Virus record (IMG/VR): IMGVR_UViG_3300042307_001176
Span: 32,001-96,000 of that record
Direction: 5' to 3' (one strand)
DNA from: a virus
DNA length: 64,000 nucleotides
The notes under the pieces were generated by a model that was given only the letters and a program-made list of their open reading frames with translations, was not told the DNA's origin and ran no database searches. Positions 1 to 64,000 of this stretch are shown here, in pieces (position 1 is the stretch's first letter; each line of letters starts with the position of its first letter). A program made the translations under genes and the position numbers.

Positions 1-1
1 T

Positions 2-340
2 GTTATAGAAGTTACTAACTATGCCATTTACACTCTAGATGGATGCGAATACGTTAAAGTTGGACACGGGAACTTTTCTTGGGGATCACACAAAGGGAAC
101 TGTTCTAATCCAATACACAAAGGACAGAGTTCTTCCAATGATCAATTAGAAATAGATGATGATTATTATATAGCCACTGACGAAAAGCACTTTGATTGTG
201 TAGTAAATGAGGCTATTATAGAAAGAAGAGATAATCCACCTTATGCTTATATTACTGAATGTGGGATTCTTTTTTATTCCGACGTAAAATATAAAGTGGG
301 AGATGTGATTGAAAATTTTAAATCAGGAAAGCACAAATAA
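2..340 (+). CDS. Hypothetical protein, 5' truncated by window edge
   Basis: Frame read by hand from base 2 (VIEVTNYAIYTLDGCEYVKVG...HKGNCSNPIH) to in-frame TAA at 338-340. Confidence 0.6.
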   Translation, partial: VIEVTNYAIYTLDGCEYVKVGHGNFSWGSHKGNCSNPIHKGQSSSNDQLEIDDDYYIATDEKHFDCVVNEAIIERRDNPPYAYITECGILFYSDVKYKVGDVIENFKSGKHK

Positions 341-357
341 TACACGATATATAAATA

Positions 358-990
358 GTGAAAAACATAAAATTATTTGAAAATTTTGATTCTAAGTACT
401 TATGGCCAGAAGCTAAATTTTGGATTGATAAGTTAGAACCGGAAGAATTATGTTTTCTTGGTGTTTATTCTTACATGTTAGAGAATGATAAAAAACAACC
501 ATTATTTGAGACTGAATATGACGGAACAAATGAAACAGATCCCGATGAACAAGATGGCGATGGAAGTTTGGAAATGTCATTTACTTTCCCTGTAGCAAAA
601 GCTGAATATTCTCCTAGTTTAACGTGTGAGATCATATTTAGCGGTGATTATTTACCTTATGATCCTGGAGATTATATGAATGCCCCAGAAGGAGGAGAAT
701 ATGTATTAAATAACATTGATATTGAATCTGCTTATTATTTAGATAAAGACGAAGTCAACGATTACGAATTGGCCAATATGGAATATAAATCCGAATTTGT
801 TACCAAATCGGATATGATTAATCTATTAAAATATATTGCTAGTTATTTTATAAGACATGACGAAGATAGTACGGATTCTAAACCCCCAGTTATTCCACAG
901 GGTCTGAAAGATAAATGTGAAAATTTAAGGAAAGAAATGCCTAATGTTACTAAAGGGTATGGAATGATCAGTAGATTTACTGGTAAGTAA
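358..990 (+). CDS. Acidic hypothetical protein with N-terminal MKxIKLFENF tag
   Basis: 210 aa ORF, GTG start directly after GATATATAAATA motif. Confidence 0.75.
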   Translation: MKNIKLFENFDSKYLWPEAKFWIDKLEPEELCFLGVYSYMLENDKKQPLFETEYDGTNETDPDEQDGDGSLEMSFTFPVAKAEYSPSLTCEIIFSGDYLPYDPGDYMNAPEGGEYVLNNIDIESAYYLDKDEVNDYELANMEYKSEFVTKSDMINLLKYIASYFIRHDEDSTDSKPPVIPQGLKDKCENLRKEMPNVTKGYGMISRFTGK

Positions 991-1203
991 TTAATAATCT
1001 TTATCGTCTGCATAAGCTTTAAGATTTGATATTTCTATTTTAAGCCTTATTATCTCCTCGTTAAGCTCTCGTATTTCGTCTATCTTCTCTTTGACCATAT
1101 CAAACCCTAGATTTACTATTTCTTTCTCTGTATGGCTAAAATCATCTTCTTTTAGTGATACTCTTTCTGAGATTATTTTTATGTATTCTTTTTTTAGATC
1201 CAT
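991..1203 (-). CDS. Hypothetical coiled-coil protein
   Basis: 70 aa ORF, convergent and abutting the previous stop. Confidence 0.6.
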   Translation of the reverse strand: MDLKKEYIKIISERVSLKEDDFSHTEKEIVNLGFDMVKEKIDEIRELNEEIIRLKIEISNLKAYADDKDY

Positions 1204-1263
1204 TTTTTTTTATTTTTTCGGGAAACAAAAATATTCTATATTTATATAATATCCAAATATATT

Positions 1264-1539
1264 ATGAAAATCTTTTCCTTAAGCTTATTCTTATTGTTTT
1301 ATGCGACGTCATATACACAAGATTCATGGAACCAAAGAATATCTTTAGTTTCTCCTAATAGAGATACATTATGGCTTCTTAATAATGATATTGGTCATTC
1401 AATTGCGTATTCTTGGAAAAATTATGAAGATACACAGGAACAGAAGAAACCTGTTATACTTCTGGTAAATGCTCTTCCTTTAGATAGATATTGTTACACA
1501 AATAACAAGAAGAAAAATGAAAAAAGGAGAAGGAAATAA
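1264..1539 (+). CDS. Hypothetical secreted protein
   Basis: Signal-peptide-like N terminus. Confidence 0.55.
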   Translation: MKIFSLSLFLLFYATSYTQDSWNQRISLVSPNRDTLWLLNNDIGHSIAYSWKNYEDTQEQKKPVILLVNALPLDRYCYTNNKKKNEKRRRK

Positions 1540-1701
1540 ATGTTTATATTGCGGGGATCCTAATTGTGATCTTAGTTGTAAACCTATTAGTGGTGTCAAT
1601 GAATTTTTAATTTTATTTATTCCTGTTATTTCATTAACTGCTTTATTATATTTTTGTTTTATACGAAAATAAAGATATATAATCTATAAAAAAATATTAA
1701 A

Positions 1702-2136
1702 ATGAAATATATTAAGCTTTTTGAAAATTTTGATTCTAATATAGGAAGCACAGACGATCTAATTTTTGATTGGATGCCTTTCGACGATCAAATAACTAAT
1801 CCGATACAATCATCTATACCAGAGACTCTTTCTATTACTGAATTGGCAGATTTTTTAATGTCTGCAGAAAAAAATGGAAATGATTCACAAATATTAGAAG
1901 CAGGTCTTTTTATGTCTCATAGAAAAAACTCAGATGGGGGATTTAATAGATTTATTACTAAATCAATTTCTCCTTTAATGTTCGAGATTGAGGTATTTAA
2001 TTCAGATTTTGAATCTGTTAATAAATTTGAAAATGTTGATGCTAGTAAGATGGGTAATTTAGGTGCATTTAATAAAGGCGCATCTATGTTAGGAAAATTT
2101 GGTCTTTTTGGTAAAGGTGGAAAAGAACAATTATAA
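1702..2136 (+). CDS. Hypothetical protein with MKYIKLFENF tag
   Basis: 144 aa ORF, GATATATA at 1674, terminator follows. Confidence 0.75.
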   Translation: MKYIKLFENFDSNIGSTDDLIFDWMPFDDQITNPIQSSIPETLSITELADFLMSAEKNGNDSQILEAGLFMSHRKNSDGGFNRFITKSISPLMFEIEVFNSDFESVNKFENVDASKMGNLGAFNKGASMLGKFGLFGKGGKEQL

Positions 2137-2160
2137 GTAAAACATTGTTAATAAATTATT

Positions 2161-2190
2161 AGCCTGCTTTTTAAAAAGCAGGCTTTTTTT
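2161..2190 (+). terminator. Intrinsic terminator
   Basis: agcctgctttt-taa-aaagcaggct hairpin followed by a T tract. Confidence 0.85.
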
Positions 2191-2246
2191 ATGCTTTTTT
2201 ATTTAATAATAGTTGATATATAATCAATAAATAATTTTTTTAAAAA

Positions 2247-2618
2247 ATGGAAGAATTCGGACCTCATATTACCCTAGATTTAAAAGGATGCCCAAAAGAG
2301 GTATTATCGGATTATAACTTGCATTTTGATTATTTAAAATCCCTTCCTGGGTTAATTCACATGACTCCTATAACTCAACCATATGTTTTTCCTTATTCGG
2401 GATTAGTCCCTGAGGATAAAGGAATTACTGGAATCGTTATTATTGCGGAAAGTCATATATCTGTTCATTCGTTTGAAGATAAAGGATATTGCTTCATTGA
2501 TATATTCTCTTGCAAAGATTTTGATGTTGAAAGAGCTATACAGATAACTAAGGATTTATTTAAACCAGAGAATTGCGAAATACACGTAGTTGCTAGAGGT
2601 AAAGATTTTCCTAGATAA
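2247..2618 (+). CDS. speD: Pyruvoyl-dependent S-adenosylmethionine decarboxylase family proenzyme
   Basis: GITGIVIIAESHISVH self-cleavage motif, DIFSCK. Confidence 0.9.
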   Translation: MEEFGPHITLDLKGCPKEVLSDYNLHFDYLKSLPGLIHMTPITQPYVFPYSGLVPEDKGITGIVIIAESHISVHSFEDKGYCFIDIFSCKDFDVERAIQITKDLFKPENCEIHVVARGKDFPR

Positions 2619-3137
2619 TTAATTCTTTTTTATCTTCTTTTTCATCTCATCTATCATAGATATAGTTGAACTGATCCGGGGTTTTTTGTAAACTATTACT
2701 TTCTCCTCTCTAGGTGATTCAGGTACAAGCATCATAGATACGGAGGAATCACCAACGGTGTATATTCTTTTTTCTTTTGAAATAGTATTAAGTCTTACTA
2801 TTCTTTCTTCTGTGTTTCTATTATTGCTTCGAATATCACCTTTTAATTGATCTAGCATTTGTAAAAATTCTTCTTCCCTGAATACTATTTGATTTGTACA
2901 TTCTTTTTCGTTTCTTCTTATACTAGATTCTAATGAATCAACATCAGATTCTAATTTCTCTATCTTCACATCTTGTTTTTTTATTTCACTATCTAATTCG
3001 TCCCTATCTAATGTTATTGATGATATAAAAGAAGGTGCTATACTAATTATTACAATTGCTAAAAGTAGCATGGAAAGAGCCACAATTTTTTGTGGAGTTG
3101 AGAATTGTGCTAGGATTTTTGAAATATATTTGAACAT
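2619..3137 (-). CDS. Membrane-anchored coiled-coil protein
   Basis: N-terminal TM helix followed by heptad pattern. Confidence 0.65.
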   Translation of the reverse strand: MFKYISKILAQFSTPQKIVALSMLLLAIVIISIAPSFISSITLDRDELDSEIKKQDVKIEKLESDVDSLESSIRRNEKECTNQIVFREEEFLQMLDQLKGDIRSNNRNTEERIVRLNTISKEKRIYTVGDSSVSMMLVPESPREEKVIVYKKPRISSTISMIDEMKKKIKKN

Positions 3138-3175
3138 ATATTATATATTACACCTTCTTTAATATATAGTGATAT

Positions 3176-3484
3176 ATGAACAATATTATTTTAAATAGGC
3201 TAGAAATAATGTTTGAGGATCTTCCTAATAAAATGCCATGGACATCAGTTGCAGGAGAACTTGAAGCATTGGGGGGAAACGGATGGAGATTACCTACCGA
3301 ATTGGAATTTAAAGATATCTATAACTTTTCTAAATTAGGAATAGGTGGATTTAAGCCAGAAAAATATTGGTCAGCATCTTCATCTGGTAATAAAGCTTGG
3401 TATTACAATTTAGGCAAAGGATATTCACCACACATTACTAATCAATCTAATCAATTGTATGTGAGATTAGTTAGAAATATCTAG
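3176..3484 (+). CDS. DUF1566/Lcl C-terminal (CLec-fold) domain protein
   Basis: GWRLPT..E, YWS, AWY, C-terminal YVRLVR. Confidence 0.8.
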   Translation: MNNIILNRLEIMFEDLPNKMPWTSVAGELEALGGNGWRLPTELEFKDIYNFSKLGIGGFKPEKYWSASSSGNKAWYYNLGKGYSPHITNQSNQLYVRLVRNI

Positions 3485-3702
3485 TATTGATCCTGGTTTC
3501 TTATTCTAGACAAAGACTTATCTATGGATCTGTCTAAATCTTCCGTTGCTTTTCTTAAATCCTGATTGTGTATAGAAGATAAAGATCTTGCTATTTCATA
3601 TCTGTCTAAAAATACTTCGTATTTATAATTTTTCTCTTTTAAGATAACTTCATCAGCAATTTCTTTTCCAAATTCTTCTAATTGTTTTTCGTAAGACTTC
3701 AT
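3481..3702 (-). CDS. Hypothetical protein
   Basis: 73 aa ORF. Confidence 0.55.
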   Translation of the reverse strand: MKSYEKQLEEFGKEIADEVILKEKNYKYEVFLDRYEIARSLSSIHNQDLRKATEDLDRSIDKSLSRIRNQDQY

Positions 3703-3811
3703 GGGGTTTTATATTAGTTTTTTGTAAATGTAAGAATTTACTACATATAATTGTATATTATATATTCGAAATAATTTCATTCTCTCACACTATAATTAAA
3801 TAAAAAAGAAT

Positions 3812-4792
3812 ATGGCAAAGAAGAAAGGTCCTATATCAATGTTTATAGAAAGAAATTACAAGCATTTTAATGCCGCTGCATTAAAAGATGCAGCAATTGG
3901 CTACGAGACTCACATAGATAAGGGAGGTAAAATGCTAGTTTCGCTTGCTGGTGCAATGAGTACAGCAGAGCTAGGTATTTCTTTAGCAGAAATGATTAGA
4001 GCTGGTAAAGTTGATATTATCTCTTGTACTGGAGCTAACTTAGAAGAGGATCTAATGAATCTCGTAGCACATTCACATTATAAAAGAATACCAAATTATA
4101 GGGATCTTACACCCGAGCAAGAAAGAGAATTGCTAGACCAAGGTTTAAATAGAGTTACTGATACATGTATTCCCGAAGAAGAGGCTTTTAGGAGATTACA
4201 ATCACATATCTATAATCTTTGGAAAGAAGCAGAAGATGTGGGAGAAAAATATTTTCCACATGAATTCATGTATATGTTAATTAATAGTGGTGTTCTCACA
4301 CAGTATTATGAGATTGATCCTAAGGACTCTTGGATGGTTGCTGCAGCAGAAAGAAATCTACCGATGGTTGTACCTGGATGGGAAGATTCAACATTAGGGA
4401 ATATATTTGCTTCTTATGTTATAAAAGGCGAATTAGACCCGAATACTGTAAGAAATGGTATTGAATATATGGTTTATCTTAGTGAATGGTACAGAAATAA
4501 TTGTTCAGAGCCTGGAATAGGATTTTTCCAAATTGGCGGAGGCATTGCTGGTGATTTTCCAATATGTGTTGTTCCGATGATGTATCAGGATCTTGAATGG
4601 GAAGATGTGCCATTCTGGTCTTACTTCTGTCAAATATCAGATTCAACAACATCTTATGGATCTTACTCAGGAGCAGTACCGAATGAGAAAATAACATGGG
4701 GTAAATTGGACGCAGACACTCCAAAATTTATAGTAGAATCTGATGCAACGATAGTTGCTCCTCTTATATTTGCTTGGATACTTAATCAATAA
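3812..4792 (+). CDS. Deoxyhypusine synthase-like protein (possible homospermidine synthase)
   Basis: LAGAMSTAELG, CTGANLEED, IGGG, GSYSGAVPNEKITWGK, ESDATIVAPL. Confidence 0.9.
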   Translation: MAKKKGPISMFIERNYKHFNAAALKDAAIGYETHIDKGGKMLVSLAGAMSTAELGISLAEMIRAGKVDIISCTGANLEEDLMNLVAHSHYKRIPNYRDLTPEQERELLDQGLNRVTDTCIPEEEAFRRLQSHIYNLWKEAEDVGEKYFPHEFMYMLINSGVLTQYYEIDPKDSWMVAAAERNLPMVVPGWEDSTLGNIFASYVIKGELDPNTVRNGIEYMVYLSEWYRNNCSEPGIGFFQIGGGIAGDFPICVVPMMYQDLEWEDVPFWSYFCQISDSTTSYGSYSGAVPNEKITWGKLDADTPKFIVESDATIVAPLIFAWILNQ

Positions 4793-4837
4793 ATACATTA
4801 TCAAATAAAACCCTCGTATTCTTTTGATATATAGTAG

Positions 4838-5623
4838 ATGATAAGATCCTGTATTATTATAGGACTATTTTTTATATTAGGTTATATACATAATAGAAGT
4901 AATAGAATGAAGCATTTGAAATCAATAGATGAGTTTAAACAAGTAAACGAACAATTGTTTGGAAACATTACTAGGGAGCTTACTAAAGGTATTTTAAAAA
5001 ATGATGATTCTAAATCTAAAGATGATAGTGGAGGAACAGGAGGAGCAGGAGGAGGAACAGGGCCTGCACCAGATAAGGCAGCAGGAGTTGTAGGAGATTA
5101 TGGCAAATTTAGTGATGGTGCAAGTAAATCATCGCCATTAGCTATTGTTTTTGGGGGAATTCCAGTAGGCGGGAAACAAAGTGGAGAGTATATGTACGAT
5201 TACTTTAATAAAACAGGAAACAAGTTTAATCTTTTTGTCGCATCTAATTCAAATGTCAATGGTAAGGCTTCTTATGATTCAGTAATTAAAAAAGATATAA
5301 CTCCATCTAAAAAGATACTTTATTTATTTTCTGGGGGATATAAACCAGGAATGGAATTATTAAAAAGTGTTGGTGCTGATAAATTTGATAAAATCTATCT
5401 AGTTGATATTTGGATGGGTAATTCTTCTGTATCAGATTTCTACACTAAACTAGCTAAAGACAATAAAGAAAAAGTTGAATATTATTATACCAGTTTTGGA
5501 GCAAATAATAATACAGCAAGAAATACTATCTCGCAGACTGTTTCAAAATCTGTAGCAAATAGCAAAAATAATCACATGGAGACAAACAATGATGCAGTTG
5601 AGGCATTGATAAAATATATTTAA
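4838..5623 (+). CDS. Putative alpha/beta-hydrolase-like protein; alternative start at 4907 (MKHLKSIDEF tag)
   Basis: Gly-rich linker, YLFSGG elbow-like motif, C-terminal His. Confidence 0.55.
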   Translation: MIRSCIIIGLFFILGYIHNRSNRMKHLKSIDEFKQVNEQLFGNITRELTKGILKNDDSKSKDDSGGTGGAGGGTGPAPDKAAGVVGDYGKFSDGASKSSPLAIVFGGIPVGGKQSGEYMYDYFNKTGNKFNLFVASNSNVNGKASYDSVIKKDITPSKKILYLFSGGYKPGMELLKSVGADKFDKIYLVDIWMGNSSVSDFYTKLAKDNKEKVEYYYTSFGANNNTARNTISQTVSKSVANSKNNHMETNNDAVEALIKYI

Positions 5624-5625
5624 TA

Positions 5626-6399
5626 ATGAAACACCTTAAAACCATAGAGAATTTTAAAATTGTAAATGAACAATTATTTAAGGCTGATATAGCTATGTTT
5701 AATAAACTAATGGGAATATCTGTTGAAGAAACTGGAATAGCAGAACCTAATCTTTTTCCAGCCGAAGCTCCTTCTGGGTTAGGACAAGCATTAGCTCCTA
5801 TAGCTAATATAAATACTGACCAAATGGATTCTTACGGATCTACTGCGGGAATAATGGATAAGAATGACGGTGCTGATTATAAACAACCCCTTAGAGGTCC
5901 TATAGGAAATATAGTCAATTCAGCTTATGCTAATCTTAATGTACCAACAAGAAAAATACCAGGAACAGGAGGGGGTAATCTAGGATGTGCAGCAGCTGTT
6001 TCTATTATATTTTATAGAGCAACTGGATATGCTATAGCTGGATCTGGAGCTATCACTCTTGGTACAGGATCTCTTTGGAGTTACATGAGTAAAGAAAGTG
6101 AAAAAAGCGACGGTGTTTGGAAAAAAATAACAGATTGGAAAACAGGATCACAACCTGGCGACATAATTCTAACTGCTAGAGGATCAAAAGCTGGTCACGT
6201 AGGTGTTGTTATAAATGGAGGAAATATAATTTCTAATTCATCCGGGGGATTTAAAGGAGATAAAAAAGGACAGATTGAAATGAACTATAACTTGAATAGC
6301 TGGTCTAGTGTTGCTGCAAGAAATCCTTCACAAACTGCAGCATTCAGATATGTAGGTCCATATAAAAAAACATGGGGATCTGAAGCTCAGTTAGCATAA
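5626..6399 (+). CDS. NlpC/P60-CHAP-like peptidoglycan peptidase with MKHLK tag
   Basis: GCAAAVS, PGDII, GHVGVV Cys/His pattern. Confidence 0.7.
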   Translation: MKHLKTIENFKIVNEQLFKADIAMFNKLMGISVEETGIAEPNLFPAEAPSGLGQALAPIANINTDQMDSYGSTAGIMDKNDGADYKQPLRGPIGNIVNSAYANLNVPTRKIPGTGGGNLGCAAAVSIIFYRATGYAIAGSGAITLGTGSLWSYMSKESEKSDGVWKKITDWKTGSQPGDIILTARGSKAGHVGVVINGGNIISNSSGGFKGDKKGQIEMNYNLNSWSSVAARNPSQTAAFRYVGPYKKTWGSEAQLA

Positions 6400-6458
6400 T
6401 TTCAGAAATCATTTTTTTATACAACTAGAAGTTTCTATATTTACCCAAAATAACTAAT

Positions 6459-6671
6459 ATGGGTGAAAAAATAATTAAGGTCCTGGATAATTACCGGACA
6501 AATCCAGAAAGCCATATTCCTGGCGGTTCTGTAGTAGAGACTTTTAACGACAAAGGTCTAAGATTAGTATATGACAAGATTAAAAATCCTGGAGCATATA
6601 TTAAAAGAATTACTAAAGACGAATCAATCATTAAAGTTTACGTTGATGGAGAACTCAAGTTTGAAAGATAA
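6459..6671 (+). CDS. Hypothetical protein
   Basis: 70 aa ORF. Confidence 0.6.
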   Translation: MGEKIIKVLDNYRTNPESHIPGGSVVETFNDKGLRLVYDKIKNPGAYIKRITKDESIIKVYVDGELKFER

Positions 6672-6736
6672 TTCTAATACATTAAATTGGGAAAATTGTA
6701 ATATTATCAAAATCTAATAAACTAATCTTAAATATT

Positions 6737-7078
6737 ATGGCACTAAATTATGACTTAAGGGAAATAAAGAATTACAAAAAATTGTGGGAAAGAAGTGAAA
6801 TTACACAAGAAAATACACAAATGAAGGAACCTTATCGTACAATAATTTTTTGTACAATGATAGTGGGAATGAGGGAGATAACGGAAGAGAACTGTTCTAA
6901 ATTCCTTGAGAGAGTTTCTTTCGTAGAGAAAACACAGGGTAGCTTTTTCTATAAGAATAAAAAACCTCTATACATCTCTGAGAAGGATATCAATAGAATG
7001 ATTGGTTTAAAAACTAATGCTTCACTTCTTACCAAAGCACAATTTATTAAGAGACACACACAAGATTTAAAGATCTAA
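6737..7078 (+). CDS. Hypothetical protein
   Basis: 113 aa ORF in co-oriented run. Confidence 0.7.
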   Translation: MALNYDLREIKNYKKLWERSEITQENTQMKEPYRTIIFCTMIVGMREITEENCSKFLERVSFVEKTQGSFFYKNKKPLYISEKDINRMIGLKTNASLLTKAQFIKRHTQDLKI

Positions 7079-7094
7079 TTAAAAAATTAAAATC

Positions 7095-7604
7095 ATGACT
7101 TATTTAGATTACGAAGTAACGCAATTACCCAATAGTGTCGAAATGATCTTCTGTAAACCATTAGACGAAGATGGAGTGAGAAAAGGATTAGATGAAACAC
7201 AAAAAAAAATTATCATTAAATTACTTCAATTTTCACAGAGTGAGATAGATGAAATGTATGATGATATTAAGTCTCAGCATGGGATTTTATCAATATTAGA
7301 AGGTAGATTAAATAGTATTAACTGTAAGATTGATAAAGCATCAAGAATATTAATATCTCTTTCCTGTTCATCTCCGGGTGAAGCTGTCATGTATACATAT
7401 TACATAGCTTATATGATGAAAAAAAAGAATATAAGTGATTTGTCTTTAGATAGACTTTTTATTGATGTATTTCATGTTGGATTTTTTTCTGCAGAGTCTC
7501 TTTACGAATACTGGAGCAAACAAAAAGTTAATCAAGGAAAAAATCAAGGGGGTGACAATTTATTAGATTATCCGAAAGCATCAGAAAGTTTATTGATGAA
7601 ATAA
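7095..7604 (+). CDS. Hypothetical protein
   Basis: 169 aa ORF. Confidence 0.7.
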   Translation: MTYLDYEVTQLPNSVEMIFCKPLDEDGVRKGLDETQKKIIIKLLQFSQSEIDEMYDDIKSQHGILSILEGRLNSINCKIDKASRILISLSCSSPGEAVMYTYYIAYMMKKKNISDLSLDRLFIDVFHVGFFSAESLYEYWSKQKVNQGKNQGGDNLLDYPKASESLLMK

Positions 7605-7638
7605 AATAGTTTTATCCCAGTATAATAAATAAAAGAAT

Positions 7639-7791
7639 ATGGGAGATAATAAAATTGACGAAATCGGAGCTATCGAAGAGATGGTTAAAAAATACCCAAA
7701 CGATTCAGAGCTGGGTAAAAAAATAAGAGAGCATTTTATAGCTAAAGGAATATACGAAAATACTGTAGCTGGGGTGAAAGCAAATAAGTAG
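7639..7791 (+). CDS. Small hypothetical protein (50 aa, not in ORF track)
   Basis: MGDNKIDE...KKYPNDSELGKKIR...; fills the gap in a co-oriented run. Confidence 0.6.
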   Translation: MGDNKIDEIGAIEEMVKKYPNDSELGKKIREHFIAKGIYENTVAGVKANK

Positions 7792-7798
7792 TAAATTA

Positions 7799-8101
7799 AT
7801 GACCGAAAATCACCAAGCACCATCAGTAACAGATTGGGAAGCTTTTGTTAATAACGAAAAATCTATAAGTATAAAGATTAATGAATCTTTAGATATTACA
7901 GATAGTAAGATTAAATTCTTAGGGAAAAATCGGGAATTCTTAATTGAGATGAAACTTAACTCTCACAATATTAATATCTGCTTAGCTATAGGAAATCCGC
8001 TATTTGTGGAACTACATACGCCAAAGGGCGTTTCTGTACAATATGTAAAAGGATCAGGAAAAGATCACTATAAGAAATTGCAGGAAGAAAAAAATAAATA
8101 A
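7799..8101 (+). CDS. Hypothetical protein
   Basis: 100 aa ORF. Confidence 0.65.
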   Translation: MTENHQAPSVTDWEAFVNNEKSISIKINESLDITDSKIKFLGKNREFLIEMKLNSHNINICLAIGNPLFVELHTPKGVSVQYVKGSGKDHYKKLQEEKNK

Positions 8102-8106
8102 TTATA

Positions 8107-8628
8107 ATGGAATCTGTTAATAAATTTTATGCTGGAATAGGTTCTAGAGAAACACCCCCAGGAATAGAGCCAATGATTGAAGAAGCTGCTCGGTTTTTAG
8201 GACTTTTTGGATACACTTTAAGATCAGGAGCAGCTCCTGGGTCTGATTTTATGTTTGAAACTCATTGCATTCACGACAAAGAAATATATCTACCATGGAA
8301 AGGATTTAATGATAATATCTCTGATCTTTATCTTGACAATATGGATCAGACTAAAGTAGCTGAAGCTAGAGAGATAGCTAAGGATCACCATCCTTCTTGG
8401 AACTATTTGTCTGAAGCTGCAAAAAAGCTTATGACTAGAAACACATTCCAAGTTCTAGGCAAGGACCTTAAAACACCCGTTTCTTTTATTGTGTGTTGGA
8501 CTAAAGGTGGTAGGATAGAAGGAGGTACTGGACAAGCACTTAGAATTGCTAAGAGAAACTTTATACCCATATTCAATCTATATAATAAAGATTGTTTACA
8601 TCAAATAAAAATACACATAACAAAATAA
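8107..8628 (+). CDS. SLOG/DprA-Smf-like nucleotide-binding protein
   Basis: YAGIGSRETP, LRSGAAPGSD, GGTGQALRIA, IPIFNL. Confidence 0.75.
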   Translation: MESVNKFYAGIGSRETPPGIEPMIEEAARFLGLFGYTLRSGAAPGSDFMFETHCIHDKEIYLPWKGFNDNISDLYLDNMDQTKVAEAREIAKDHHPSWNYLSEAAKKLMTRNTFQVLGKDLKTPVSFIVCWTKGGRIEGGTGQALRIAKRNFIPIFNLYNKDCLHQIKIHITK

Positions 8629-8629
8629 A

Positions 8630-9202
8630 ATGTCAGAAACTATTAATTTGCCCAGTCCAAAAGAAAGAAAATTATTTCTTGATCGTCAGGTATCACAAAG
8701 TTCCATTAATGCTATCTCTAAAGAAATTATTGGAATTAACGACCACGATGAGTATATTGAAAGAATATACGAAGCTCATGATTTACAATACGTACCTAAA
8801 CCTATAAAGTTATATATAGATTCGTATGGTGGATTAGTCTATCAATGTCTAGGTCTTTTAGGAATAATGAAATCTAGTAAAGCTCCTATTCACACGATAG
8901 TTACTGGATGTGCTATGTCTTGTGGATTTTTAATTTCTATATCAGGGCATAAAAGATATGGGTATCCAAGATCAACTTATCTTTATCATCAAGTTGGGGG
9001 TGGAGCAGTTGGTAAGGTTAAAGATATAGAAGAAGAATTAGTTGAGATGCTAAGACTACAAAAACACGTAGAAGAAATTACTCTCGAGCAGACAAAAATA
9101 CCGGCTAAAAGATTGGAGAGAGTTTATAAATCAAAAAAAGATTGGTATATGGATTCAAATGAGGCAATTAAATTTAAAGTTATAGACGAGGTTATTTTAT
9201 AA
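8630..9202 (+). CDS. clpP: ClpP-family protease
   Basis: LYIDSYGG, GCAMSCG (catalytic Ser), YHQ, DWYMDSNEA. Confidence 0.85.
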   Translation: MSETINLPSPKERKLFLDRQVSQSSINAISKEIIGINDHDEYIERIYEAHDLQYVPKPIKLYIDSYGGLVYQCLGLLGIMKSSKAPIHTIVTGCAMSCGFLISISGHKRYGYPRSTYLYHQVGGGAVGKVKDIEEELVEMLRLQKHVEEITLEQTKIPAKRLERVYKSKKDWYMDSNEAIKFKVIDEVIL

Positions 9203-9205
9203 AGA

Positions 9206-10642
9206 ATGAGCGGGGAAAAAGTTAAGGACAAAAAATACAAGTCAATAGTAGATATTTCCACATTAAATGGCGATCAGAAGAAATCTTTTGATGAATTGAA
9301 AGATTTTATTTATGATAGGAATGACGATAGTATTTATGTACTAAAAGGATGGGCAGGAACAGGTAAAACCTATTGTGTTAGTTTCTTGGTGAAGTATGTT
9401 CTTGACGTGATTTATCCGAACAAAAATTGGTATAAAATAGCAGTAACTGGACCAACTAATAAATCTGTTAGAGTTATAAAAAAGACTACAGGTATAAAAA
9501 ATCCTAGAGTAACTTTTCAGACAATACATAAGCTTTTGGGACTGACTGAAAGAATCACTTCCGACGGTCAACAGGAGTTTGTAAATCAAGGAGATTTTGA
9601 GCCTCAGATAAAAAAGACAAAGCTTCTTATAATAGATGAGGTTTCTATGCTTAACGATGATTTATTTCACGAGATTCTTAGATATAGAAGTGATATCAAA
9701 ATAATCTGCATGGGAGATCCGGCTCAAATTCCTCCGGTTGGAAAACCTGATTGTATTCCATTTATGGATGAATTATTAGAAATGTATGGTATAAAAACTT
9801 TGGAGTTAAAAACCATCATGAGACAGAAAGGCGATAATCCTATAATTGATACATCAGTATTAATTAGAACTGATTTGGAAAATCCTTATATAGAGACTGG
9901 TATAGAATCTAATCTAAATGATAGAGGAGAGGGAATAGAATTTCTAAATCTTAATTCTTCTTCGATAAGAGAATCTTTTAATGATATACTTTCATCGTAT
10001 TTTAATAGTGAAGAATTTAAAGAAGATCCTGAATATTCTAAAATAATTGCATGGAGGAATAAGACAGTAGAGAAAATGAATCAATTAGTAAGGAAAGTTA
10101 TATACGGGGATGAATCTATTGGATCTAAGATATTACTAGGAGAAAAGCTTATAGCAAATAATCCTATAATTGAGATGGGACAAATTCTTTTCAACACTAA
10201 CGATGAATTTACTGTTGATAAATTTGAAATAAAAACTGAGAAGGTTAAGGTTGCTGACGAAGAAGGAGGCTTAAAATATTATGAAACTGGAGTTACATTC
10301 TTAAATGATGAAGACAAAAAAATCACATATTTTATTGATATTCTTCACGAGGACAGCGAATCATATTTCTTTGTTCTAGCAAACAAATTAAAAAAGATAG
10401 CAATAGAGAAAAAAGGCAAAGAAAAATCTTGGATAAAGTATTACGACTTTATCAGAAGATTTGCAGATGTTAGCTATGCTTATTCTATAACTGCTCATAA
10501 ATCTCAAGGAAGCACATATACAACAGCTTTTGTTTTGGATGATGATATAGATGTTAACCCCAATGTTGTAGAAAGAAATAGAATAAAATATACAGCATAC
10601 ACAAGATCAAGTAAAAAACTATATGTACTTAAACGATTCTAA
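9206..10642 (+). CDS. dda: Dda/RecD-like SF1B DNA helicase
   Basis: GWAGTGKT, TIHKLL, IIDEVSM, GDPAQIPPV, TAHKSQGST, YTAYTR. Confidence 0.9.
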   Translation: MSGEKVKDKKYKSIVDISTLNGDQKKSFDELKDFIYDRNDDSIYVLKGWAGTGKTYCVSFLVKYVLDVIYPNKNWYKIAVTGPTNKSVRVIKKTTGIKNPRVTFQTIHKLLGLTERITSDGQQEFVNQGDFEPQIKKTKLLIIDEVSMLNDDLFHEILRYRSDIKIICMGDPAQIPPVGKPDCIPFMDELLEMYGIKTLELKTIMRQKGDNPIIDTSVLIRTDLENPYIETGIESNLNDRGEGIEFLNLNSSSIRESFNDILSSYFNSEEFKEDPEYSKIIAWRNKTVEKMNQLVRKVIYGDESIGSKILLGEKLIANNPIIEMGQILFNTNDEFTVDKFEIKTEKVKVADEEGGLKYYETGVTFLNDEDKKITYFIDILHEDSESYFFVLANKLKKIAIEKKGKEKSWIKYYDFIRRFADVSYAYSITAHKSQGSTYTTAFVLDDDIDVNPNVVERNRIKYTAYTRSSKKLYVLKRF

Positions 10643-11012
10643 TATTAAACACCTGTTAGCCATTTTCTTCGGAATTGGAATTGCTGAAGAATTATCAATT
10701 CTATTTGATGTAAGAATGCCAATTTTAGCACTAACCTATGTTGTGTGTCTATTCATTGTGATATTCAATTTTTCCAAATTGAAAGAAGGTAAATACATAT
10801 GGGAACCTGGATTTGGATTAATAGGAATTTTTGCTATTCTATATCTTATATTTTTAGGTATTGGATACAAAGCCCAATTCTTTGGAAAATTATCAGCTGG
10901 TGTATCTTTAATGGTGTGGATAAGATCTATAAGATATTTAAGTGAAGATAAAACAGAAGAAAATAATGATCAAGATGATCAAGAAATAAATGAAGTAGAT
11001 GGAAATAAATGA
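10623..11012 (+). CDS. Multi-pass membrane protein
   Basis: About 4 hydrophobic segments. Confidence 0.6.
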   Translation: MYLNDSNIKHLLAIFFGIGIAEELSILFDVRMPILALTYVVCLFIVIFNFSKLKEGKYIWEPGFGLIGIFAILYLIFLGIGYKAQFFGKLSAGVSLMVWIRSIRYLSEDKTEENNDQDDQEINEVDGNK

Positions 11013-11433
11013 AAAATATAAACATATAGGATATTCATATCCAGGTGTTCCTAAAGGATGGAAGCATGTAGTTGAAAAAGCAATAGAGGATATTGAAAAA
11101 GCCATGTGGCCCAGTTGGATACCTATGTTTATTAAGCGTAAAATACACTTTTTAGCAACCGGAAATTCCGTTATTGGGATTAAGTATAGATTTTGGTATA
11201 AAGTGCGTAAGAAGCTAACTAACGGACAAATAGTAACGGATATTAAAGATAAGTTTGCAGGACTTAGAATATATGGACATTTTGGTCCAGAGATAGAAGA
11301 AATAGTAAAGCAAGCAGAAGATGAATGCTACAGAACTTGTGAAAGGTGTGGAAGCAATAAGAATGTAAGAACTATAGGTAAGGGATGGCTTTATAATCTA
11401 TGCAAATCTTGCAGATATAGTAAAAAGAAATAG
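10999..11433 (+). CDS. Hypothetical protein with C-terminal Zn ribbon
   Basis: IKDKFAGLRIY, CERCG...LCKSC. Confidence 0.7.
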   Translation: MEINEKYKHIGYSYPGVPKGWKHVVEKAIEDIEKAMWPSWIPMFIKRKIHFLATGNSVIGIKYRFWYKVRKKLTNGQIVTDIKDKFAGLRIYGHFGPEIEEIVKQAEDECYRTCERCGSNKNVRTIGKGWLYNLCKSCRYSKKK

Positions 11434-11474
11434 AATCGGTTTTTTACTCAAGTATTTAAAATTAAATTTATAGT

Positions 11475-12296
11475 GTGAAAAAGATATTAACCATAGGAGA
11501 TGTTCACGGTCGTAATAAATGGATGTTTCATACTCACGGAAGTGATTATGAATTCAATCATTGGCTGACGATGGTCGAAAATGGTGTTCCCGCGGACGAT
11601 AAGGAATTTTGGAAAGAAATGCCTTATACCCAATATGATAAGATAGTATTTGTTGGCGATTATGTTGATAGCTATGATCTTAGTAACGTATTGATTCTAG
11701 ATAATCTTAAAAAAATTCTTCTATTTAAAAAAGCATTACCTGATAAAGTTATACTTCTACTTGGAAATCATGATATACAATATTTTGTTCCTAATGAAGT
11801 GTGTAGTGGATATAGAGCAGAAATGAAACCAGATCTTTATCAGATATTTACTGAAAATCGGGAATGTTTTAAAGTAGCACATTTAGAAAAAGATAACACT
11901 GGTGTTAAGTATTTATGGACACATGCTGGTGTTACTAGTGGATGGTTAAAAGACACTCGTAATGACATTTATAATCCAAGATATAGAAATTATGAAATAA
12001 CTAAAGATTTTGATACAGAGGATCTTGAAAAGTTTATAAATGATCTATTTGAGCTAAGAGTAGATAATTTATTTAATGTGGATGCTCATAGTGGAGGATA
12101 CAACTTATGGGCAGGTCCTTTCTGGGTTAGACCAACAATTCTTAATGACTTTCCTTTAGAAGGAGTTAATCAAATAGTTGGACACACACCACAGAAGATG
12201 ATAAAAGATGTTATTTGTGGAGAGGTTACTCACTATTTAGTTGATTGTCTTTGGGAAGATTATAATGATGTCTTAGTTTTAGATATTGATGTATGA
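11475..12296 (+). CDS. Calcineurin-like metallophosphoesterase
   Basis: GDVHG, GDYVD, GNHD, THAG, GHT. Confidence 0.9.
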   Translation: MKKILTIGDVHGRNKWMFHTHGSDYEFNHWLTMVENGVPADDKEFWKEMPYTQYDKIVFVGDYVDSYDLSNVLILDNLKKILLFKKALPDKVILLLGNHDIQYFVPNEVCSGYRAEMKPDLYQIFTENRECFKVAHLEKDNTGVKYLWTHAGVTSGWLKDTRNDIYNPRYRNYEITKDFDTEDLEKFINDLFELRVDNLFNVDAHSGGYNLWAGPFWVRPTILNDFPLEGVNQIVGHTPQKMIKDVICGEVTHYLVDCLWEDYNDVLVLDIDV

Positions 12297-12613
12297 CAAG
12301 AAGATTTAAATTCTATAAGGAAGATAACAGATGGTTTGCTGATCTACCGGAATGGGAAGGAGAAAAAGACGATCTAGAGATGGTAATGGGTGCTGACATT
12401 TTATTAGAAATTCTTTCGGGAAATTCAGACTATTGTTATGTTACTTTTAGTGACGAGCCTTTTGATGATGCTAAGATTCTTTCTTACGATCATAACGAAT
12501 CTACTGCGGGATATTACAACAATGACGCGTGGCACGGTCCTTCTACTATTTGGCTTTGTTATGTGACTGAATTTGTTTTTGGAGGATATCCGGAGAAGAT
12601 TTATTTCTCGTAG
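12293..12613 (+). CDS. Conserved phage hypothetical protein
   Basis: WFADLPEW...LEMVMGAD...WLCYVT..VFGGYP; ATGA overlap with upstream gene. Confidence 0.7.
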   Translation: MTRRFKFYKEDNRWFADLPEWEGEKDDLEMVMGADILLEILSGNSDYCYVTFSDEPFDDAKILSYDHNESTAGYYNNDAWHGPSTIWLCYVTEFVFGGYPEKIYFS

Positions 12614-13053
12614 TATTCTATCATCTTTACAGCATTTGATATTAACCAGGCATCAACTTCAGGGACTTTCATTAAAAAATTAAGTTCGTATCTGTAGCAA
12701 AGGGACTCTTCCTTATTAGGATCTAATTTAAAGTAAAGTTGCTTAATGTATAGATGCATGGATTCATGAACTAGTATAGCAGCTATATTATAGATATTGG
12801 ATGACTTTATATCATTAACAGCTATAGTTATCATCGAATCTCCCTCAGTTGTTGAAAAAGCCCCGTTCCAATATCCTATATTATGACACGTCTCTAATAA
12901 AACATTATATTTTTCTTGATCATATTTTTTTATTATTAAAATTGCACTATCTACTTTATTTTTCCACCCATCCCCGACATCTGCTACTTTTATTTGTGCA
13001 AATAAAGGGAATAAATTAAAAGATATTAATAAAATAATACATGATCTAATCAT
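12601..13053 (-). CDS. Secreted HExxH metallopeptidase-like protein
   Basis: Signal peptide, LVHESMH, downstream EE. Confidence 0.65.
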   Translation of the reverse strand: MIRSCIILLISFNLFPLFAQIKVADVGDGWKNKVDSAILIIKKYDQEKYNVLLETCHNIGYWNGAFSTTEGDSMITIAVNDIKSSNIYNIAAILVHESMHLYIKQLYFKLDPNKEESLCYRYELNFLMKVPEVDAWLISNAVKMIEYYEK

Positions 13054-13502
13054 AGTTTAGAAGCTGCTTCGTGTATTGCTTTTTTAAGCGATGTTGATAC
13101 AGTCATTTTTTCGAAAGGAATAGCTCCTTCCTGAACCTCTATCATAATAGCTCTTATTTCGGTATCTGATTCACCTATACCTTCGTACTTGTTACCTTTA
13201 TAGTATAGCCTAACACCTACCTGTGTTATTGTATTAGTTTTTTCTACACCAACTATTCTTATTGTCGTTTTAGGTAAGCCAAAATAGAATACCTCAACCT
13301 TAACCGGATCACCTTCGTCAGAAAGACAAAACTTCTGAGATAACTCCTCCTCGACTATTTGTTTTATACCGAATCTTATATCCCTAGATCCTAGCTCTCT
13401 AAGCTTTGCTGTAACGTAAACCGTGTCTACCTTTACACAATCTTGTGCTTGTGCTGTTATACCAATAAGTACAAGTCCGAAAAATATGATAATTTTTTTC
13501 AT
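13050..13502 (-). CDS. Secreted protein
   Basis: SPI-type signal peptide (TAQA-Q). Confidence 0.7.
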   Translation of the reverse strand: MKKIIIFFGLVLIGITAQAQDCVKVDTVYVTAKLRELGSRDIRFGIKQIVEEELSQKFCLSDEGDPVKVEVFYFGLPKTTIRIVGVEKTNTITQVGVRLYYKGNKYEGIGESDTEIRAIMIEVQEGAIPFEKMTVSTSLKKAIHEAASKL

Positions 13503-14095
13503 TATTTAATAATATATTTAGTGTAGTCAGTTGATGCTGGCTTTTCATTTTTAAAATAATATCTCTCAACATTATTTCCGTATTTAATTGTCTTAATGTA
13601 TCCATCAGGTATTGTTGCACCAGTTGGTAATACTATAGATTTGCTAGAAAATATACATCTTATCTCGACAGTAACTGTTTTATTAGTTCTAGCAAGTTCT
13701 CTTTCTCTTACTTCTAATAATCTCCAAGTTGTTCTATTTAGGTTTTCTTGCTGTAGTGAGCAGTTCAAATATGTGAATGTTTTATATAATAATTCCTTAG
13801 TGCAATTAAAGTCCGCTGCTGGAGCTAAATGTCCTTTATCGTAAGGGTTATTTTCATAATCCTTATTGTCTGAAGTCAAAATTGAATCACATATATAAAA
13901 ATCCATCCCAGTCCTCGGAGCAGTTCCGTTTGGACATTGTACAGTGTATCTGATAAATTTAGGCTGTTGTAATTTTTCTGAGTATACAATCTCAAACATA
14001 TTAGTTTTAATGTATACTGAATCTCTTAACGTTTTTTGCCCATAAATAAATAATGGGGTTGTAAATAGTAAAAATGATAGTAATAGATTTTTCAT
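13502..14095 (-). CDS. Secreted DNA/RNA non-specific endonuclease (NucA-like)
   Basis: YDKGHLAPAAD, Q..NLNR..W..LE, signal peptide. Confidence 0.9.
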   Translation of the reverse strand: MKNLLLSFLLFTTPLFIYGQKTLRDSVYIKTNMFEIVYSEKLQQPKFIRYTVQCPNGTAPRTGMDFYICDSILTSDNKDYENNPYDKGHLAPAADFNCTKELLYKTFTYLNCSLQQENLNRTTWRLLEVRERELARTNKTVTVEIRCIFSSKSIVLPTGATIPDGYIKTIKYGNNVERYYFKNEKPASTDYTKYIIK

Positions 14096-15804
14096 TAGTC
14101 TGATTTTCCTGTTTTTATTATATAAAATACCGAAGACCCACCGGCCGTCGGATTAGTTAATGTTATGCTTTGTGATCCTGGATAAGATGGTACCGGATTT
14201 CCTGGGTGTGAATTTATTAATGTAAATTCTGTCTGCGTAATAATTCTATAATTAGGTACTCCAATAGGCCACGATAATCCATTTATTTTCATGTATATCC
14301 AATATATATCAGTAACAGAAAGTGTAGAATTAGTATTCACATCCATTCTATAGTAGTCCATTTTTTGAAAATTCTGATTCAATATTTTATCAATAAAGAA
14401 ATTTACGTCTAAATTATTTGGTAGATCTACAGACAAATTATCTAGTGTAACTTGAAAATCATAAATTGCTGTATCCAGCTGAGTAGTTATTGAAAAACTT
14501 CCTAATGAATTTGTAGTATAAGTCTGTAGTAACGTATATGTTAATCCTGATTTTAATTTATAAAATAACTTAACTGATATTCCAGGAACAGCTATAGATT
14601 TAGAGTTGTATATAATCCCTGAATACGTAAATGGAATAGGATAGTTTACTGTAGCAATGACTGGTGTTCTTGAAGAGCTAACACATCCACTTGTTGTGTT
14701 TCTTGACTGAGCATAGTATGTTGTTGTATTTGATATACTAGGTGTAGTGTAATTAGTAACACCTAGACCATTTGATAACACATTTCCCCCAATTGAGTTT
14801 GCGTACCAATCTACAGTAGATCCGGAAGGAGGGGTTGCAGATAAAGCAACAGTTCCAGCCAGCATCCTACTTCCGTTAATACCACCAGGAGCATTAGGAG
14901 CATTTGCAGCAGTACAAGATATTTGGTGGGTAACAAACCCGGTATAAAACTGTGTAAATGTTTGGTTAGCTGGATCAGTCCACGTACCGTATTCGATTAC
15001 ATAGGGACAAGAAAAATTATTTGGTAAATCGTTCCATTGGGATCCGTTCCATTTAGTAACAGCATAGTGTTCACCCCCTGCGTTATTAGGTTCTCCTCCA
15101 GCCCAGTTATTATATTGACCAGCTATGTTACCCGCAAATTGACCATTTTGAGTTTTAATTAAAGTTCCATTTTCTGGACCTGCATCTATTCTCCAATACC
15201 CTTCTTGAGCAACATCGGATAGTGCAAACCATATTTGAGACTGAGGTACATTATTATATATGAATGCGTCTTCGTCTGCTGATGTGATAGTTACTAAATA
15301 CCCAGTTTGCCCTTTAAACGTGGTAGCTGCAGCTGCAGATTTAGCTGAACTGTAAAATGCACCAGTTGAGATCGGTCTATAGAAATGTCCATTAGATGGA
15401 AGATAAAAGTACCCAACAGGATTCTCTGTAGCAGTTACTGCAATGTAAACATTACCTGGGATAGATCCAGTATTTAATCTTAAAGAAGCCAATACGCTAT
15501 TTACATTAGATAATGTCCCAGTAAAACTTATTCTCGTAAAGTTTGCTGTAATATTGTATCCAGTACTAGCAGTTACTCCTGCAGTTGTATTTAGTCTTAA
15601 TGTTGTTCCTGAAGGTGGATTAACCAATCCTATTGTGATTAGTAGAGTTGAAGAGGCATTAAATCCCGTTACTGAGAATCCACTTATAATTTGGTTAGAT
15701 GTATTTTGAGGGTATGATGATGCACTTGGTGCCACAACACTCTGTGCACTTAAAGAAGTCCAAGTGAATAATATTATTGCCCAATTACAAATCTTGTACC
15801 ACAT
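14095..15804 (-). CDS. Secreted C-type lectin + Ig-like + dockerin-like protein
   Basis: GYLVTITSADE, YNNWAGGEPNN, WNDL; TTTYYAQS Ig repeat; DVNTNSTLSVTDI; start at 15804 gives a signal peptide. Confidence 0.75.
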   Translation of the reverse strand: MWYKICNWAIILFTWTSLSAQSVVAPSASSYPQNTSNQIISGFSVTGFNASSTLLITIGLVNPPSGTTLRLNTTAGVTASTGYNITANFTRISFTGTLSNVNSVLASLRLNTGSIPGNVYIAVTATENPVGYFYLPSNGHFYRPISTGAFYSSAKSAAAATTFKGQTGYLVTITSADEDAFIYNNVPQSQIWFALSDVAQEGYWRIDAGPENGTLIKTQNGQFAGNIAGQYNNWAGGEPNNAGGEHYAVTKWNGSQWNDLPNNFSCPYVIEYGTWTDPANQTFTQFYTGFVTHQISCTAANAPNAPGGINGSRMLAGTVALSATPPSGSTVDWYANSIGGNVLSNGLGVTNYTTPSISNTTTYYAQSRNTTSGCVSSSRTPVIATVNYPIPFTYSGIIYNSKSIAVPGISVKLFYKLKSGLTYTLLQTYTTNSLGSFSITTQLDTAIYDFQVTLDNLSVDLPNNLDVNFFIDKILNQNFQKMDYYRMDVNTNSTLSVTDIYWIYMKINGLSWPIGVPNYRIITQTEFTLINSHPGNPVPSYPGSQSITLTNPTAGGSSVFYIIKTGKSD

Positions 15805-17471
15805 GTTATAGTATAATTTAAAGCGCTTGTTTTTAAATCCCAAGCTCCTCCGCCATTTATATTAAATTTGAATTTCTTAGTTATTTTTATGTTTGTTCCT
15901 ATACTTGGAAGCATCACATACGGTGATTTTAAAAGTACATCGTTATAATAACTTACATAAGGAGCATAAACCATTAAATTCATTAGTTTTATATCAAATC
16001 TTTTACCTACCCTAAAATCATATGTTCCACCCACTATTAATGCAGTTCCTAGAAATGATTCCCTATATACTGTACCGTATGAAACCGTGGCCATGTAAAG
16101 CAATTTAAGATTCTTTGGTTTTTTTATATTAAACATTTGTCCTGCTGCAAATGTTCCGTATAATGATCTATTACCTTCGAAACCTATTGTTAAAGTACCT
16201 GAAGTCAATATAATAGACTTAGGTCTTATCCATGCATAAAATGTTGTTATGTTAGGTCCTTTTAATGCTGATGTGTAATCTACAAGAGCACCATAGCTTC
16301 TTTTTCCGTCCCATCTCATCGATGTATATCCTCCTGTTGCTTTAGCACCAGTCTTAACTTCTGAGTTTTTAAAATTGAATCCTATAAAATCAGCACTTCC
16401 AACAACAGTTGGTTTTCCCCCTTCCTTACTAGTTGGTGTTGATTTAATTGTAGTAGAAGCACCTGCAGTTATATTTGTTTTGCCTTGTCCTTGTTCAGAT
16501 TGTGTGTTTGTTTGTCCTTCTTCCGTCTGCCCGTTAGAATTATTATTTCCTGAACCATTCCCATTATTCCCAGTGCTACCAGTATTACCATTGGGATTAT
16601 TATTACTAGATTCTCCATTTCCTGATGTTTGATTATTTGTTTGCGCATTCTCCGATTCTTGAGAAGTTGTATTACTGTTTTGCTGTTCCCCTTGTGTGCT
16701 TGTTGTTCCTTGAGTTTGTGTTGTTGTACCTTCCCCTGTAGTATTTGTTTGTCCGTTTTGAGTATTTCCACCACTAGTAGTTGTTGTGTTTCCTGGTCCT
16801 TGAGGTGTATTGGTTGTATTTCCTGTATTTTGTCCACCTTCAGGTTGGGATCCTGATCCTCCGTTTGTTGATCCTTGCCCTTCCTGTTGAGATCCAGATC
16901 CTCCGTTTGTTGATCCAGGTTCAGTATTTTGAGACCCTTCCTGCTGAGATCCTGTATTATTAGTCTGATTTTGAGATCCGTTTTCCTGTGTCTGTGTGTT
17001 ATTTGCTGATTCGTTATTGTTATTTTTTTTATTTTCTTTTTTTCCTTCACTCTTTCCTCCACCAGCATTAGAAACTGAATTTACTGATCCGCCTAATATA
17101 TTTGTTGATCCTGCTATATCTGATATAGTTGATAAAGAATTTAAAATACCTATTACATTTAATGCGGTACTTTGTGTTACGTTTACTGCTGTCCCTAGTC
17201 CAACTATTTCTGAGCAAGGACTATTTGTTCCGTATTGTGAAAATATGTTACTTGCCCACGCCTCAAAATTTCCATTAGTAAAATCGTTATAGCTAAAAGA
17301 TCCTATTGATCCATAATATCCTACTGTAACGTTTCCATTTATAGGGACTATTATTGTTTTATCGTTACCTGTACATGGATCGGTATAGGTGTAGTTGTAT
17401 GTCTGTGCACTTATTTTATAAGAACTGAATAGACAAACAAATAAGAGTAATATAATTGCATTTGGTTTCAA
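15774..17471 (-). CDS. Secreted protein with long N/Q/G/T-rich linker and C-terminal beta-rich (barrel-like) domain
   Basis: Signal peptide, low-complexity middle, amphipathic strands at C terminus. Confidence 0.7.
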   Translation of the reverse strand: MKPNAIILLLFVCLFSSYKISAQTYNYTYTDPCTGNDKTIIVPINGNVTVGYYGSIGSFSYNDFTNGNFEAWASNIFSQYGTNSPCSEIVGLGTAVNVTQSTALNVIGILNSLSTISDIAGSTNILGGSVNSVSNAGGGKSEGKKENKKNNNNESANNTQTQENGSQNQTNNTGSQQEGSQNTEPGSTNGGSGSQQEGQGSTNGGSGSQPEGGQNTGNTTNTPQGPGNTTTTSGGNTQNGQTNTTGEGTTTQTQGTTSTQGEQQNSNTTSQESENAQTNNQTSGNGESSNNNPNGNTGSTGNNGNGSGNNNSNGQTEEGQTNTQSEQGQGKTNITAGASTTIKSTPTSKEGGKPTVVGSADFIGFNFKNSEVKTGAKATGGYTSMRWDGKRSYGALVDYTSALKGPNITTFYAWIRPKSIILTSGTLTIGFEGNRSLYGTFAAGQMFNIKKPKNLKLLYMATVSYGTVYRESFLGTALIVGGTYDFRVGKRFDIKLMNLMVYAPYVSYYNDVLLKSPYVMLPSIGTNIKITKKFKFNINGGGAWDLKTSALNYTITCGTRFVIGQ

Positions 17472-18214
17472 TTTTTAAATATCCCTTTCGTAATCATTCT
17501 GCTTACCACTCTTGACGATGCGGTTTCTAAAGCTTTCTTTGTGGATATACCTATAGTTGATTGATTAAATTTAACATCATCTGAAATATCACCTAAAATA
17601 TTAGATGTTTTTACTGTGCTTGCTTCACCTAATCCAGATCCCACAATAACTTGACTTGTTTCAGCATCTACGAATTTTATTTGTAATCCTAATCTTGTTG
17701 TTTGTGTAGTTGTTTGTTGTCCGTTAATCTTAACAACCTCATCTTCAGAAACACTAAAGTCATATACTTCAATGTATACAAAATATTTGGCTAGTATTAC
17801 ATTTCCTTTTACGTCTATTTTGTTAACTGATATACCCTTATCTGAAGCTTTATCTTGTGATATCATTCTTTGCTTAATATCTTCTTTTTCTTCAGTGAAT
17901 ATGAATCTACCAGTATACTCTAGATATTCTATAACTATATTGGTTACACCTAAGCCTACCCTTTTGTCTTTGAGCTCTGGATATAATTCATATAATTCCT
18001 CATTTATACCAATCTTTAAAAGCTGTATAGGAACTTGTATTGTGTCTGTATAATCTGCAACATCGTTTATAGATTGCTTTTTTTCAAACTCTGCCTGATA
18101 TTGTTCAGTTTTTACTGAGCCAATACCACCGCCATTATTTTGAGGTGGCTGTGCCTGTAAATTTTTACAACCAAATAAGCTTAATATTGATATTATGAAT
18201 ATTATTTTTTTCAT
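17468..18214 (-). CDS. CsgG-like outer-membrane lipoprotein
   Basis: Lipobox LFGC (start at 18214), TGRF..., LQIKFVDAETSQVI. Confidence 0.7.
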   Translation of the reverse strand: MKKIIFIISILSLFGCKNLQAQPPQNNGGGIGSVKTEQYQAEFEKKQSINDVADYTDTIQVPIQLLKIGINEELYELYPELKDKRVGLGVTNIVIEYLEYTGRFIFTEEKEDIKQRMISQDKASDKGISVNKIDVKGNVILAKYFVYIEVYDFSVSEDEVVKINGQQTTTQTTRLGLQIKFVDAETSQVIVGSGLGEASTVKTSNILGDISDDVKFNQSTIGISTKKALETASSRVVSRMITKGIFKN

Positions 18215-18216
18215 TT

Positions 18217-18858
18217 TTACTCTTCTATTTGACTTCTTAATAATCCACATGTTTGGCATTCTTCAAAACCATCACCATCTGAGTCTCCCCAAATATGCTC
18301 GCAATTTCTATGTTCAAAGTATTCATCAATATCTCCATCGCCATCAGTATCGTAACCGTCATTTACTCCGTCACCATCTTCGTCAACTTCAACTTTTTGT
18401 GATTCGTTTACAATATATTGTTCTACAGGAGAAAAATATTCAACTGCCGGTTCCTCTTCGTAAACTTCCTCTACGTCTTCAGTTTTTTTTTCGGCGGTAG
18501 GTGAATCCATGGAAGGATCAGCAACATTAGAAAGAGTTACACCATCTTCTTCGTCAACTTTTTGAATTAGCATTTTATCTCTATCTTCAGAATTGAACCA
18601 ATAATCTACTACTTTATTTAAGTTACCTACAAATGCTCCTAATAGTATTAATAGCATTTCTTTCCAATCTTCTCCGATGCTCTTTCCTAAAAATACGCCA
18701 GCATTAATACCTAATATAATAAGAGTAAATAATCCTAATACGATTGCTGTTATTCTCCATCTATTTGCTTGCATCTGTTGAAGCATGTAGTAGAACCTAT
18801 TTTTATCTTCTACTTTGACATAGTCAGTTTTACTGTTAAAGAAATTTTTAATTGCCAT
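18217..18858 (-). CDS. Two-TM protein with acidic DxDGDG Ca-binding-like repeats
   Basis: Two TM helices; DEDGDG, DTDGDG, DSDGDG. Confidence 0.7.
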   Translation of the reverse strand: MAIKNFFNSKTDYVKVEDKNRFYYMLQQMQANRWRITAIVLGLFTLIILGINAGVFLGKSIGEDWKEMLLILLGAFVGNLNKVVDYWFNSEDRDKMLIQKVDEEDGVTLSNVADPSMDSPTAEKKTEDVEEVYEEEPAVEYFSPVEQYIVNESQKVEVDEDGDGVNDGYDTDGDGDIDEYFEHRNCEHIWGDSDGDGFEECQTCGLLRSQIEE

Positions 18859-18881
18859 TTTTTTTTATTTTTTTTATTTTT

Positions 18882-19223
18882 TTACCAAGATTCCTCTTCC
18901 TCTTTTTTAGGTTTAATAGGTTCTTGTGTTGTTGGTGCAGGTTTTTCAATAATTCTTTCGTGTATAATTGTATTACCTCCACCATTTTCAGTCTTTTGTT
19001 TATTCTCCTGATTTTGCTCTACATTGATAGTAATTGGTGCTTGTCCCCCAGATTGTTCTGTTTTATTTTCCTCTGCTGGTTCGTCGCTACCGCCTCCGAA
19101 CAATGTAGTACTTAACCATATTCCACCGCCTGCAATTACTGTAGTTAGTGTTCCGATGATTGTCTTTTTTAATCCAGACCAAGTTCCATCATTAGTCTCT
19201 GGTGCATTTGTTTCTTCGCTCAT
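18882..19223 (-). CDS. Single-TM hypothetical protein
   Basis: One hydrophobic segment, within operon. Confidence 0.65.
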   Translation of the reverse strand: MSEETNAPETNDGTWSGLKKTIIGTLTTVIAGGGIWLSTTLFGGGSDEPAEENKTEQSGGQAPITINVEQNQENKQKTENGGGNTIIHERIIEKPAPTTQEPIKPKKEEEESW

Positions 19224-19227
19224 ATTT

Positions 19228-21159
19228 TTATTTTATTTTAGCTATTTTTTCCACTATAGTTTTTCCGTTTTCTGTAGATAGAGTTACGAAATATAATCCT
19301 GATTGTAATCTGCCAAGATCTGTACAGTAAGAAAATTGTCCATTTGGTACTTGACCAGTTAATATTGTAGCTAGCTTCCTTCCTTGTAAATCCGATACAT
19401 ATAAAGTAGCATTTGATGTTTCTGATAGGCTAAATGTTATTGTGACATCTTTTTCAAATGGATTAGGATAAACTATCATAGAGTTTGAATCTAATAATTG
19501 TCCATTAGATATCTTTAATACTTGAAGTATTCCATTTGTTGGTGTTAGAGTTAAATCTTTAGAATTTGCTGCATTTCCTGCAAATTTTCTGGTAGTGTAT
19601 AAAGGACTCTCATCCCATTGATTTTGCGGTTGAAGTGCTACGAATTGTAGTGTAACAACATCGTCTCCATTTTTTAAAGTATTCTGACTGTTAGTAATAT
19701 CATATCCTCCCCAATCTATTTCACCGTCGTTTGCATTAATATAAGTTAACCATTTCATTGCAGAAGATGATGAATAAACTCCTTTGAATAAAAGTAAGTC
19801 TGAATTATATTTCAATCCAAATTGTAGTGAGTTTAGTTCAATACCATTAGTTAATACTTTAACTGGTATATTTACTAAGTTACCCTCTTGAACTGATATG
19901 TGAGGCACATTAACTTCTATAGAAGATGTTGGGAAATCATATTCAACTTTAGTGTCTATTACATTATAGATCTGATTCTCTAATCCTGGTGCAGGTCCTA
20001 CAAGAACTTCAATTGGAGTTACACGAGCCATATGATAACCTGTACCATTAGCATCACCAGGTACAACTACGTAATAAATAACCGAATCTGGTTGACCTGG
20101 CAATATATCGAATGTAAAGTTTGTTGCTCCTGATATTGACGCAGTATAGTTAGTTGATGATCCATTAATAGTATTGTATTCTGTCTGTGTAAAGAATTTA
20201 ACATCTTCGGTATTATTAGGCCATACTGAGAATCTTCCAGAAATTCTACCGAATACCCCATATGCGTCAGATATCGTTATATTATCTGATTCATTAACAT
20301 CTGCTGCATAATAATTAAATCCTGTCATTGTACCGTTACCTAATACCCATTGATTTATTAACTGTGCATCTGCAGTTGAAATAACATTACCTACTGCCAT
20401 TGAATCTCCTTGTACTGCTAATCTTACATCCCAATAAGTAGTATCTAAAGGAACCGAGATAGCAAAGTCTCCGTTTATGTCAGTAGTATAAGCCGAGTGT
20501 TGTGTCCAAGTATTACCTCCTAGTGGTCTTCTCTGTAATGCTAATGTTAAGTTCTTAGCTGGTGTTCCGGTTACATTATTAAATGTTCCGTGATATGCAA
20601 AGTTTTGAAATATAAAGTTACCACCATAACTGTGTATATTTAAAGTCGTATCTGTTCCATCCTGTTTTGCTGAATACGGAGGAAATGTATTAGCTGCTGG
20701 AACAACCGACCAAGCTAATGGTGTGATAGATGCTAAGTTATTAAATATTGATGAAGCAGCGTGTGTGAAAGTAATCTCGAATCTTTCTCCATCTGGTAAT
20801 GTATATACAGAACTAGCTCCAGTATAAACTAATGTCATAGTTACATAACCGTTTGCGGCACTTGTTATATACTGAAAATCTAAGTTGGTTGGAGATCCTA
20901 AAAGAGATACAGTAGCATTAGTGAATGCTATTTTATCATAGAATACTCTGAATTGTACACCTGTATATTTAGTAAGAGTTGTATTTTTTAAAGTGACCTT
21001 TGCTGTGGTAAATCCTTGTGTAGTTGTACCGACTGTGTAATTAGTGTCGATTATGGCCCATATACCAGTAGAAGGTGCTGGTGGACCAGATTGTGAAAAT
21101 AAGTTAAGAGTTAGCGTCATAAAAAACGCTAGAACACTTAACATTCTTAATGTCCTCAT
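19228..21159 (-). CDS. Cohesin- and dockerin-like protein with type IX secretion C-terminal sorting domain
   Basis: Signal peptide; GVQFRVFYD and VNIPVKV...LQFGLKYNSDLL cohesin-like; ADVNESDNITISDA dockerin-like; VYPNP...SGLYFVTL...KIAK CTD. Confidence 0.8.
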   Translation of the reverse strand: MRTLRMLSVLAFFMTLTLNLFSQSGPPAPSTGIWAIIDTNYTVGTTTQGFTTAKVTLKNTTLTKYTGVQFRVFYDKIAFTNATVSLLGSPTNLDFQYITSAANGYVTMTLVYTGASSVYTLPDGERFEITFTHAASSIFNNLASITPLAWSVVPAANTFPPYSAKQDGTDTTLNIHSYGGNFIFQNFAYHGTFNNVTGTPAKNLTLALQRRPLGGNTWTQHSAYTTDINGDFAISVPLDTTYWDVRLAVQGDSMAVGNVISTADAQLINQWVLGNGTMTGFNYYAADVNESDNITISDAYGVFGRISGRFSVWPNNTEDVKFFTQTEYNTINGSSTNYTASISGATNFTFDILPGQPDSVIYYVVVPGDANGTGYHMARVTPIEVLVGPAPGLENQIYNVIDTKVEYDFPTSSIEVNVPHISVQEGNLVNIPVKVLTNGIELNSLQFGLKYNSDLLLFKGVYSSSSAMKWLTYINANDGEIDWGGYDITNSQNTLKNGDDVVTLQFVALQPQNQWDESPLYTTRKFAGNAANSKDLTLTPTNGILQVLKISNGQLLDSNSMIVYPNPFEKDVTITFSLSETSNATLYVSDLQGRKLATILTGQVPNGQFSYCTDLGRLQSGLYFVTLSTENGKTIVEKIAKIK

Positions 21160-21270
21160 TTTTTTTAGTTATTTAGTTGGTTGTCTACATATATATTTTT
21201 TACCCGTAAAAAAACTGCTAGCATTTTAAAAAATATATTAAATATTTAAAATAATTGAATTAAAATTAAA

Positions 21271-21345
21271 AAGGGCCAAGGTGGTTGCGATTTCCTTGAC
21301 CCTTAGATTATTACTTGCGTAACATCACGGTCCTAAGCCGTGTAA
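21271..21345 (-). ncRNA. Candidate small structured RNA ending in a terminator hairpin
   Basis: cacgg/ccgtg hairpin, then aagggtcaagg/ccttggccctt stem plus T run; GATATATA upstream on the minus strand. Confidence 0.4.
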
Positions 21346-21401
21346 GATTGAAATTTTCGAGTCTTTATATAGTATAAATATTATATTATATATCTAAAAT
21401 T

Positions 21402-21578
21402 ATGGAAGAAAAATTAGAAATAACACAGGGAAGAAAGTTAGAAGGAAGTAGATTAGAATTGTACGAGCTATTTAGAAAAAAACACCACAAAGGAAATAAA
21501 GAAGCACAAACAAAAATGTGTTTGCAAATAGCAGACGAAAGAATTAAAGTATATATAGACATATTTAAAGAAAAATAG
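21402..21578 (+). CDS. Small hypothetical protein (58 aa, not in ORF track)
   Basis: MEEKLEITQGRKLEG...DIFKEK. Confidence 0.5.
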   Translation: MEEKLEITQGRKLEGSRLELYELFRKKHHKGNKEAQTKMCLQIADERIKVYIDIFKEK

Positions 21579-21622
21579 AATTTTCTTTTTTTATATTAAA
21601 TATAAATACTTACATTTGGAAT

Positions 21623-21877
21623 ATGAGAAAAAAAATTTTAATATCATCATTAATTTCTTTATCATTTTTATCATCTTGCTTAGAAATCAAGGAGAAAAGA
21701 GAAATTATTAAATGCGTAGTTGTTTCATGTGAAGAAATAACTCCCGTTTCTATACACGACGAAATGAATATTCCTCTGGGATACAGATTAGAAACATCTT
21801 GCGGAAGATCATTTAAGAGTAAGGTCAAGTACTCCTCCGGGGACACTATAGATGTTACTCGCGTTAGTTATCGATAG
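21623..21877 (+). CDS. Small lipoprotein
   Basis: Lipobox LSSC; TACATTTG at 21611. Confidence 0.65.
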   Translation: MRKKILISSLISLSFLSSCLEIKEKREIIKCVVVSCEEITPVSIHDEMNIPLGYRLETSCGRSFKSKVKYSSGDTIDVTRVSYR

Positions 21878-21918
21878 TTTTTGTTAGACTGGGAATATAT
21901 AATGAAAAATATATTCTT

Positions 21919-22740
21919 ATGTTACTTAAAAATGGATCAAAAGGAGATGATGTAAAAAAACTCCAAGAAAAATTAGGACTGGCCTCAGATGGTTCTTTCG
22001 GTCCCGGTACAGAAGCTAAAGTTAAAGAATGGCAAGCAGCTAATGGATTAACAGCAGATGGTATTGTCGGCGATGGTACTTGGTCTAAAATGTTCGGTTC
22101 AGCACCAATTGCAGCAGCACCAATTTCTATTCCTTCTTCATCTTTTAAGTTGGAAAATTTAAAAGGACACGTTCCCGATTCAGTTCTTGCACAGATCCCA
22201 GATACAGCAGCTAAATTTAATATTACAAATACATTAAGACTTGCTCACTTCTTAGCACAGTGTGGTCATGAGTCTGGAGGCTTTAAAGCAGTTTCAGAGA
22301 ATCTAAACTACTCTGCTGACGGTCTTAAAAAAATCTTCCCTAAATATTTCCCCGGTAATCTTAATGAGTCTTATGCAAGACAGCCAGAGAAAATTGCTTC
22401 AAGAGTTTACGGAAGCAGAATGGGTAATGGCGATGAATCTTCTAAAGAAGGATACAAATTTAGAGGTAGAGGCTATATTCAATTAACTGGTAAATCTAAT
22501 TATTCTTCTTTTGATAAATTAGTAGAGGATGATATCGTAGGAAATCCAGATTTAGTTGCTACTAAATACCCTTTAATGTCTGCAGCATTTTTCTTTAATA
22601 ATAATAGCCTTTGGTCTATTTGTGATAAAGGAGCAGATGATGCTACAGTTACTGCAGTAACAAAAAGAGTAAATGGAGGTACTATTGGATTATCTGATAG
22701 AATTAAACACTTTAAAGAGTATTACGCATTACTTAAATAA
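21919..22740 (+). CDS. Endolysin: peptidoglycan-binding domain + GH19 domain
   Basis: DGSFGPGT, GLTADGIVG, HFLAQCGHESGG, ENLNYS, FRGRGYIQLTG, TKRVNGG. Confidence 0.9.
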   Translation: MLLKNGSKGDDVKKLQEKLGLASDGSFGPGTEAKVKEWQAANGLTADGIVGDGTWSKMFGSAPIAAAPISIPSSSFKLENLKGHVPDSVLAQIPDTAAKFNITNTLRLAHFLAQCGHESGGFKAVSENLNYSADGLKKIFPKYFPGNLNESYARQPEKIASRVYGSRMGNGDESSKEGYKFRGRGYIQLTGKSNYSSFDKLVEDDIVGNPDLVATKYPLMSAAFFFNNNSLWSICDKGADDATVTAVTKRVNGGTIGLSDRIKHFKEYYALLK

Positions 22741-22761
22741 TATAAATATTACAAAAAAATT

Positions 22762-24114
22762 ATGAAAAAAATTATATTAGGTCTATTAATGATTTTTGTA
22801 GGACTATTTATTGTACTATATTCATGTATTAAAAATAAAAAAATCACACCAGTTCAATTCCCAGATGTAGCAATCCAAAATTTTAAATTTCCAGAGGATT
22901 CAACAACTATTAATCAGTGGTTATCTAAACAAGACACCGCACAGATTATAAGTCATGCATGGGGTATTTGGGCAGGTTTAACTGAACCTACTGATCAAAA
23001 ATATAACGGCCAAACTTTATTAGTGTTTGAAACATGGTTAGGTATACAGGAAATAGCAAATTCGTCAAATAATAACACTTCTAAAATTAATAGAACTGCA
23101 TTAAATGTACCAAAACAATTCATCCATGGAGCATTAAAAGACCCACAAGTTATAGACACTACATTTCAAGTATTAGAAACTGTGTCATATGATCCATGGG
23201 CAGCAAACTTTGCAATATCTAATCAACTGTTGACTGGCTCAAAATTAAGATCTTATGCAGTAAGCGATGGAATTGGTTCTATACCAGATTTTCCCAATGC
23301 ATCTATTGTAACTAAACCTACATACTATACGGGAATACCAGATAAGAATAGTTTAATCAGAGTTCCTGTTTGGGTATCACCAGTTCCTGCTAAGGCGTTC
23401 AGGTCTTCAGATTGGAAAACTTGGGTTTATGCTGATATTAACAACCGTCAGAAACCCAATAAGATTTTAGTTCCTGTCACTTCTTCAAATCCCTCTAAAA
23501 AAGAGATTGAAAATGCAACATGCAACCTAAACGAATTTATTAACTACAAACTTGATGAAGAAGGTGCTGAGTATTTAAATCTACACGAGGATTTTAATAG
23601 TACCACTTATAAAGATGGTGATTATGTTTTATTGGTTGCTATGCACGTTGCGACTAAGGAAATTAAAAACTGGACATGGCAAACATATTTTTGGTGTCCA
23701 GATCCAAAAAATCCTCCATCACCAAGCTCAAAATTTGCAGCAGACTTAAAACCTAAAGAATTAAAAGGTGCAGCATCTCATTATGCAGTCAGTGTTGCTT
23801 ATGCAATGGTTTGGCCAAATCAACCAATAACGGGTGGCAGCGACAAAAACACAAGACCTATCATATCATTTAATCCTTATTTAGAAGGAGGTTTTGGACC
23901 TAAAGTTTTTAACTATCCTAACACATATAAACCAGAATTTATTTATGGAATGCAAACTAATTGTATGTCTTGTCATGCATTAGCAACATATAAAGGTACA
24001 GCCGGATATACGACAGATCAATACATAGATATGAAAAATTTAAAACTATTTAAAAACGATATCCAATTAGATTTTCTTTGGTCAATTCAAGGAAATATGG
24101 ATACGCTTAAATAA
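22762..24114 (+). CDS. Lipoprotein with C-terminal CxxCH haem-c motif
   Basis: Lipobox-like LYSC, MHVATKE..NWTWQT, NCMSCHA. Confidence 0.65.
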   Translation: MKKIILGLLMIFVGLFIVLYSCIKNKKITPVQFPDVAIQNFKFPEDSTTINQWLSKQDTAQIISHAWGIWAGLTEPTDQKYNGQTLLVFETWLGIQEIANSSNNNTSKINRTALNVPKQFIHGALKDPQVIDTTFQVLETVSYDPWAANFAISNQLLTGSKLRSYAVSDGIGSIPDFPNASIVTKPTYYTGIPDKNSLIRVPVWVSPVPAKAFRSSDWKTWVYADINNRQKPNKILVPVTSSNPSKKEIENATCNLNEFINYKLDEEGAEYLNLHEDFNSTTYKDGDYVLLVAMHVATKEIKNWTWQTYFWCPDPKNPPSPSSKFAADLKPKELKGAASHYAVSVAYAMVWPNQPITGGSDKNTRPIISFNPYLEGGFGPKVFNYPNTYKPEFIYGMQTNCMSCHALATYKGTAGYTTDQYIDMKNLKLFKNDIQLDFLWSIQGNMDTLK

Positions 24115-24137
24115 AAATAAATAAATAAAAACAGATT

Positions 24138-24395
24138 ATGAACGATGAAAATATAATGGGCAGTATTATGCTATTTGCTGGAAATTTTGCACCACAAGGA
24201 TGGGCTTACTGTAATGGAGCAACATTGGAAATACAGCAATACGAGGCGCTATACGCTATTCTTGGAAATACTTATGGAGGAGACGGAGCTACCAATTTTA
24301 AATTACCAAATCTTGTAGGCCCAGTACCTACAATAGGAGTAGCACCTATGAATTACGTTATTTGTACTCAGGGAATTTTTCCAAGTAGATCATAA
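24138..24395 (+). CDS. Phage tail-collar domain protein
   Basis: GSIMLFAGNFAPQGWAYCNG...LYAILGNTYGGDG.TNFKLPNL. Confidence 0.85.
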   Translation: MNDENIMGSIMLFAGNFAPQGWAYCNGATLEIQQYEALYAILGNTYGGDGATNFKLPNLVGPVPTIGVAPMNYVICTQGIFPSRS

Positions 24396-24413
24396 TAAAT
24401 TATAGACTAATTA

Positions 24414-24713
24414 ATGGAGAATAAAGAGGAAAATAAAGATCAAACACCAATATCAGGATTTGCTGATGTATTTCTTTCAAAGCTAAAAGAGCAGTCATTT
24501 GTGATCATTCTTATGCTTGGTGTAATATATTACCAACACAGATTAATGGAAGAGAGAGTAGCATTTTGGCAAAAGCAATACGAAGAGAAAGAAGCTTATA
24601 TTCAACAAACAGTAGCAAGCGACAAAGAAATCATGTTAGATAGAATTAAGTATCTTCAAGATCAAAGGGATCAATATGCACAAGATGCAATAGATGAATT
24701 AAAAAATAAATAA
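24414..24713 (+). CDS. Single-TM coiled-coil protein
   Basis: TM helix plus heptad pattern. Confidence 0.65.
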   Translation: MENKEENKDQTPISGFADVFLSKLKEQSFVIILMLGVIYYQHRLMEERVAFWQKQYEEKEAYIQQTVASDKEIMLDRIKYLQDQRDQYAQDAIDELKNK

Positions 24714-24721
24714 AAACTGAA

Positions 24722-25537
24722 ATGGATTGGATGGAATCCGCACTAGGAGAAATTACAATATTTGCTGGATCATCAAGAAATCTACCAAAAGGGTGGATTT
24801 TTTGTAACGGTCAAACTCTAAATGAAATGCAAAATAATGCCTTATATGCAGTTATAGGAGATTCATACGGGACTAAAGATCCTAATCACCAAGTTTTTTA
24901 TATACCAAATATTACAAATATTTCTTCTAATGCTGAAGATTGGGATGATAGCCCAGCTTTAAGATATATGATGGGTATTAATTCTGATTGTTCTATGTGG
25001 CCTTATGCAGAATCAGATAACGATAATTCAATAATTAACGGAATAACCGGATCAATTATATTATTTTCTGGAATTTTTATTGAGGGATCTGATAATAAGA
25101 CTTTAGGTAAAAGCTGGAGACTCTGTGATGGAAGAATATTAGAAATAACAGATTATCCTATTCTATTTAAATTGATAGGAACTAAATACGGTGGAAATGG
25201 AATTACCACGTTTGGTCTTCCAAATCTCTCCGGTCCATCAAACAATTCGGTAAAATATTTTATGTGCGTTGATGGAATTTCACCTGATGATAGTGGTGAA
25301 GGATATTCAGGAGAAATCAGATTATTTGGTGGAGATACTGCACCACAAGGATGGATTTTTTGTAACGGAAAAGCTTTAAAAGTTCAAGACTATTCGCCTT
25401 TATTCTGTCTTATAGGATGTACCTATGGTGGAGATGGTGTACATACATTTGAATTGCCAAATATTCCTAGCCCAGAGGGAACTACATTAAAATATATGAT
25501 ATGTGTCAATGGTATTTGGCCAGTATCAGAGGACTAA
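24722..25537 (+). CDS. Protein with three tandem tail-collar domains
   Basis: Three G-x-I-x-x-F...W..C.G...YG repeats. Confidence 0.8.
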   Translation: MDWMESALGEITIFAGSSRNLPKGWIFCNGQTLNEMQNNALYAVIGDSYGTKDPNHQVFYIPNITNISSNAEDWDDSPALRYMMGINSDCSMWPYAESDNDNSIINGITGSIILFSGIFIEGSDNKTLGKSWRLCDGRILEITDYPILFKLIGTKYGGNGITTFGLPNLSGPSNNSVKYFMCVDGISPDDSGEGYSGEIRLFGGDTAPQGWIFCNGKALKVQDYSPLFCLIGCTYGGDGVHTFELPNIPSPEGTTLKYMICVNGIWPVSED

Positions 25538-25548
25538 ATAAAAAAAAT

Positions 25549-26154
25549 ATGAAAATAAACACACAAGAGCAAAGATTACAAGAATTAACTAACATTGCCC
25601 CAACAGTATCCGTCAAAATGGATATGGAGTGGTTGGGCTCAACAACTAACACTGCAGACTTCCTGATTCGTTTGACAAACACTGGTACATCAGTAGTTAA
25701 ATTAAATGCTTTAATTATACGCGGGGTTCATTCACCAAAGATAACAACAGGAACTATAACATGGAAAGCATTAAATGACAATACTGATCCTAAGTGGTTA
25801 GGTTGGCCTAAGGTAACAACTAACTTACCTTATATTTCAGGGCAAAGAAAATTAAATTTCTCTTCAGCAACAAATATCTTCACTAACGAAACAGCTCCTA
25901 TTATACCAACCGGAACAGGAGTAGTAGTTGGAACCTTTAGGGTTTCTACATCAACAACATGGAACCCAAATAGTGATTTTGGTTTTGTATGGGAAATGAC
26001 AACAGGTGGAGTAGTTGGTTACGTAAATTTCGACAAACCATCTACGACTTCAGCGTCACCAGTTGGTTTTTTACATTATGGTCCAATCACATCTAATTCA
26101 ATAGGTAAATGTTTAACAGTAACAGCATCAGTTAAACAAACATTAAATAAATAA
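25549..26154 (+). CDS. Hypothetical beta-rich protein
   Basis: Start moved to MKINTQ after A-rich leader. Confidence 0.65.
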   Translation: MKINTQEQRLQELTNIAPTVSVKMDMEWLGSTTNTADFLIRLTNTGTSVVKLNALIIRGVHSPKITTGTITWKALNDNTDPKWLGWPKVTTNLPYISGQRKLNFSSATNIFTNETAPIIPTGTGVVVGTFRVSTSTTWNPNSDFGFVWEMTTGGVVGYVNFDKPSTTSASPVGFLHYGPITSNSIGKCLTVTASVKQTLNK

Positions 26155-26161
26155 AAATAAA

Positions 26162-27526
26162 ATGACAGACAAAAAACACAAACACGTTAATGCAGACGCT
26201 AACGTTTCAGTAGAAACTAATGATAGCGTTTCAACACAGACAGGAAATGAAAATGCTGGTGCAAGTGCCGATGCATCATATTCAGCAAGTGCAGAAGCTA
26301 GCGCTCATGCAGAAGCAGGTATAGACGGAACTATGGCATCTGCATCCGCTGAAGCTGGTGTAAGTGCAGAAGTATCCGCCGAGGCAAATGCCGAAGCTCA
26401 TGCTAATCAAGATTTAGGTGGCGGTGTTAGTATAGGTGCTGAGGCTGATGTAAGTGTATCTGCAAGTGCTTCTGCTGAGGCAAGTGCTGAAGCGCACGCC
26501 GAAGCTGGATGGGACGGATCTGATGCTAAAGTTGAAGGTGGTGCTTCAGTAGAAGCAAGAGTTGAAGTAGCTGTAGATGCAAACGCACATACTGAAGCTG
26601 GTCTTGATACTCCGCTTGGAGAAGTTAAAGTTGAAGCAGATGCTGAAGGACACGCAGGTGCTTATGCAGAAGCACACGCTGGCGTAGAAGGACATGCTAG
26701 TGTGGGTGAACACGGTGTAGATGTTGGAGGTGGAGCTATGGCTGGTGCCGGTGTTGGTGTTGAAGCTGGCGGAAGTGTTGGTGTCAATACTCCAATTGGA
26801 GGTGCGGAGGCAAACGCTTCAGCTGGAGCTAGTATTGGTGTTCAAGTTGGTGCTGAAGGAGAAGCTCATGGAACTTTTAATGATGGGGAAGTAAGCGTAG
26901 GAATTAGCGGAGAAGCTGCTTTACTCGTTGGACTTGACGCTGATATTAATGTTAATCTTGATTTGAATCCTGCTATTGATTTAGGCAATGCAATTGCTGA
27001 CGGTGAGGCTGAGGAAAAAGCTAAAATGGTAGCACAGGAAGCAGAAAGACTAGCAAACCAAGCTAGAGAAGATGCTTTAAGAGAAGCTGATAGATTAGCA
27101 CCAGAAGCAGAAAGGCTAGCAAAACAAGCTAGAGAAGATGCTTTAAGAGAAGCTGATAGATTAGCAGAAGAAACAGCAAGACTAGAAAATCAAGCTAGAG
27201 AAGATGCTCTAAGAGAAGCTGATAATCTAAAAAGAATTGCTGAAGAACAAGCTGAAGCTGCTCGAAAAGAAACAGAAAGATTAGCAAATGAAGCCAAAGA
27301 AGCTGCTGAAGCCGCTCAAAGAGAAACAGATAGATTAGCAAATGAAGCTAGAGAAGCTGCTGAAGCTGCTCAAAGAGAAACAGATAGATTAGCAAATGAA
27401 GCTAGAGAAGCTGCTGAAGCTGCTCAAAGAGAAACAGAAAGAGTAGCTAGAGAAGCACAAGATGCTTTAAATAAAGCTGCAGAAGATGCTAAAAAATCAA
27501 AATGGAACCCTAAAAATTGGTTTTAA
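26162..27526 (+). CDS. Ala/Glu/Gly-rich beta-repeat protein with C-terminal coiled-coil repeats
   Basis: AEA/AGA alternating repeats; QAREDALREAD x3, ETDRLANEAREAAEAAQR x3. Confidence 0.8.
   Translation: MTDKKHKHVNADANVSVETNDSVSTQTGNENAGASADASYSASAEASAHAEAGIDGTMASASAEAGVSAEVSAEANAEAHANQDLGGGVSIGAEADVSVSASASAEASAEAHAEAGWDGSDAKVEGGASVEARVEVAVDANAHTEAGLDTPLGEVKVEADAEGHAGAYAEAHAGVEGHASVGEHGVDVGGGAMAGAGVGVEAGGSVGVNTPIGGAEANASAGASIGVQVGAEGEAHGTFNDGEVSVGISGEAALLVGLDADINVNLDLNPAIDLGNAIADGEAEEKAKMVAQEAERLANQAREDALREADRLAPEAERLAKQAREDALREADRLAEETARLENQAREDALREADNLKRIAEEQAEAARKETERLANEAKEAAEAAQRETDRLANEAREAAEAAQRETDRLANEAREAAEAAQRETERVAREAQDALNKAAEDAKKSKWNPKNWF
27039..27441 (+). repeat. Intragenic tandem repeats (about 66 bp x3, then 54 bp x3)
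   Basis: caagctagagaagatgctttaagagaagctgat and gaaacagatagattagcaaatgaagctagagaagctgctgaagctgctcaaaga units. Confidence 0.85.
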
Positions 27527-27565
27527 TTAATAAAAAAACAACTACAAAATAAATAAAATAAAGCA

Positions 27566-28165
27566 ATGTATACAAGAGAACAAATTGAAGGTGCGGTTAA
27601 AGCCAAGGGTTATGTCTATTTTGAAGACGCTAACAAAAAAGGATTTGATGTTAATATTATTGGAATTAGAAATTCTTCTACAGGACAGAAGGTTACTAAC
27701 GCTTTTGACGATCTATTAACTATATCATACAAAGATGAAACTGGAGCTTGGAAATATCACGAATGGCCAGCTACAACAGATCCAGGAAAAAAAGGTGTTT
27801 TGGAATACCACAATACAGCTGGTGTAGCTAGACTAGTAGAAGGTCAATATAGAGGATCTCACACAATTAGATTACATCAAGGTAAATATGAAGCATTAGG
27901 ACAAGCTAAAAACGTTAAAGTTTATAGAGATGCTAATAAAGATCTAAACTATGATGAGAATAAAATTCAAGAAGGAGTATTTGGTATAAATATACACAAA
28001 GCTGGAGCAGATTCAACTTATGTTGAAAACTGGTCTGAAGGATGTCAAGTATTTAAAAAATCAGCCGATTTTGAAGCGTTTATGAAAATTTGTAGAAAAT
28101 CAAAAGATTTACACGGCAATTCATTTACATATACATTAATTGAATCAACAGATATTAAGGTTTAA
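27566..28165 (+). CDS. Putative peptidoglycan hydrolase (YkuD/L,D-transpeptidase-like)
   Basis: NIIGIRN, ATTDPG, GINIHKAG, WSEGCQV. Confidence 0.7.
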   Translation: MYTREQIEGAVKAKGYVYFEDANKKGFDVNIIGIRNSSTGQKVTNAFDDLLTISYKDETGAWKYHEWPATTDPGKKGVLEYHNTAGVARLVEGQYRGSHTIRLHQGKYEALGQAKNVKVYRDANKDLNYDENKIQEGVFGINIHKAGADSTYVENWSEGCQVFKKSADFEAFMKICRKSKDLHGNSFTYTLIESTDIKV

Positions 28166-28260
28166 ATTCTATTAAAATTTATATAATAAATCTTTTAATA
28201 CATATTTCATAGGACTAATTTTAGCAACGGTGTTTAGTGATCTGATCACTATGAAATATC

Positions 28261-29718
28261 TTATACCTCGATTCCGTCTTGTATTGTCCATGATTTTATA
28301 CCTGTCAAGTAACCCTTTCCTACAGCACCTGCTGCTGTATAGTCTGCTGATCCAAAACTTATAGTTATTCCTGATTGTACTGTTTTAGGAGAAGCAATCC
28401 ATCCATTATAAATAGCATCTAAGTTAGCATTAGAGAAAGTAGCATTTGTTTTAGTAACCATAAAGTCTACAAAGTTTGTGACATTACCTACATTCCAAGC
28501 TCCTATGTTTTGATTGAATGCAGTAGCTGTATGGAACATATGATTCATATCAGTAACAGCTTCTGTGTCCCATGTACCAATAGGTTGATTAAAGACATAA
28601 CAAGAAGCAAACATAAAACTCATATCAGTAACAGCTTCTGTGTTCCATGAACCAATAGGTTGATTAAAGACATGACAATTAATAAACATAGACTGCATAG
28701 TAGTTACTAATGCTGTACTTGTAAATGTTAATGGTTGATTAAATACTTCACACGAACCAAGCATGGTATCCATATTAGTAACTGCAGAGGTGTTGAATGT
28801 TAATGCACTATTTAGTGATGTGCATCCTAAAAACATGGCCTCCATATCAGTAACAGCTGCTGTATTAAATGATAATGGTTGATTAAATGCTGCGCAACCC
28901 CAAAACATAAAACTCATATCAGTAATTGCCGATGTATTCCAAGAATTAATATTATTGATAGTAGTGAGAGATAAGCACTCCCAAAACATACCCTCAAGAA
29001 TGACAACCCCCGTCAAGTCAAGCACATCAGATACTGACGATAAATCTAAGTTGGCACATTCGTAAAAATAAACCCCTTGATTATTTCCGAATCGTAACTG
29101 TCCCCATTGTACTACTGATTTAATTTTTAATTTACTATCAGCGACTACTCCAAAATTCCAGCCAGTGCAAGTTCCATTTATTACCACTGTATATGTTCCT
29201 GCTGTTGTATATTGATGTGTTCTGTTATCATAGCTATTAGCAGATGTATTACCATCTCCCCAATCTATAGTGCCTGAATAAGTGCCTCCAACTAAATACG
29301 GTAATGTAATACTTTCACTTGGAGTTGTAGTAGCCCACGTAGTAGTGAAAATTCCAGCACCATATGATGTCCAATATCCATTAACACTTAGCCAACCTAA
29401 ACACAATCCAACAGTTGTAAAGCTCTGATTAAAATAAGAATTAACTAATGCAATAAATGACACATCAGTTAGATCAGAAGTTCTAATAAAAGCAACTGAA
29501 GCAGTAACACCAGATACTGGTGTTGGTTGGGAATCATCAGGTACGGGTCTAGCTATAATATAGCCTAAATTCTCATCTGGACCCATCCACCATTCAAGTC
29601 CAGTTGATGCAAATCCAGCAGTTGGTGTACCAATTGCTAGACTTCCTAGTTGAATTGTTCCGGGTATTGGTACTATTGGTGATCCATTATTGTATGCAAA
29701 CGGTCTACTTGTTGACAT
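28261..29718 (-). CDS. PKD + BspA/DUF285 repeat protein with shared N-terminal module
   Basis: IDWGDG; repeated WNTSAITDMSFMF...FNQPI. Confidence 0.85.
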   Translation of the reverse strand: MSTSRPFAYNNGSPIVPIPGTIQLGSLAIGTPTAGFASTGLEWWMGPDENLGYIIARPVPDDSQPTPVSGVTASVAFIRTSDLTDVSFIALVNSYFNQSFTTVGLCLGWLSVNGYWTSYGAGIFTTTWATTTPSESITLPYLVGGTYSGTIDWGDGNTSANSYDNRTHQYTTAGTYTVVINGTCTGWNFGVVADSKLKIKSVVQWGQLRFGNNQGVYFYECANLDLSSVSDVLDLTGVVILEGMFWECLSLTTINNINSWNTSAITDMSFMFWGCAAFNQPLSFNTAAVTDMEAMFLGCTSLNSALTFNTSAVTNMDTMLGSCEVFNQPLTFTSTALVTTMQSMFINCHVFNQPIGSWNTEAVTDMSFMFASCYVFNQPIGTWDTEAVTDMNHMFHTATAFNQNIGAWNVGNVTNFVDFMVTKTNATFSNANLDAIYNGWIASPKTVQSGITISFGSADYTAAGAVGKGYLTGIKSWTIQDGIEV

Positions 29719-29798
29719 TTTATAATATTTTTTTTAATGAAACAATAAATCCTTTTCTATTTAATCTATTAATGTCATTTAGTTTCATAAAGTATATA

Positions 29799-30071
29799 TT
29801 ATGTTGATCTAGTAATTTTAACATTCAAAGGAGTGGAACCTTTTATAATTCGGTGCCATTCCCCTTTTTTTATTTCTATAGTTCCTTCCATTTTAATTGG
29901 GAGCTGATCGTCAAATTGGAACTTCCAATCGTTATCATTTAGTATCTCTACTACTCGATCCTCCATATCTATATGCCATTTAAGTTCCTCGTCTATTAGA
30001 TCAGGACTAAAAGATCTTAAAGATATCTTATCTGAAATCCAGGATTCTTCAAATGGTAAATAATTATTCAT
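29799..30071 (-). CDS. Small cupin-like phage protein
   Basis: LKWHID.EDR, W.FQFD..LP, WHRIIKG. Confidence 0.65.
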   Translation of the reverse strand: MNNYLPFEESWISDKISLRSFSPDLIDEELKWHIDMEDRVVEILNDNDWKFQFDDQLPIKMEGTIEIKKGEWHRIIKGSTPLNVKITRST

Positions 30072-30186
30072 ATTTTATATATTAGAAGAAACACAATGGA
30101 ATAATAATACGTGATTGTAATATTAGAATTTATCTGTATACCTAATAAATAAGACAGCAATTTAAAAGGATTAAAATAATATTTAG

Positions 30187-30741
30187 CTACCCTTTTTCGT
30201 GCCTTTTCTTTGCAGCTACTGCATCTAAATACTCTAATAAGGTCATTTCATTAGAATCGTCAATAACGACAAAATTAGTAACTCCTAAATCACAATTAGA
30301 ATCGGTAGTTTTATCAATAATAGATGCACCTAAGATGTATTCTATTTCTTGCTTCATGCTATTTCTAGTAGAAGTCTCGTTAAACTCAAATTCATATTTT
30401 TCTAATACACCAGTGACTCTTTCTCTAAGTAAATGAGCTTCCACTGAAGATGGCAGAAGATTGTTTATGACATTAGAGTTGTATAGGTATTTTGCTAATT
30501 CTTTATTTGGAATCATTCTCATCATTACTACCGGTGAAAATGTTTCTTCGTCTATCCACGTATCAAATTCAATATCTTCAATTTTGTCTTTGTGTTGTTC
30601 AAGATAATCTTCTATTACTTCTATACATCCTTCTGGATCGTGTTTTAAATCCTCTAATGTGAATACGAAGAATTTATTTATTGTTGCGGGTTTATTTAAA
30701 AGCGATTCTATCTTATTAAATATCAGTTTCTTTACTTCCAT
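30187..30741 (-). CDS. Hypothetical protein with a segment resembling tail-sheath C terminus
   Basis: YEFEFNETSTRNSMKQEIEYIL. Confidence 0.55.
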   Translation of the reverse strand: MEVKKLIFNKIESLLNKPATINKFFVFTLEDLKHDPEGCIEVIEDYLEQHKDKIEDIEFDTWIDEETFSPVVMMRMIPNKELAKYLYNSNVINNLLPSSVEAHLLRERVTGVLEKYEFEFNETSTRNSMKQEIEYILGASIIDKTTDSNCDLGVTNFVVIDDSNEMTLLEYLDAVAAKKRHEKG

Positions 30742-31525
30742 CTTTTATTTTATATTTTTCTTCTAGTGGTAAAAGTATTCTCCAGTTCTTTGGCAGGAAT
30801 TCATTTTTTTCTGGATCTATATGTACAAACTCTCTCCATTCTCCAAAAAGATCTTTGCCATTTTTTATTTTGTCAAATATATAATTCTCGTCTTTGTAAT
30901 AATCGGTATTATATTCTTGATGTGAAAAATCATTTAGCTTTGCTGATATCCTAGAAGGACCTCCAAAATAAGTAAAATGCCATCCGCCCTTTTCCCACCA
31001 TTGACAATCGAAAGTTAATCTACATCCTTCTATACTCCTAGATTTAAGATTTCCCCAGTTTATAACCTTAGGGTGATACCATTTATCCTTTTGCTTATTT
31101 GAAAGAGAACCGAAGTAGTTATCCATTTCTAATTTAAAAATGCCATTAAGATTGTATTCTTTTTTGATGTGTGATATTATTTCAGGATTAGGAATTTCAT
31201 CTAGGTCTGTGATAATAACTACTGAATTATCATTAAGACACATTGAATGAAGAAATGGTAATGAAGAATTTCTTTGATATTTTTCTCTGCTCCACGCATC
31301 AGTAAGATTATCAGGAATATAGACTTTTATGTGTGCTACTTTGTCCCACCACTTTTCAAATCTCCATTTGTTTTCTTCGAGTATAAAAGGCTTAAAATCT
31401 CCCTTAAATGTTTTGTTTGCCTCAACTATAATAAACTTGTCTACTACATCGTAAAGCTCCATAAACCTTAGCTCAAGAATCTCTAGTTCATTATAAAAAG
31501 TAAAACAATCTACTACAGTCTTCAT
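30716..31525 (-). CDS. GT17-family glycosyltransferase
   Basis: DCFTFYNELEILELR, VEANKTF.G, REKYQRN, DLDEIP, GGWHF. Confidence 0.85.
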   Translation of the reverse strand: MKTVVDCFTFYNELEILELRFMELYDVVDKFIIVEANKTFKGDFKPFILEENKWRFEKWWDKVAHIKVYIPDNLTDAWSREKYQRNSSLPFLHSMCLNDNSVVIITDLDEIPNPEIISHIKKEYNLNGIFKLEMDNYFGSLSNKQKDKWYHPKVINWGNLKSRSIEGCRLTFDCQWWEKGGWHFTYFGGPSRISAKLNDFSHQEYNTDYYKDENYIFDKIKNGKDLFGEWREFVHIDPEKNEFLPKNWRILLPLEEKYKIKDGSKETDI

Positions 31526-32410
31526 TTATATAGATATAATTTTTTCCCATAGAGGTTTCTTAGTAAAAGAAACCTCAAATTTTATAAAATTCTTTTCCGA
31601 ATTTTCTGTGTGTACAAAAGACAATCTTTCATGAAGTGATTTCGATTTAATCATTCTATTATCTTCTATCATAGCAGTTTCTATAACCTCTCTAGCTCCT
31701 TTATTTTCTATAATATAAACACCAGGCTCATTCTCTTGCGTTTTTCTTCCTATTATTATAGTGTTATCAGTGAATCTTTGGAATGGGTTAATAAATACTT
31801 CCATATTTTCTCCTATACTTCCTATAGATCTGATTTCATCTGATGTCTTGTTGTATACATTATTTTCTAAATAAACAAAAGATGGATGTGTCTGTATTAA
31901 TGAGCCAACTGACCCATTACATATAATAAAATTTGCAGGTCCTCTTCTGCTTCTAGCACCGATTAGATTTGATTTAGTTATAATACTTGAAATTAATAAT
32001 TTTGAACCATCTATTCCACCATTCATTAAATATGATTTATATCTAATTTTTGGGAATATTTTCTTAATTGTTTTTTTCCATGGATTCATAATTTCTTCTG
32101 CAGATTCTTCTCCTAAAATATTATAGATATCTAATAGCCTCTTCTGTCTTTGTATTAGTGATTCTGATTCTAATACGGATCTTACAATTTCATCCCCATC
32201 TACAGCATGAAATACTTTTAAATCTGCTATTGTGTCCTCGTTAATTTTACACCTTACTTGGTATGTCTCTAATTGAATATGCTTAGTTTTCGTGGTTAAT
32301 TTTAAATGAGGATAATCCGGATTATCTGGGTGTGAGGTAAAATCTAAATATGTAATAATATTATGACCAGATGTTGTTTCTGAATGTTTTGCTGTGTCTA
32401 AAAATTTCAT
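31526..32410 (-). CDS. Shortened T4 gp23/gp24-like capsid protein paralogue
   Basis: ADLKVFHAVDGDEIVRSVLESE; IGARSRRGPANFIICN; VFINPF...IIIGRK. Confidence 0.65.
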   Translation of the reverse strand: MKFLDTAKHSETTSGHNIITYLDFTSHPDNPDYPHLKLTTKTKHIQLETYQVRCKINEDTIADLKVFHAVDGDEIVRSVLESESLIQRQKRLLDIYNILGEESAEEIMNPWKKTIKKIFPKIRYKSYLMNGGIDGSKLLISSIITKSNLIGARSRRGPANFIICNGSVGSLIQTHPSFVYLENNVYNKTSDEIRSIGSIGENMEVFINPFQRFTDNTIIIGRKTQENEPGVYIIENKGAREVIETAMIEDNRMIKSKSLHERLSFVHTENSEKNFIKFEVSFTKKPLWEKIISI

Positions 32411-32564
32411 ATTATATTTATTATTTATATCTTACTCAGATTTATGCCCGATTGTTTCGTTTTTTTGTGAATGTTTATAATAAAACCACAAATTATTTTG
32501 TAATATTAAAAAATTATTATTGGTTAAAAATGATTTAATATATACATTATTAAAAAATAAAATT

Positions 32565-32771
32565 ATGAATCATAATTACAATGAATATTTAGAAAGTATT
32601 AAGAAAAAACTTGATGCTATGAATAAAGCAGCAGGAGTAGATCCGGAAGCTAGCAAAGAGTTCCAAAAGCATATGCAACAATCAGAAATGCCTTCAAATG
32701 ATATCTTTGATATGCTTGGAAATGGAGCTAAAATGTGGATGGAAAAAAATCAAAATCAAAATCCTATGTAA
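32565..32771 (+). CDS. Hypothetical protein
   Basis: ATG at 32565 in the frame of the listed ORF. Confidence 0.55.
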   Translation: MNHNYNEYLESIKKKLDAMNKAAGVDPEASKEFQKHMQQSEMPSNDIFDMLGNGAKMWMEKNQNQNPM

Positions 32772-32815
32772 CTAAATGGGTTTCTAACAATAAGATTAGG
32801 AACTTTAAAACATAA

Positions 32816-33694
32816 TTGATGAGGGAATTTAAGATTATCAATAGGATTACAAATACTACCGATAATATATCTAGATATTTTGCCGAAATAAGTAAGTACG
32901 AAATATTAACCCCAGAAAAAGAAGCAGAATTAGCAGTTAAATCAAAAAATGGAGATACTAAAGCTAAAGATCTTATATTAAAATCCAATTTAAGATTTGT
33001 CGTATCAGTTGCTAAAGCTTATTCTTCACCACAAAACCCTTTAGAGGACCTAATATCAGAAGGTAATAAAGGTCTAGTAGAAGCTATAGAAACATTTGAT
33101 CCTTCTACAGGTTTTAAATTTATTAGTTATGCTGTATGGCACATCCGAAAGAATATATTTCTGTATATGCAAAATAGTTCAAGATCAGTTAGAATACCGA
33201 CTAATGTAACACAGCAATTAAGGAAATATCAATCATTAGAGGAGAGCTTTATTTCTTATAACGGAAGAGAACCTTCAGTAGATGAGATGTTATTATTAAT
33301 AGAAGAAAACACAGATATCAAATTATCAGAATCAGCTATTGAGGCTATTAAAAATACACCGAGATCAATTCCTTTAGAAAGCAGTACAAATCCTAGCGAT
33401 GATGAATCGTTCAGTCCTATCAATTGGATAGAATCTGAAAATAGCACTGATAGTAATATAATAAGCGAGGATTTAAAAAAATCTATAGCAAGTATTCTTT
33501 CAGAGCTTAAACCAATGGAAAGGGAAATTACTATACTTAAATATGGACTAGGAGAAAATAAAGAACCACAAACATTTGGACAAATTGGTGAATCGTTTGA
33601 AAGAAGCCCAGAATGGGCTAGAGGCGTATCTAATATGGCTGAAAGAAGAATAAGGGCTATTATTAATCGAAGAAATTTAAAAGGAAGTATTTAG
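32816..33694 (+). CDS. Sigma-70 family (RpoD/RpoS-type) RNA polymerase sigma factor
   Basis: NLRFVVSVAK, DLISEGNKGL, FDP..GFKFISYAVW.IR, VRIP, region 4 HTH. Confidence 0.9.
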   Translation: MMREFKIINRITNTTDNISRYFAEISKYEILTPEKEAELAVKSKNGDTKAKDLILKSNLRFVVSVAKAYSSPQNPLEDLISEGNKGLVEAIETFDPSTGFKFISYAVWHIRKNIFLYMQNSSRSVRIPTNVTQQLRKYQSLEESFISYNGREPSVDEMLLLIEENTDIKLSESAIEAIKNTPRSIPLESSTNPSDDESFSPINWIESENSTDSNIISEDLKKSIASILSELKPMEREITILKYGLGENKEPQTFGQIGESFERSPEWARGVSNMAERRIRAIINRRNLKGSI

Positions 33695-34005
33695 ACAAGA
33701 TCTAATACTTCTATTTTAAATGGCATTTTAGTTCCATATCTATAAATACAAAACTTTTCAAATTCTTCATCAGTCATATTATCTGTACTGAATTCCATTT
33801 TACCCCATTCTAATTCTTCAGATCCTTCTTTAGTGTACTTATCAAATATTTCTTTTGATATGATAATCTCAGATTCTAGTGAATGATTTAATTGAGCTTT
33901 TATTTTATTTGCTCTTTCTTTAGAAGCTGTTATTGATTCTATCCATTCTTTCTTTCCTCCGGAATCTAGCGATGAACCTCTAATAAGATAAACTTTTTTA
34001 CTCAT
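33691..34005 (-). CDS. Hypothetical protein
   Basis: 104 aa ORF. Confidence 0.6.
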   Translation of the reverse strand: MSKKVYLIRGSSLDSGGKKEWIESITASKERANKIKAQLNHSLESEIIISKEIFDKYTKEGSEELEWGKMEFSTDNMTDEEFEKFCIYRYGTKMPFKIEVLDLV

Positions 34006-34242
34006 TTTTTTCTTCTTGATTTAATACGTGATTCCATTATTAAAATCTCTATCTCTTCTAATCTTAATCTTTCCGCCCAAGATAATTGTTTTCTTCCGTT
34101 TATAAAAAACCACCCGAATGTTTTATTAAACAGGAATATTATTTTTCTAATCCTAAATTTTATATAATATGATTTCATATTGTTACTGCTAAATTAAAAA
34201 TTAATATACTATAATAAATAAAAAGTTTTAAACAATCATTGG

Positions 34243-34842
34243 TTAATCCCACCAATGTCCCATTCCTGATCCATCGTACCAATTATCCCAAACCCCTTCC
34301 TTTCTCTGTTCAGGAGTCGTTTTATCTAATAGCATTATATAATGAGAGTGTTCTTGTCCGTGGAAAATAGTCCATAGCTCTTTCCATTCTTTATCCTCTA
34401 TTTCTTGAGAAAGATCCCTAATTATATTATTTGCTCCTTTTATTTCCTCTGGCTCATCGTCACAAAAAGTATAGTCATAGTTCATTTCACATCCTAGTTG
34501 AGACTCTGCAATTTCCATGTATTTGTCTTCTGTGATATTATTAAGAATTTCTATTGCTCTTTCTATCTTTGCAACTTTCTTTAATCTAGGCACATCAACT
34601 TCTCTACCTTTGATTATAGAATCTCTCAAAGGTTCTAAAGATTTTGAAAGGATCTTTAAATTATATGTGTGATCCCAAGGCCTAAAATTCCATATCACTT
34701 TCCAAAAGAAAATTATATTCTTTACTCCTTTAGGTATATCATATCTTAGGAAATACCAAGTTTTCCAATACCATCTTTCTCTTTTGGATATACGTTCTAA
34801 GCTTTCCCAAAAGCTATCTGCAAATTTTACTTTCATAATCAT
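34243..34842 (-). CDS. Hypothetical phage protein
   Basis: 199 aa Trp-rich ORF ending GHWWD. Confidence 0.7.
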   Translation of the reverse strand: MIMKVKFADSFWESLERISKRERWYWKTWYFLRYDIPKGVKNIIFFWKVIWNFRPWDHTYNLKILSKSLEPLRDSIIKGREVDVPRLKKVAKIERAIEILNNITEDKYMEIAESQLGCEMNYDYTFCDDEPEEIKGANNIIRDLSQEIEDKEWKELWTIFHGQEHSHYIMLLDKTTPEQRKEGVWDNWYDGSGMGHWWD

Positions 34843-34900
34843 TATACATATAAATCATTTAATGTTTTCAAAATAGGATATATATTAAATATTAATCAAC

Positions 34901-35761
34901 ATGAAGCATTTAAAATCTATAGAAGAATTCAAAGCAGTTAATGAACAGCTTTTTGGAAATTTTGGAAAAAGATTATCCGATGCAATATTCGGAGATCCTA
35001 ACGATACTACAAAAACGAGCGAATCACCAATATCTGGATCAATAACTAATATTCCAGTATCTGGAGATAAAGCTAAGAACGTTCAAGCTCTTATGGATGC
35101 AATGAAAAGACATGGAATAACTAACCCATATACTCAAAGAGCAATTCTTGGATGTGTAGGAAAAGAGTCAGGGTTTATTCCGCAAGACGAAACAAGTTAT
35201 AGAAACACTTCTAATGATAGAATACGTAAAATATTTGGCAAAAGAATTACTGTTAGTGATGCTGAGCTTGATACAATAAAAAAAGATGATGTTAGATTCT
35301 ATGATATGGTTTACGGAAAAGAAGCAGCAAAATCTTTCGGTTGGGATACGGGTAATACAGCACCTGGCGACGGTTACAAATATAGGGGTCGAGGATTTAA
35401 CGGTATAACTTTTAAAAGTATTTACCAAAAATATCAAGATATATTGAATAAAGACGGTAAATTAGGTAAATCTGTAGATATAGTGAATAATCCAGATCAA
35501 TTAAATGAAATTGATGTAGCAGCAGAAGCAGCAGTATTATTCTTTATTAATGGCGCAAAAAGTGATACAATGCAAAGAAAATATGGTACTAAAGATATCA
35601 ACACATTTGCTGATCAAAATACAGCTTTAAAAGGAATAGTTAATATTAATGCTGGATTAGGTAACGATGTTACTAGTACATATTTAGGAGGCTTACAAAA
35701 AGCTACAGATATAGCAAATCAATTTAATATTACTGCTACTGGAGCATCTAATATGGCTTAA
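34901..35761 (+). CDS. GH19-like/lysozyme-superfamily hydrolase with MKHLK tag
   Basis: KESGF, GDGYKYRGRGFNGITF, NPDQLN, INAG. Confidence 0.8.
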   Translation: MKHLKSIEEFKAVNEQLFGNFGKRLSDAIFGDPNDTTKTSESPISGSITNIPVSGDKAKNVQALMDAMKRHGITNPYTQRAILGCVGKESGFIPQDETSYRNTSNDRIRKIFGKRITVSDAELDTIKKDDVRFYDMVYGKEAAKSFGWDTGNTAPGDGYKYRGRGFNGITFKSIYQKYQDILNKDGKLGKSVDIVNNPDQLNEIDVAAEAAVLFFINGAKSDTMQRKYGTKDINTFADQNTALKGIVNINAGLGNDVTSTYLGGLQKATDIANQFNITATGASNMA

Positions 35762-35788
35762 TTTCTAACGATTTAGATAAATACGCTA

Positions 35789-36130
35789 TTATTTTTTAAA
35801 CTTATTTGGATACATGATTCTTAGAGGGTGTCCATGAGGAATATCTTTCACCCTAATTCCTGCTACTTTTTCCTCTGGACATGTGTCTTCTTGTCTAACC
35901 ATTCGGTTATTCATCCACGTTTCAATTTTAATAAAGTTGTTTCTACAAGCCCAAGTTTCTATTGATCTGTTCCATGAAGATCCCACGCCGAATGGAAACA
36001 TAACATTGGAATTGTTTACCACATCCATTATTTGACTTCCTTGGAGTTCGATTTTAATCTCTCCAAAGTTTCTGTGTTTAATAATCATTGTTCTTTGATT
36101 AAAATTCTCGTATAATTCTATATGTTCCAT
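35789..36130 (-). CDS. Hypothetical protein (MEHIELYENF tag)
   Basis: TAATG-coupled start at 36130. Confidence 0.65.
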   Translation of the reverse strand: MEHIELYENFNQRTMIIKHRNFGEIKIELQGSQIMDVVNNSNVMFPFGVGSSWNRSIETWACRNNFIKIETWMNNRMVRQEDTCPEEKVAGIRVKDIPHGHPLRIMYPNKFKK

Positions 36131-36702
36131 TACCACGGGTTACTTGATTTAATTCCTAAAAGCTTTCTGTATCTTGCCACGTTGCAAGACCAGTATTTAG
36201 CACTCCATTTAGGCCCTGGATTATCACATCTCATTCTTTTCTGAAATGATCTTGCTTTTTTAGGATCGCTGTTGTTAACTCTCATACCTGGTTGACCAAA
36301 TCCCACTTTAACAACATTGCCTTTTTCATTTTTGGTGTATACACCAAATTTCCTAGGTCCCGAAGGTGTTCTGAATGGCCGATTGAGATCTACTTTTCTA
36401 CCTCTATACTCTGCCTCGTGTAGCTCTTCTACATCTTCAAAAGGTATGTCAAGAAGAACCTCTCTTCCTTCATATATTCCCTTTTTGCCAGCGTCTGTTC
36501 CGACCAACCAAATTTCATCTTCGGTTAGACCAATTTTTCCTGAATAATATAAATCTCTTGATTCGTTGACTAGATCTAACCAACTTTCCGATTCTAATCT
36601 AAAAACGCTCTCTAATATACCTATACCTTCATTTAGATGGTATGATAAATTTTCAGATAATGTATAGTTTTTAAAGCCGTTAAAATCGCTTATATGCTTC
36701 AT
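36130..36702 (-). CDS. Conserved phage hypothetical protein (MKHISDF tag)
   Basis: KVDLNRPFRTP.GP.KF.VY, KVGFG, YWSC. Confidence 0.75.
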   Translation of the reverse strand: MKHISDFNGFKNYTLSENLSYHLNEGIGILESVFRLESESWLDLVNESRDLYYSGKIGLTEDEIWLVGTDAGKKGIYEGREVLLDIPFEDVEELHEAEYRGRKVDLNRPFRTPSGPRKFGVYTKNEKGNVVKVGFGQPGMRVNNSDPKKARSFQKRMRCDNPGPKWSAKYWSCNVARYRKLLGIKSSNPW

Positions 36703-36710
36703 TATATTTT

Positions 36711-37436
36711 TTATTTAATCAGATTATTTTGTGATATAATATCAGCAATCATTCTTGATATTTTAGTATCTGATGGATAATGTATCCCTGTTACCTCTCT
36801 GCTATTTGCAATTTTTTCACCTAATTTTTTTAAATCTTCTGAAATTTCTGGATGTTTCTTTGAATAATGATCAGCCATTACAAAACCAGTAAGTGCGTGA
36901 CCACTGGGATATGCTGCTGTCATAGCATCAGTACGCATAAGTGGATAAAGGGATAAATTATAAGCTTTAGCAAGTTGATATGGTCTTGGACGATTTATAA
37001 CATTCTTAAGAAAATTTAGTATCACGTCAGTTTGATTATCTACCATGAAATATTCTTCCATAGTTTCATTGTATCCTTTAGATTGTAAAAGATCTATAAA
37101 CAAGTTAGGAAGATTATTTTGATCGTCTGCATATCTAGCAAAAGTTAGATCATCTCCAGTTGCCTTGCTAGTTTTTTCTATTAAAATAGAGAGATCTTCT
37201 TTTGTCGTTTCACTACTGTTAAGTGGCGCTTCTTCTATGATTTTTTTAATAAGCCCCTCTTTTTGAAACCATTCTTTTATTGAATCATTATTATCCTCTA
37301 TGATTTCTTTAAATTCTATAGGTGAATTTCCATATACTATTTCATCTAAATTATCTGACATATCATTAATATAATATGACGTTTTTTCGGATAGTGAAAT
37401 GTTTTTAAATGCGTTAAAATCGCTTATATGCTTCAT
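36711..37436 (-). CDS. PAP2/acid phosphatase-haloperoxidase superfamily protein (MKHISDF tag)
   Basis: K...NRPRP, AYPSGHA, SR...GIHYPSD. Confidence 0.85.
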   Translation of the reverse strand: MKHISDFNAFKNISLSEKTSYYINDMSDNLDEIVYGNSPIEFKEIIEDNNDSIKEWFQKEGLIKKIIEEAPLNSSETTKEDLSILIEKTSKATGDDLTFARYADDQNNLPNLFIDLLQSKGYNETMEEYFMVDNQTDVILNFLKNVINRPRPYQLAKAYNLSLYPLMRTDAMTAAYPSGHALTGFVMADHYSKKHPEISEDLKKLGEKIANSREVTGIHYPSDTKISRMIADIISQNNLIK

Positions 37437-37467
37437 ACAAAGTATATATCTAAAATCTATTTTTAGA

Positions 37468-37908
37468 TTATTCCTCTTCGTCTAGATCTTCCTCCACGTC
37501 TAAATCTCCTCTAAGATACATTACATAAAGGTCGTTAGTGTTTTGAAGTGTGGTAGTATCTTTATTGTTAATTACCCAATATGAAATTCCTTCTTCGTTT
37601 TCCGAAAGAGATATTTTATGTGACAATATCCATTCTGCAAAATCAATAGCATGTTTTCTTTTCTTAATCGTCTCTTGTACTACTTGATGTGTTTTTTTAG
37701 CTTCAAGATTAAGCTTCACTTTATTCCATTTTTGGTCAGGAATACTATCTAAAAACTCTTCTAACCTAATATCTAGGTTTCTAATTTCACTCCGGAATTC
37801 TTTATCGTTTATAGTTTTTGAATCCTGCCAAGCTTCCTTAGCATCTTTCCAAATTATCCAGAGCCTAAAGAAATCATAGATTCTTCTCATTTTATTTTTT
37901 CTAACCAA
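37468..37908 (-). CDS. Hypothetical protein
   Basis: 146 aa ORF. Confidence 0.65.
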   Translation of the reverse strand: MVRKNKMRRIYDFFRLWIIWKDAKEAWQDSKTINDKEFRSEIRNLDIRLEEFLDSIPDQKWNKVKLNLEAKKTHQVVQETIKKRKHAIDFAEWILSHKISLSENEEGISYWVINNKDTTTLQNTNDLYVMYLRGDLDVEEDLDEEE

Positions 37909-38162
37909 TTAACAAAGTGCTGCTCAGGAGTTAGTTCGTCCCATTCATAGTCAGTAAAACCTTTCTTGCAGTATTCTCCAAAGTTGATCATATCAACAGC
38001 AGTAAATCCTGGTGTTCTTTTAAGCACATCCTCGACTCTTTCTGGTGTTGCATTTTCACCTTCTTTTTCGATTAATTTCCATTCCTGTTCAATAGCATCC
38101 GAGTCCATACTATTAAATTTCTCTGCTAACATTGCAGTTAGTTTCATTTCATTTAGATTCAT
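37887..38162 (-). CDS. Hypothetical protein
   Basis: 91 aa ORF. Confidence 0.65.
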   Translation of the reverse strand: MNLNEMKLTAMLAEKFNSMDSDAIEQEWKLIEKEGENATPERVEDVLKRTPGFTAVDMINFGEYCKKGFTDYEWDELTPEQHFVNWLEKIK

Positions 38163-38622
38163 ATTCTTTTATTTGTTTTATATAAGGTGCATAAACTGAT
38201 GTTCTTACTGATCCTGATCCTTCGTAAGAATCTATAGGTATCCAACGAGTAACTATTGTTTCATCTTCTTTGCTTTCACAAGGAAATGCTATAACTGTGG
38301 TGTCTTTGATATCTTCTCCCTGACAAAATAACTCTTTCCACGTTGACACATCTAAATAATTTCTTAATGCACTCCATGGCTCCATATCCGTTTTTAACCA
38401 CATATTATCATCTGTCCTTATAGCATCTTCGATTTGTTTTTGTACTTCTTCAACCAACGCTCTTTTTTGATCAGCTGATAATCTTTTTCCAAAGTTCATA
38501 AGTAATTCAGTGGGATATGTTGCAGAAGCTATCGAGTATCTTCCGCAGAAATATCTTAAAGAAGACCAAGTGAGTGTCCATTCCCAATCACTTAAAGGCT
38601 GAATTTTCTTTTCTTTTTTCAT
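38149..38622 (-). CDS. Hypothetical protein
   Basis: 157 aa ORF. Confidence 0.65.
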   Translation of the reverse strand: MKKEKKIQPLSDWEWTLTWSSLRYFCGRYSIASATYPTELLMNFGKRLSADQKRALVEEVQKQIEDAIRTDDNMWLKTDMEPWSALRNYLDVSTWKELFCQGEDIKDTTVIAFPCESKEDETIVTRWIPIDSYEGSGSVRTSVYAPYIKQIKEYESK

Positions 38623-38684
38623 GTCTGTTATATTTTAATTATGTGTTTAAGTTTCTTCGTATAAAAAGAAAAGATAAATATAAT

Positions 38685-39017
38685 ATGATAGAAGGCTATG
38701 TTTATCTTATTGTAGAAGGAGATCAGTACGGAGAGGAGAAGTATAAAATTGGAATCACTAAAAATGACCCTCAAGAAAGATTAAAGAAATTAAAAACTGG
38801 TAATTCCGGAGATCTATCTGTGCTTAAAACATATAGAAGCAGAAATTATAAAAAGATAGAAAGATGGCTTCATAGAAAATATAAATTGCAGAGAACATTA
38901 TCTAATAATGAATTCTTCCATCTGACTGATTCTGAAGTTATTGGTTTTACCGAGGATTGCAAAAAAATAGATGAGATTGTTTCAACACTAAGCGAATTGA
39001 ATCCTTTCTTTAAGTAG
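38685..39017 (+). CDS. GIY-YIG/T5orf172-family nuclease-like protein
   Basis: GYVYLI, YKIGIT...RLKKL.TGN, E..LH, EFF. Confidence 0.8.
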   Translation: MIEGYVYLIVEGDQYGEEKYKIGITKNDPQERLKKLKTGNSGDLSVLKTYRSRNYKKIERWLHRKYKLQRTLSNNEFFHLTDSEVIGFTEDCKKIDEIVSTLSELNPFFK

Positions 39018-39018
39018 T

Positions 39019-39603
39019 TTATTTTTTATCTTTTCTATTAGCTTTAGCTTGCTTGTATAAAGCTTTATCACCCATCTTTGTTGTTTTACCTCCTGTTACA
39101 AAAGAATTAACTCTAGCCATTGCCCATTGTTGTGGTGTTGTTCCTGGAATATGACCTATTTTCCAAGCTGCATAACCCCTTTTCCATACCTGAGTTAATA
39201 TACCTTGGGGAAATCCAGTCTTATCTGATTTATTCTTTAGAGCTTTTTTTACTGGGCTACCAGCAGAAGTTACTCCCTCATTTAAGAATCCCTCAATTTC
39301 AAGGATCTCATCTTCTGATAAAGATTCTAATAAATCTATAAACTCATTTTCTATTTCTTCTAAGACACTCATGAATTGATAAGGGTCTGTCATTAAATTT
39401 TCCCCAAACATTTCTTTGTATTTTTTAGTGTATTTGCTTGTTTTGGTTTTTACTGGCTTACCCTTTCCTGCTTTGCGCGATTTATAATCAGCATCCCATG
39501 GACCATAAGCAGAAGAATCAGAATCATCTTTGCCACCATGTTTTTTTATCTCCCTTTTCATCACATTAGGATTAGTAGACAAGTATTTTTTTGGGTATTT
39601 CAT
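39019..39603 (-). CDS. Conserved phage hypothetical protein
   Basis: V.KRGYAAW..GH.PG.TPQQWAMARVNSF. Confidence 0.75.
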   Translation of the reverse strand: MKYPKKYLSTNPNVMKREIKKHGGKDDSDSSAYGPWDADYKSRKAGKGKPVKTKTSKYTKKYKEMFGENLMTDPYQFMSVLEEIENEFIDLLESLSEDEILEIEGFLNEGVTSAGSPVKKALKNKSDKTGFPQGILTQVWKRGYAAWKIGHIPGTTPQQWAMARVNSFVTGGKTTKMGDKALYKQAKANRKDKK

Positions 39604-39678
39604 TCAATATATATTCAATTTTGTTAAAACATTTTTTTAATTAATAAGAAATTTCTATCTTTACCTAAAATTAAGATA

Positions 39679-40098
39679 ATGGAGTTCCAAAGGAGCAAAT
39701 ACAGCAGAAGAATTAGAAAGAAAAAGAGGGTCGGCGAATTCAGACAATATGGATTTTGTATTGATGTTTACTGTGGTCCAGATCCAGATGGAAAAATTGT
39801 AGATGAGATAATCAATATTGTCATATCTAGAGGAATGGATTGTACAGGTGGAGGTGATCAGGAGAAATACCAATTCTTTTTTGATAGTCTAAAAAACGAA
39901 TCAGATAAAGAATGGGTTTCTAATGAAATTAAAAAAATCGAGGAAGTAGAAGATGTAGTTTATTACGGAACTGTTGATGTGTGGCACGATGATGCAGATC
40001 AATATTTTGAAGAAGTCGATAAAATCAGAAAAGAATATGTCGAGAATTATTTAAAAAAACAAGAGGATGAGAAAACTAGCGACAATTCAGAAAATTAA
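39679..40098 (+). CDS. YggL/DUF469-like (50S ribosome-associated) protein
   Basis: SRRIRKKKRVGEFRQYGF N terminus, C-terminal DVW. Confidence 0.65.
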   Translation: MEFQRSKYSRRIRKKKRVGEFRQYGFCIDVYCGPDPDGKIVDEIINIVISRGMDCTGGGDQEKYQFFFDSLKNESDKEWVSNEIKKIEEVEDVVYYGTVDVWHDDADQYFEEVDKIRKEYVENYLKKQEDEKTSDNSEN

Positions 40099-41086
40099 AG
40101 AAATCCTTCCAATTGAAGGAGCAGATGCTATTGAGTTAGCAATTGTAAACGGATGGAAAGTAGTAGTGGGAAAAAACGTAGAACACAAAGAAGGTGATTA
40201 TGTTATTTACTGTGAGATTGATTCGTTTCTTCCTATAAAAGAAGAATTTGAATTTCTTAGAAAGTCATCATATAAAAAAATGGCAGATGGCACTGAGGGA
40301 TTCAGATTGAGAACAATTAAACTTAGAGGACAAGTTTCTCAAGGTCTAATTATTCCTATAAATGTTCTTATGAGATATAAGAATTTTCAAGTTGAATTTG
40401 AAGAAGGATCTGACGTATCTGAAATTTTAGGTGTCGTTAAATATGAACCACCTATACCTGCAGAGTTATCTGGAATAGCTAAAGGATTATTTCCTGGATT
40501 CATTCCAAAGACTGATGAGGAAAGGATTCAGAATCTTTCTGAAGTATTTGAGACATGGAAAGAAGAACATAAATTCTATGTGACAGAAAAGCTAGACGGA
40601 AGTTCTGCTACATACTATTACAAAGATGGAGAATTTGGAGTATGCTCTAGAAACTTAGAGCTTTTAGAAACTGAAGGAAATTCATTCTGGAAAGTTGCAA
40701 GAAATCTAGATCTAGAGAACAAAATGAAATCTTTAGGATACAATGTGTGTTTCCAAGGTGAATTAATTGGCGAGGGTATACAAGGTAATCCTTATAAAAT
40801 ATTAGGACAGACGGTTAAGTTCTTTAATGTGTTCAATATTGACACCCGTGAATATGTGGGATTAACAGAATTTGTTAATACTATTCATGGATTAGGACTT
40901 GATACTGTACCTAAGATTGAAACAGAATTTACTTTACCAGATACAATAGAGGATCTTTTATCTTATGCAGATGAAAAATCTTCATTAAATTCAAACTTTG
41001 ATCGAGAAGGCGTAGTTATAAGAAGTATAGACAGAACAATATCATTTAAAGTGATTAGTAATAAATTCCTACTGAATGAAAAATAG
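40067..41086 (+). CDS. RNA ligase, DRB0094 (Rnl5-like) family
   Basis: RKLATIQ...EGADAIE, LRGQVSQGL, KTDEERIQN, TEKLDGSS, QGEL, REGVV, FKVISN. Confidence 0.9.
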   Translation: MRKLATIQKIKEILPIEGADAIELAIVNGWKVVVGKNVEHKEGDYVIYCEIDSFLPIKEEFEFLRKSSYKKMADGTEGFRLRTIKLRGQVSQGLIIPINVLMRYKNFQVEFEEGSDVSEILGVVKYEPPIPAELSGIAKGLFPGFIPKTDEERIQNLSEVFETWKEEHKFYVTEKLDGSSATYYYKDGEFGVCSRNLELLETEGNSFWKVARNLDLENKMKSLGYNVCFQGELIGEGIQGNPYKILGQTVKFFNVFNIDTREYVGLTEFVNTIHGLGLDTVPKIETEFTLPDTIEDLLSYADEKSSLNSNFDREGVVIRSIDRTISFKVISNKFLLNEK

Positions 41087-42083
41087 AAAAGTTCCAAAAA
41101 ATAATGTGGAGGTTACGGAAAGAATAAACAATTTAATTAATATAAATAGAAAAATGAGAGATAGACACATATCATTTGAGGATGATGATTTAGAATCAAT
41201 AGACACGCAAAAACACACACAATGGTCAGTATTACAAAGTGGTCAATTTGCTCCATCTTATGTTTCAATATCACAAGTACCTTCTGGGCTTTATGAAATG
41301 AAATGGAATAGTTCATTACAGACTTGGGTTATTGCTAAGCAAGCTTTAAATATTGATGAACTTTACGAGCTTCCATCGCCAGAGATTGAAAGCATTCTAA
41401 GTGATATAAAAATATTCTGGAGAAAAAGAGAAACCTATAGGGAGTATAACTTCGTACACAAAAGGGGTATTTTACTTTACGGAGATCCTGGGTGTGGTAA
41501 ATCTGGAATTATACAGCTTTGCGTTAAAAACCTAATAGAGGAAGAGAATGGTATTGTTATTAATATCAAAGAAGATGAGGATTTTAAAGCATTTGTTGAA
41601 ATGGTTCCCACTATAAGATCTATTGAACCAGAAAGACCTCTTATTGTAATACTAGAAGATATTGACTCATTAGCAGGGGAAGACAGATATTCAACAACAA
41701 AATTGCTTAATATTCTAGATGGGGTTAAGCAGATAGAAAATGTTGTTTATATAGCAACAACAAACTATCCGGAAAAACTACAAGAACGTATTACTAATCG
41801 TCCATCAAGATTTGATAGAAGATACGAGGTGCAAATGCCTTCAGGCGAAATTAGAGAAGCTTATATAAAAAATAAGCTTACTGACGAAGATCTTAAAAAA
41901 ATAGATATTAAAAAATGGATAGAGCTTACTGACGGAATGTCTCTTTCACACTTAAAAGAATTAGTAATTTCTGTTGTAGTAATGAGTAAAGACTTTGATG
42001 AATCAATTGCTACCCTTAATAGTATGGGAGAAAAACCTAAGGTTACAAGCAGGAAGAAATCTAAATTAGGATTTGGAAATTAA
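41076..42083 (+). CDS. AAA+ ATPase
   Basis: GDPGCGKS, ILEDID, LLNILDG, ATTNYPE, RPSRFD. Confidence 0.9.
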   Translation: MKNRKVPKNNVEVTERINNLININRKMRDRHISFEDDDLESIDTQKHTQWSVLQSGQFAPSYVSISQVPSGLYEMKWNSSLQTWVIAKQALNIDELYELPSPEIESILSDIKIFWRKRETYREYNFVHKRGILLYGDPGCGKSGIIQLCVKNLIEEENGIVINIKEDEDFKAFVEMVPTIRSIEPERPLIVILEDIDSLAGEDRYSTTKLLNILDGVKQIENVVYIATTNYPEKLQERITNRPSRFDRRYEVQMPSGEIREAYIKNKLTDEDLKKIDIKKWIELTDGMSLSHLKELVISVVVMSKDFDESIATLNSMGEKPKVTSRKKSKLGFGN

Positions 42084-42972
42084 TATGGAAAGATCATTAA
42101 TAAGAATATGTTCCGGATCCCTTGGTGATACTATAGGAGCAATGGCAGTAATAGACTCGTATCGTTCTAAAAATAATAAAAATGTATCTGTTATTTGCAA
42201 TCTCCATAGCGAGTATTTTTGTAATAGCTATCCAGACATTAAAAAAATATATCCACATAATTCCGTTCCTAATTATGCGCCAGATATCGATAAATGGGTA
42301 ATAGACGGAATAGAATATGACGAGTACAAGCAGATCGTATACAAATTTGATAAGCCGTTGATGAAAGGATACGCACAACAGCTTGATGTAAAAGAATGGA
42401 ATAGACCAATGATAGATTCTTTTGTAAAAGAAAGACCAATAAAAGGTAAATATGCGTGTTTTTCTATGCACTCAACAGCTCAATCTAAACATTGGAATTA
42501 TGAAGAAGGCTGGGATCAATTGTGTAAAATGCTCAGAAAAAAAGGAATAACACCAGTTTGTATAGATGTTCACGAAAGCTTCGGTACTGATGGGAATTGG
42601 AATACTGTACCTAAGTCATGTGTCAAAAGAAATGGAATGAATCTTAAAGAGATGTCCAACTACATACACCATTCTGAATTCTTTATAGGCTTAAGTAGCG
42701 GTTTAACATGGGTTGCTCACGCTTTAGGTAAACCAGTAGTTATGATATCAGGGGTAACTTCGGAAGATAATGAATTTACTGAAGACACAGTTAGGTTAAT
42801 AAACAAAGATGTTTGTCATGGATGTATAAACAATCATCAACATAAATTTGATTCGGATGACTGGTTCTGGTGTCCTTTACATAAAGGAACAGAAAAACAT
42901 TTTGAGTGCACAAAGACAATCACACCGGAGCAGGTTTTCAATTCCTTATCCCATTTATTACCCAAAGAATAA
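42073..42972 (+). CDS. Autotransporter O-heptosyltransferase-like (GT9, Aah/TibC type) glycosyltransferase
   Basis: SGSLGDTI, HSTAQSK.WN, FFIGLSSGL.W, MISG, VCHGC, WCP.HKGT...FEC. Confidence 0.8.
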   Translation: MEINMERSLIRICSGSLGDTIGAMAVIDSYRSKNNKNVSVICNLHSEYFCNSYPDIKKIYPHNSVPNYAPDIDKWVIDGIEYDEYKQIVYKFDKPLMKGYAQQLDVKEWNRPMIDSFVKERPIKGKYACFSMHSTAQSKHWNYEEGWDQLCKMLRKKGITPVCIDVHESFGTDGNWNTVPKSCVKRNGMNLKEMSNYIHHSEFFIGLSSGLTWVAHALGKPVVMISGVTSEDNEFTEDTVRLINKDVCHGCINNHQHKFDSDDWFWCPLHKGTEKHFECTKTITPEQVFNSLSHLLPKE

Positions 42973-43012
42973 TTTATATAAAATCCTGCTGATATATAAT
43001 CTATAGTTATTT

Positions 43013-44086
43013 ATGAAAAGCTTTAGAAACAAATATCCAGGTCTGTCAGAGAATCAGCTACTTATAAAGTATAAAATATGGCAGAGAGAAAAAGAAACTC
43101 AAAGACTTCTAAATGAAGCAGAGGAGAGGAAGAAATACAAAGATCCGTTTAGTAAAAAAAATGATACAGGTGAAGATGGTGCTTATGATGGAGCTTTAGA
43201 TGTAGATGGAAGTCACGGGGTTGTTTCTGATGCTGCTTTAGTTGGTGCTAGAGTAAATTTTTTGTATGCAAATAGTGGGGGTTTAATAAAAACAGCTATC
43301 ACTGATTTTGAAGGAAGATTTAATATACCCAGAAGTTTTGGATCGGGAGAAATATATATTAATGGCGGAATAGATGCTGTTAATGGATTACCATATAGAG
43401 GTGGATTTAGAATAGATCCTCCGTTTTTTCATCAATATAGGGCAATTACACCTTTAACACATATTACTAGTCACATTTGGACAAATACAGCAACTAGAAT
43501 TCCACAAGAAGCCTTAACAATAGTACTTGATTATTTGCCTGAATTTTTTGGAATACCAACGGATAATATAGATCATTCAATATTTGGTAAGGATCACGTA
43601 AGATCAACTTTAGAGGGTCTAAGAGGAGCTAAAGAGATACAAGCCATAAATACCCTTATTGAAATATATTCAGAGCTTATAAGCGGACTAAAAGCAAATC
43701 ATTCAAGTGAATTAGAAGGACTAAAAATTCAAACATACAGAGAAATAGGTGATGCTTTACTAACAAAAATAAATGGACAGGAAACGGAAAAATATTTTGA
43801 GAATATTTTTAAATTCCATATTAGCGGACAGAAAAAAAATCACGATGCCTGCTGTACAGAACTCATAAACAAAGCATCAGATATTATTAAAGACTCTTTA
43901 GATTTAGGATCATTGGAATGTACATCAAATATACAGTCAATAAATTTAGCTGTTAAATCCGAATGGACGGAGAAGGCTTTAATTATGACAGAGGATAATG
44001 GAATTACGAAATCCGATGTTTGGAAAGATATAGAGAATAAAAAACCGGAAAATTTAATGGATCAGATTAATATACCTACGGTTTAA
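43013..44086 (+). CDS. Hypothetical protein
   Basis: 357 aa ORF, GATATATA upstream. Confidence 0.7.
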   Translation: MKSFRNKYPGLSENQLLIKYKIWQREKETQRLLNEAEERKKYKDPFSKKNDTGEDGAYDGALDVDGSHGVVSDAALVGARVNFLYANSGGLIKTAITDFEGRFNIPRSFGSGEIYINGGIDAVNGLPYRGGFRIDPPFFHQYRAITPLTHITSHIWTNTATRIPQEALTIVLDYLPEFFGIPTDNIDHSIFGKDHVRSTLEGLRGAKEIQAINTLIEIYSELISGLKANHSSELEGLKIQTYREIGDALLTKINGQETEKYFENIFKFHISGQKKNHDACCTELINKASDIIKDSLDLGSLECTSNIQSINLAVKSEWTEKALIMTEDNGITKSDVWKDIENKKPENLMDQINIPTV

Positions 44087-44691
44087 TCTTTCTCATGGTG
44101 ATCTAAAGCTTTACCGAATTTATCCAACTTGTTCATTATCTTCTTAAGTTCATTAAAAGACCAAGGCTTAAGAGAGTTTGTATCCAATCCAATATCCATG
44201 GTTCTTCTTCTTTCATTTGCTTTTGATGAAGTCCACCATTCGTCTGGCTGAAGATTATTATGGCAATGTCCATGTAATTGCCAAGATCCTTTATGGCATT
44301 TGTTCCACATCTTCATCGGCCAATGACTCATGATTATTCGGATTCCATCAATCTCAATTTCTAAATAATGTTGTACACTGGAAAAATAATCATGACAATC
44401 ATCTCTATTATTCTCCAAATGATGATCGTGATTCCCTAGTATTAAATGTATGTTTGAACAATTTAACCTGTCTCTGAATTTCTTAATATTATCGAATCCA
44501 CCAAAACTCCAGTCGCCTAAATGATAAAGTGTGTCTTCGTATCCTACAGTGGAATTTATTGATCTAACTATAAATTCGTCGTGTTCAGAAAGGGAGCTAA
44601 ACTTTCTGCATCTTTTGTCATTGTCCCAAGAGGTACATCCGGAAACTAAATTCTTATGCCCGTAATGAGTATCTGAAGTGAAATATATCAT
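44083..44691 (-). CDS. Calcineurin-like metallophosphoesterase
   Basis: FTSDTHYGH, LGD, GNHD, LHGHCH; start moved to MIYFTSD. Confidence 0.9.
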   Translation of the reverse strand: MIYFTSDTHYGHKNLVSGCTSWDNDKRCRKFSSLSEHDEFIVRSINSTVGYEDTLYHLGDWSFGGFDNIKKFRDRLNCSNIHLILGNHDHHLENNRDDCHDYFSSVQHYLEIEIDGIRIIMSHWPMKMWNKCHKGSWQLHGHCHNNLQPDEWWTSSKANERRRTMDIGLDTNSLKPWSFNELKKIMNKLDKFGKALDHHEKD

Positions 44692-44764
44692 GAAAATTAT
44701 ACGCTTTTTTTGTTTTTTGTTCCGGAACTTTTGTTCTTTTTTTCTGTAAAATAATAAAAATAAT

Positions 44765-45316
44765 ATGGATTTTAAAGACTTTAAAGAGTGTATAGACAAT
44801 TTAATTGAAATGCACAGAAAAAGTGACGAAGCTTATAAATTAAAAATAGACATCCTTGATTACCATGATGAATACGAGAAAGCTGTTACTATATTATGGA
44901 GTCAAATATTAACTGATACTGGACAAGACTGGTTATACTGGTATCTTTATGATAAAAATGGAATATCAGGAAAGCCTAGAAAAGATATGCAGGCTTGGGA
45001 TGAGGACAAGAAAGAAATTTGTAAAAATCTTAAGGGCCTTCATAGCTTTCTTGTAGAAAGTAATTACTTTCGAATCCAAGGTAAAAATGAAGAGGAAAAA
45101 ATAATAGACGCTAATAATATTACAGAAGTGAATAATCTTACCGATGAGAAGATGCCATGTATAATAAACTGGGATTTACACCAAAAGCTTAAAAAACCCA
45201 CTGAGATTAAAACCGAATTTGACTTTAAAAAAGAGCCAGGTAAGAAAAAAAATAAAATTAAAAAAGAAATAGTTCCTAAGAAAAAATCAAAGGACGGAGA
45301 AGATTCTAATAAATAA
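44765..45316 (+). CDS. Hypothetical protein
   Basis: 183 aa ORF. Confidence 0.7.
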   Translation: MDFKDFKECIDNLIEMHRKSDEAYKLKIDILDYHDEYEKAVTILWSQILTDTGQDWLYWYLYDKNGISGKPRKDMQAWDEDKKEICKNLKGLHSFLVESNYFRIQGKNEEEKIIDANNITEVNNLTDEKMPCIINWDLHQKLKKPTEIKTEFDFKKEPGKKKNKIKKEIVPKKKSKDGEDSNK

Positions 45317-45322
45317 AAATAT

Positions 45323-45514
45323 ATGTCAGGAAAAATAAATCCAAAAATAATATTAGAAGATAAAGAGTATGAATTAGAAAAAATTCATATATCTGAACTA
45401 AATTATCTAATGGTGAGATTATTTAATCCAATAGAGAAGAATTATATTACTTACAATCTTGGTGATTATAATCCCGAGAATAATTTTATAAAAGATGCGA
45501 TCGAAAAAATCTGA
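45323..45514 (+). CDS. Hypothetical protein
   Basis: 63 aa ORF. Confidence 0.55.
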   Translation: MSGKINPKIILEDKEYELEKIHISELNYLMVRLFNPIEKNYITYNLGDYNPENNFIKDAIEKI

Positions 45515-45971
45515 CGAGATAGTACTTCTAAATAGTGAAGGGCCAATACTTAAAGCTAAAAAAACAGATTCTGATGAATATGTATTGTATGATAAAGAAG
45601 ACACAATAGTTGATATACTATCCACTAGCCAATTTACTGACTTCATATACAACAATGTTCCATTGACAGGAACTGATGGCAAAGAAATATATTATGATTC
45701 ATATTCACGAGATATGAAACCAGAGAAGGAAGATTTAGAGATCTTTATTAAAGGAGTACAAACTTTTGTTGCTTTTAATTCGGAAGATGGATCATGGATT
45801 TCTCCTGTTAAATCAGAGAAGGAATGGCAAGAATCGGTTCTAAAAGAATTATTTCCAAGCTATCCACACGGAGCTCCTAAATGGCAATATCTAAATGGGC
45901 TTTTACATATAGCACTAGAATATAAAGAAGGATTAGAAACGGAAGAAAACTACGAAGATGAAAACGGATAA
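45495..45971 (+). CDS. Hypothetical protein
   Basis: 158 aa ORF. Confidence 0.65.
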   Translation: MRSKKSDEIVLLNSEGPILKAKKTDSDEYVLYDKEDTIVDILSTSQFTDFIYNNVPLTGTDGKEIYYDSYSRDMKPEKEDLEIFIKGVQTFVAFNSEDGSWISPVKSEKEWQESVLKELFPSYPHGAPKWQYLNGLLHIALEYKEGLETEENYEDENG

Positions 45972-46308
45972 GGAATTAATTTATATTGCTTCTCCTTATA
46001 CTAATCCAGATAATAACATTAGGATTCAGAATTATTTAGAAGTTACAAAAATAGCTGCAGATCTTGTATCTAATGGGCATGTTGCTATTTCACCTATAAC
46101 ATACGGACACGTTCTATCGGAATGCAAAGAAATGGCAACTGATTGGGGATTTTGGATGGATTTCTGTTTGGTTCTACTTAATAAATGTGATAAACTCCTA
46201 GTGTGTAATACTATCCCTGGATGGGAAAATTCTAAGGGTGTTGCAGCAGAGATTGAATTTGCAAAACAGAATGGGATAAAAGTTGAATATTTAAAACCAT
46301 TGGAATGA
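45958..46308 (+). CDS. Nucleoside 2-deoxyribosyltransferase-like (DUF1937/DUF4406) protein
   Basis: IYIASPY, SPI, CD, GWENSKGV..EIEFA. Confidence 0.75.
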   Translation: MKTDKELIYIASPYTNPDNNIRIQNYLEVTKIAADLVSNGHVAISPITYGHVLSECKEMATDWGFWMDFCLVLLNKCDKLLVCNTIPGWENSKGVAAEIEFAKQNGIKVEYLKPLE

Positions 46309-46502
46309 AAAGAATATTTCTGATACAAAATATTAAAGGTAGATACTATTCAAAAAATAGTAAAAGGTTTGGTGGTATAGAATTTGCTACCAGATTTTAC
46401 ATAAAAGAGCAAGCAGATACCACCGCAGAACTTCTAACAGATACTGATTTAGAAGGACCTTTTTTTATAATTGAAGGATTTGAAAAATTTAATAAAGACT
46501 AA
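46305..46502 (+). CDS. Hypothetical protein
   Basis: 65 aa, ATGA overlap. Confidence 0.55.
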   Translation: MKRIFLIQNIKGRYYSKNSKRFGGIEFATRFYIKEQADTTAELLTDTDLEGPFFIIEGFEKFNKD

Positions 46503-46612
46503 TGTGTTCACTTAAAAAGAAAATACAAAAACTTATGCTATGGATCTCTTATAAATTTCCAAAAAAAGGCAAAAAAAGTATTTGGGATTTTGATTAAATA
46601 TTAATAAAAAAT

Positions 46613-46861
46613 ATGGAAAAAAAAATAACAGCAGATACTCAATCAAATAGACTAAAAGATGACATTCGAACTGAGTTTGATAAGATAAAGTGGATGATCG
46701 ATGAACATACACGAGTACAGGATAATCAAATTAAATTTAGAGATGAATTAATTAAAGTATTATACTCCCAAGTAGTAGATCTAACTATGATGTCCAAAAT
46801 CGAATTGGGAGATGATGTGATAGCAGAAATTAAACGACTAAAAGATATTATCAATGAATAA
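46613..46861 (+). CDS. Hypothetical protein
   Basis: 82 aa ORF. Confidence 0.6.
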   Translation: MEKKITADTQSNRLKDDIRTEFDKIKWMIDEHTRVQDNQIKFRDELIKVLYSQVVDLTMMSKIELGDDVIAEIKRLKDIINE

Positions 46862-47879
46862 TCTAGATAAACAATATATAACTTTACTCCAAGATATTCT
46901 AGATAATGGAGTAACAAAATCAGATCGTACTGGTACTGGAACACTTTCAGTATTTGGTAGACAAATCAGACACAAGATGAGTGATGGGTTTCCGTTACTT
47001 ACAACAAAGAAAATGCCATTCAAAACAATCACAACGGAATTACTATGGTTCTTACGTGGAGATACAAACATTAAATTCCTTGTTGATAATAATTGTCATA
47101 TTTGGGATGGTGATGCTTATAAGAACTATTGTATATCTTACAAAGACGGTCACGAGTTTTATGAAGATGAAGAAGTAAAACGTTCATACACACAAGAAGA
47201 ATTCATTAATAAAATCAAAACAGATGATGACTTTGCTAAGAAGCGGGGAGAATTAGGACCAATCTATGGGGCACAATGGAGAAATTGGACATTACATAGC
47301 GTAGGACCAAATGACTCTTTCCCTATATATGTAGACCAAATTAAACTATTGATTGAACAACTTAAAACAAATCCAGACTCAAGACGATTAATGGTTAATG
47401 CTTGGAATGTAGGTGAATTAGACCAAATGGTTCTTCCCCCGTGTCATTATGGATTTCAAGTTTATACAAGACCAACAACCAGAGAAGAAAAAATAACAAA
47501 TCCTGGAAAATACAGAGCAATTTCTTTAAGCTGGAATCAACGTTCAGCAGATACATTCCTAGGTTTACCTTTTAATATTGCTTCTTATGGTCTACTACTT
47601 GAAATCATTGCAAAAGCAGTGGATATGGTTCCAGATGAATTGATTGGTAATTTAGGTGATACGCATTTGTATTTGAATCACATCGAACAAGCAAAGGAAC
47701 AGATTACTAGAGAACCTATGAAATTAACAGAATTAAATATTAATACTGAATTCTGGGAACCTAAATATTTGTTAGATTTATTAGAGAAAGGAACATTTAT
47801 AAAATGTTTAATAGAAGAAGATATACAAATGCTTAATTACCAATCACATCCGGCAATTAAAGCGCCTTTGTCTAATTAG
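46854..47879 (+). CDS. thyA: Thymidylate synthase
   Basis: DRTGTGT, ELLWF, GPIYGAQWR, LPPCH, QRSADTFLGLPFNIASY, HLYLNH. Confidence 0.97.
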   Translation: MNNLDKQYITLLQDILDNGVTKSDRTGTGTLSVFGRQIRHKMSDGFPLLTTKKMPFKTITTELLWFLRGDTNIKFLVDNNCHIWDGDAYKNYCISYKDGHEFYEDEEVKRSYTQEEFINKIKTDDDFAKKRGELGPIYGAQWRNWTLHSVGPNDSFPIYVDQIKLLIEQLKTNPDSRRLMVNAWNVGELDQMVLPPCHYGFQVYTRPTTREEKITNPGKYRAISLSWNQRSADTFLGLPFNIASYGLLLEIIAKAVDMVPDELIGNLGDTHLYLNHIEQAKEQITREPMKLTELNINTEFWEPKYLLDLLEKGTFIKCLIEEDIQMLNYQSHPAIKAPLSN

Positions 47880-47913
47880 TAAAAGATAAAAATAAACATC
47901 AAATATAAATATA

Positions 47914-48159
47914 ATGGGGAAAATAATATTGGAATTTGATTCAAACGAAGAATCGCAAGAGGCAAGAGTGGCTCTTGATGGTTATAAATGGAAATTGGCA
48001 ATGTGGGATCTTGACCAAAAGTTAAGGTCAACAACCAAACACGGAATTAAGTTTTATTCAAACGAAGAAGCGTCAAGTGAGGAAATAGATATTTGTCAAA
48101 AAATCAGAAATGAAATCAGAGAGACTCTTGATAGCTATAATTTAAACTTAGAAGATTAA
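47914..48159 (+). CDS. Hypothetical protein
   Basis: 81 aa ORF. Confidence 0.65.
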   Translation: MGKIILEFDSNEESQEARVALDGYKWKLAMWDLDQKLRSTTKHGIKFYSNEEASSEEIDICQKIRNEIRETLDSYNLNLED

Positions 48160-48184
48160 GTTATGAGTAAAGAAAAAATAATCG

Positions 48185-48388
48185 ATGGAAGATAAAAAAT
48201 ATCCACCTATTACACCAGAAAAAAGCGAGGGAAAACATATGGGTGCACTTGCGGGTAGAGCTGAAGATGAAAGGAAAAGAAAAGAAGAGGCGCTGAAACA
48301 GTCAATGAGTATAGGTATTTCCTTAGATCCTGAAATCAATTGGATTGTAAAGACTATAAATGGTAAAAGCTATCTGTCTATTAAATAG
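48185..48388 (+). CDS. Hypothetical protein
   Basis: 67 aa ORF. Confidence 0.55.
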   Translation: MEDKKYPPITPEKSEGKHMGALAGRAEDERKRKEEALKQSMSIGISLDPEINWIVKTINGKSYLSIK

Positions 48389-48412
48389 TAATTTTATAAT
48401 AATAAATAAAAA

Positions 48413-48469
48413 ATGATAAACGTATATTTGGATGAAGTAAGAACACCTAATGATGAAAGATGGATATAG
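48413..48469 (+). pseudogene. Truncated copy of the 5' end of the receiver-domain gene at 49293
   Basis: MINVYLDEVRTPNDERWI* versus ...IYLDDIRTPNDERWI. Confidence 0.7.
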
Positions 48470-48807
48470 GAAAACTTATAATAGGAATATTTTTCGGTAT
48501 TATAGCTCAAATATTAGTTTTCTTCCAGTTGCAGGGATCTCTGAAGTATGATTGGTTTAGGAATAATTATTGGTTAGTTGTTCTTTTAGGTATACCTGCT
48601 TCTATGTTTTTTATGTATTCAGTTAAGAATATGGTAATTGCTTATAACGGACAAATGTGGCCATCGAGATTAATAGGATTTTCAATTGGTGCTATTGTGT
48701 TTACTTACTTTAGTTTGTCACTATTTAATGAGCCGCTAACTACAAAAACACTTATCTGCTTATTCTTGTCATTTACTATATTAGGAATTCAATTATTCGT
48801 AAAATAA
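48460..48807 (+). CDS. Four-TM small membrane protein (DMT/SMR-like)
   Basis: Four hydrophobic helices, F.EPL motif. Confidence 0.65.
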   Translation: MDIGKLIIGIFFGIIAQILVFFQLQGSLKYDWFRNNYWLVVLLGIPASMFFMYSVKNMVIAYNGQMWPSRLIGFSIGAIVFTYFSLSLFNEPLTTKTLICLFLSFTILGIQLFVK

Positions 48808-48839
48808 AAGAAATGAGTAAAAAGATATCACTGAAATAA

Positions 48840-49289
48840 ATGCAACCGAAGATAAATTTGAAAAATATGGAAATGATATCGCAACATCCTATTAAAAAAT
48901 CTGATCTCGGATTTCATGGAAATCTTTTTGGCGGGCAATTATTAAAATGGATAGATTCTGCTGCAGCTAGTTATTCAATGCAGTTATGTGATACACCTAG
49001 AATGGTAACTGTATCAATAGATAAATGTAATTTTGAAAAACCAGCAAGAGAAAGTCAATTACTTAAAATATATGGTTACCCAACAACAGTTGGTAATTCA
49101 TCAGTAACATTATATATGGAAGCTAGAGCACATAATGTATATAATGGTAAACAAGTACTTGTTCTAAAGACCCATATTAAATTTGTACACATTGACGAGG
49201 AAGGTAATCCTATTCCTATTGGAGAGAAAGGAAGAAATAGAATAAATAGAATGATCGAATTGCAATCTAGCGAAGAGACTAACAATTAA
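48840..49289 (+). CDS. Acyl-CoA thioesterase (HotDog fold)
   Basis: HGNLFGGQLLKWID, VTVSID, F..P, VGNSS, FVHID..G.P. Confidence 0.85.
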   Translation: MQPKINLKNMEMISQHPIKKSDLGFHGNLFGGQLLKWIDSAAASYSMQLCDTPRMVTVSIDKCNFEKPARESQLLKIYGYPTTVGNSSVTLYMEARAHNVYNGKQVLVLKTHIKFVHIDEEGNPIPIGEKGRNRINRMIELQSSEETNN

Positions 49290-49292
49290 AAT

Positions 49293-49706
49293 ATGGAAAA
49301 AGTAAGCATATATTTAGATGACATAAGAACACCTAATGACGAAAGATGGATAATCTGTAGGGATTATAATGAGTTTGTCAATAAAGTGAATGAGATAGGA
49401 TTAGATAATATTGAGACTATTTCATTGGATCATGATCTTGGCGAGACTGCAATAAGAGAATATTTCAAAAATGTCACAAATAATTACATTCTTGATTATG
49501 CTAATATACACGAAAAAACAGGATACGATTGTGCTAAATGGCTTGTTGAGAAAAGCATAGACACTGGAGTAAATCTTCCAACTATTTTAACACATAGTGC
49601 AAATCCTATAGGTTCTGCAAACATAATGGGATACATAAATAACTATCTGAAAAATAAAAGACTAACACAAAATTGTATAAGAGTTCAGATACCGCATTCA
49701 GCTTAA
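49293..49706 (+). CDS. Cyclic-phosphate-processing receiver-domain protein
   Basis: YLDDIR, ISLDHDLG, TGYD..KWL, HSANP.G. Confidence 0.8.
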   Translation: MEKVSIYLDDIRTPNDERWIICRDYNEFVNKVNEIGLDNIETISLDHDLGETAIREYFKNVTNNYILDYANIHEKTGYDCAKWLVEKSIDTGVNLPTILTHSANPIGSANIMGYINNYLKNKRLTQNCIRVQIPHSA

Positions 49707-49724
49707 ATATATAATATAAAGAGT

Positions 49725-50045
49725 ATGGATTTATTTAAAAGAATATCATCAGCAGTCCTTTTAGCGCTATTGATAGCGTTACCTTTAACACTATTAGAAT
49801 CTCTAATGGTTTACTCGATTATTAATCTTTACCAAATACCATATCTTATTAATTTTCAATATTGTCAAGTTCTAGGAATCAGCTTTATTATGATGATGAC
49901 TAGAAATAGAATAAGAATGCAAGAGGAAAAAGAGGATAAGAAAGATTTTATAAAAGATATCAGTTATCCCAGTTTAAATAGATTATTCAGAGTAGGTTTT
50001 GTATGGTGTATTGCTTTAATTATTCATGAAATATTTTTAAGATAA
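49725..50045 (+). CDS. Membrane protein
   Basis: Three hydrophobic segments. Confidence 0.6.
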   Translation: MDLFKRISSAVLLALLIALPLTLLESLMVYSIINLYQIPYLINFQYCQVLGISFIMMMTRNRIRMQEEKEDKKDFIKDISYPSLNRLFRVGFVWCIALIIHEIFLR

Positions 50046-50049
50046 TATT

Positions 50050-50592
50050 TTGATCAATTCCTTATTAACCATAATAATACCATGTAAAAACTCCTTATAT
50101 GGATTAAAAGACACCATAGAAAACCTATTAGATCAGTTTAAGATCACAGGAACTAGAGTGTTAATATTAGATCTTGGATCTGATGACGGATCATACCAAT
50201 ATGCAGCTCAAGCATCATTTGAGCATTTTAAAAAATTAAAAATTGAATCAATAAAAATAGATGACGATCTTAATCTGTTTAAATTTATTGACGAATTAAG
50301 AACACCCTACTCAATGGTTATTACACCAGGCTCTATTTCCAAGAATCCCGACTTTATTTTTAATTCTATTAATAATATTTCCATAAAAAAAGTTCCTAGT
50401 GTATATTTAAAAAAATATCCAATAGTGAAAAGAATTTTACCCCTTAGAAATATAAGAAATAAAGTATTAGAAATAAATTGTATCGTTTCAGAAAAGAATT
50501 TCCTATGGGAAATTGGATTCAAAAATAATACTCTCTCTATTCACACATCTCAAATATCTAGGGGTAAAATTTCAATAGAAGGAAAATTGTAA
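50050..50592 (+). CDS. Degenerate GT2-like glycosyltransferase
   Basis: LTIIIPCKN, ILDLGSDDGS; no clear DxD motif. Confidence 0.55.
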   Translation: MINSLLTIIIPCKNSLYGLKDTIENLLDQFKITGTRVLILDLGSDDGSYQYAAQASFEHFKKLKIESIKIDDDLNLFKFIDELRTPYSMVITPGSISKNPDFIFNSINNISIKKVPSVYLKKYPIVKRILPLRNIRNKVLEINCIVSEKNFLWEIGFKNNTLSIHTSQISRGKISIEGKL

Positions 50593-50596
50593 TATT

Positions 50597-50803
50597 TTAA
50601 GAAGCAAACACCCTTTTAAGTGTTTTTTCTTTCTGTTCAGATGAACTAATTTCTGAATTTACACTTCTCCAAAGGATATCCAATGGTCTATTTATATCGC
50701 CTCCGTCTTTTTGTACTGATGCAATAAATTTAACCCAAAGCTTAAATTCTCTTTCGTCTCTTACGTTAATTCCCTCTTTTTTTGAGGAATTTCTTGTTGA
50801 CAT
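50597..50803 (-). CDS. Hypothetical protein
   Basis: 68 aa ORF. Confidence 0.55.
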   Translation of the reverse strand: MSTRNSSKKEGINVRDEREFKLWVKFIASVQKDGGDINRPLDILWRSVNSEISSSEQKEKTLKRVFAS

Positions 50804-50917
50804 CTTTTTTAAATTTTAATTAAACTTAGTAATGTTTATGACGCTAAATTAACAATAAGATGTTAATAAAAAAAATAAACTTAAGTAAATTGTAAGTTTT
50901 TTTAGAAAAAAATAGAA

Positions 50918-51220
50918 TTATTTAGAGATTTCGAATAGATCTTTCGCTTTTTTTGCCTTTACTGCATATTCATATAACTCTTTATCTACAAAATATTCTA
51001 TTGCTTTATCCATTGCAGTAGGAATGTCGCTTTTTTTCATATATAATTTAGAGTATATCTCATTATCCCAATAGAACTCTAAGAATGCTGACTCTAATAA
51101 ATTTTCACTCTCCATAAGTTTTAATGCAGTTTCTACAGACCTCACATAAACCTTATCTGGGTTTCTTATCAACCAATCTTCTAAATGGTCTGGATTAACT
51201 TTGTTTATCATTTCAATCAT
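50918..51220 (-). CDS. Hypothetical protein (UVR-like C-terminal helix)
   Basis: AIEYFVDKELYEYA. Confidence 0.6.
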   Translation of the reverse strand: MIEMINKVNPDHLEDWLIRNPDKVYVRSVETALKLMESENLLESAFLEFYWDNEIYSKLYMKKSDIPTAMDKAIEYFVDKELYEYAVKAKKAKDLFEISK

Positions 51221-51464
51221 ATATAAATTTCATACCAAATAAAAAGGGTTTTGTTCCGAAACTAAAGGCGAATAGATTGATAAAAAAAATAATTAAAAAA
51301 TCATAAATTATGTCAATAATCAAATTACCAAAATCGTTAGATCATTTAGAAAATGAGATTAAAATAGATACATTAGCAGATGTAATGAAATTTGAATTCC
51401 TTATGGAATTATATAAGAATCATACATTAGAAGAAATAGAGAAAAAGATAAAAGATTAATAGAA

Positions 51465-52148
51465 TTGAAAAAACTTATTTTTATATCAGATACACACAAT
51501 CAGCATAATAAGATAGAGATCCCTGATGGTGATATTATTATACATTGTGGTGACGTTTCTGGAAGAGGTGATAGAAGGGAAGTTGAATCTTTCCTTGATT
51601 GGTTTTCTGCTTTACCACATAATCATAAAATAATGATACCAGGAAATCATGATTTCTTTTTTGAAAAAGATTATGATACAGCTAAAAATATGGTGGATTC
51701 CAGAGGTATTACATGTCTAATTGATAGCGAAGTAGAAATAGAGGGAATAAGATTTTGGGGATCTCCAATAACACCTTGGTTTAATAATTGGGCTTTTAAT
51801 AGATTTCGAGGATCTGAAATAGAACATCATTGGAATAAAATACCAGACGGAATAGATGTTCTGTTAACACATGGACCACCCGCTTATTTACAAAATCATC
51901 TATCTATGGTATTGGAGGGAGAAGATGTCGGATGCGAGGATCTATATAAAGCAATACAAAGAGTAAAACCAAAAATTAATGCCTTTGGCCATATTCACGA
52001 GGGATATGGTACATCTGAGGAGGAGGGAGTATTATATATGAATTGTAGTGTTGTAAACAGAAGATACTCAATTCAAAATAAACCAATAGAAGTAATATAT
52101 TTAGATGGAGAATTTTCTATTTATAGAGGAGCTACAGAAGGGAACTGA
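51465..52148 (+). CDS. Metallophosphoesterase (MPPED-like)
   Basis: ISDTH, HCGD, GNHD, THGPP, GCE.L, FGHIHEG. Confidence 0.9.
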   Translation: MKKLIFISDTHNQHNKIEIPDGDIIIHCGDVSGRGDRREVESFLDWFSALPHNHKIMIPGNHDFFFEKDYDTAKNMVDSRGITCLIDSEVEIEGIRFWGSPITPWFNNWAFNRFRGSEIEHHWNKIPDGIDVLLTHGPPAYLQNHLSMVLEGEDVGCEDLYKAIQRVKPKINAFGHIHEGYGTSEEEGVLYMNCSVVNRRYSIQNKPIEVIYLDGEFSIYRGATEGN

Positions 52149-52503
52149 TCCTTCTGGCTTCTTTAGAAAACTTTTAGTTTTTAAGAAGTATATAAAATTT
52201 GATGGTAAAAAAATCAAAGGAGAAGTGTGCTATGACGCATATTATAAGGACTTCGAGAACGAAAAAGGACTAAAGTATACTATCTATTGTTATTGCTATG
52301 ATTACAAAGATCTTGTAGATAATCCAGAAAATTTTGAGTTCTGTTTTGAAGTGCAATTAAATACAGGAAGAGGAATTATAGGAGTAGAAGCTATACAGTG
52401 GGATTTTGGAACAAATCCGGATTCACTTATTAATATAGAATTCTTCGAAAAGAAAATAGAAGAAATATGGGAAAAATTTGATTCGTTAAATTTTCCGACT
52501 TAA
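52105..52503 (+). CDS. Hypothetical protein
   Basis: 132 aa ORF. Confidence 0.6.
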   Translation: MENFLFIEELQKGTDPSGFFRKLLVFKKYIKFDGKKIKGEVCYDAYYKDFENEKGLKYTIYCYCYDYKDLVDNPENFEFCFEVQLNTGRGIIGVEAIQWDFGTNPDSLINIEFFEKKIEEIWEKFDSLNFPT

Positions 52504-52515
52504 AATTTAAAAACT

Positions 52516-52761
52516 ATGGATTTAAAAAATTATCTAAACATCTACGAAGAAGACACACAGTCTCTCAAAAAAGCAATCGTTAAAAAAGGCGTAGGAGATA
52601 TGTCTTGGATGAAACACACATTTGTTCCTCTACAGAATGGAGATGAGATTTATCTTCATCCAGATCAAAGCGATGTGTCAGGACATTATCTAAAGATTAT
52701 ACATTCAGAAAATAAATGTATATCTGTTTTTAATAAAACATATTTTGAAATAGTAGATTAG
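52516..52761 (+). CDS. Hypothetical protein
   Basis: 81 aa ORF. Confidence 0.6.
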   Translation: MDLKNYLNIYEEDTQSLKKAIVKKGVGDMSWMKHTFVPLQNGDEIYLHPDQSDVSGHYLKIIHSENKCISVFNKTYFEIVD

Positions 52762-53516
52762 AATTCGAAGAGTCTTTTAATACCTCTATAGCGATTTGAT
52801 AAAGACTCTTTTAATCTTGTAATTGAGATTTCAAATTCTCTACCAAAAACTTTAGGGGCTTCTTTGTAGGATTCTTGTGATTCGTCATTAGAATCTTGAG
52901 TGAATTGCCAATAGAAAGACATTTCTTCTGGTACATTAAATCCATAAAATTCATATACTTGCATTTGTGTCTCTAGAACTGTTTCTCCGTTCCAGTTTTG
53001 TCCTATAATAACACATCCTGCATCTATACCTTCTACAACGTTAATATCTTCCAGTGTTGTTTTTCTATTCTCTATCCAGTTTAATCTTTCAATTAGTTTC
53101 TGATAGAATGCGTTTGCTTGACCCCATCTAACACTTATAAAGAAAACTACCGCATCGGATTCAAAAAGTTCTTTAGTAACTTTCCAAAGTTCATCTTCCT
53201 TGTTATTAAGAGAAGCCCAGCATCTATGATTTCCTGATGGATCTTTTTCTTCGTCTTTTAGTTGTGCACCTTCTACACCACAATTATTACCTTCTACACC
53301 AGATACGTTACCTTCACAAGGAAATATTTTTAATTTAGGTATTTCCAATAGGACAACCTCAGTTGATTCCGCTAATTTTTTCTGTATATCCATTGCAAGA
53401 AGAGTAGACTTAGGTATCTCTTTACTCCCCTCCCATCTATTAGATGTGGTTAAAAATAGTACCTTCTTTTTACCAGAAAGATACTCCATTAATTTTTCTA
53501 ATTGTTCATTTGGCAT
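52758..53516 (-). CDS. Flavodoxin/NADPH-dependent FMN reductase-like protein
   Basis: TTSNR, I.PCEG, D.....L.ESDAVVF...VRWG...KLIERL. Confidence 0.7.
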   Translation of the reverse strand: MPNEQLEKLMEYLSGKKKVLFLTTSNRWEGSKEIPKSTLLAMDIQKKLAESTEVVLLEIPKLKIFPCEGNVSGVEGNNCGVEGAQLKDEEKDPSGNHRCWASLNNKEDELWKVTKELFESDAVVFFISVRWGQANAFYQKLIERLNWIENRKTTLEDINVVEGIDAGCVIIGQNWNGETVLETQMQVYEFYGFNVPEEMSFYWQFTQDSNDESQESYKEAPKVFGREFEISITRLKESLSNRYRGIKRLFEF

Positions 53517-53563
53517 GTATTATATATCCTATCTTTTTAAATACCTTCATGAATATATAGAAT

Positions 53564-53818
53564 ATGAATCATATCCAGATATTTGAAAATTTTATACAAG
53601 GAGGAAGAAAAGAATTTACTGATTCTGAAATTGAATACTACCAGAAATTGTGGGATTGGCTCCATGATAAGTACAGATACAATAAATTCTTTCTAAGTCT
53701 TTGGGATCAGGCTAAGAATAAAAGGTCACTTAGTAATAAACAATGGACTCAGTTAGAATTCCTTCTTAAAAACGGAAAATCTCAATACGAAGCTGGTATT
53801 CTACCTAATAATTATTAA
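53564..53818 (+). CDS. Hypothetical protein (MNHIQIFENF tag)
   Basis: 84 aa ORF. Confidence 0.65.
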   Translation: MNHIQIFENFIQGGRKEFTDSEIEYYQKLWDWLHDKYRYNKFFLSLWDQAKNKRSLSNKQWTQLEFLLKNGKSQYEAGILPNNY

Positions 53819-53856
53819 TCTTACGAAACAAACTTTTTAAAACTGATATAAAAAAT

Positions 53857-54459
53857 ATGTCAACTAATAGAAATTGGGGTAAATCTAATCTTTTTTCGGA
53901 GGGTCATAGAACACATCTTCCTAGAAATTTCTGTTTATTTGATGTTGATGGTATTCTTCTAGACGATAAAAGAAATCCTAAATTTATATACGAGGGAAAA
54001 TATAAAAAAGTATCAAAAAGCAATGGGGACTTTATAGATACATTTTATCAACCAACCAATCTACAAGCTTCATTTCTAAGAAAAATTTCAGAAAAAATAG
54101 GTGTTTATATTCACGAAGAAACAACTAATTCATGGTGGTTTATTAATGACCGCACTTTAGAAGAATGTGAAAATCCCAATCTTGATAAAATAAAAACGGA
54201 GGATAGAGTCTACATTGAGGATATTGTTAATGGATATTCACATAACATTTCTGGCGTATTTGTAAGAACTGAAGGGGAGAAACCTTCTGAGATGGAAAAA
54301 TATGGCGAGCTTATAGCCGATTTAATATCTGTTCCTAAGGTATTAGTTAATGATGTGTTTGAAAGCGATTTTATACACTTTAAAAGAGAAGATAAACAAG
54401 TTAAATGTGAATCTGAATCCCTTTGGGATACCACATGGAAGGATTTAGAGTTAATCTAA
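53857..54459 (+). CDS. Hypothetical protein, possible PD-(D/E)xK fold
   Basis: DVDG...YEGK. Confidence 0.55.
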   Translation: MSTNRNWGKSNLFSEGHRTHLPRNFCLFDVDGILLDDKRNPKFIYEGKYKKVSKSNGDFIDTFYQPTNLQASFLRKISEKIGVYIHEETTNSWWFINDRTLEECENPNLDKIKTEDRVYIEDIVNGYSHNISGVFVRTEGEKPSEMEKYGELIADLISVPKVLVNDVFESDFIHFKREDKQVKCESESLWDTTWKDLELI

Positions 54460-55200
54460 ATCAAACTGGCCATCTAAGAAATCATTAAAATATTCATTAG
54501 AGTTATTCCAAAAATCATCTATAGATTTTTTAACCTTAATTAGGTGAGTTTCTAATACATTCAATTCTTCAATCAGTAATTCTAGATTAGGCTTACATGT
54601 ATTGAATTCTTCTTCTAAAATTTGAATATCTTCGGGTATTGGAGTTTTTATATTGAATGACTTTAGCATTCTTAATCCTTTTCCTCCTTTTTTTTGGAAT
54701 TCTTTCCACTCATTAAAATCTTCATCATCTACCCGATTTGCATATAAATTATAATCTGTTATGTCATCATCTATTGTTTCCTCAGTGTATTTAATTATTC
54801 TTTCGTTATATTTTAGAATTAACCATCCTCCACTTCTGCCTCCTTGTGACCAATCATCAAAGATATTATCGTTTTCTATTATATCATCTCCGTACATTTC
54901 TAATTGATCACTTAAGAAAAGATACCAAAGATCTTCTATCTCCTCTTTTGTAGTATTATATTTTTCAGCAAGATTATCTAGATCTGGCCAAGATCTTGTT
55001 TTTATATCAAACTCAAATCCGTCATCACTTCTTCTACCATATCCGTATGTTTCTTTTAATTCATTAGATTTATCTAGAATATTTTCTGCTAATTCACCAA
55101 GTTCTTTACTCCATTCGAACCTTTCATCTAAACCAAAATATTTCATAGTTTGATCAACAGATTCATTTAGAAATTCTGAGAATTTTAGTATTCTTAGCAT
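54451..55200 (-). CDS. Acidic hypothetical protein (MLRILKFSEFLNE tag)
   Basis: GGRSGGWL; start at 55200 just after GATATATA. Confidence 0.7.
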   Translation of the reverse strand: MLRILKFSEFLNESVDQTMKYFGLDERFEWSKELGELAENILDKSNELKETYGYGRRSDDGFEFDIKTRSWPDLDNLAEKYNTTKEEIEDLWYLFLSDQLEMYGDDIIENDNIFDDWSQGGRSGGWLILKYNERIIKYTEETIDDDITDYNLYANRVDDEDFNEWKEFQKKGGKGLRMLKSFNIKTPIPEDIQILEEEFNTCKPNLELLIEELNVLETHLIKVKKSIDDFWNNSNEYFNDFLDGQFDLD

Positions 55201-55245
55201 GAAACTATATATCATCTTTTTGTCTATGATAGAGAAAAAATTATT

Positions 55246-55620
55246 ATGCCTAAGAGTAAAGTAAGAAAGAAAAAAGGTAAGCCAGTAAAATATACACCAA
55301 AACCTACTGGCATTTCTAAAACAAAAATGAAAAAATTAATGGAGTTAATTGCACAGCAGCAGGAATTAATGAAAGAAGCTCCAGAAACTCCAGAAATTAG
55401 AGAAGGTAAAGGTGCTTTGCACATTTCAGAAGACTTCACAAAGAAATTAAATGTTCTAGCTACGGATCAAATTAATGAAGGTCCCGAATTACAAGAAAAT
55501 GAAGATTCGAATAATAAATTTTCTGATGAATCAGGGGATTTACCAACAATTGTTGTGGAAAATGAAGACTTAGAAATTTCTGAAGAAAATGAAGGACCAG
55601 TTTCTTCAGAAAGTGAATAA
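55246..55620 (+). CDS. Hypothetical protein, basic N terminus and acidic C terminus
   Basis: 124 aa ORF. Confidence 0.65.
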   Translation: MPKSKVRKKKGKPVKYTPKPTGISKTKMKKLMELIAQQQELMKEAPETPEIREGKGALHISEDFTKKLNVLATDQINEGPELQENEDSNNKFSDESGDLPTIVVENEDLEISEENEGPVSSESE

Positions 55621-55669
55621 TTTTTTATTCTGCTAATGGTTATATACCATAAAGAAATAATCTATAAAA

Positions 55670-55987
55670 ATGACAATTAATAGTGATGAACAATTAAATG
55701 AAGCAATAAATAATGATAAGGAGACTTTAATTCTTTTCTCTGCAGATTGGTGTGGACCATGTAAAATTCTTAAACCCACTCTAGCAAAAGTCGAAGAATC
55801 TCTTTCTGAATCATATAATTTCATTAAAGTTGATATTTCAGAAGTGGAAGAAAACACAAAAAAATTTAATATCAGAAACATTCCCACTTGCATTTTAACT
55901 AAAGGGGGAAAAGAAATTTCAAGATTCTCTGGCGTAAAAACTGAAGATCAAATAAAAAAATTCTTAGAGGAATATATAATAAATTGA
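55670..55987 (+). CDS. trxA: Thioredoxin
   Basis: FSADWCGPCK, IPT. Confidence 0.92.
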   Translation: MTINSDEQLNEAINNDKETLILFSADWCGPCKILKPTLAKVEESLSESYNFIKVDISEVEENTKKFNIRNIPTCILTKGGKEISRFSGVKTEDQIKKFLEEYIIN

Positions 55988-55996
55988 AACTTTTAG

Positions 55997-56035
55997 TATA
56001 TTTGCGAATATTATTAAAAACACGTTCTTTAACAT
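55997..56035 (+). promoter_or_regulatory. Bacteroidota -7 promoter element plus boxA-like antitermination site
   Basis: TATATTTG at 55997; GTTCTTTAACAT at 56024. Confidence 0.65.
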
Positions 56036-56041
56036 ACTTAT

Positions 56042-56264
56042 TTTCTTGAAGCGGTTTAGAGGGTTACTTCATATAATCGATGAAAAGATTAGTTCTCCGG
56101 TTCTAATCTACATAGGTTCTCAGTACTGCTATAGATGAGACGCTTTTATTTTCGTAAGGATTTAAAAGAAGAATACAGTAGCTCGGTTCAATTCACTGGA
56201 CTAGAAATAAAGGAATGATTACCTCCCATAAGGAGGGACCACCTTTTAAAGATTTCTCAAGAAA
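56042..56264 (+). ncRNA. Candidate Y-like RNA 1 (long form)
   Basis: tttcttga/tcaagaaa stem, AGCGG internal loop, tttagagggt/accttttaaa stem, TACTTC, multi-hairpin insert. Confidence 0.7.
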
Positions 56265-56280
56265 GTATTATTAATAAAAT

Positions 56281-56351
56281 AAACTCCGACGCGGGAATAA
56301 GGATTACATCATACAGGAAATAAAAACATCCTTATTTAATATTCTCGGTTT
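56281..56351 (+). ncRNA. Candidate Y-like RNA 2
   Basis: ccga/tcgg, CGCGG, gaataaggat/atccttattt, TACATC. Confidence 0.7.
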
Positions 56352-56360
56352 TTAAATTAT

Positions 56361-56436
56361 TATTCTGAAGCGGGGTAAAGAGTTACTTCTTATAAATTTG
56401 CACGAAACAACACTCTTCATCAATATACTCAGAATA
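56361..56436 (+). ncRNA. Candidate Y-like RNA 3
   Basis: tattctga/tcagaata, AGCGG, ggtaaagagt/actcttcatc, TACTTC. Confidence 0.7.
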
Positions 56437-56443
56437 TAACTTT

Positions 56444-56479
56444 AAGGGGTTTGGACGCTATGCGACTGAACCCTTTTTT
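56444..56479 (+). terminator. Terminator-like hairpin between the RNA array and the TROVE gene
   Basis: aaggggtttgg...ctgaacccttt with T run. Confidence 0.6.
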
Positions 56480-56505
56480 ATTGCGTAACGATTAAAAATA
56501 AATAT

Positions 56506-58152
56506 ATGTCAAGACTAGGCGAATTTGCTGACAAAAAAACAGCAATGCAAATTTTACAAAACTCCTCTTACGGAGCACTAGGAGTAGAGAACTTCATGGG
56601 TGGAACATCTTATTCTTTATCCCCACTGAACACATTAAAGATTGTTGCTGCGTCTTCAATCTTTGGAGAACCACAGTATTATAGAGATGGACTTGGATCA
56701 CCTAAAAATCTTAGTACAATTTTAGAGTATTCAATACTTTCACCGCTGTTCAAAAAAGAATCAGGAGAAGTTATAGACAATATGACTTCATTGGACATAT
56801 TTGAAATTGCCATACAAGCAGCTTTAGACTTTGACTTTAAAGCAACATTAGATTTGACATTAGAACTTCGTAACGAGTACTACATGCGTCTAAATCCTGC
56901 TGTAATATTCATGAAAGCGAGTATGCACGAAGGACGTCAGGAGTTCAACGAGAAAAATCCAGGTTACATGAAAAAGATAGGTAAATCTATTGCTCTACGT
57001 CCAGACGATTTGACCAACCAATTCGAATACTACATGTATAAGAATTCGTCTAAAAAAGGTCTTTCATCATTAGTGAAAAGAACTTGGGCAGAAAAACTTG
57101 CAGAATTCTCTCGTTACCAATTAAACAAATACAAAGGTAAAAGTCTAATTGATCTTGTTCGTATCTCGCATGCTAAGAGTGAAGATATTAACGAGCTAAT
57201 GACAACAGGAGGATTAAAAGTATCTGACGCAGAGAAAACTTGGGAGAATCTAAAATCAGAAGGAAAAAACTGGAGAGATATCACAGACACAATCTTGATT
57301 CCCCATATGGCTCTTTTAAGAAACCTTAGAGGTATTTTTACTGAGATCGAAGATCCTTCAACTACAGCAAGAATCTTAGCTCAATTAAAAGCTGGAGTTA
57401 TTAAAGGTAAACAATTTCCTTTCAGATATTGGTCAGCTTATAAAGCAGTATCAAATTCTCAAATACATCACAAACAACTTGTATTGGATACATTAGAAGA
57501 GTGTCTAGATATTTCAGTTGAGAACATGCCTAAATTAGGAGGTAAAACTGTGTGTCTTTCTGATAACTCAGGATCTGCATGGAGTGCTTTCAATAGCGAA
57601 TATGGATCAGTTACTGTTGCCGAAATTGCTAACTTGTCATCTTTGATCACTTCACTCCAATCTGATTCAGGGGAAGTTGGAGTATTTGGAGATAATCTTT
57701 CGTTAAAAGGAGTATCTAAAAGAAATGGGCTTCTTACACAATTGGAAGAGACATCAGAAAGAGGTAGAGCTCAAGGAGGTGGTACAGAAAATGGTATTTG
57801 GGTATTCTTTGATGATGCTATCAAAAAAGGAACACAATATGACAATATCTTCATCTACTCCGACATGCAAGCAGGACATGGTAATCTTTATGGACACAGA
57901 GAAACAGTAGGGAGAACTAATTTTGTTCATTCAACGAAAGGAGGGACATACATTGACGTACTTGCAATGGCTCAAGAATATAGAAACAAAGTTAACCCTA
58001 AAGTGAATTTATTCACTGTACAAGTTGGTGGTTATAATAACAGTGTTCTACCAGAATCATTATACAGAGGAGCAATTTTAGCTGGATGGACAGGTAAAGA
58101 GCCGGTTTTTGCTAAAGCAATTATAGATGCTTGGGATTCAGAAGAAGCATAA
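56506..58152 (+). CDS. rsr: TROVE-domain Ro60/Rsr ribonucleoprotein with vWA domain
   Basis: NFMGG.SY, DLVRISH, PHMALLRNLR, QFPFRY, DNSGS (MIDAS), SDMQ, GW. Confidence 0.9.
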   Translation: MSRLGEFADKKTAMQILQNSSYGALGVENFMGGTSYSLSPLNTLKIVAASSIFGEPQYYRDGLGSPKNLSTILEYSILSPLFKKESGEVIDNMTSLDIFEIAIQAALDFDFKATLDLTLELRNEYYMRLNPAVIFMKASMHEGRQEFNEKNPGYMKKIGKSIALRPDDLTNQFEYYMYKNSSKKGLSSLVKRTWAEKLAEFSRYQLNKYKGKSLIDLVRISHAKSEDINELMTTGGLKVSDAEKTWENLKSEGKNWRDITDTILIPHMALLRNLRGIFTEIEDPSTTARILAQLKAGVIKGKQFPFRYWSAYKAVSNSQIHHKQLVLDTLEECLDISVENMPKLGGKTVCLSDNSGSAWSAFNSEYGSVTVAEIANLSSLITSLQSDSGEVGVFGDNLSLKGVSKRNGLLTQLEETSERGRAQGGGTENGIWVFFDDAIKKGTQYDNIFIYSDMQAGHGNLYGHRETVGRTNFVHSTKGGTYIDVLAMAQEYRNKVNPKVNLFTVQVGGYNNSVLPESLYRGAILAGWTGKEPVFAKAIIDAWDSEEA

Positions 58153-58170
58153 TAAATACTACTAATTATT

Positions 58171-58197
58171 AAAATCCCTAGAGATAGGGATTTTTTT
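58171..58197 (+). terminator. Intrinsic terminator
   Basis: aaaatcccta-gaga-tagggatttt plus T tract. Confidence 0.85.
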
Positions 58198-58219
58198 GTG
58201 TGCTTTGGATAAATAGTAT

Positions 58220-58468
58220 ATGAAAAATATAAGAACTTTTGAAAATTATGATGTACAGGAAATTCATGATAACTCACCAATTAAACCATATGGTGTTCCT
58301 TATTCTTTAACTAATCTTAATATTGGGGATAAAGTGACTTATTTAGGAATGCCTGGTGAAGTTAAAAGTGTTGATGAATATTTATTAATTCTTACCTTAT
58401 TAAAAACAGGAAAACAGATAAGGATTAATCAATCTATGTTTAATCAAAGGGGATTTATTGGTAAATAA
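58220..58468 (+). CDS. Small SH3/KOW-like protein (MKNIRTFENY tag)
   Basis: IGDKVTY...GEVKSV. Confidence 0.6.
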   Translation: MKNIRTFENYDVQEIHDNSPIKPYGVPYSLTNLNIGDKVTYLGMPGEVKSVDEYLLILTLLKTGKQIRINQSMFNQRGFIGK

Positions 58469-58490
58469 ATCATAAAATAATAATAATAAA

Positions 58491-58637
58491 ATGGCTAAAG
58501 CTAAATCAATAGACTCTTCAAAGAATCATATGCGTAAAGCTAAGACAAAAAGACCTGGCGTGCATTCTAAATGTAAGAATAGCATCAGCAAAAAAGCCAA
58601 GCATTATAATAAGCCTTATAAATCTCAAGGAAGATAA
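58491..58637 (+). CDS. Small very basic protein (48 aa, not in ORF track)
   Basis: MAKAKS...KRPGVHSK...KPYKSQGR. Confidence 0.65.
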   Translation: MAKAKSIDSSKNHMRKAKTKRPGVHSKCKNSISKKAKHYNKPYKSQGR

Positions 58638-58660
58638 TAAAGATATATAAAATAAAACAA

Positions 58661-59023
58661 ATGAGACACATCAGAATATACGAACAATTCGACATGGCAG
58701 CAGCTCCTGAAATGATAGAATCTCCAGAATTAGTAAAAGATGCTCATTTTGAAGCAGAAACTACAGAGTTCAGACCAACTGAAGACAATGAAGAAGGAGA
58801 ATATGTAGTTAATTTTACAAATCCAGAGGGCGAAGAAACAACAATTAATATTGGGTTTGCTAATGAACCGGAATACGTAGGTAATTCTATGATCAGTTCA
58901 ATTGATATGGTAGCAGATTCAAGTTCGGATGGTAAACAATATTCAATAATAGGATACTATGACGAACTTACAGGTACTGGAGGAGCTTATGAACTTAAAA
59001 AGGTACTAATAGAAGAGATATAA
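58661..59023 (+). CDS. Acidic hypothetical protein (MRHIRIYEQF tag)
   Basis: 120 aa, GATATATA at 58642. Confidence 0.7.
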   Translation: MRHIRIYEQFDMAAAPEMIESPELVKDAHFEAETTEFRPTEDNEEGEYVVNFTNPEGEETTINIGFANEPEYVGNSMISSIDMVADSSSDGKQYSIIGYYDELTGTGGAYELKKVLIEEI

Positions 59024-59027
59024 TATT

Positions 59028-59306
59028 ATGTCGGTTTCGATCTATTCCACTTATAATGAATTTAAATTTGCAGATACAGAATCATGTGAATACTTAGAAT
59101 CTGTTGAATCAGACTATGAAGACGATTCAGATAAGGATGTGTTCTTTTATACAGAAAGCAAACTAGATCCTATAGATGACGCATCTTTTTATGTTGTAGC
59201 TGATACAGAGGACGAGGATATTGCCGAAGATATTTCTAATTACCTAGGAAAGTTTAGTAAGTTTTTTCTTATTGATCTACACAAGACTATTTTCGTTATA
59301 AAATAA
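59028..59306 (+). CDS. Acidic hypothetical protein
   Basis: 92 aa ORF. Confidence 0.6.
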   Translation: MSVSIYSTYNEFKFADTESCEYLESVESDYEDDSDKDVFFYTESKLDPIDDASFYVVADTEDEDIAEDISNYLGKFSKFFLIDLHKTIFVIK

Positions 59307-59339
59307 TCTAAAAACATTTTTTTTATAATAGAAAAGTTC

Positions 59340-59347
59340 TATATTTG
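59340..59347 (+). promoter_or_regulatory. Bacteroidota -7 promoter element for tRNA operon 1
   Basis: TATATTTG matches TAnnTTTG. Confidence 0.6.
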
Positions 59348-59383
59348 TGAAACAAAATAACAAAGAGAACATATAATACTCAA

Positions 59384-59443
59384 ATGAACAAAACAATTAA
59401 CATATTACCTATATCATTAAGACCGTCGTCAAGACGATCCTAA
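59384..59443 (+). CDS. Putative attenuator leader peptide MNKTINILPISLRPSSRRS
   Basis: 19 codons enriched in ATA/TCA/TCG/AGA/CCG; stop overlaps the antiterminator arm. Confidence 0.7.
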   Translation: MNKTINILPISLRPSSRRS

Positions 59444-59510
59444 AGGTCCTATGTTAATAAAAAATAATCATTAACTAAACCGGGACCTTTAAAAGTCTCG
59501 GTTTTTTTTT
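59421..59510 (+). terminator. Attenuator: alternative 1:2, 2:3 (antiterminator) and 3:4 (terminator) stems
   Basis: taaaggtcct/gggaccttta versus aaaccgggac/gtctcggttt plus T9. Confidence 0.75.
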
Positions 59511-59512
59511 GT

Positions 59513-59524
59513 GTTCTTTGACAT
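59513..59524 (+). promoter_or_regulatory. boxA-like antitermination site
   Basis: GTTCTTTGACAT immediately before the first tRNA. Confidence 0.65.
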
Positions 59525-59540
59525 GTTGGATTATAAAATT

Positions 59541-59630
59541 GGAGAGTTGCCAGAGCCAGGCTTAATGGATCAGTCTTGAAAACTGACGTAGCGAAAGTTA
59601 CCGGGGGTTCGAATCCCTCACTCTCCGCCA
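59541..59630 (+). tRNA. tRNA-Ser(TGA)
   Basis: Cloverleaf, long variable arm, loop cttgaaa, encoded CCA. Confidence 0.95.
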
Positions 59631-59633
59631 ATT

Positions 59634-59707
<74 letters not shown>

Positions 59708-59874
59708 CACAAAGCCCTCTGCCTAGCGCTGGGTATGGATCGAAGATAGAATATGCCTCTACAACGTAGACAGTTAGAATATTTCGGTATTCTTTAATGA
59801 TATGCACACTTATTCTCTAAATCGTGGGTTAGCACAGTTTGTATGTTCTGGGGATATTTAAAGACATACAATTT

Positions 59875-59947
59875 CGGGATGTAGATCAGTTGGTAGATCG
59901 CCTGGTTTGGGACCAGGAGGCCGTCAGTTCGAGTCTGGCCATCCCGA
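59875..59947 (+). tRNA. tRNA-Pro(TGG)
   Basis: cctgg-tttggga-ccagg. Confidence 0.95.
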
Positions 59948-59954
59948 CATCAAT

Positions 59955-60028
59955 AGAGGCGTAGCTCAATTGGTTAGAGCACATGCCTTATACGCATGCG
60001 GTCACGAGTTCGACTCTCGTCGTCTCTA
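59955..60028 (+). tRNA. tRNA-Ile(TAT)
   Basis: catgc-cttatac-gcatg, full cloverleaf. Confidence 0.9.
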
Positions 60029-60032
60029 CTTA

Positions 60033-60106
60033 GGTCCCTTAGCTCAGTAGGTTAGAGCAACTGACTCATAATCAGTAGGTCCACGGTTCGAGCCCGTGAG
60101 GGACCA
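60033..60106 (+). tRNA. tRNA with CAT anticodon, probably Ile2 (lysidine) rather than Met
   Basis: actga-ctcataa-tcagt; 5' GGTCCCTTAGCTCAG resembles ileX-type tRNAs. Confidence 0.85.
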
Positions 60107-60189
60107 CTAAATTTTAAAGTCTTTAGGAGAACAAAAGTTCATGCTGGTTCAGATCCAACCTCTTGTATTTTTTGGATATATAATAAATC

Positions 60190-60561
60190 ATGAATGATCA
60201 TATTAGAATATCCGGACTCGGTATAGAAATATACAAAAATGATATACCAGGAGTGAGATGGAATAAAGCTCAGACTTTTGCAGAATTTCTTAAAGATGGG
60301 TGGAGGTTGCCTACATTAAAAGAACTTGCTTTAATAAAAACACTAAGGGATGTTGGAGGCATAGGAAGATTTCCTGCGGAATATTCGGATTTTTCTGATT
60401 CATATTATTGGAGCGGAAAAGAAGGAGAAGCTGCCACTCTAAGAACTCAATTAAAAGACGGAAGTAGTAGTTATGCTTATTACTTTGATGTGGCTAAAGG
60501 AATTTCTTCACATAGTAAAAAAGCATACGATCTTAGGGTTAGGTTTGTCAGAGATATATAA
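60190..60561 (+). CDS. DUF1566/Lcl C-terminal domain protein
   Basis: GWRLPTLKEL, YYWS, AYYF, RVRFVR. Confidence 0.8.
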   Translation: MNDHIRISGLGIEIYKNDIPGVRWNKAQTFAEFLKDGWRLPTLKELALIKTLRDVGGIGRFPAEYSDFSDSYYWSGKEGEAATLRTQLKDGSSSYAYYFDVAKGISSHSKKAYDLRVRFVRDI

Positions 60562-60564
60562 TGT

Positions 60565-61416
60565 ATGGCAACAACAAGACCTTTTTCGTATAATCCAACG
60601 CAATCAACAATTGCTGGAACTACTAATTTAGGTACCATATGTATAGGAGTATCTGATTTAGACTATGCTGCTAGCCCTGGAGGATTAACGTGGTGGATGG
60701 GACCGGATGAAGATAATTCTTATGTAGTATGCAAGGATGTACCAGCTCAAAATTTCCCTACTCCGTTAGGAAATATAGGCAATGTACAATTTTGGAGATG
60801 CACTAATACAGATTTAGCATTTAGAGATATGGTATCTACAATAAGTGGTACTACACAAGCATCGGCTTCAGCAGCTAGTGATTGGTTAGCATCTAATAAC
60901 TATTGGACTAACAGAAATCCATATCTTGCAGGTCTATATAAAACAACTTACTCTGGATATTTCGCAGATTCAGTTAGTTTCTTTGCAACTGCAACTCCTC
61001 AAGCATTTGGAACAAACCCAGCTACTTCTGTACAAACTACTGCAATATCAGAAGCAGCTAGTGGTGATGGTGATTATTTTAGTTGTCAATGGTTGGGTTA
61101 TTTCAGTCCGACTACTACTCAAACTTATACATTTTACACCAACTCGGATGATGCATCTTATGTGTGGGTTGGAGCAAATGCGATATCTGGATTTACTACA
61201 GCAAACGCAACAGTCAATAATGGAGGTGCTCATGGTCCTATAGAGGCATCAGGTTCTATAGATCTAACTGCAGGAGTTTATTATCCTATAAGAATTCAAT
61301 TCGGTGAAGCCGGCGGAGGTGATGTACTTACTTTCAATTATTCAACACCAACGATAGCAAAAACAACTAATGTAACAGGATTAGTTTTCTATAATACATC
61401 AACTAACGGATTCTAA
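60565..61416 (+). CDS. Shared N-terminal module + PA14/GLEYA domain protein
   Basis: WLGYF, YTF...SDDAS, NNGGAHG, YYPIRIQFGE.GG. Confidence 0.8.
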   Translation: MATTRPFSYNPTQSTIAGTTNLGTICIGVSDLDYAASPGGLTWWMGPDEDNSYVVCKDVPAQNFPTPLGNIGNVQFWRCTNTDLAFRDMVSTISGTTQASASAASDWLASNNYWTNRNPYLAGLYKTTYSGYFADSVSFFATATPQAFGTNPATSVQTTAISEAASGDGDYFSCQWLGYFSPTTTQTYTFYTNSDDASYVWVGANAISGFTTANATVNNGGAHGPIEASGSIDLTAGVYYPIRIQFGEAGGGDVLTFNYSTPTIAKTTNVTGLVFYNTSTNGF

Positions 61417-61421
61417 AACAT

Positions 61422-62198
61422 ATGGCAACAACAAGAGCATTTTCATATAATCCAACACAATCAACAATTGCGGGAACTACGAATGTGGGTACTCTATGTA
61501 TAGGTGTATCTCCTTTAGCATATAGTACTAACCCTGGTGGATTAACCTGGTGGATGGGACCAGACGAAGATAATTCTTACGTGATAGCTAAGGATGTATC
61601 AGCTGGAAATTTTCCCACTCCTGTAGGGAACGTAGGTAATGTACAATTTTGGAGATGCACTAATACGGATTTAGCATTTAAAGATTTAGTATCTATAATA
61701 AGTGGTACTGCACAAGCATCGGCTTCAGCAGCTAAATCATGGCTAACAACAAATAATTATTGGACTAATTATACCAGTGGTGTAACTTTCTCTCGCCCTT
61801 TCGTTAATGGTATTGCACCAGGAGCTACCACAGAAACTGCTTGGAATACATTCAGAGCAGCATTAACGGGATCTTATACACAATTTGTTATATCAAATTC
61901 ATTAGGATTTAGTCTAACCGTAAGCCATGCTACTTCGGTCCAAACTTTGGCAGATGCTTTAAAAAATGCAACAAGCAATACCTCAGTAACTATAAACAGC
62001 GTAGTTTGGAGAGTGGGAACAGCTTGTGGAACTCCTTCTATTGGTGGAGTTGCTGTTGAATTTTCTAATGTAGGAAGCTGTACTGGATCAAGTACTATAG
62101 CATTTAGACCTATGATTAATAACTTAAACTGGGGAGGTATGGGTACAGGGTCTACTGTAAGCCAGGCTTCTCAAACAATGACACTAACATTTAGCTAA
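61422..62198 (+). CDS. Shared N-terminal module + different C-terminal domain
   Basis: First ~117 aa nearly identical to the 60565 protein. Confidence 0.8.
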   Translation: MATTRAFSYNPTQSTIAGTTNVGTLCIGVSPLAYSTNPGGLTWWMGPDEDNSYVIAKDVSAGNFPTPVGNVGNVQFWRCTNTDLAFKDLVSIISGTAQASASAAKSWLTTNNYWTNYTSGVTFSRPFVNGIAPGATTETAWNTFRAALTGSYTQFVISNSLGFSLTVSHATSVQTLADALKNATSNTSVTINSVVWRVGTACGTPSIGGVAVEFSNVGSCTGSSTIAFRPMINNLNWGGMGTGSTVSQASQTMTLTFS

Positions 62199-62359
62199 TG
62201 GAAAATTATAGAATAATGAATATAACAGTAACACCATATATTGTTGTTCCTGGTAAAGAATCGCTAACTCTAGAAGAATGCATATTGTGGATAAATGAAA
62301 ACGGAGGAGATTGTCCTTTATGTAATTACACCATACAGCCATCGGAACATAATATATAG
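62198..62359 (+). CDS. Small protein with CPLC (53 aa, not in ORF track)
   Basis: TAATG coupling to upstream stop; MENYRIMN...GDCPLCNY. Confidence 0.55.
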   Translation: MENYRIMNITVTPYIVVPGKESLTLEECILWINENGGDCPLCNYTIQPSEHNI

Positions 62360-62361
62360 TC

Positions 62362-62517
62362 AGATATATAAGTAATGAAAACATTTAAAGATTTTATTTA
62401 CGAAAAAATTAATGAAGACACATTATCGTATAGGGGATTAGTTTTCTATAATACATCAACTAACGGATTTTAAAACATATGGCAACAACAAGAGAATTTG
62501 CATATAATTTACAATAA
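62362..62517 (+). pseudogene. Chimeric duplication scar (mini-ORFs 62375-62473 and 62479-62517)
   Basis: 62362-62440 equals 62630-62708; 62435-62508 nearly equals 61378-61451. Confidence 0.85.
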
Positions 62518-62642
62518 ATTAAATAAATAGAGAATATTAAAAATTAGGCAAAGTAACCACAAACCCACTGGTAATAGGCAGTTCTTGAGATGGAATGCAA
62601 TATAAAACGTAAGTCCTGCTTTGCCTTTTAGATATATAAGTA

Positions 62643-63227
62643 ATGAAAACATTTAAAGATTTTATTTACGAAAAAATTAATGAAGACACATTATCGTATA
62701 GGGGATTAAAATTTAATTTTAATTCAACTATCGATGGGTATGTTAAAGTAAAAGAAGATGATCCAACTATATCATTTGATAGTGAAACCTCGTTTGATAA
62801 ACTTATAATAACCGATCCTCGTGAATTCTTTAACTTTAGATATGATAATGAAAAGGATAATAAGAACTTATCTTCTATTGATTCAGAAAATGTTCTTAGA
62901 ATTAGAATTGGATCTAAAGATTTTAAGGGAAGATCCGGCGGGGTTACTCATGTATCTGTAAGAGTCCCTGAAAATTTTGACTATAATAAATTTCAATTAG
63001 AGTTACCTAATATAAAGATAGCGCTTACAGATAGAACTGAAGTAGACAGAGTTATTAAAGAAGTTGAGGCTCTTGTAACTAAATGTGCAGGGGAAGAACC
63101 TAATGCGTATTCAGATAATAAACCAGATTACAGACAGGACATCGTAAATTTTATTAAATCTATAGAAGAAAAGCTAGGTAAAGAAGATACCAAAAGAATA
63201 TTTATTGATATTATTAATAAATTGTAA
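62643..63227 (+). CDS. Hypothetical protein with T4 capsid-targeting-like start MKTFKDFIYE
   Basis: 194 aa ORF after GATATATA. Confidence 0.75.
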   Translation: MKTFKDFIYEKINEDTLSYRGLKFNFNSTIDGYVKVKEDDPTISFDSETSFDKLIITDPREFFNFRYDNEKDNKNLSSIDSENVLRIRIGSKDFKGRSGGVTHVSVRVPENFDYNKFQLELPNIKIALTDRTEVDRVIKEVEALVTKCAGEEPNAYSDNKPDYRQDIVNFIKSIEEKLGKEDTKRIFIDIINKL

Positions 63228-63265
63228 AATTTAATTTACATAGATAAGAATATATAAAATAAAAA

Positions 63266-63544
63266 ATGAAACATCTTAAAAAATATCAATCTAATAATTC
63301 AGAAATTAACGAAGGATTTTGGGATTCTCTTTTTGGCAAACCCACTGTTGATGATGCTGCTCATGACCAAATGAGAGGTCAAGGATGGAGCCACAGAGGT
63401 AAAGACGAAGAAAATTATATCATGTTTCAAGGACAAAAGTTCTATCCAGAACAGATCCAATATGATGATGCTTATTCAACTAAACAAATACCAAGAGTTG
63501 AAGGTGGTATGCTAATCGTAGCTAACCCAGCTTGGAATTTATAA
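63266..63544 (+). CDS. Hypothetical protein (MKHLKKY...INE tag)
   Basis: 92 aa ORF. Confidence 0.7.
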   Translation: MKHLKKYQSNNSEINEGFWDSLFGKPTVDDAAHDQMRGQGWSHRGKDEENYIMFQGQKFYPEQIQYDDAYSTKQIPRVEGGMLIVANPAWNL

Positions 63545-63593
63545 TAAAAATAAAAAAATATCAGAAATCGTTTTTTAATGAGAAACTTTTCTG

Positions 63594-63601
63594 TACATTT
63601 G
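63594..63601 (+). promoter_or_regulatory. Bacteroidota -7 promoter element for tRNA operon 2
   Basis: TACATTTG. Confidence 0.6.
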
Positions 63602-63633
63602 GAGTATATAATAAAAAAGGAACAAAACTTTCA

Positions 63634-63723
63634 ATGAAACACTTTTTAAATATCGCAACAGATTTTCAACTTCGTAAAGAGGATGACCTTCTAGAGGATA
63701 GATTTAAGTGTCAGAGGAAATAA
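63634..63723 (+). CDS. Putative attenuator leader peptide MKHFLNIATDFQLRKEDDLLEDRFKCQRK
   Basis: GAG GAT GAC..GAG GAT cluster; 3' end carries the antiterminator arm. Confidence 0.65.
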   Translation: MKHFLNIATDFQLRKEDDLLEDRFKCQRK

Positions 63724-63773
63724 ATTTATATAATGATATAATTTAAACCTCTGATAACCTCAGAGGTTTTTTT
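63684..63773 (+). terminator. Attenuator: antiterminator versus terminator
   Basis: tgtcagagg/cctctgata versus aaacctctga/tcagaggttt plus T7. Confidence 0.75.
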
Positions 63774-63781
63774 GTTTTATA

Positions 63782-63794
63782 CGCTCTTTGAAAT
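63782..63794 (+). promoter_or_regulatory. boxA-like antitermination site
   Basis: CGCTCTTTGAAAT just before the tRNA. Confidence 0.65.
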
Positions 63795-63797
63795 TAC

Positions 63798-63869
63798 GCT
63801 GCCATCGTCTAACGGTTAGGACCTATGGTTTTCATCCATAAAATCGGAGTTCGATTCTCCGTGGCAGTA
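63798..63869 (+). tRNA. tRNA-Glu(TTC)
   Basis: tatgg-ttttcat-ccata, full cloverleaf. Confidence 0.92.
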
Positions 63870-63880
63870 CAAAAAATTAA

Positions 63881-63955
63881 GGTCCCGTAGTTAAACGGCT
63901 ATAATGCTGCCCTGTCACGGCAGAGTTCGGAGTTCGATTCTCCGCGGGACCGCCA
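63881..63955 (+). tRNA. tRNA-Asp(GTC)
   Basis: ctgcc-ctgtcac-ggcag, encoded CCA. Confidence 0.95.
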
Positions 63956-63963
63956 AATTATAT

Positions 63964-64000
63964 CGCAGAGTAGAGCAGTTGGTAGCTCGTTGGGCTCATA
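63964..64000 (+). tRNA. Initiator tRNA-fMet(CAT), truncated by window end
   Basis: C1 start, tagagcagttggtagctcg, GGG before ctcata. Confidence 0.8.

Follow-up and report, generated by a model that had tools for sequence, protein, structure and literature searches.

The window analysed here, a stretch of 64,000 nucleotides from the 154-kb record of an uncultured lake phage with 24 tRNAs, ends on its plus strand within a tRNA operon. tRNA prediction locates tRNA-Glu (UUC) at 63798..63870 and tRNA-Asp (GUC) at 63881..63955, followed at 63964..64000 by the 5' part of a tRNA with the anticodon CAU, which continues past the window end and, owing to its C1-U72 mismatch and an anticodon stem with GGG/CCC, looks like an initiator. 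The succession of tRNA-Glu(UUC), tRNA-Asp(GUC) and fMet behind a boxA, as read by an earlier note that had been based on the sequence letters alone, is thereby borne out. Beyond the window the operon continues with tRNA-Leu(UAG) as its fourth tRNA, and a HAD_SAK_2 gene begins 2 nt 3' of it; a Ro60/TROVE gene is situated near the operon. The prediction of the earlier note that the DNA past position 64000 would supply tRNAs for the remaining codons of the leader (Leu CTN, Lys, Phe, Arg, Gln, Cys and His) came true within the operon only for tRNA-Leu(UAG), which reads CTN, as the Phe, Lys, Arg(ACG) and Cys tRNAs belong to the next operon, which has its own attenuator, and the Gln and His tRNAs are found further on.

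Ahead of the tRNAs and on the same strand, a putative promoter region (63571..63601) consists of a T-run, then GAAACTTTT and then the -7 box TACATTTG, which direct reading places at 63594-63601 as had been noted before. The box is of the form TAnnTTTG, the Bacteroidota -7 consensus, and its positions T29, A30 and T33-G36 are invariant among 11 aligned relatives, the promoter role itself being inferred. The element TATATAAT (63605..63612) follows the -7 box and precedes the leader ATG; it is conserved in the form GTATATAA in alignment A1, comparable elements, ATATATAAT / TATATTTATAA, stand ahead of other leaders, and it may represent a second, phage-type promoter element.

The leader ORF of 29 codons, MKHFLNIATDFQLRKEDDLLEDRFKCQRK, extends over 63634..63723 from the ATG at 63634 to the TAA at 63721-63723, exactly as had been proposed. 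Its ATG is invariant and its start and frame are conserved in the 11 relatives, among which the three indels within the ORF comprise 12, 3 and 3 nt, so that the reading frame is kept. At 63679..63699 direct reading finds the predicted run of codons GAG GAT GAC CTT CTA GAG GAT (EDDLLED), all seven of which are cognate to the Glu(UUC), Asp(GUC) and Leu(UAG) tRNAs of the operon, with CTT counted as cognate of tRNA-Leu(UAG) on the assumption of four-way wobble. At least 7 consecutive cognate codons in 28 are expected with P = 2e-4 under the codon usage of this genome; the run occupies codons -11 to -5 before the antiterminator strand (region 2, see below), the stretch in which cognate codons are most frequent across families, and its LED part is invariant among the relatives. 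Over the entire ORF, cognate enrichment is not significant at this locus (9/28 vs. 0.19 expected, p = 0.07), and scoring of the same leader against the tRNA set of the next operon likewise gives 9/28. The case at the Glu/Asp locus rests on the seven-codon run, its position and the comparative data. In the same genome, 10 of the 18 codons in the leader of the sister unit ahead of the Ser/Arg/Pro/Ile/Met tRNAs are read by this unit's own set (p = 4e-4) and none of the 18 by the Glu/Asp set, and in the third leader 28 of 34 codons are cognate to the tRNAs of its own operon. With its ATG, frame-preserving indels and in-frame codon signal, the 29-codon leader bears the signs of a translated sequence, translation as such being an inference.

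The leader is followed by an intrinsic terminator (63745..63773), present in the terminator scan, in which the strands aaacctctga/tcagaggttt at 63745-54 and 63760-69 form a stem of 10 bp with 4 G-C pairs around the loop TAACC, with 7 T at 63767-73. A copy of its 3' arm, region 2, is situated at 63709..63717, 4-12 nt before the stop codon. As claimed by the earlier note, this tgtcagagg is complementary to cctctgata at 63748-63756, with one G-U pair, and can hence serve as the 5' strand of an antiterminator, which in the fold is extended by an AT-rich inner stem-loop (63721..63745). The duplex of region 2 with the terminator 5' arm has a predicted energy of -11.1 kcal/mol (z = -3.3 vs. shuffles). 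Lack of conservation of this pairing had been named as a possible refutation; in alignment A1, 89.9% of cells are paired, vs. 32-47% with the partner slid, with 3 compensatory pairs, and two pairs of the inner stem-loop change on both sides (A-U to U-A and U-A to C-G). No covariation of the terminator was detected within the Glu/Asp family, where 9 sequences have an invariant stem and MAFFT misregisters two divergent ones by one column. The weaker 1:2 stem suggested before (63684-90 with 63706-13) did not materialize in the minimum-energy fold, which pairs 63706-11 with 63641-46 instead; this alternative pairing is, as read from A1, imperfect in some relatives, and any 1:2 protector helix appears weak and without conservation.

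With respect to geometry, the end of region 2 is 4 nt ahead of the stop codon and the regulatory codons are located 10-31 nt before region 2. These positions are consistent with the proposal that a ribosome stalled at 63679-87 leaves 63709-17 free and one that reaches the stop masks it: by computed geometry only, a ribosome at the stop would cover region 2 and one at the regulatory codons would leave it accessible, masking itself being inferred. The terminator hairpin alone amounts to -12.6 kcal/mol and the competing antiterminator (63709-56) to -14.8 kcal/mol, and an RNA that still lacks the terminator 3' arm folds into the 2:3 helix. In equilibrium folds with a ribosome mask, the terminator is retained at 6/7 stall positions, from which it follows that the switch has to operate kinetically, like classical attenuators; minimum free energy folding cannot model a kinetic switch.

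That the equilibrium fold favours the terminator is also what would be expected if the hairpin were an insulator without any sensing function, which merely ends the upstream unit in front of tRNAs transcribed from a promoter of their own overlapping TTCTTTGACA, with the ORF untranslated or irrelevant. A terminator right before a tRNA block is indeed ordinary, the conserved motif TTCTTTGACA contains a perfect TTGACA, and the whole-ORF codon enrichment at the Glu/Asp locus is weak. Such an insulator leaves unexplained, on the other hand, why a copy of the terminator 3' arm is found at the end of the ORF and co-varies with it across families, why indels in the ORF preserve the frame, and why the codons match in frame, position and isoacceptor (see below). 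In addition, TTGACA was considered as the -35 element of a tRNA promoter and rejected, as the first tRNA starts only 5-20 nt after the motif, which leaves no room for a -10 element, and the same motif occurs in rrn spacers, where a promoter is not expected. Cumulatively, we consider a terminator of this kind unlikely.

At 63783..63797, direct reading places the boxA-like motif GCTCTTTGAAATTAC. In the sister units the motif is the 17-mer GTTCTTTGACATnnTGG, which many Bacteroidota have in identical form in their 16S-23S spacer, and the Glu/Asp locus has a variant present in Bacteroidota 16S leaders. At least 120 bacterial DNA stretches, mostly of Bacteroidota, contain the exact 17-mer; in the rrn loci inspected with Rfam its position is within the 16S-23S spacer, 58-212 nt ahead of the 23S gene (4/4), and in three of these four rrn loci the related forms GATCTTTGAAATTTTGG / GTTCTTTGAAGTATTG lie 88-147 nt before the 16S gene. 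On the plus strand of the 154-kb genome the boxA-like motif occurs only at the three units. For the Bacteroidota rrn elements, a function as boxA sites is inferred from where they lie and from the known consensus. By sequence and placement the phage motif qualifies as a candidate rrn-type antitermination site, which supports the boxA assignment of the earlier note, with boxA function, binding of NusB/NusE and resistance to Rho being inferences.

The arrangement described is common to three tRNA operons of the genome, each with a TAnnTTTG promoter box, a short ORF whose end repeats the terminator 3' arm, a hairpin with T-run, a boxA-like motif and tRNAs, and all three leader-bearing operons fit the model. 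In the sister unit ahead of tRNA-Ser/Arg/Pro/Ile/Met (59340..59529, plus strand; sequence reading, terminator scan and duplex energies), the promoter box TATATTTG is at 59340-47, the leader MNKTINILPISLRPSSRRS at 59384-59443, the terminator at 59477-59504 and the boxA-like motif at 59513-29.

Outside this genome, 62 distinct units of the same layout were identified in 47 related phage-contig loci, with the boxA-like motif in 49/62, region 2 near the stop in 45/62 and a median gap of 24 nt between stop and terminator. The mean energy of the antiterminator duplex is -11.8 for the real and -6.7 for shuffled sequences, and the longest region 2 helix averages 6.84 bp with the own terminator arm vs. 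4.94 bp with the arms of other families (z 7.7); L031 and L032 possess an altered terminator stem with a matching change in region 2. Region 2 and the terminator accordingly do co-vary between families. A region 2 of only 7-9 bp, the commonness of short ORFs, and scans of the region for promoter-like and terminator-like elements that overall do not exceed shuffled expectation would be compatible with an AT-rich intergenic region in which a small ORF, a terminator and a brief complementary word have come together by chance. A layout found three times in the genome and 62 times elsewhere in unrelated sequences is not, nor are the permutation, frame and cross-family controls, all of them strongly non-random. 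In our judgement the comparative tests have already refuted coincidence, which is hardly credible any more.

The match between leader codons and tRNA sets was evaluated by permutation among 25 leader families, with own-set fractions of 0.34-0.49 vs. 0.23-0.33 (z 6.1-7.6, p < 1e-5). In the 19 families with an antiterminator strand near the leader stop, to which the positional tests refer, the cognate fraction at codons -10 to -4 before region 2 is 0.63-0.79 vs. about 0.30 for other sets, with z ~7 in the permutation test of this window, and falls to background level at codons -3 to +5; confinement of the enrichment to -10 to -4 is as the footprint of a ribosome predicts. In frame, the cognate fraction is 0.69, whereas the two shifted frames reach 0.26 and 0.23 (p ~1e-4). 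In split codon families (Leu TTR/CTN, Arg AGR/CGN, Ser TCN/AGY and Ile ATA/ATY), 24 of 25 codons match the isoacceptor of the operon where 14.1 are expected. Families with Glu or Asp tRNAs have 2.5 E and D codons in the window of codons -10 to -4 vs. 0.22 in those without (p = 3e-4), and a D codon is present there in 10/10 families with tRNA-Asp vs. 1/9 families without. As a crude 4-mer rule served to split the leader families, of which two or more are homologous, the p-values are inflated to some extent. The same system is present in the cultured Cellulophaga phage phi4:1, in the two units of which 11 consecutive and 22/26 codons are cognate and CGT / AGA Arg codons are sorted to the blocks holding Arg(ACG) / Arg(UCU).

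The specificity of this match also bears on what the attenuator would report. A stalled ribosome cannot distinguish a missing from an uncharged tRNA, classical attenuators sense amino acids, and the operon probably contains the protein gene HAD_SAK_2. The unit could act as a timer of growth state or infection stage which registers amino-acid or general translation status, with stalling due to a shortage of amino acids or to translation slowing globally late in infection, and with the codon match as a by-product of phage codon usage. General codon usage or one global signal would, however, not yield operon-specific sets, and each leader in the genome matches its own operon rather than the others, as in the 10/18 vs. 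0/18 of leader 1 and the 28/34 of leader 3; moreover, the codons follow gain and loss of tRNAs within one leader family (L041 vs. L045). A mere reporter of translation status is for these reasons disfavoured and appears rather improbable.

Public RNA runs, available as assembled Logan contigs, contribute little: three metatranscriptomes and a fourth run, the RNA label of which is guessed, contain small parts, mostly tRNA-like and from other organisms. A 336-nt contig from the fourth run spans 63598-63885 and thus leader, terminator, boxA and tRNA-Glu; it would represent a read-through molecule if it is RNA, but may be DNA. Transcript ends are not readable from contigs.

We regard it as likely, with good confidence, that the unit is a ribosome-mediated (leader-peptide) transcription attenuator of the phage tRNA operon for Glu, Asp, an initiator-like Met and Leu-UAG, a reading already put forward in the earlier note, which withstood every computational test run and for which there are no experimental data. 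As the key codons of the leader are those read by the tRNAs of the operon, production of these tRNAs would be tied to slow decoding, and the phage probably makes its Glu/Asp/fMet/Leu tRNAs only when ribosomes slow down on these codons. The HAD_SAK_2 gene abutting the operon is probably under the same control.

According to the proposed mechanism, transcription would start from the conserved putative promoter around 63594-63612, with translation of the 29-codon leader behind the moving RNA polymerase. Upon fast decoding of the Glu, Asp and CUN-Leu codons, the ribosome would arrive at the stop at 63721 and cover region 2 (63709-17), whereupon the hairpin at 63745-69 with its T-run would form and transcription would end before the tRNAs. 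With scarce charged tRNA, the ribosome would stall in EDDLLED (63679-99) and region 2 would stay free to pair with the emerging terminator 5' arm, permitting read-through by the polymerase; this response of termination to stalling is inferred. The boxA-like RNA downstream may then recruit host rRNA-type antitermination factors, which would shield the long untranslated tRNA transcript from Rho. Restoration of decoding by the tRNAs of the operon would finally switch the unit off, a negative feedback that can be termed 'tRNA on demand'.

More tentatively, the attenuators can be envisaged as the sensing arm of a phage module for tRNA homeostasis and counter-defence, a possibility that seems less likely than not. 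They would detect depletion of particular host tRNAs, caused by anticodon nucleases of the host or by a decay of its translation apparatus that the phage induces, and switch on exactly the matching replacements; the HAD_SAK_2 phosphatase abutting the operon and the nearby Ro60/TROVE gene might provide RNA repair functions, and a boxA borrowed from host rRNA operons might secure transcription.

The purpose of phage tRNA genes has long been debated, with codon-usage compensation and escape from tRNA-cleaving defences as current answers. If attenuation of the kind proposed holds true, phages gauge the tRNA supply of the host for individual codons and replenish it when needed, tRNA levels can be under direct product feedback via the ribosome, and the blocks into which phage tRNA genes are sorted are regulatory units. 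The leaders would then constitute a readable record of the tRNAs which each phage treats as limiting. As the system is present in the cultured pair phi4:1 / Cellulophaga baltica, the idea is directly testable, and the compact (about 170 nt), modular parts might be developed into codon- or tRNA-specific sensors.

With respect to known systems, attenuation by leader peptides is well established, and its use on tRNA genes is without a prior account in the literature searched, which covered attenuation, leader peptides and the tRNA genes of phages or viruses and excluded subscription journals. A search of Rfam over 63560-63800, at the gathering score and with E up to 1, gave no match to a leader family, a T-box or any other family, and the sister unit showed only a chance-level match to Thr_leader (E 0.51). 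T-box riboswitches are likewise terminator/antiterminator switches tied to the charging of specific tRNAs, but bind the tRNA directly via specifier codon and T-box sequence and need no ribosome; since the codon signal in the phage leaders is frame-specific, the ribosome is the likely sensor rather than a T-box. With rrn boxA and Nus-factor antitermination the phage unit shares a motif, downstream of the terminator, that matches or closely resembles the element in 16S leaders and 16S-23S spacers of Bacteroidota rRNA operons and likewise heads a long untranslated RNA operon, in the phage, however, a tRNA operon directly behind an attenuator and with NusB/NusE binding by inference only.

In the pheST attenuator of E. 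coli, a leader peptide regulates a component of the decoding machinery by the supply of charged cognate tRNA. The phage unit would share this leader-peptide control of decoding machinery, whereas the target of pheST is a synthetase, a single amino acid is involved and the genome is cellular. Anatomical parallels exist with the attenuators of enterobacterial amino-acid operons (trpL, hisL, leuL, pheL, thrL and ilvL/ivbL), which equally combine a short translated leader containing regulatory codons with a terminator 5' arm that alternatively pairs with an upstream strand, masked by the terminating and freed by the stalled ribosome. Amino acids are mixed also in the multivalent enterobacterial leaders (Thr and Ile in thr; Ile, Val and Leu in ilv), whereas the phage leaders mix up to about 15 and discriminate between isoacceptor codon families. 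The phage units differ further in being phage-borne, in their Bacteroidota context, in the boxA-like element after the terminator and in the absence of a clear 1:2 protector helix. Biosynthetic enzymes are regulated in enterobacteria and tRNA genes in the phage, where the sensed molecule would consequently be the product itself.

The window covers bases 32001-96000 of a 154,411-base IMG/VR virus record (estimated completeness 66%, G+C content about 31%), and DNA nearly identical to it turns up in many metagenomes of lake water (2018 to 2025). The record encodes 24 tRNA genes, all on the + strand. The first block (Ser-UGA, Arg-UCU, Pro-UGG, Ile-UAU and Met) occupies window positions 59541-60107, the second (Glu-UUC, Asp-GUC, Met-CAU and Leu-UAG) extends from 63798 to 122 bases beyond the window end, and the third comprises Phe, Lys, Trp, Arg-ACG and Cys with ten further tRNAs in line. 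The CAU tRNA of the second block looks like an initiator, as positions 1 and 72 are mismatched and the base of the anticodon stem has three G-C pairs.

Upstream of the second block, the + strand carries the box TACATTTG at 63594, a leader ORF of 29 codons (63634-63723) with the codons GAG GAT GAC CTT CTA GAG GAT at 63679-99, the 5' strand of the antiterminator (tgtcagagg, 63709-17; region 2), which is the complement of cctctgata at 63748-56, a terminator hairpin (63745-54 paired to 63760-69) with seven T behind it, and the boxA-like motif GCTCTTTGAAATTAC at 63783-97, with tRNA-Glu, tRNA-Asp and the beginning of the CAU tRNA downstream. Box, ORF, codons, pairing, hairpin, motif and tRNAs had all been described in an earlier note made from the sequence alone and were recovered at these positions. 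The observation is thus confirmed, and its interpretation as a leader-peptide attenuator, which comparative tests on related units support, is considered likely to be correct, although the function is inferred and not backed by experiment. The expectation that further tRNAs would match the remaining leader codons held for Leu CTN, with tRNA-Leu(UAG) being the fourth gene of the operon; Lys, Phe, Arg, Cys, Gln and His are served by the next operon.

The other tRNA clusters of the genome, proposed as a test of the idea, display the same order of parts, so that all three blocks are preceded by a TAnnTTTG box, a short ORF, a copy of the terminator 3' arm near the ORF stop, a hairpin with T-run and a (G/C)(T/C)TCTTTGA(C/A)A motif ahead of the first tRNA. 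Relatives were gathered in two ways, via the protein gene 3' of the Glu/Asp operon and via the conserved motif, and a mechanical scan of the fetched sequences identified 62 distinct units in 47 loci. The boxA-like motif is present in 49 of the 62 units and the antiterminator strand lies -32 to +6 nt from the stop codon in 45, with a median leader length of 33 codons and a median gap of 24 nt between stop and terminator. The tRNA sets vary widely among units and the leaders vary along with them, as exemplified by MSNIINIQPQPQHHPQGC ahead of Pro, His, Gln, Gln and ...LLWDDDAEEV... ahead of Asp, Asp, Glu, Val, Leu, Leu, Ala, Trp. In many families, most leaders start with MK(N/T/Q)xx(K/N/T)H(N/M)(I/V), and a conserved AAYAT(A/C) word is found 15-20 nt past the leader ATG (AAATATC, invariant, in the Glu/Asp family); the signal is unexplained, with polymerase pausing, base pairing to a partner and an effect of the nascent peptide as possible roles.

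The correspondence between leader codons and downstream tRNAs was assessed by shuffling tRNA sets among 25 leader families in 100,000 permutations. With operons cut at 250-nt or 1000-nt gaps, the cognate fraction for the own set was 0.34 or 0.49, compared with 0.23 or 0.33 after permutation (z = 6.1 and 7.6), and no permutation reached the observed value. Relative to the antiterminator strand, the excess is found upstream, at codons -10 to -4 alone (0.63-0.79 versus about 0.30; z about 7 in a window test on codon position), and is absent at codons -3 to +5. This is exactly the pattern predicted from a ribosome footprint, since region 2 would be masked by a ribosome stalled less than about 12 nt away. 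As the same nucleotides score 0.69 in frame, but 0.26 and 0.23 in the two shifted frames (p about 1e-4), the signal concerns codons and not RNA composition. Where the tRNAs for Leu, Arg, Ser or Ile in an operon are limited to one isoacceptor family, the leader specifies the amino acid by a codon of this family in 24 of 25 cases, with 14.1 expected from the usage of this genome; a function of the encoded peptide cannot account for such a choice among synonymous codons. Families with a Glu or Asp tRNA contain 2.5 Glu plus Asp codons in the codon window versus 0.22 in families without (p = 3e-4), and an Asp codon is present in 10/10 families with tRNA-Asp versus 1/9 without. Within the same genome, the leader of the first block has 10/18 codons cognate to its own tRNA set and 0/18 to the Glu/Asp set, and 28/34 codons of the third leader are cognate to its 15 downstream tRNAs.

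Taken alone, the whole Glu/Asp ORF does not display a significant match (9/28 cognate, p = 0.07) and scores equally against the set of the next operon. The signal at this locus is the uninterrupted cognate run EDDLLED (P = 2e-4), which lies 11 to 5 codons ahead of region 2. In an alignment of 11 family members the ATG is invariant and the three ORF-internal indels of 12, 3 and 3 nt keep the frame. Synonymous CTT/CTA and GAC/GAT changes leave the core (D/E/N)(L/R)L(V)ED intact, and its Leu codons are CTN in 11/11 members, yet TTA/TTG is the commoner Leu family in the genome.

Region 2 is complementary to the 5' arm of the terminator. Over the 62 units the mean duplex energy is -11.8 kcal/mol versus -6.7 for shuffled upstream sequence, and the helix between an ORF end and the terminator arm of the same unit is longer than that formed with arms from other families (6.84 vs 4.94 bp, z 7.7). 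Antiterminator pairing in the Glu/Asp family amounts to 89.9%, compared with 32-47% when the partner is slid, and three of the pairs have changed on both sides; two divergent members (L031 and L032) possess a different terminator stem with a matching change in region 2, and the terminator is invariant in the remaining nine. The weaker 1:2 stem listed in the earlier note is unsupported. Before the 3' arm is made, the window RNA folds into the helix of region 2 with the terminator 5' arm, and the antiterminator is predicted to be more stable than the hairpin (-14.8 vs -12.6). As equilibrium folds of the full leader mostly retain the terminator, the choice must be kinetic, as it is in classical attenuators.

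The median distance from the terminator stem to the start of the downstream motif (consensus TTTTTTGTTCTTTGACATATTGG) is 8 nt, and that from the motif end to the first tRNA is 15 nt. The exact 17-mer has matches in at least 120 bacterial DNA stretches; among the matches listed, most records are named as Bacteroidota (Pedobacter, Mucilaginibacter, Chitinophaga, Niabella and others) and many sit on contigs of rRNA-operon size. In 4/4 loci examined the 17-mer is located in the 16S-23S spacer, past the spacer tRNAs, with 23S starting 58-212 nt further on, and in 3/4 (two Niabella and a Crocinitomicaceae) a GATCTTTGAAATTTTGG or GTTCTTTGAAGTATTG form, to which GCTCTTTGAAATTAC of the window is similar, lies 88-147 nt before 16S. 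The 16S leader and the 16S-23S spacer are the boxA positions of rRNA operons. As the 17-mer and related forms are shared at these positions and the motif occurs on the + strand of the 154-kb phage record at the three units only, the boxA assignment of the earlier note is accepted as the best reading, with Nus factor binding inferred from sequence. The motif and the TAnnTTTG box point to a putative Bacteroidota host.

A cultured example is Cellulophaga phage phi4:1 (NC_021788; locus L339), in which an unannotated ORF at 2214-2282, mkiQRLHLQELEQPiisggtgv (cognate codons in capitals), precedes Pro, Glu, Gln, His, Leu, Leu and Arg(ACG). A second ORF, within annotated gp075 (3138-3257), has 22/26 cognate codons and is followed by Ala, Lys, Ile, Gly, Met, Asp, Thr, Val, Arg(UCU), Met and Tyr. 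Both ORFs end near a copy of their own terminator 3' arm, and Arg is encoded by CGT or by AGA in each according to which isoacceptor the block contains. The gp075 annotation has a TTG start and 39 aa; it is probably the second leader with a mis-set start, the true one being GTG at 3174 or near.

Several features surround the operons. A 189-aa protein with a HAD_SAK_2 match (Pfam, E = 5e-23), the HAD domain of 'Swiss Army Knife' RNA-repair proteins, is encoded 124 bases past the window end (L015:1661-2230, genome C1:96124-96693); as its gene starts 2 nt after tRNA-Leu(UAG), a position kept in close relatives, it is probably co-transcribed with the attenuator-controlled tRNAs. In combination with a 548-aa TROVE (Ro60-like) domain protein (56506-58152) and an Rfam YrlA (Y RNA-like) match below the gathering score (59895-60007, E 0.011) over tRNA-Pro and tRNA-Ile, the HAD_SAK_2 gene suggests that functions in RNA repair or quality control are grouped around the tRNA operons. 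After the tRNA-Met of the first operon, 60108-60180 with its T-arm-like end (ggttcagatccaacc) is probably a decayed tRNA gene; two related loci (L028, L029) carry an intact tRNA-Leu(UAA) at this site, and the first leader retains two TTA codons. Past the window, the last block contains, between its tRNAs, a remnant resembling a tRNA and two spacers in which long inverted repeats occur (C1:98001-98078, 98239-98326 and 98487-98561); small stable RNAs or structures for processing are possible roles for these. A 32-aa ORF (62375-62473) joining the N-terminus of the 62643-63227 gene (MKTFKDFIYEKINEDTLSYRGL) to the C-terminus of the 60565-61416 gene (VFYNTSTNGF) looks like a duplication or recombination scar; the latter gene shares approximately its first 120 residues with the gene at 61422-62198, and one of the two has PA14/GLEYA sugar-binding domains. 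A ATATATAAT or TATATTTATAA element at 63605-63612, 59372-59380, 60176-60186 and in the leaders of relatives, located 5-25 nt ahead of leader start codons and those of some protein genes, is a possible phage-specific promoter, from which very short 5' leaders would result, and one of the candidate elements for starting the leader transcript.

No Rfam family matches the unit, and full-text searches, with subscription journals mostly outside coverage, yielded no account of tRNA genes being controlled by leader-peptide attenuation, in phage or otherwise. The mechanism is that of classical attenuators; new relative to these are the tRNA genes as target and hence direct product feedback, the highly multivalent and isoacceptor-aware leaders, the phage setting, and the coupling to a boxA.
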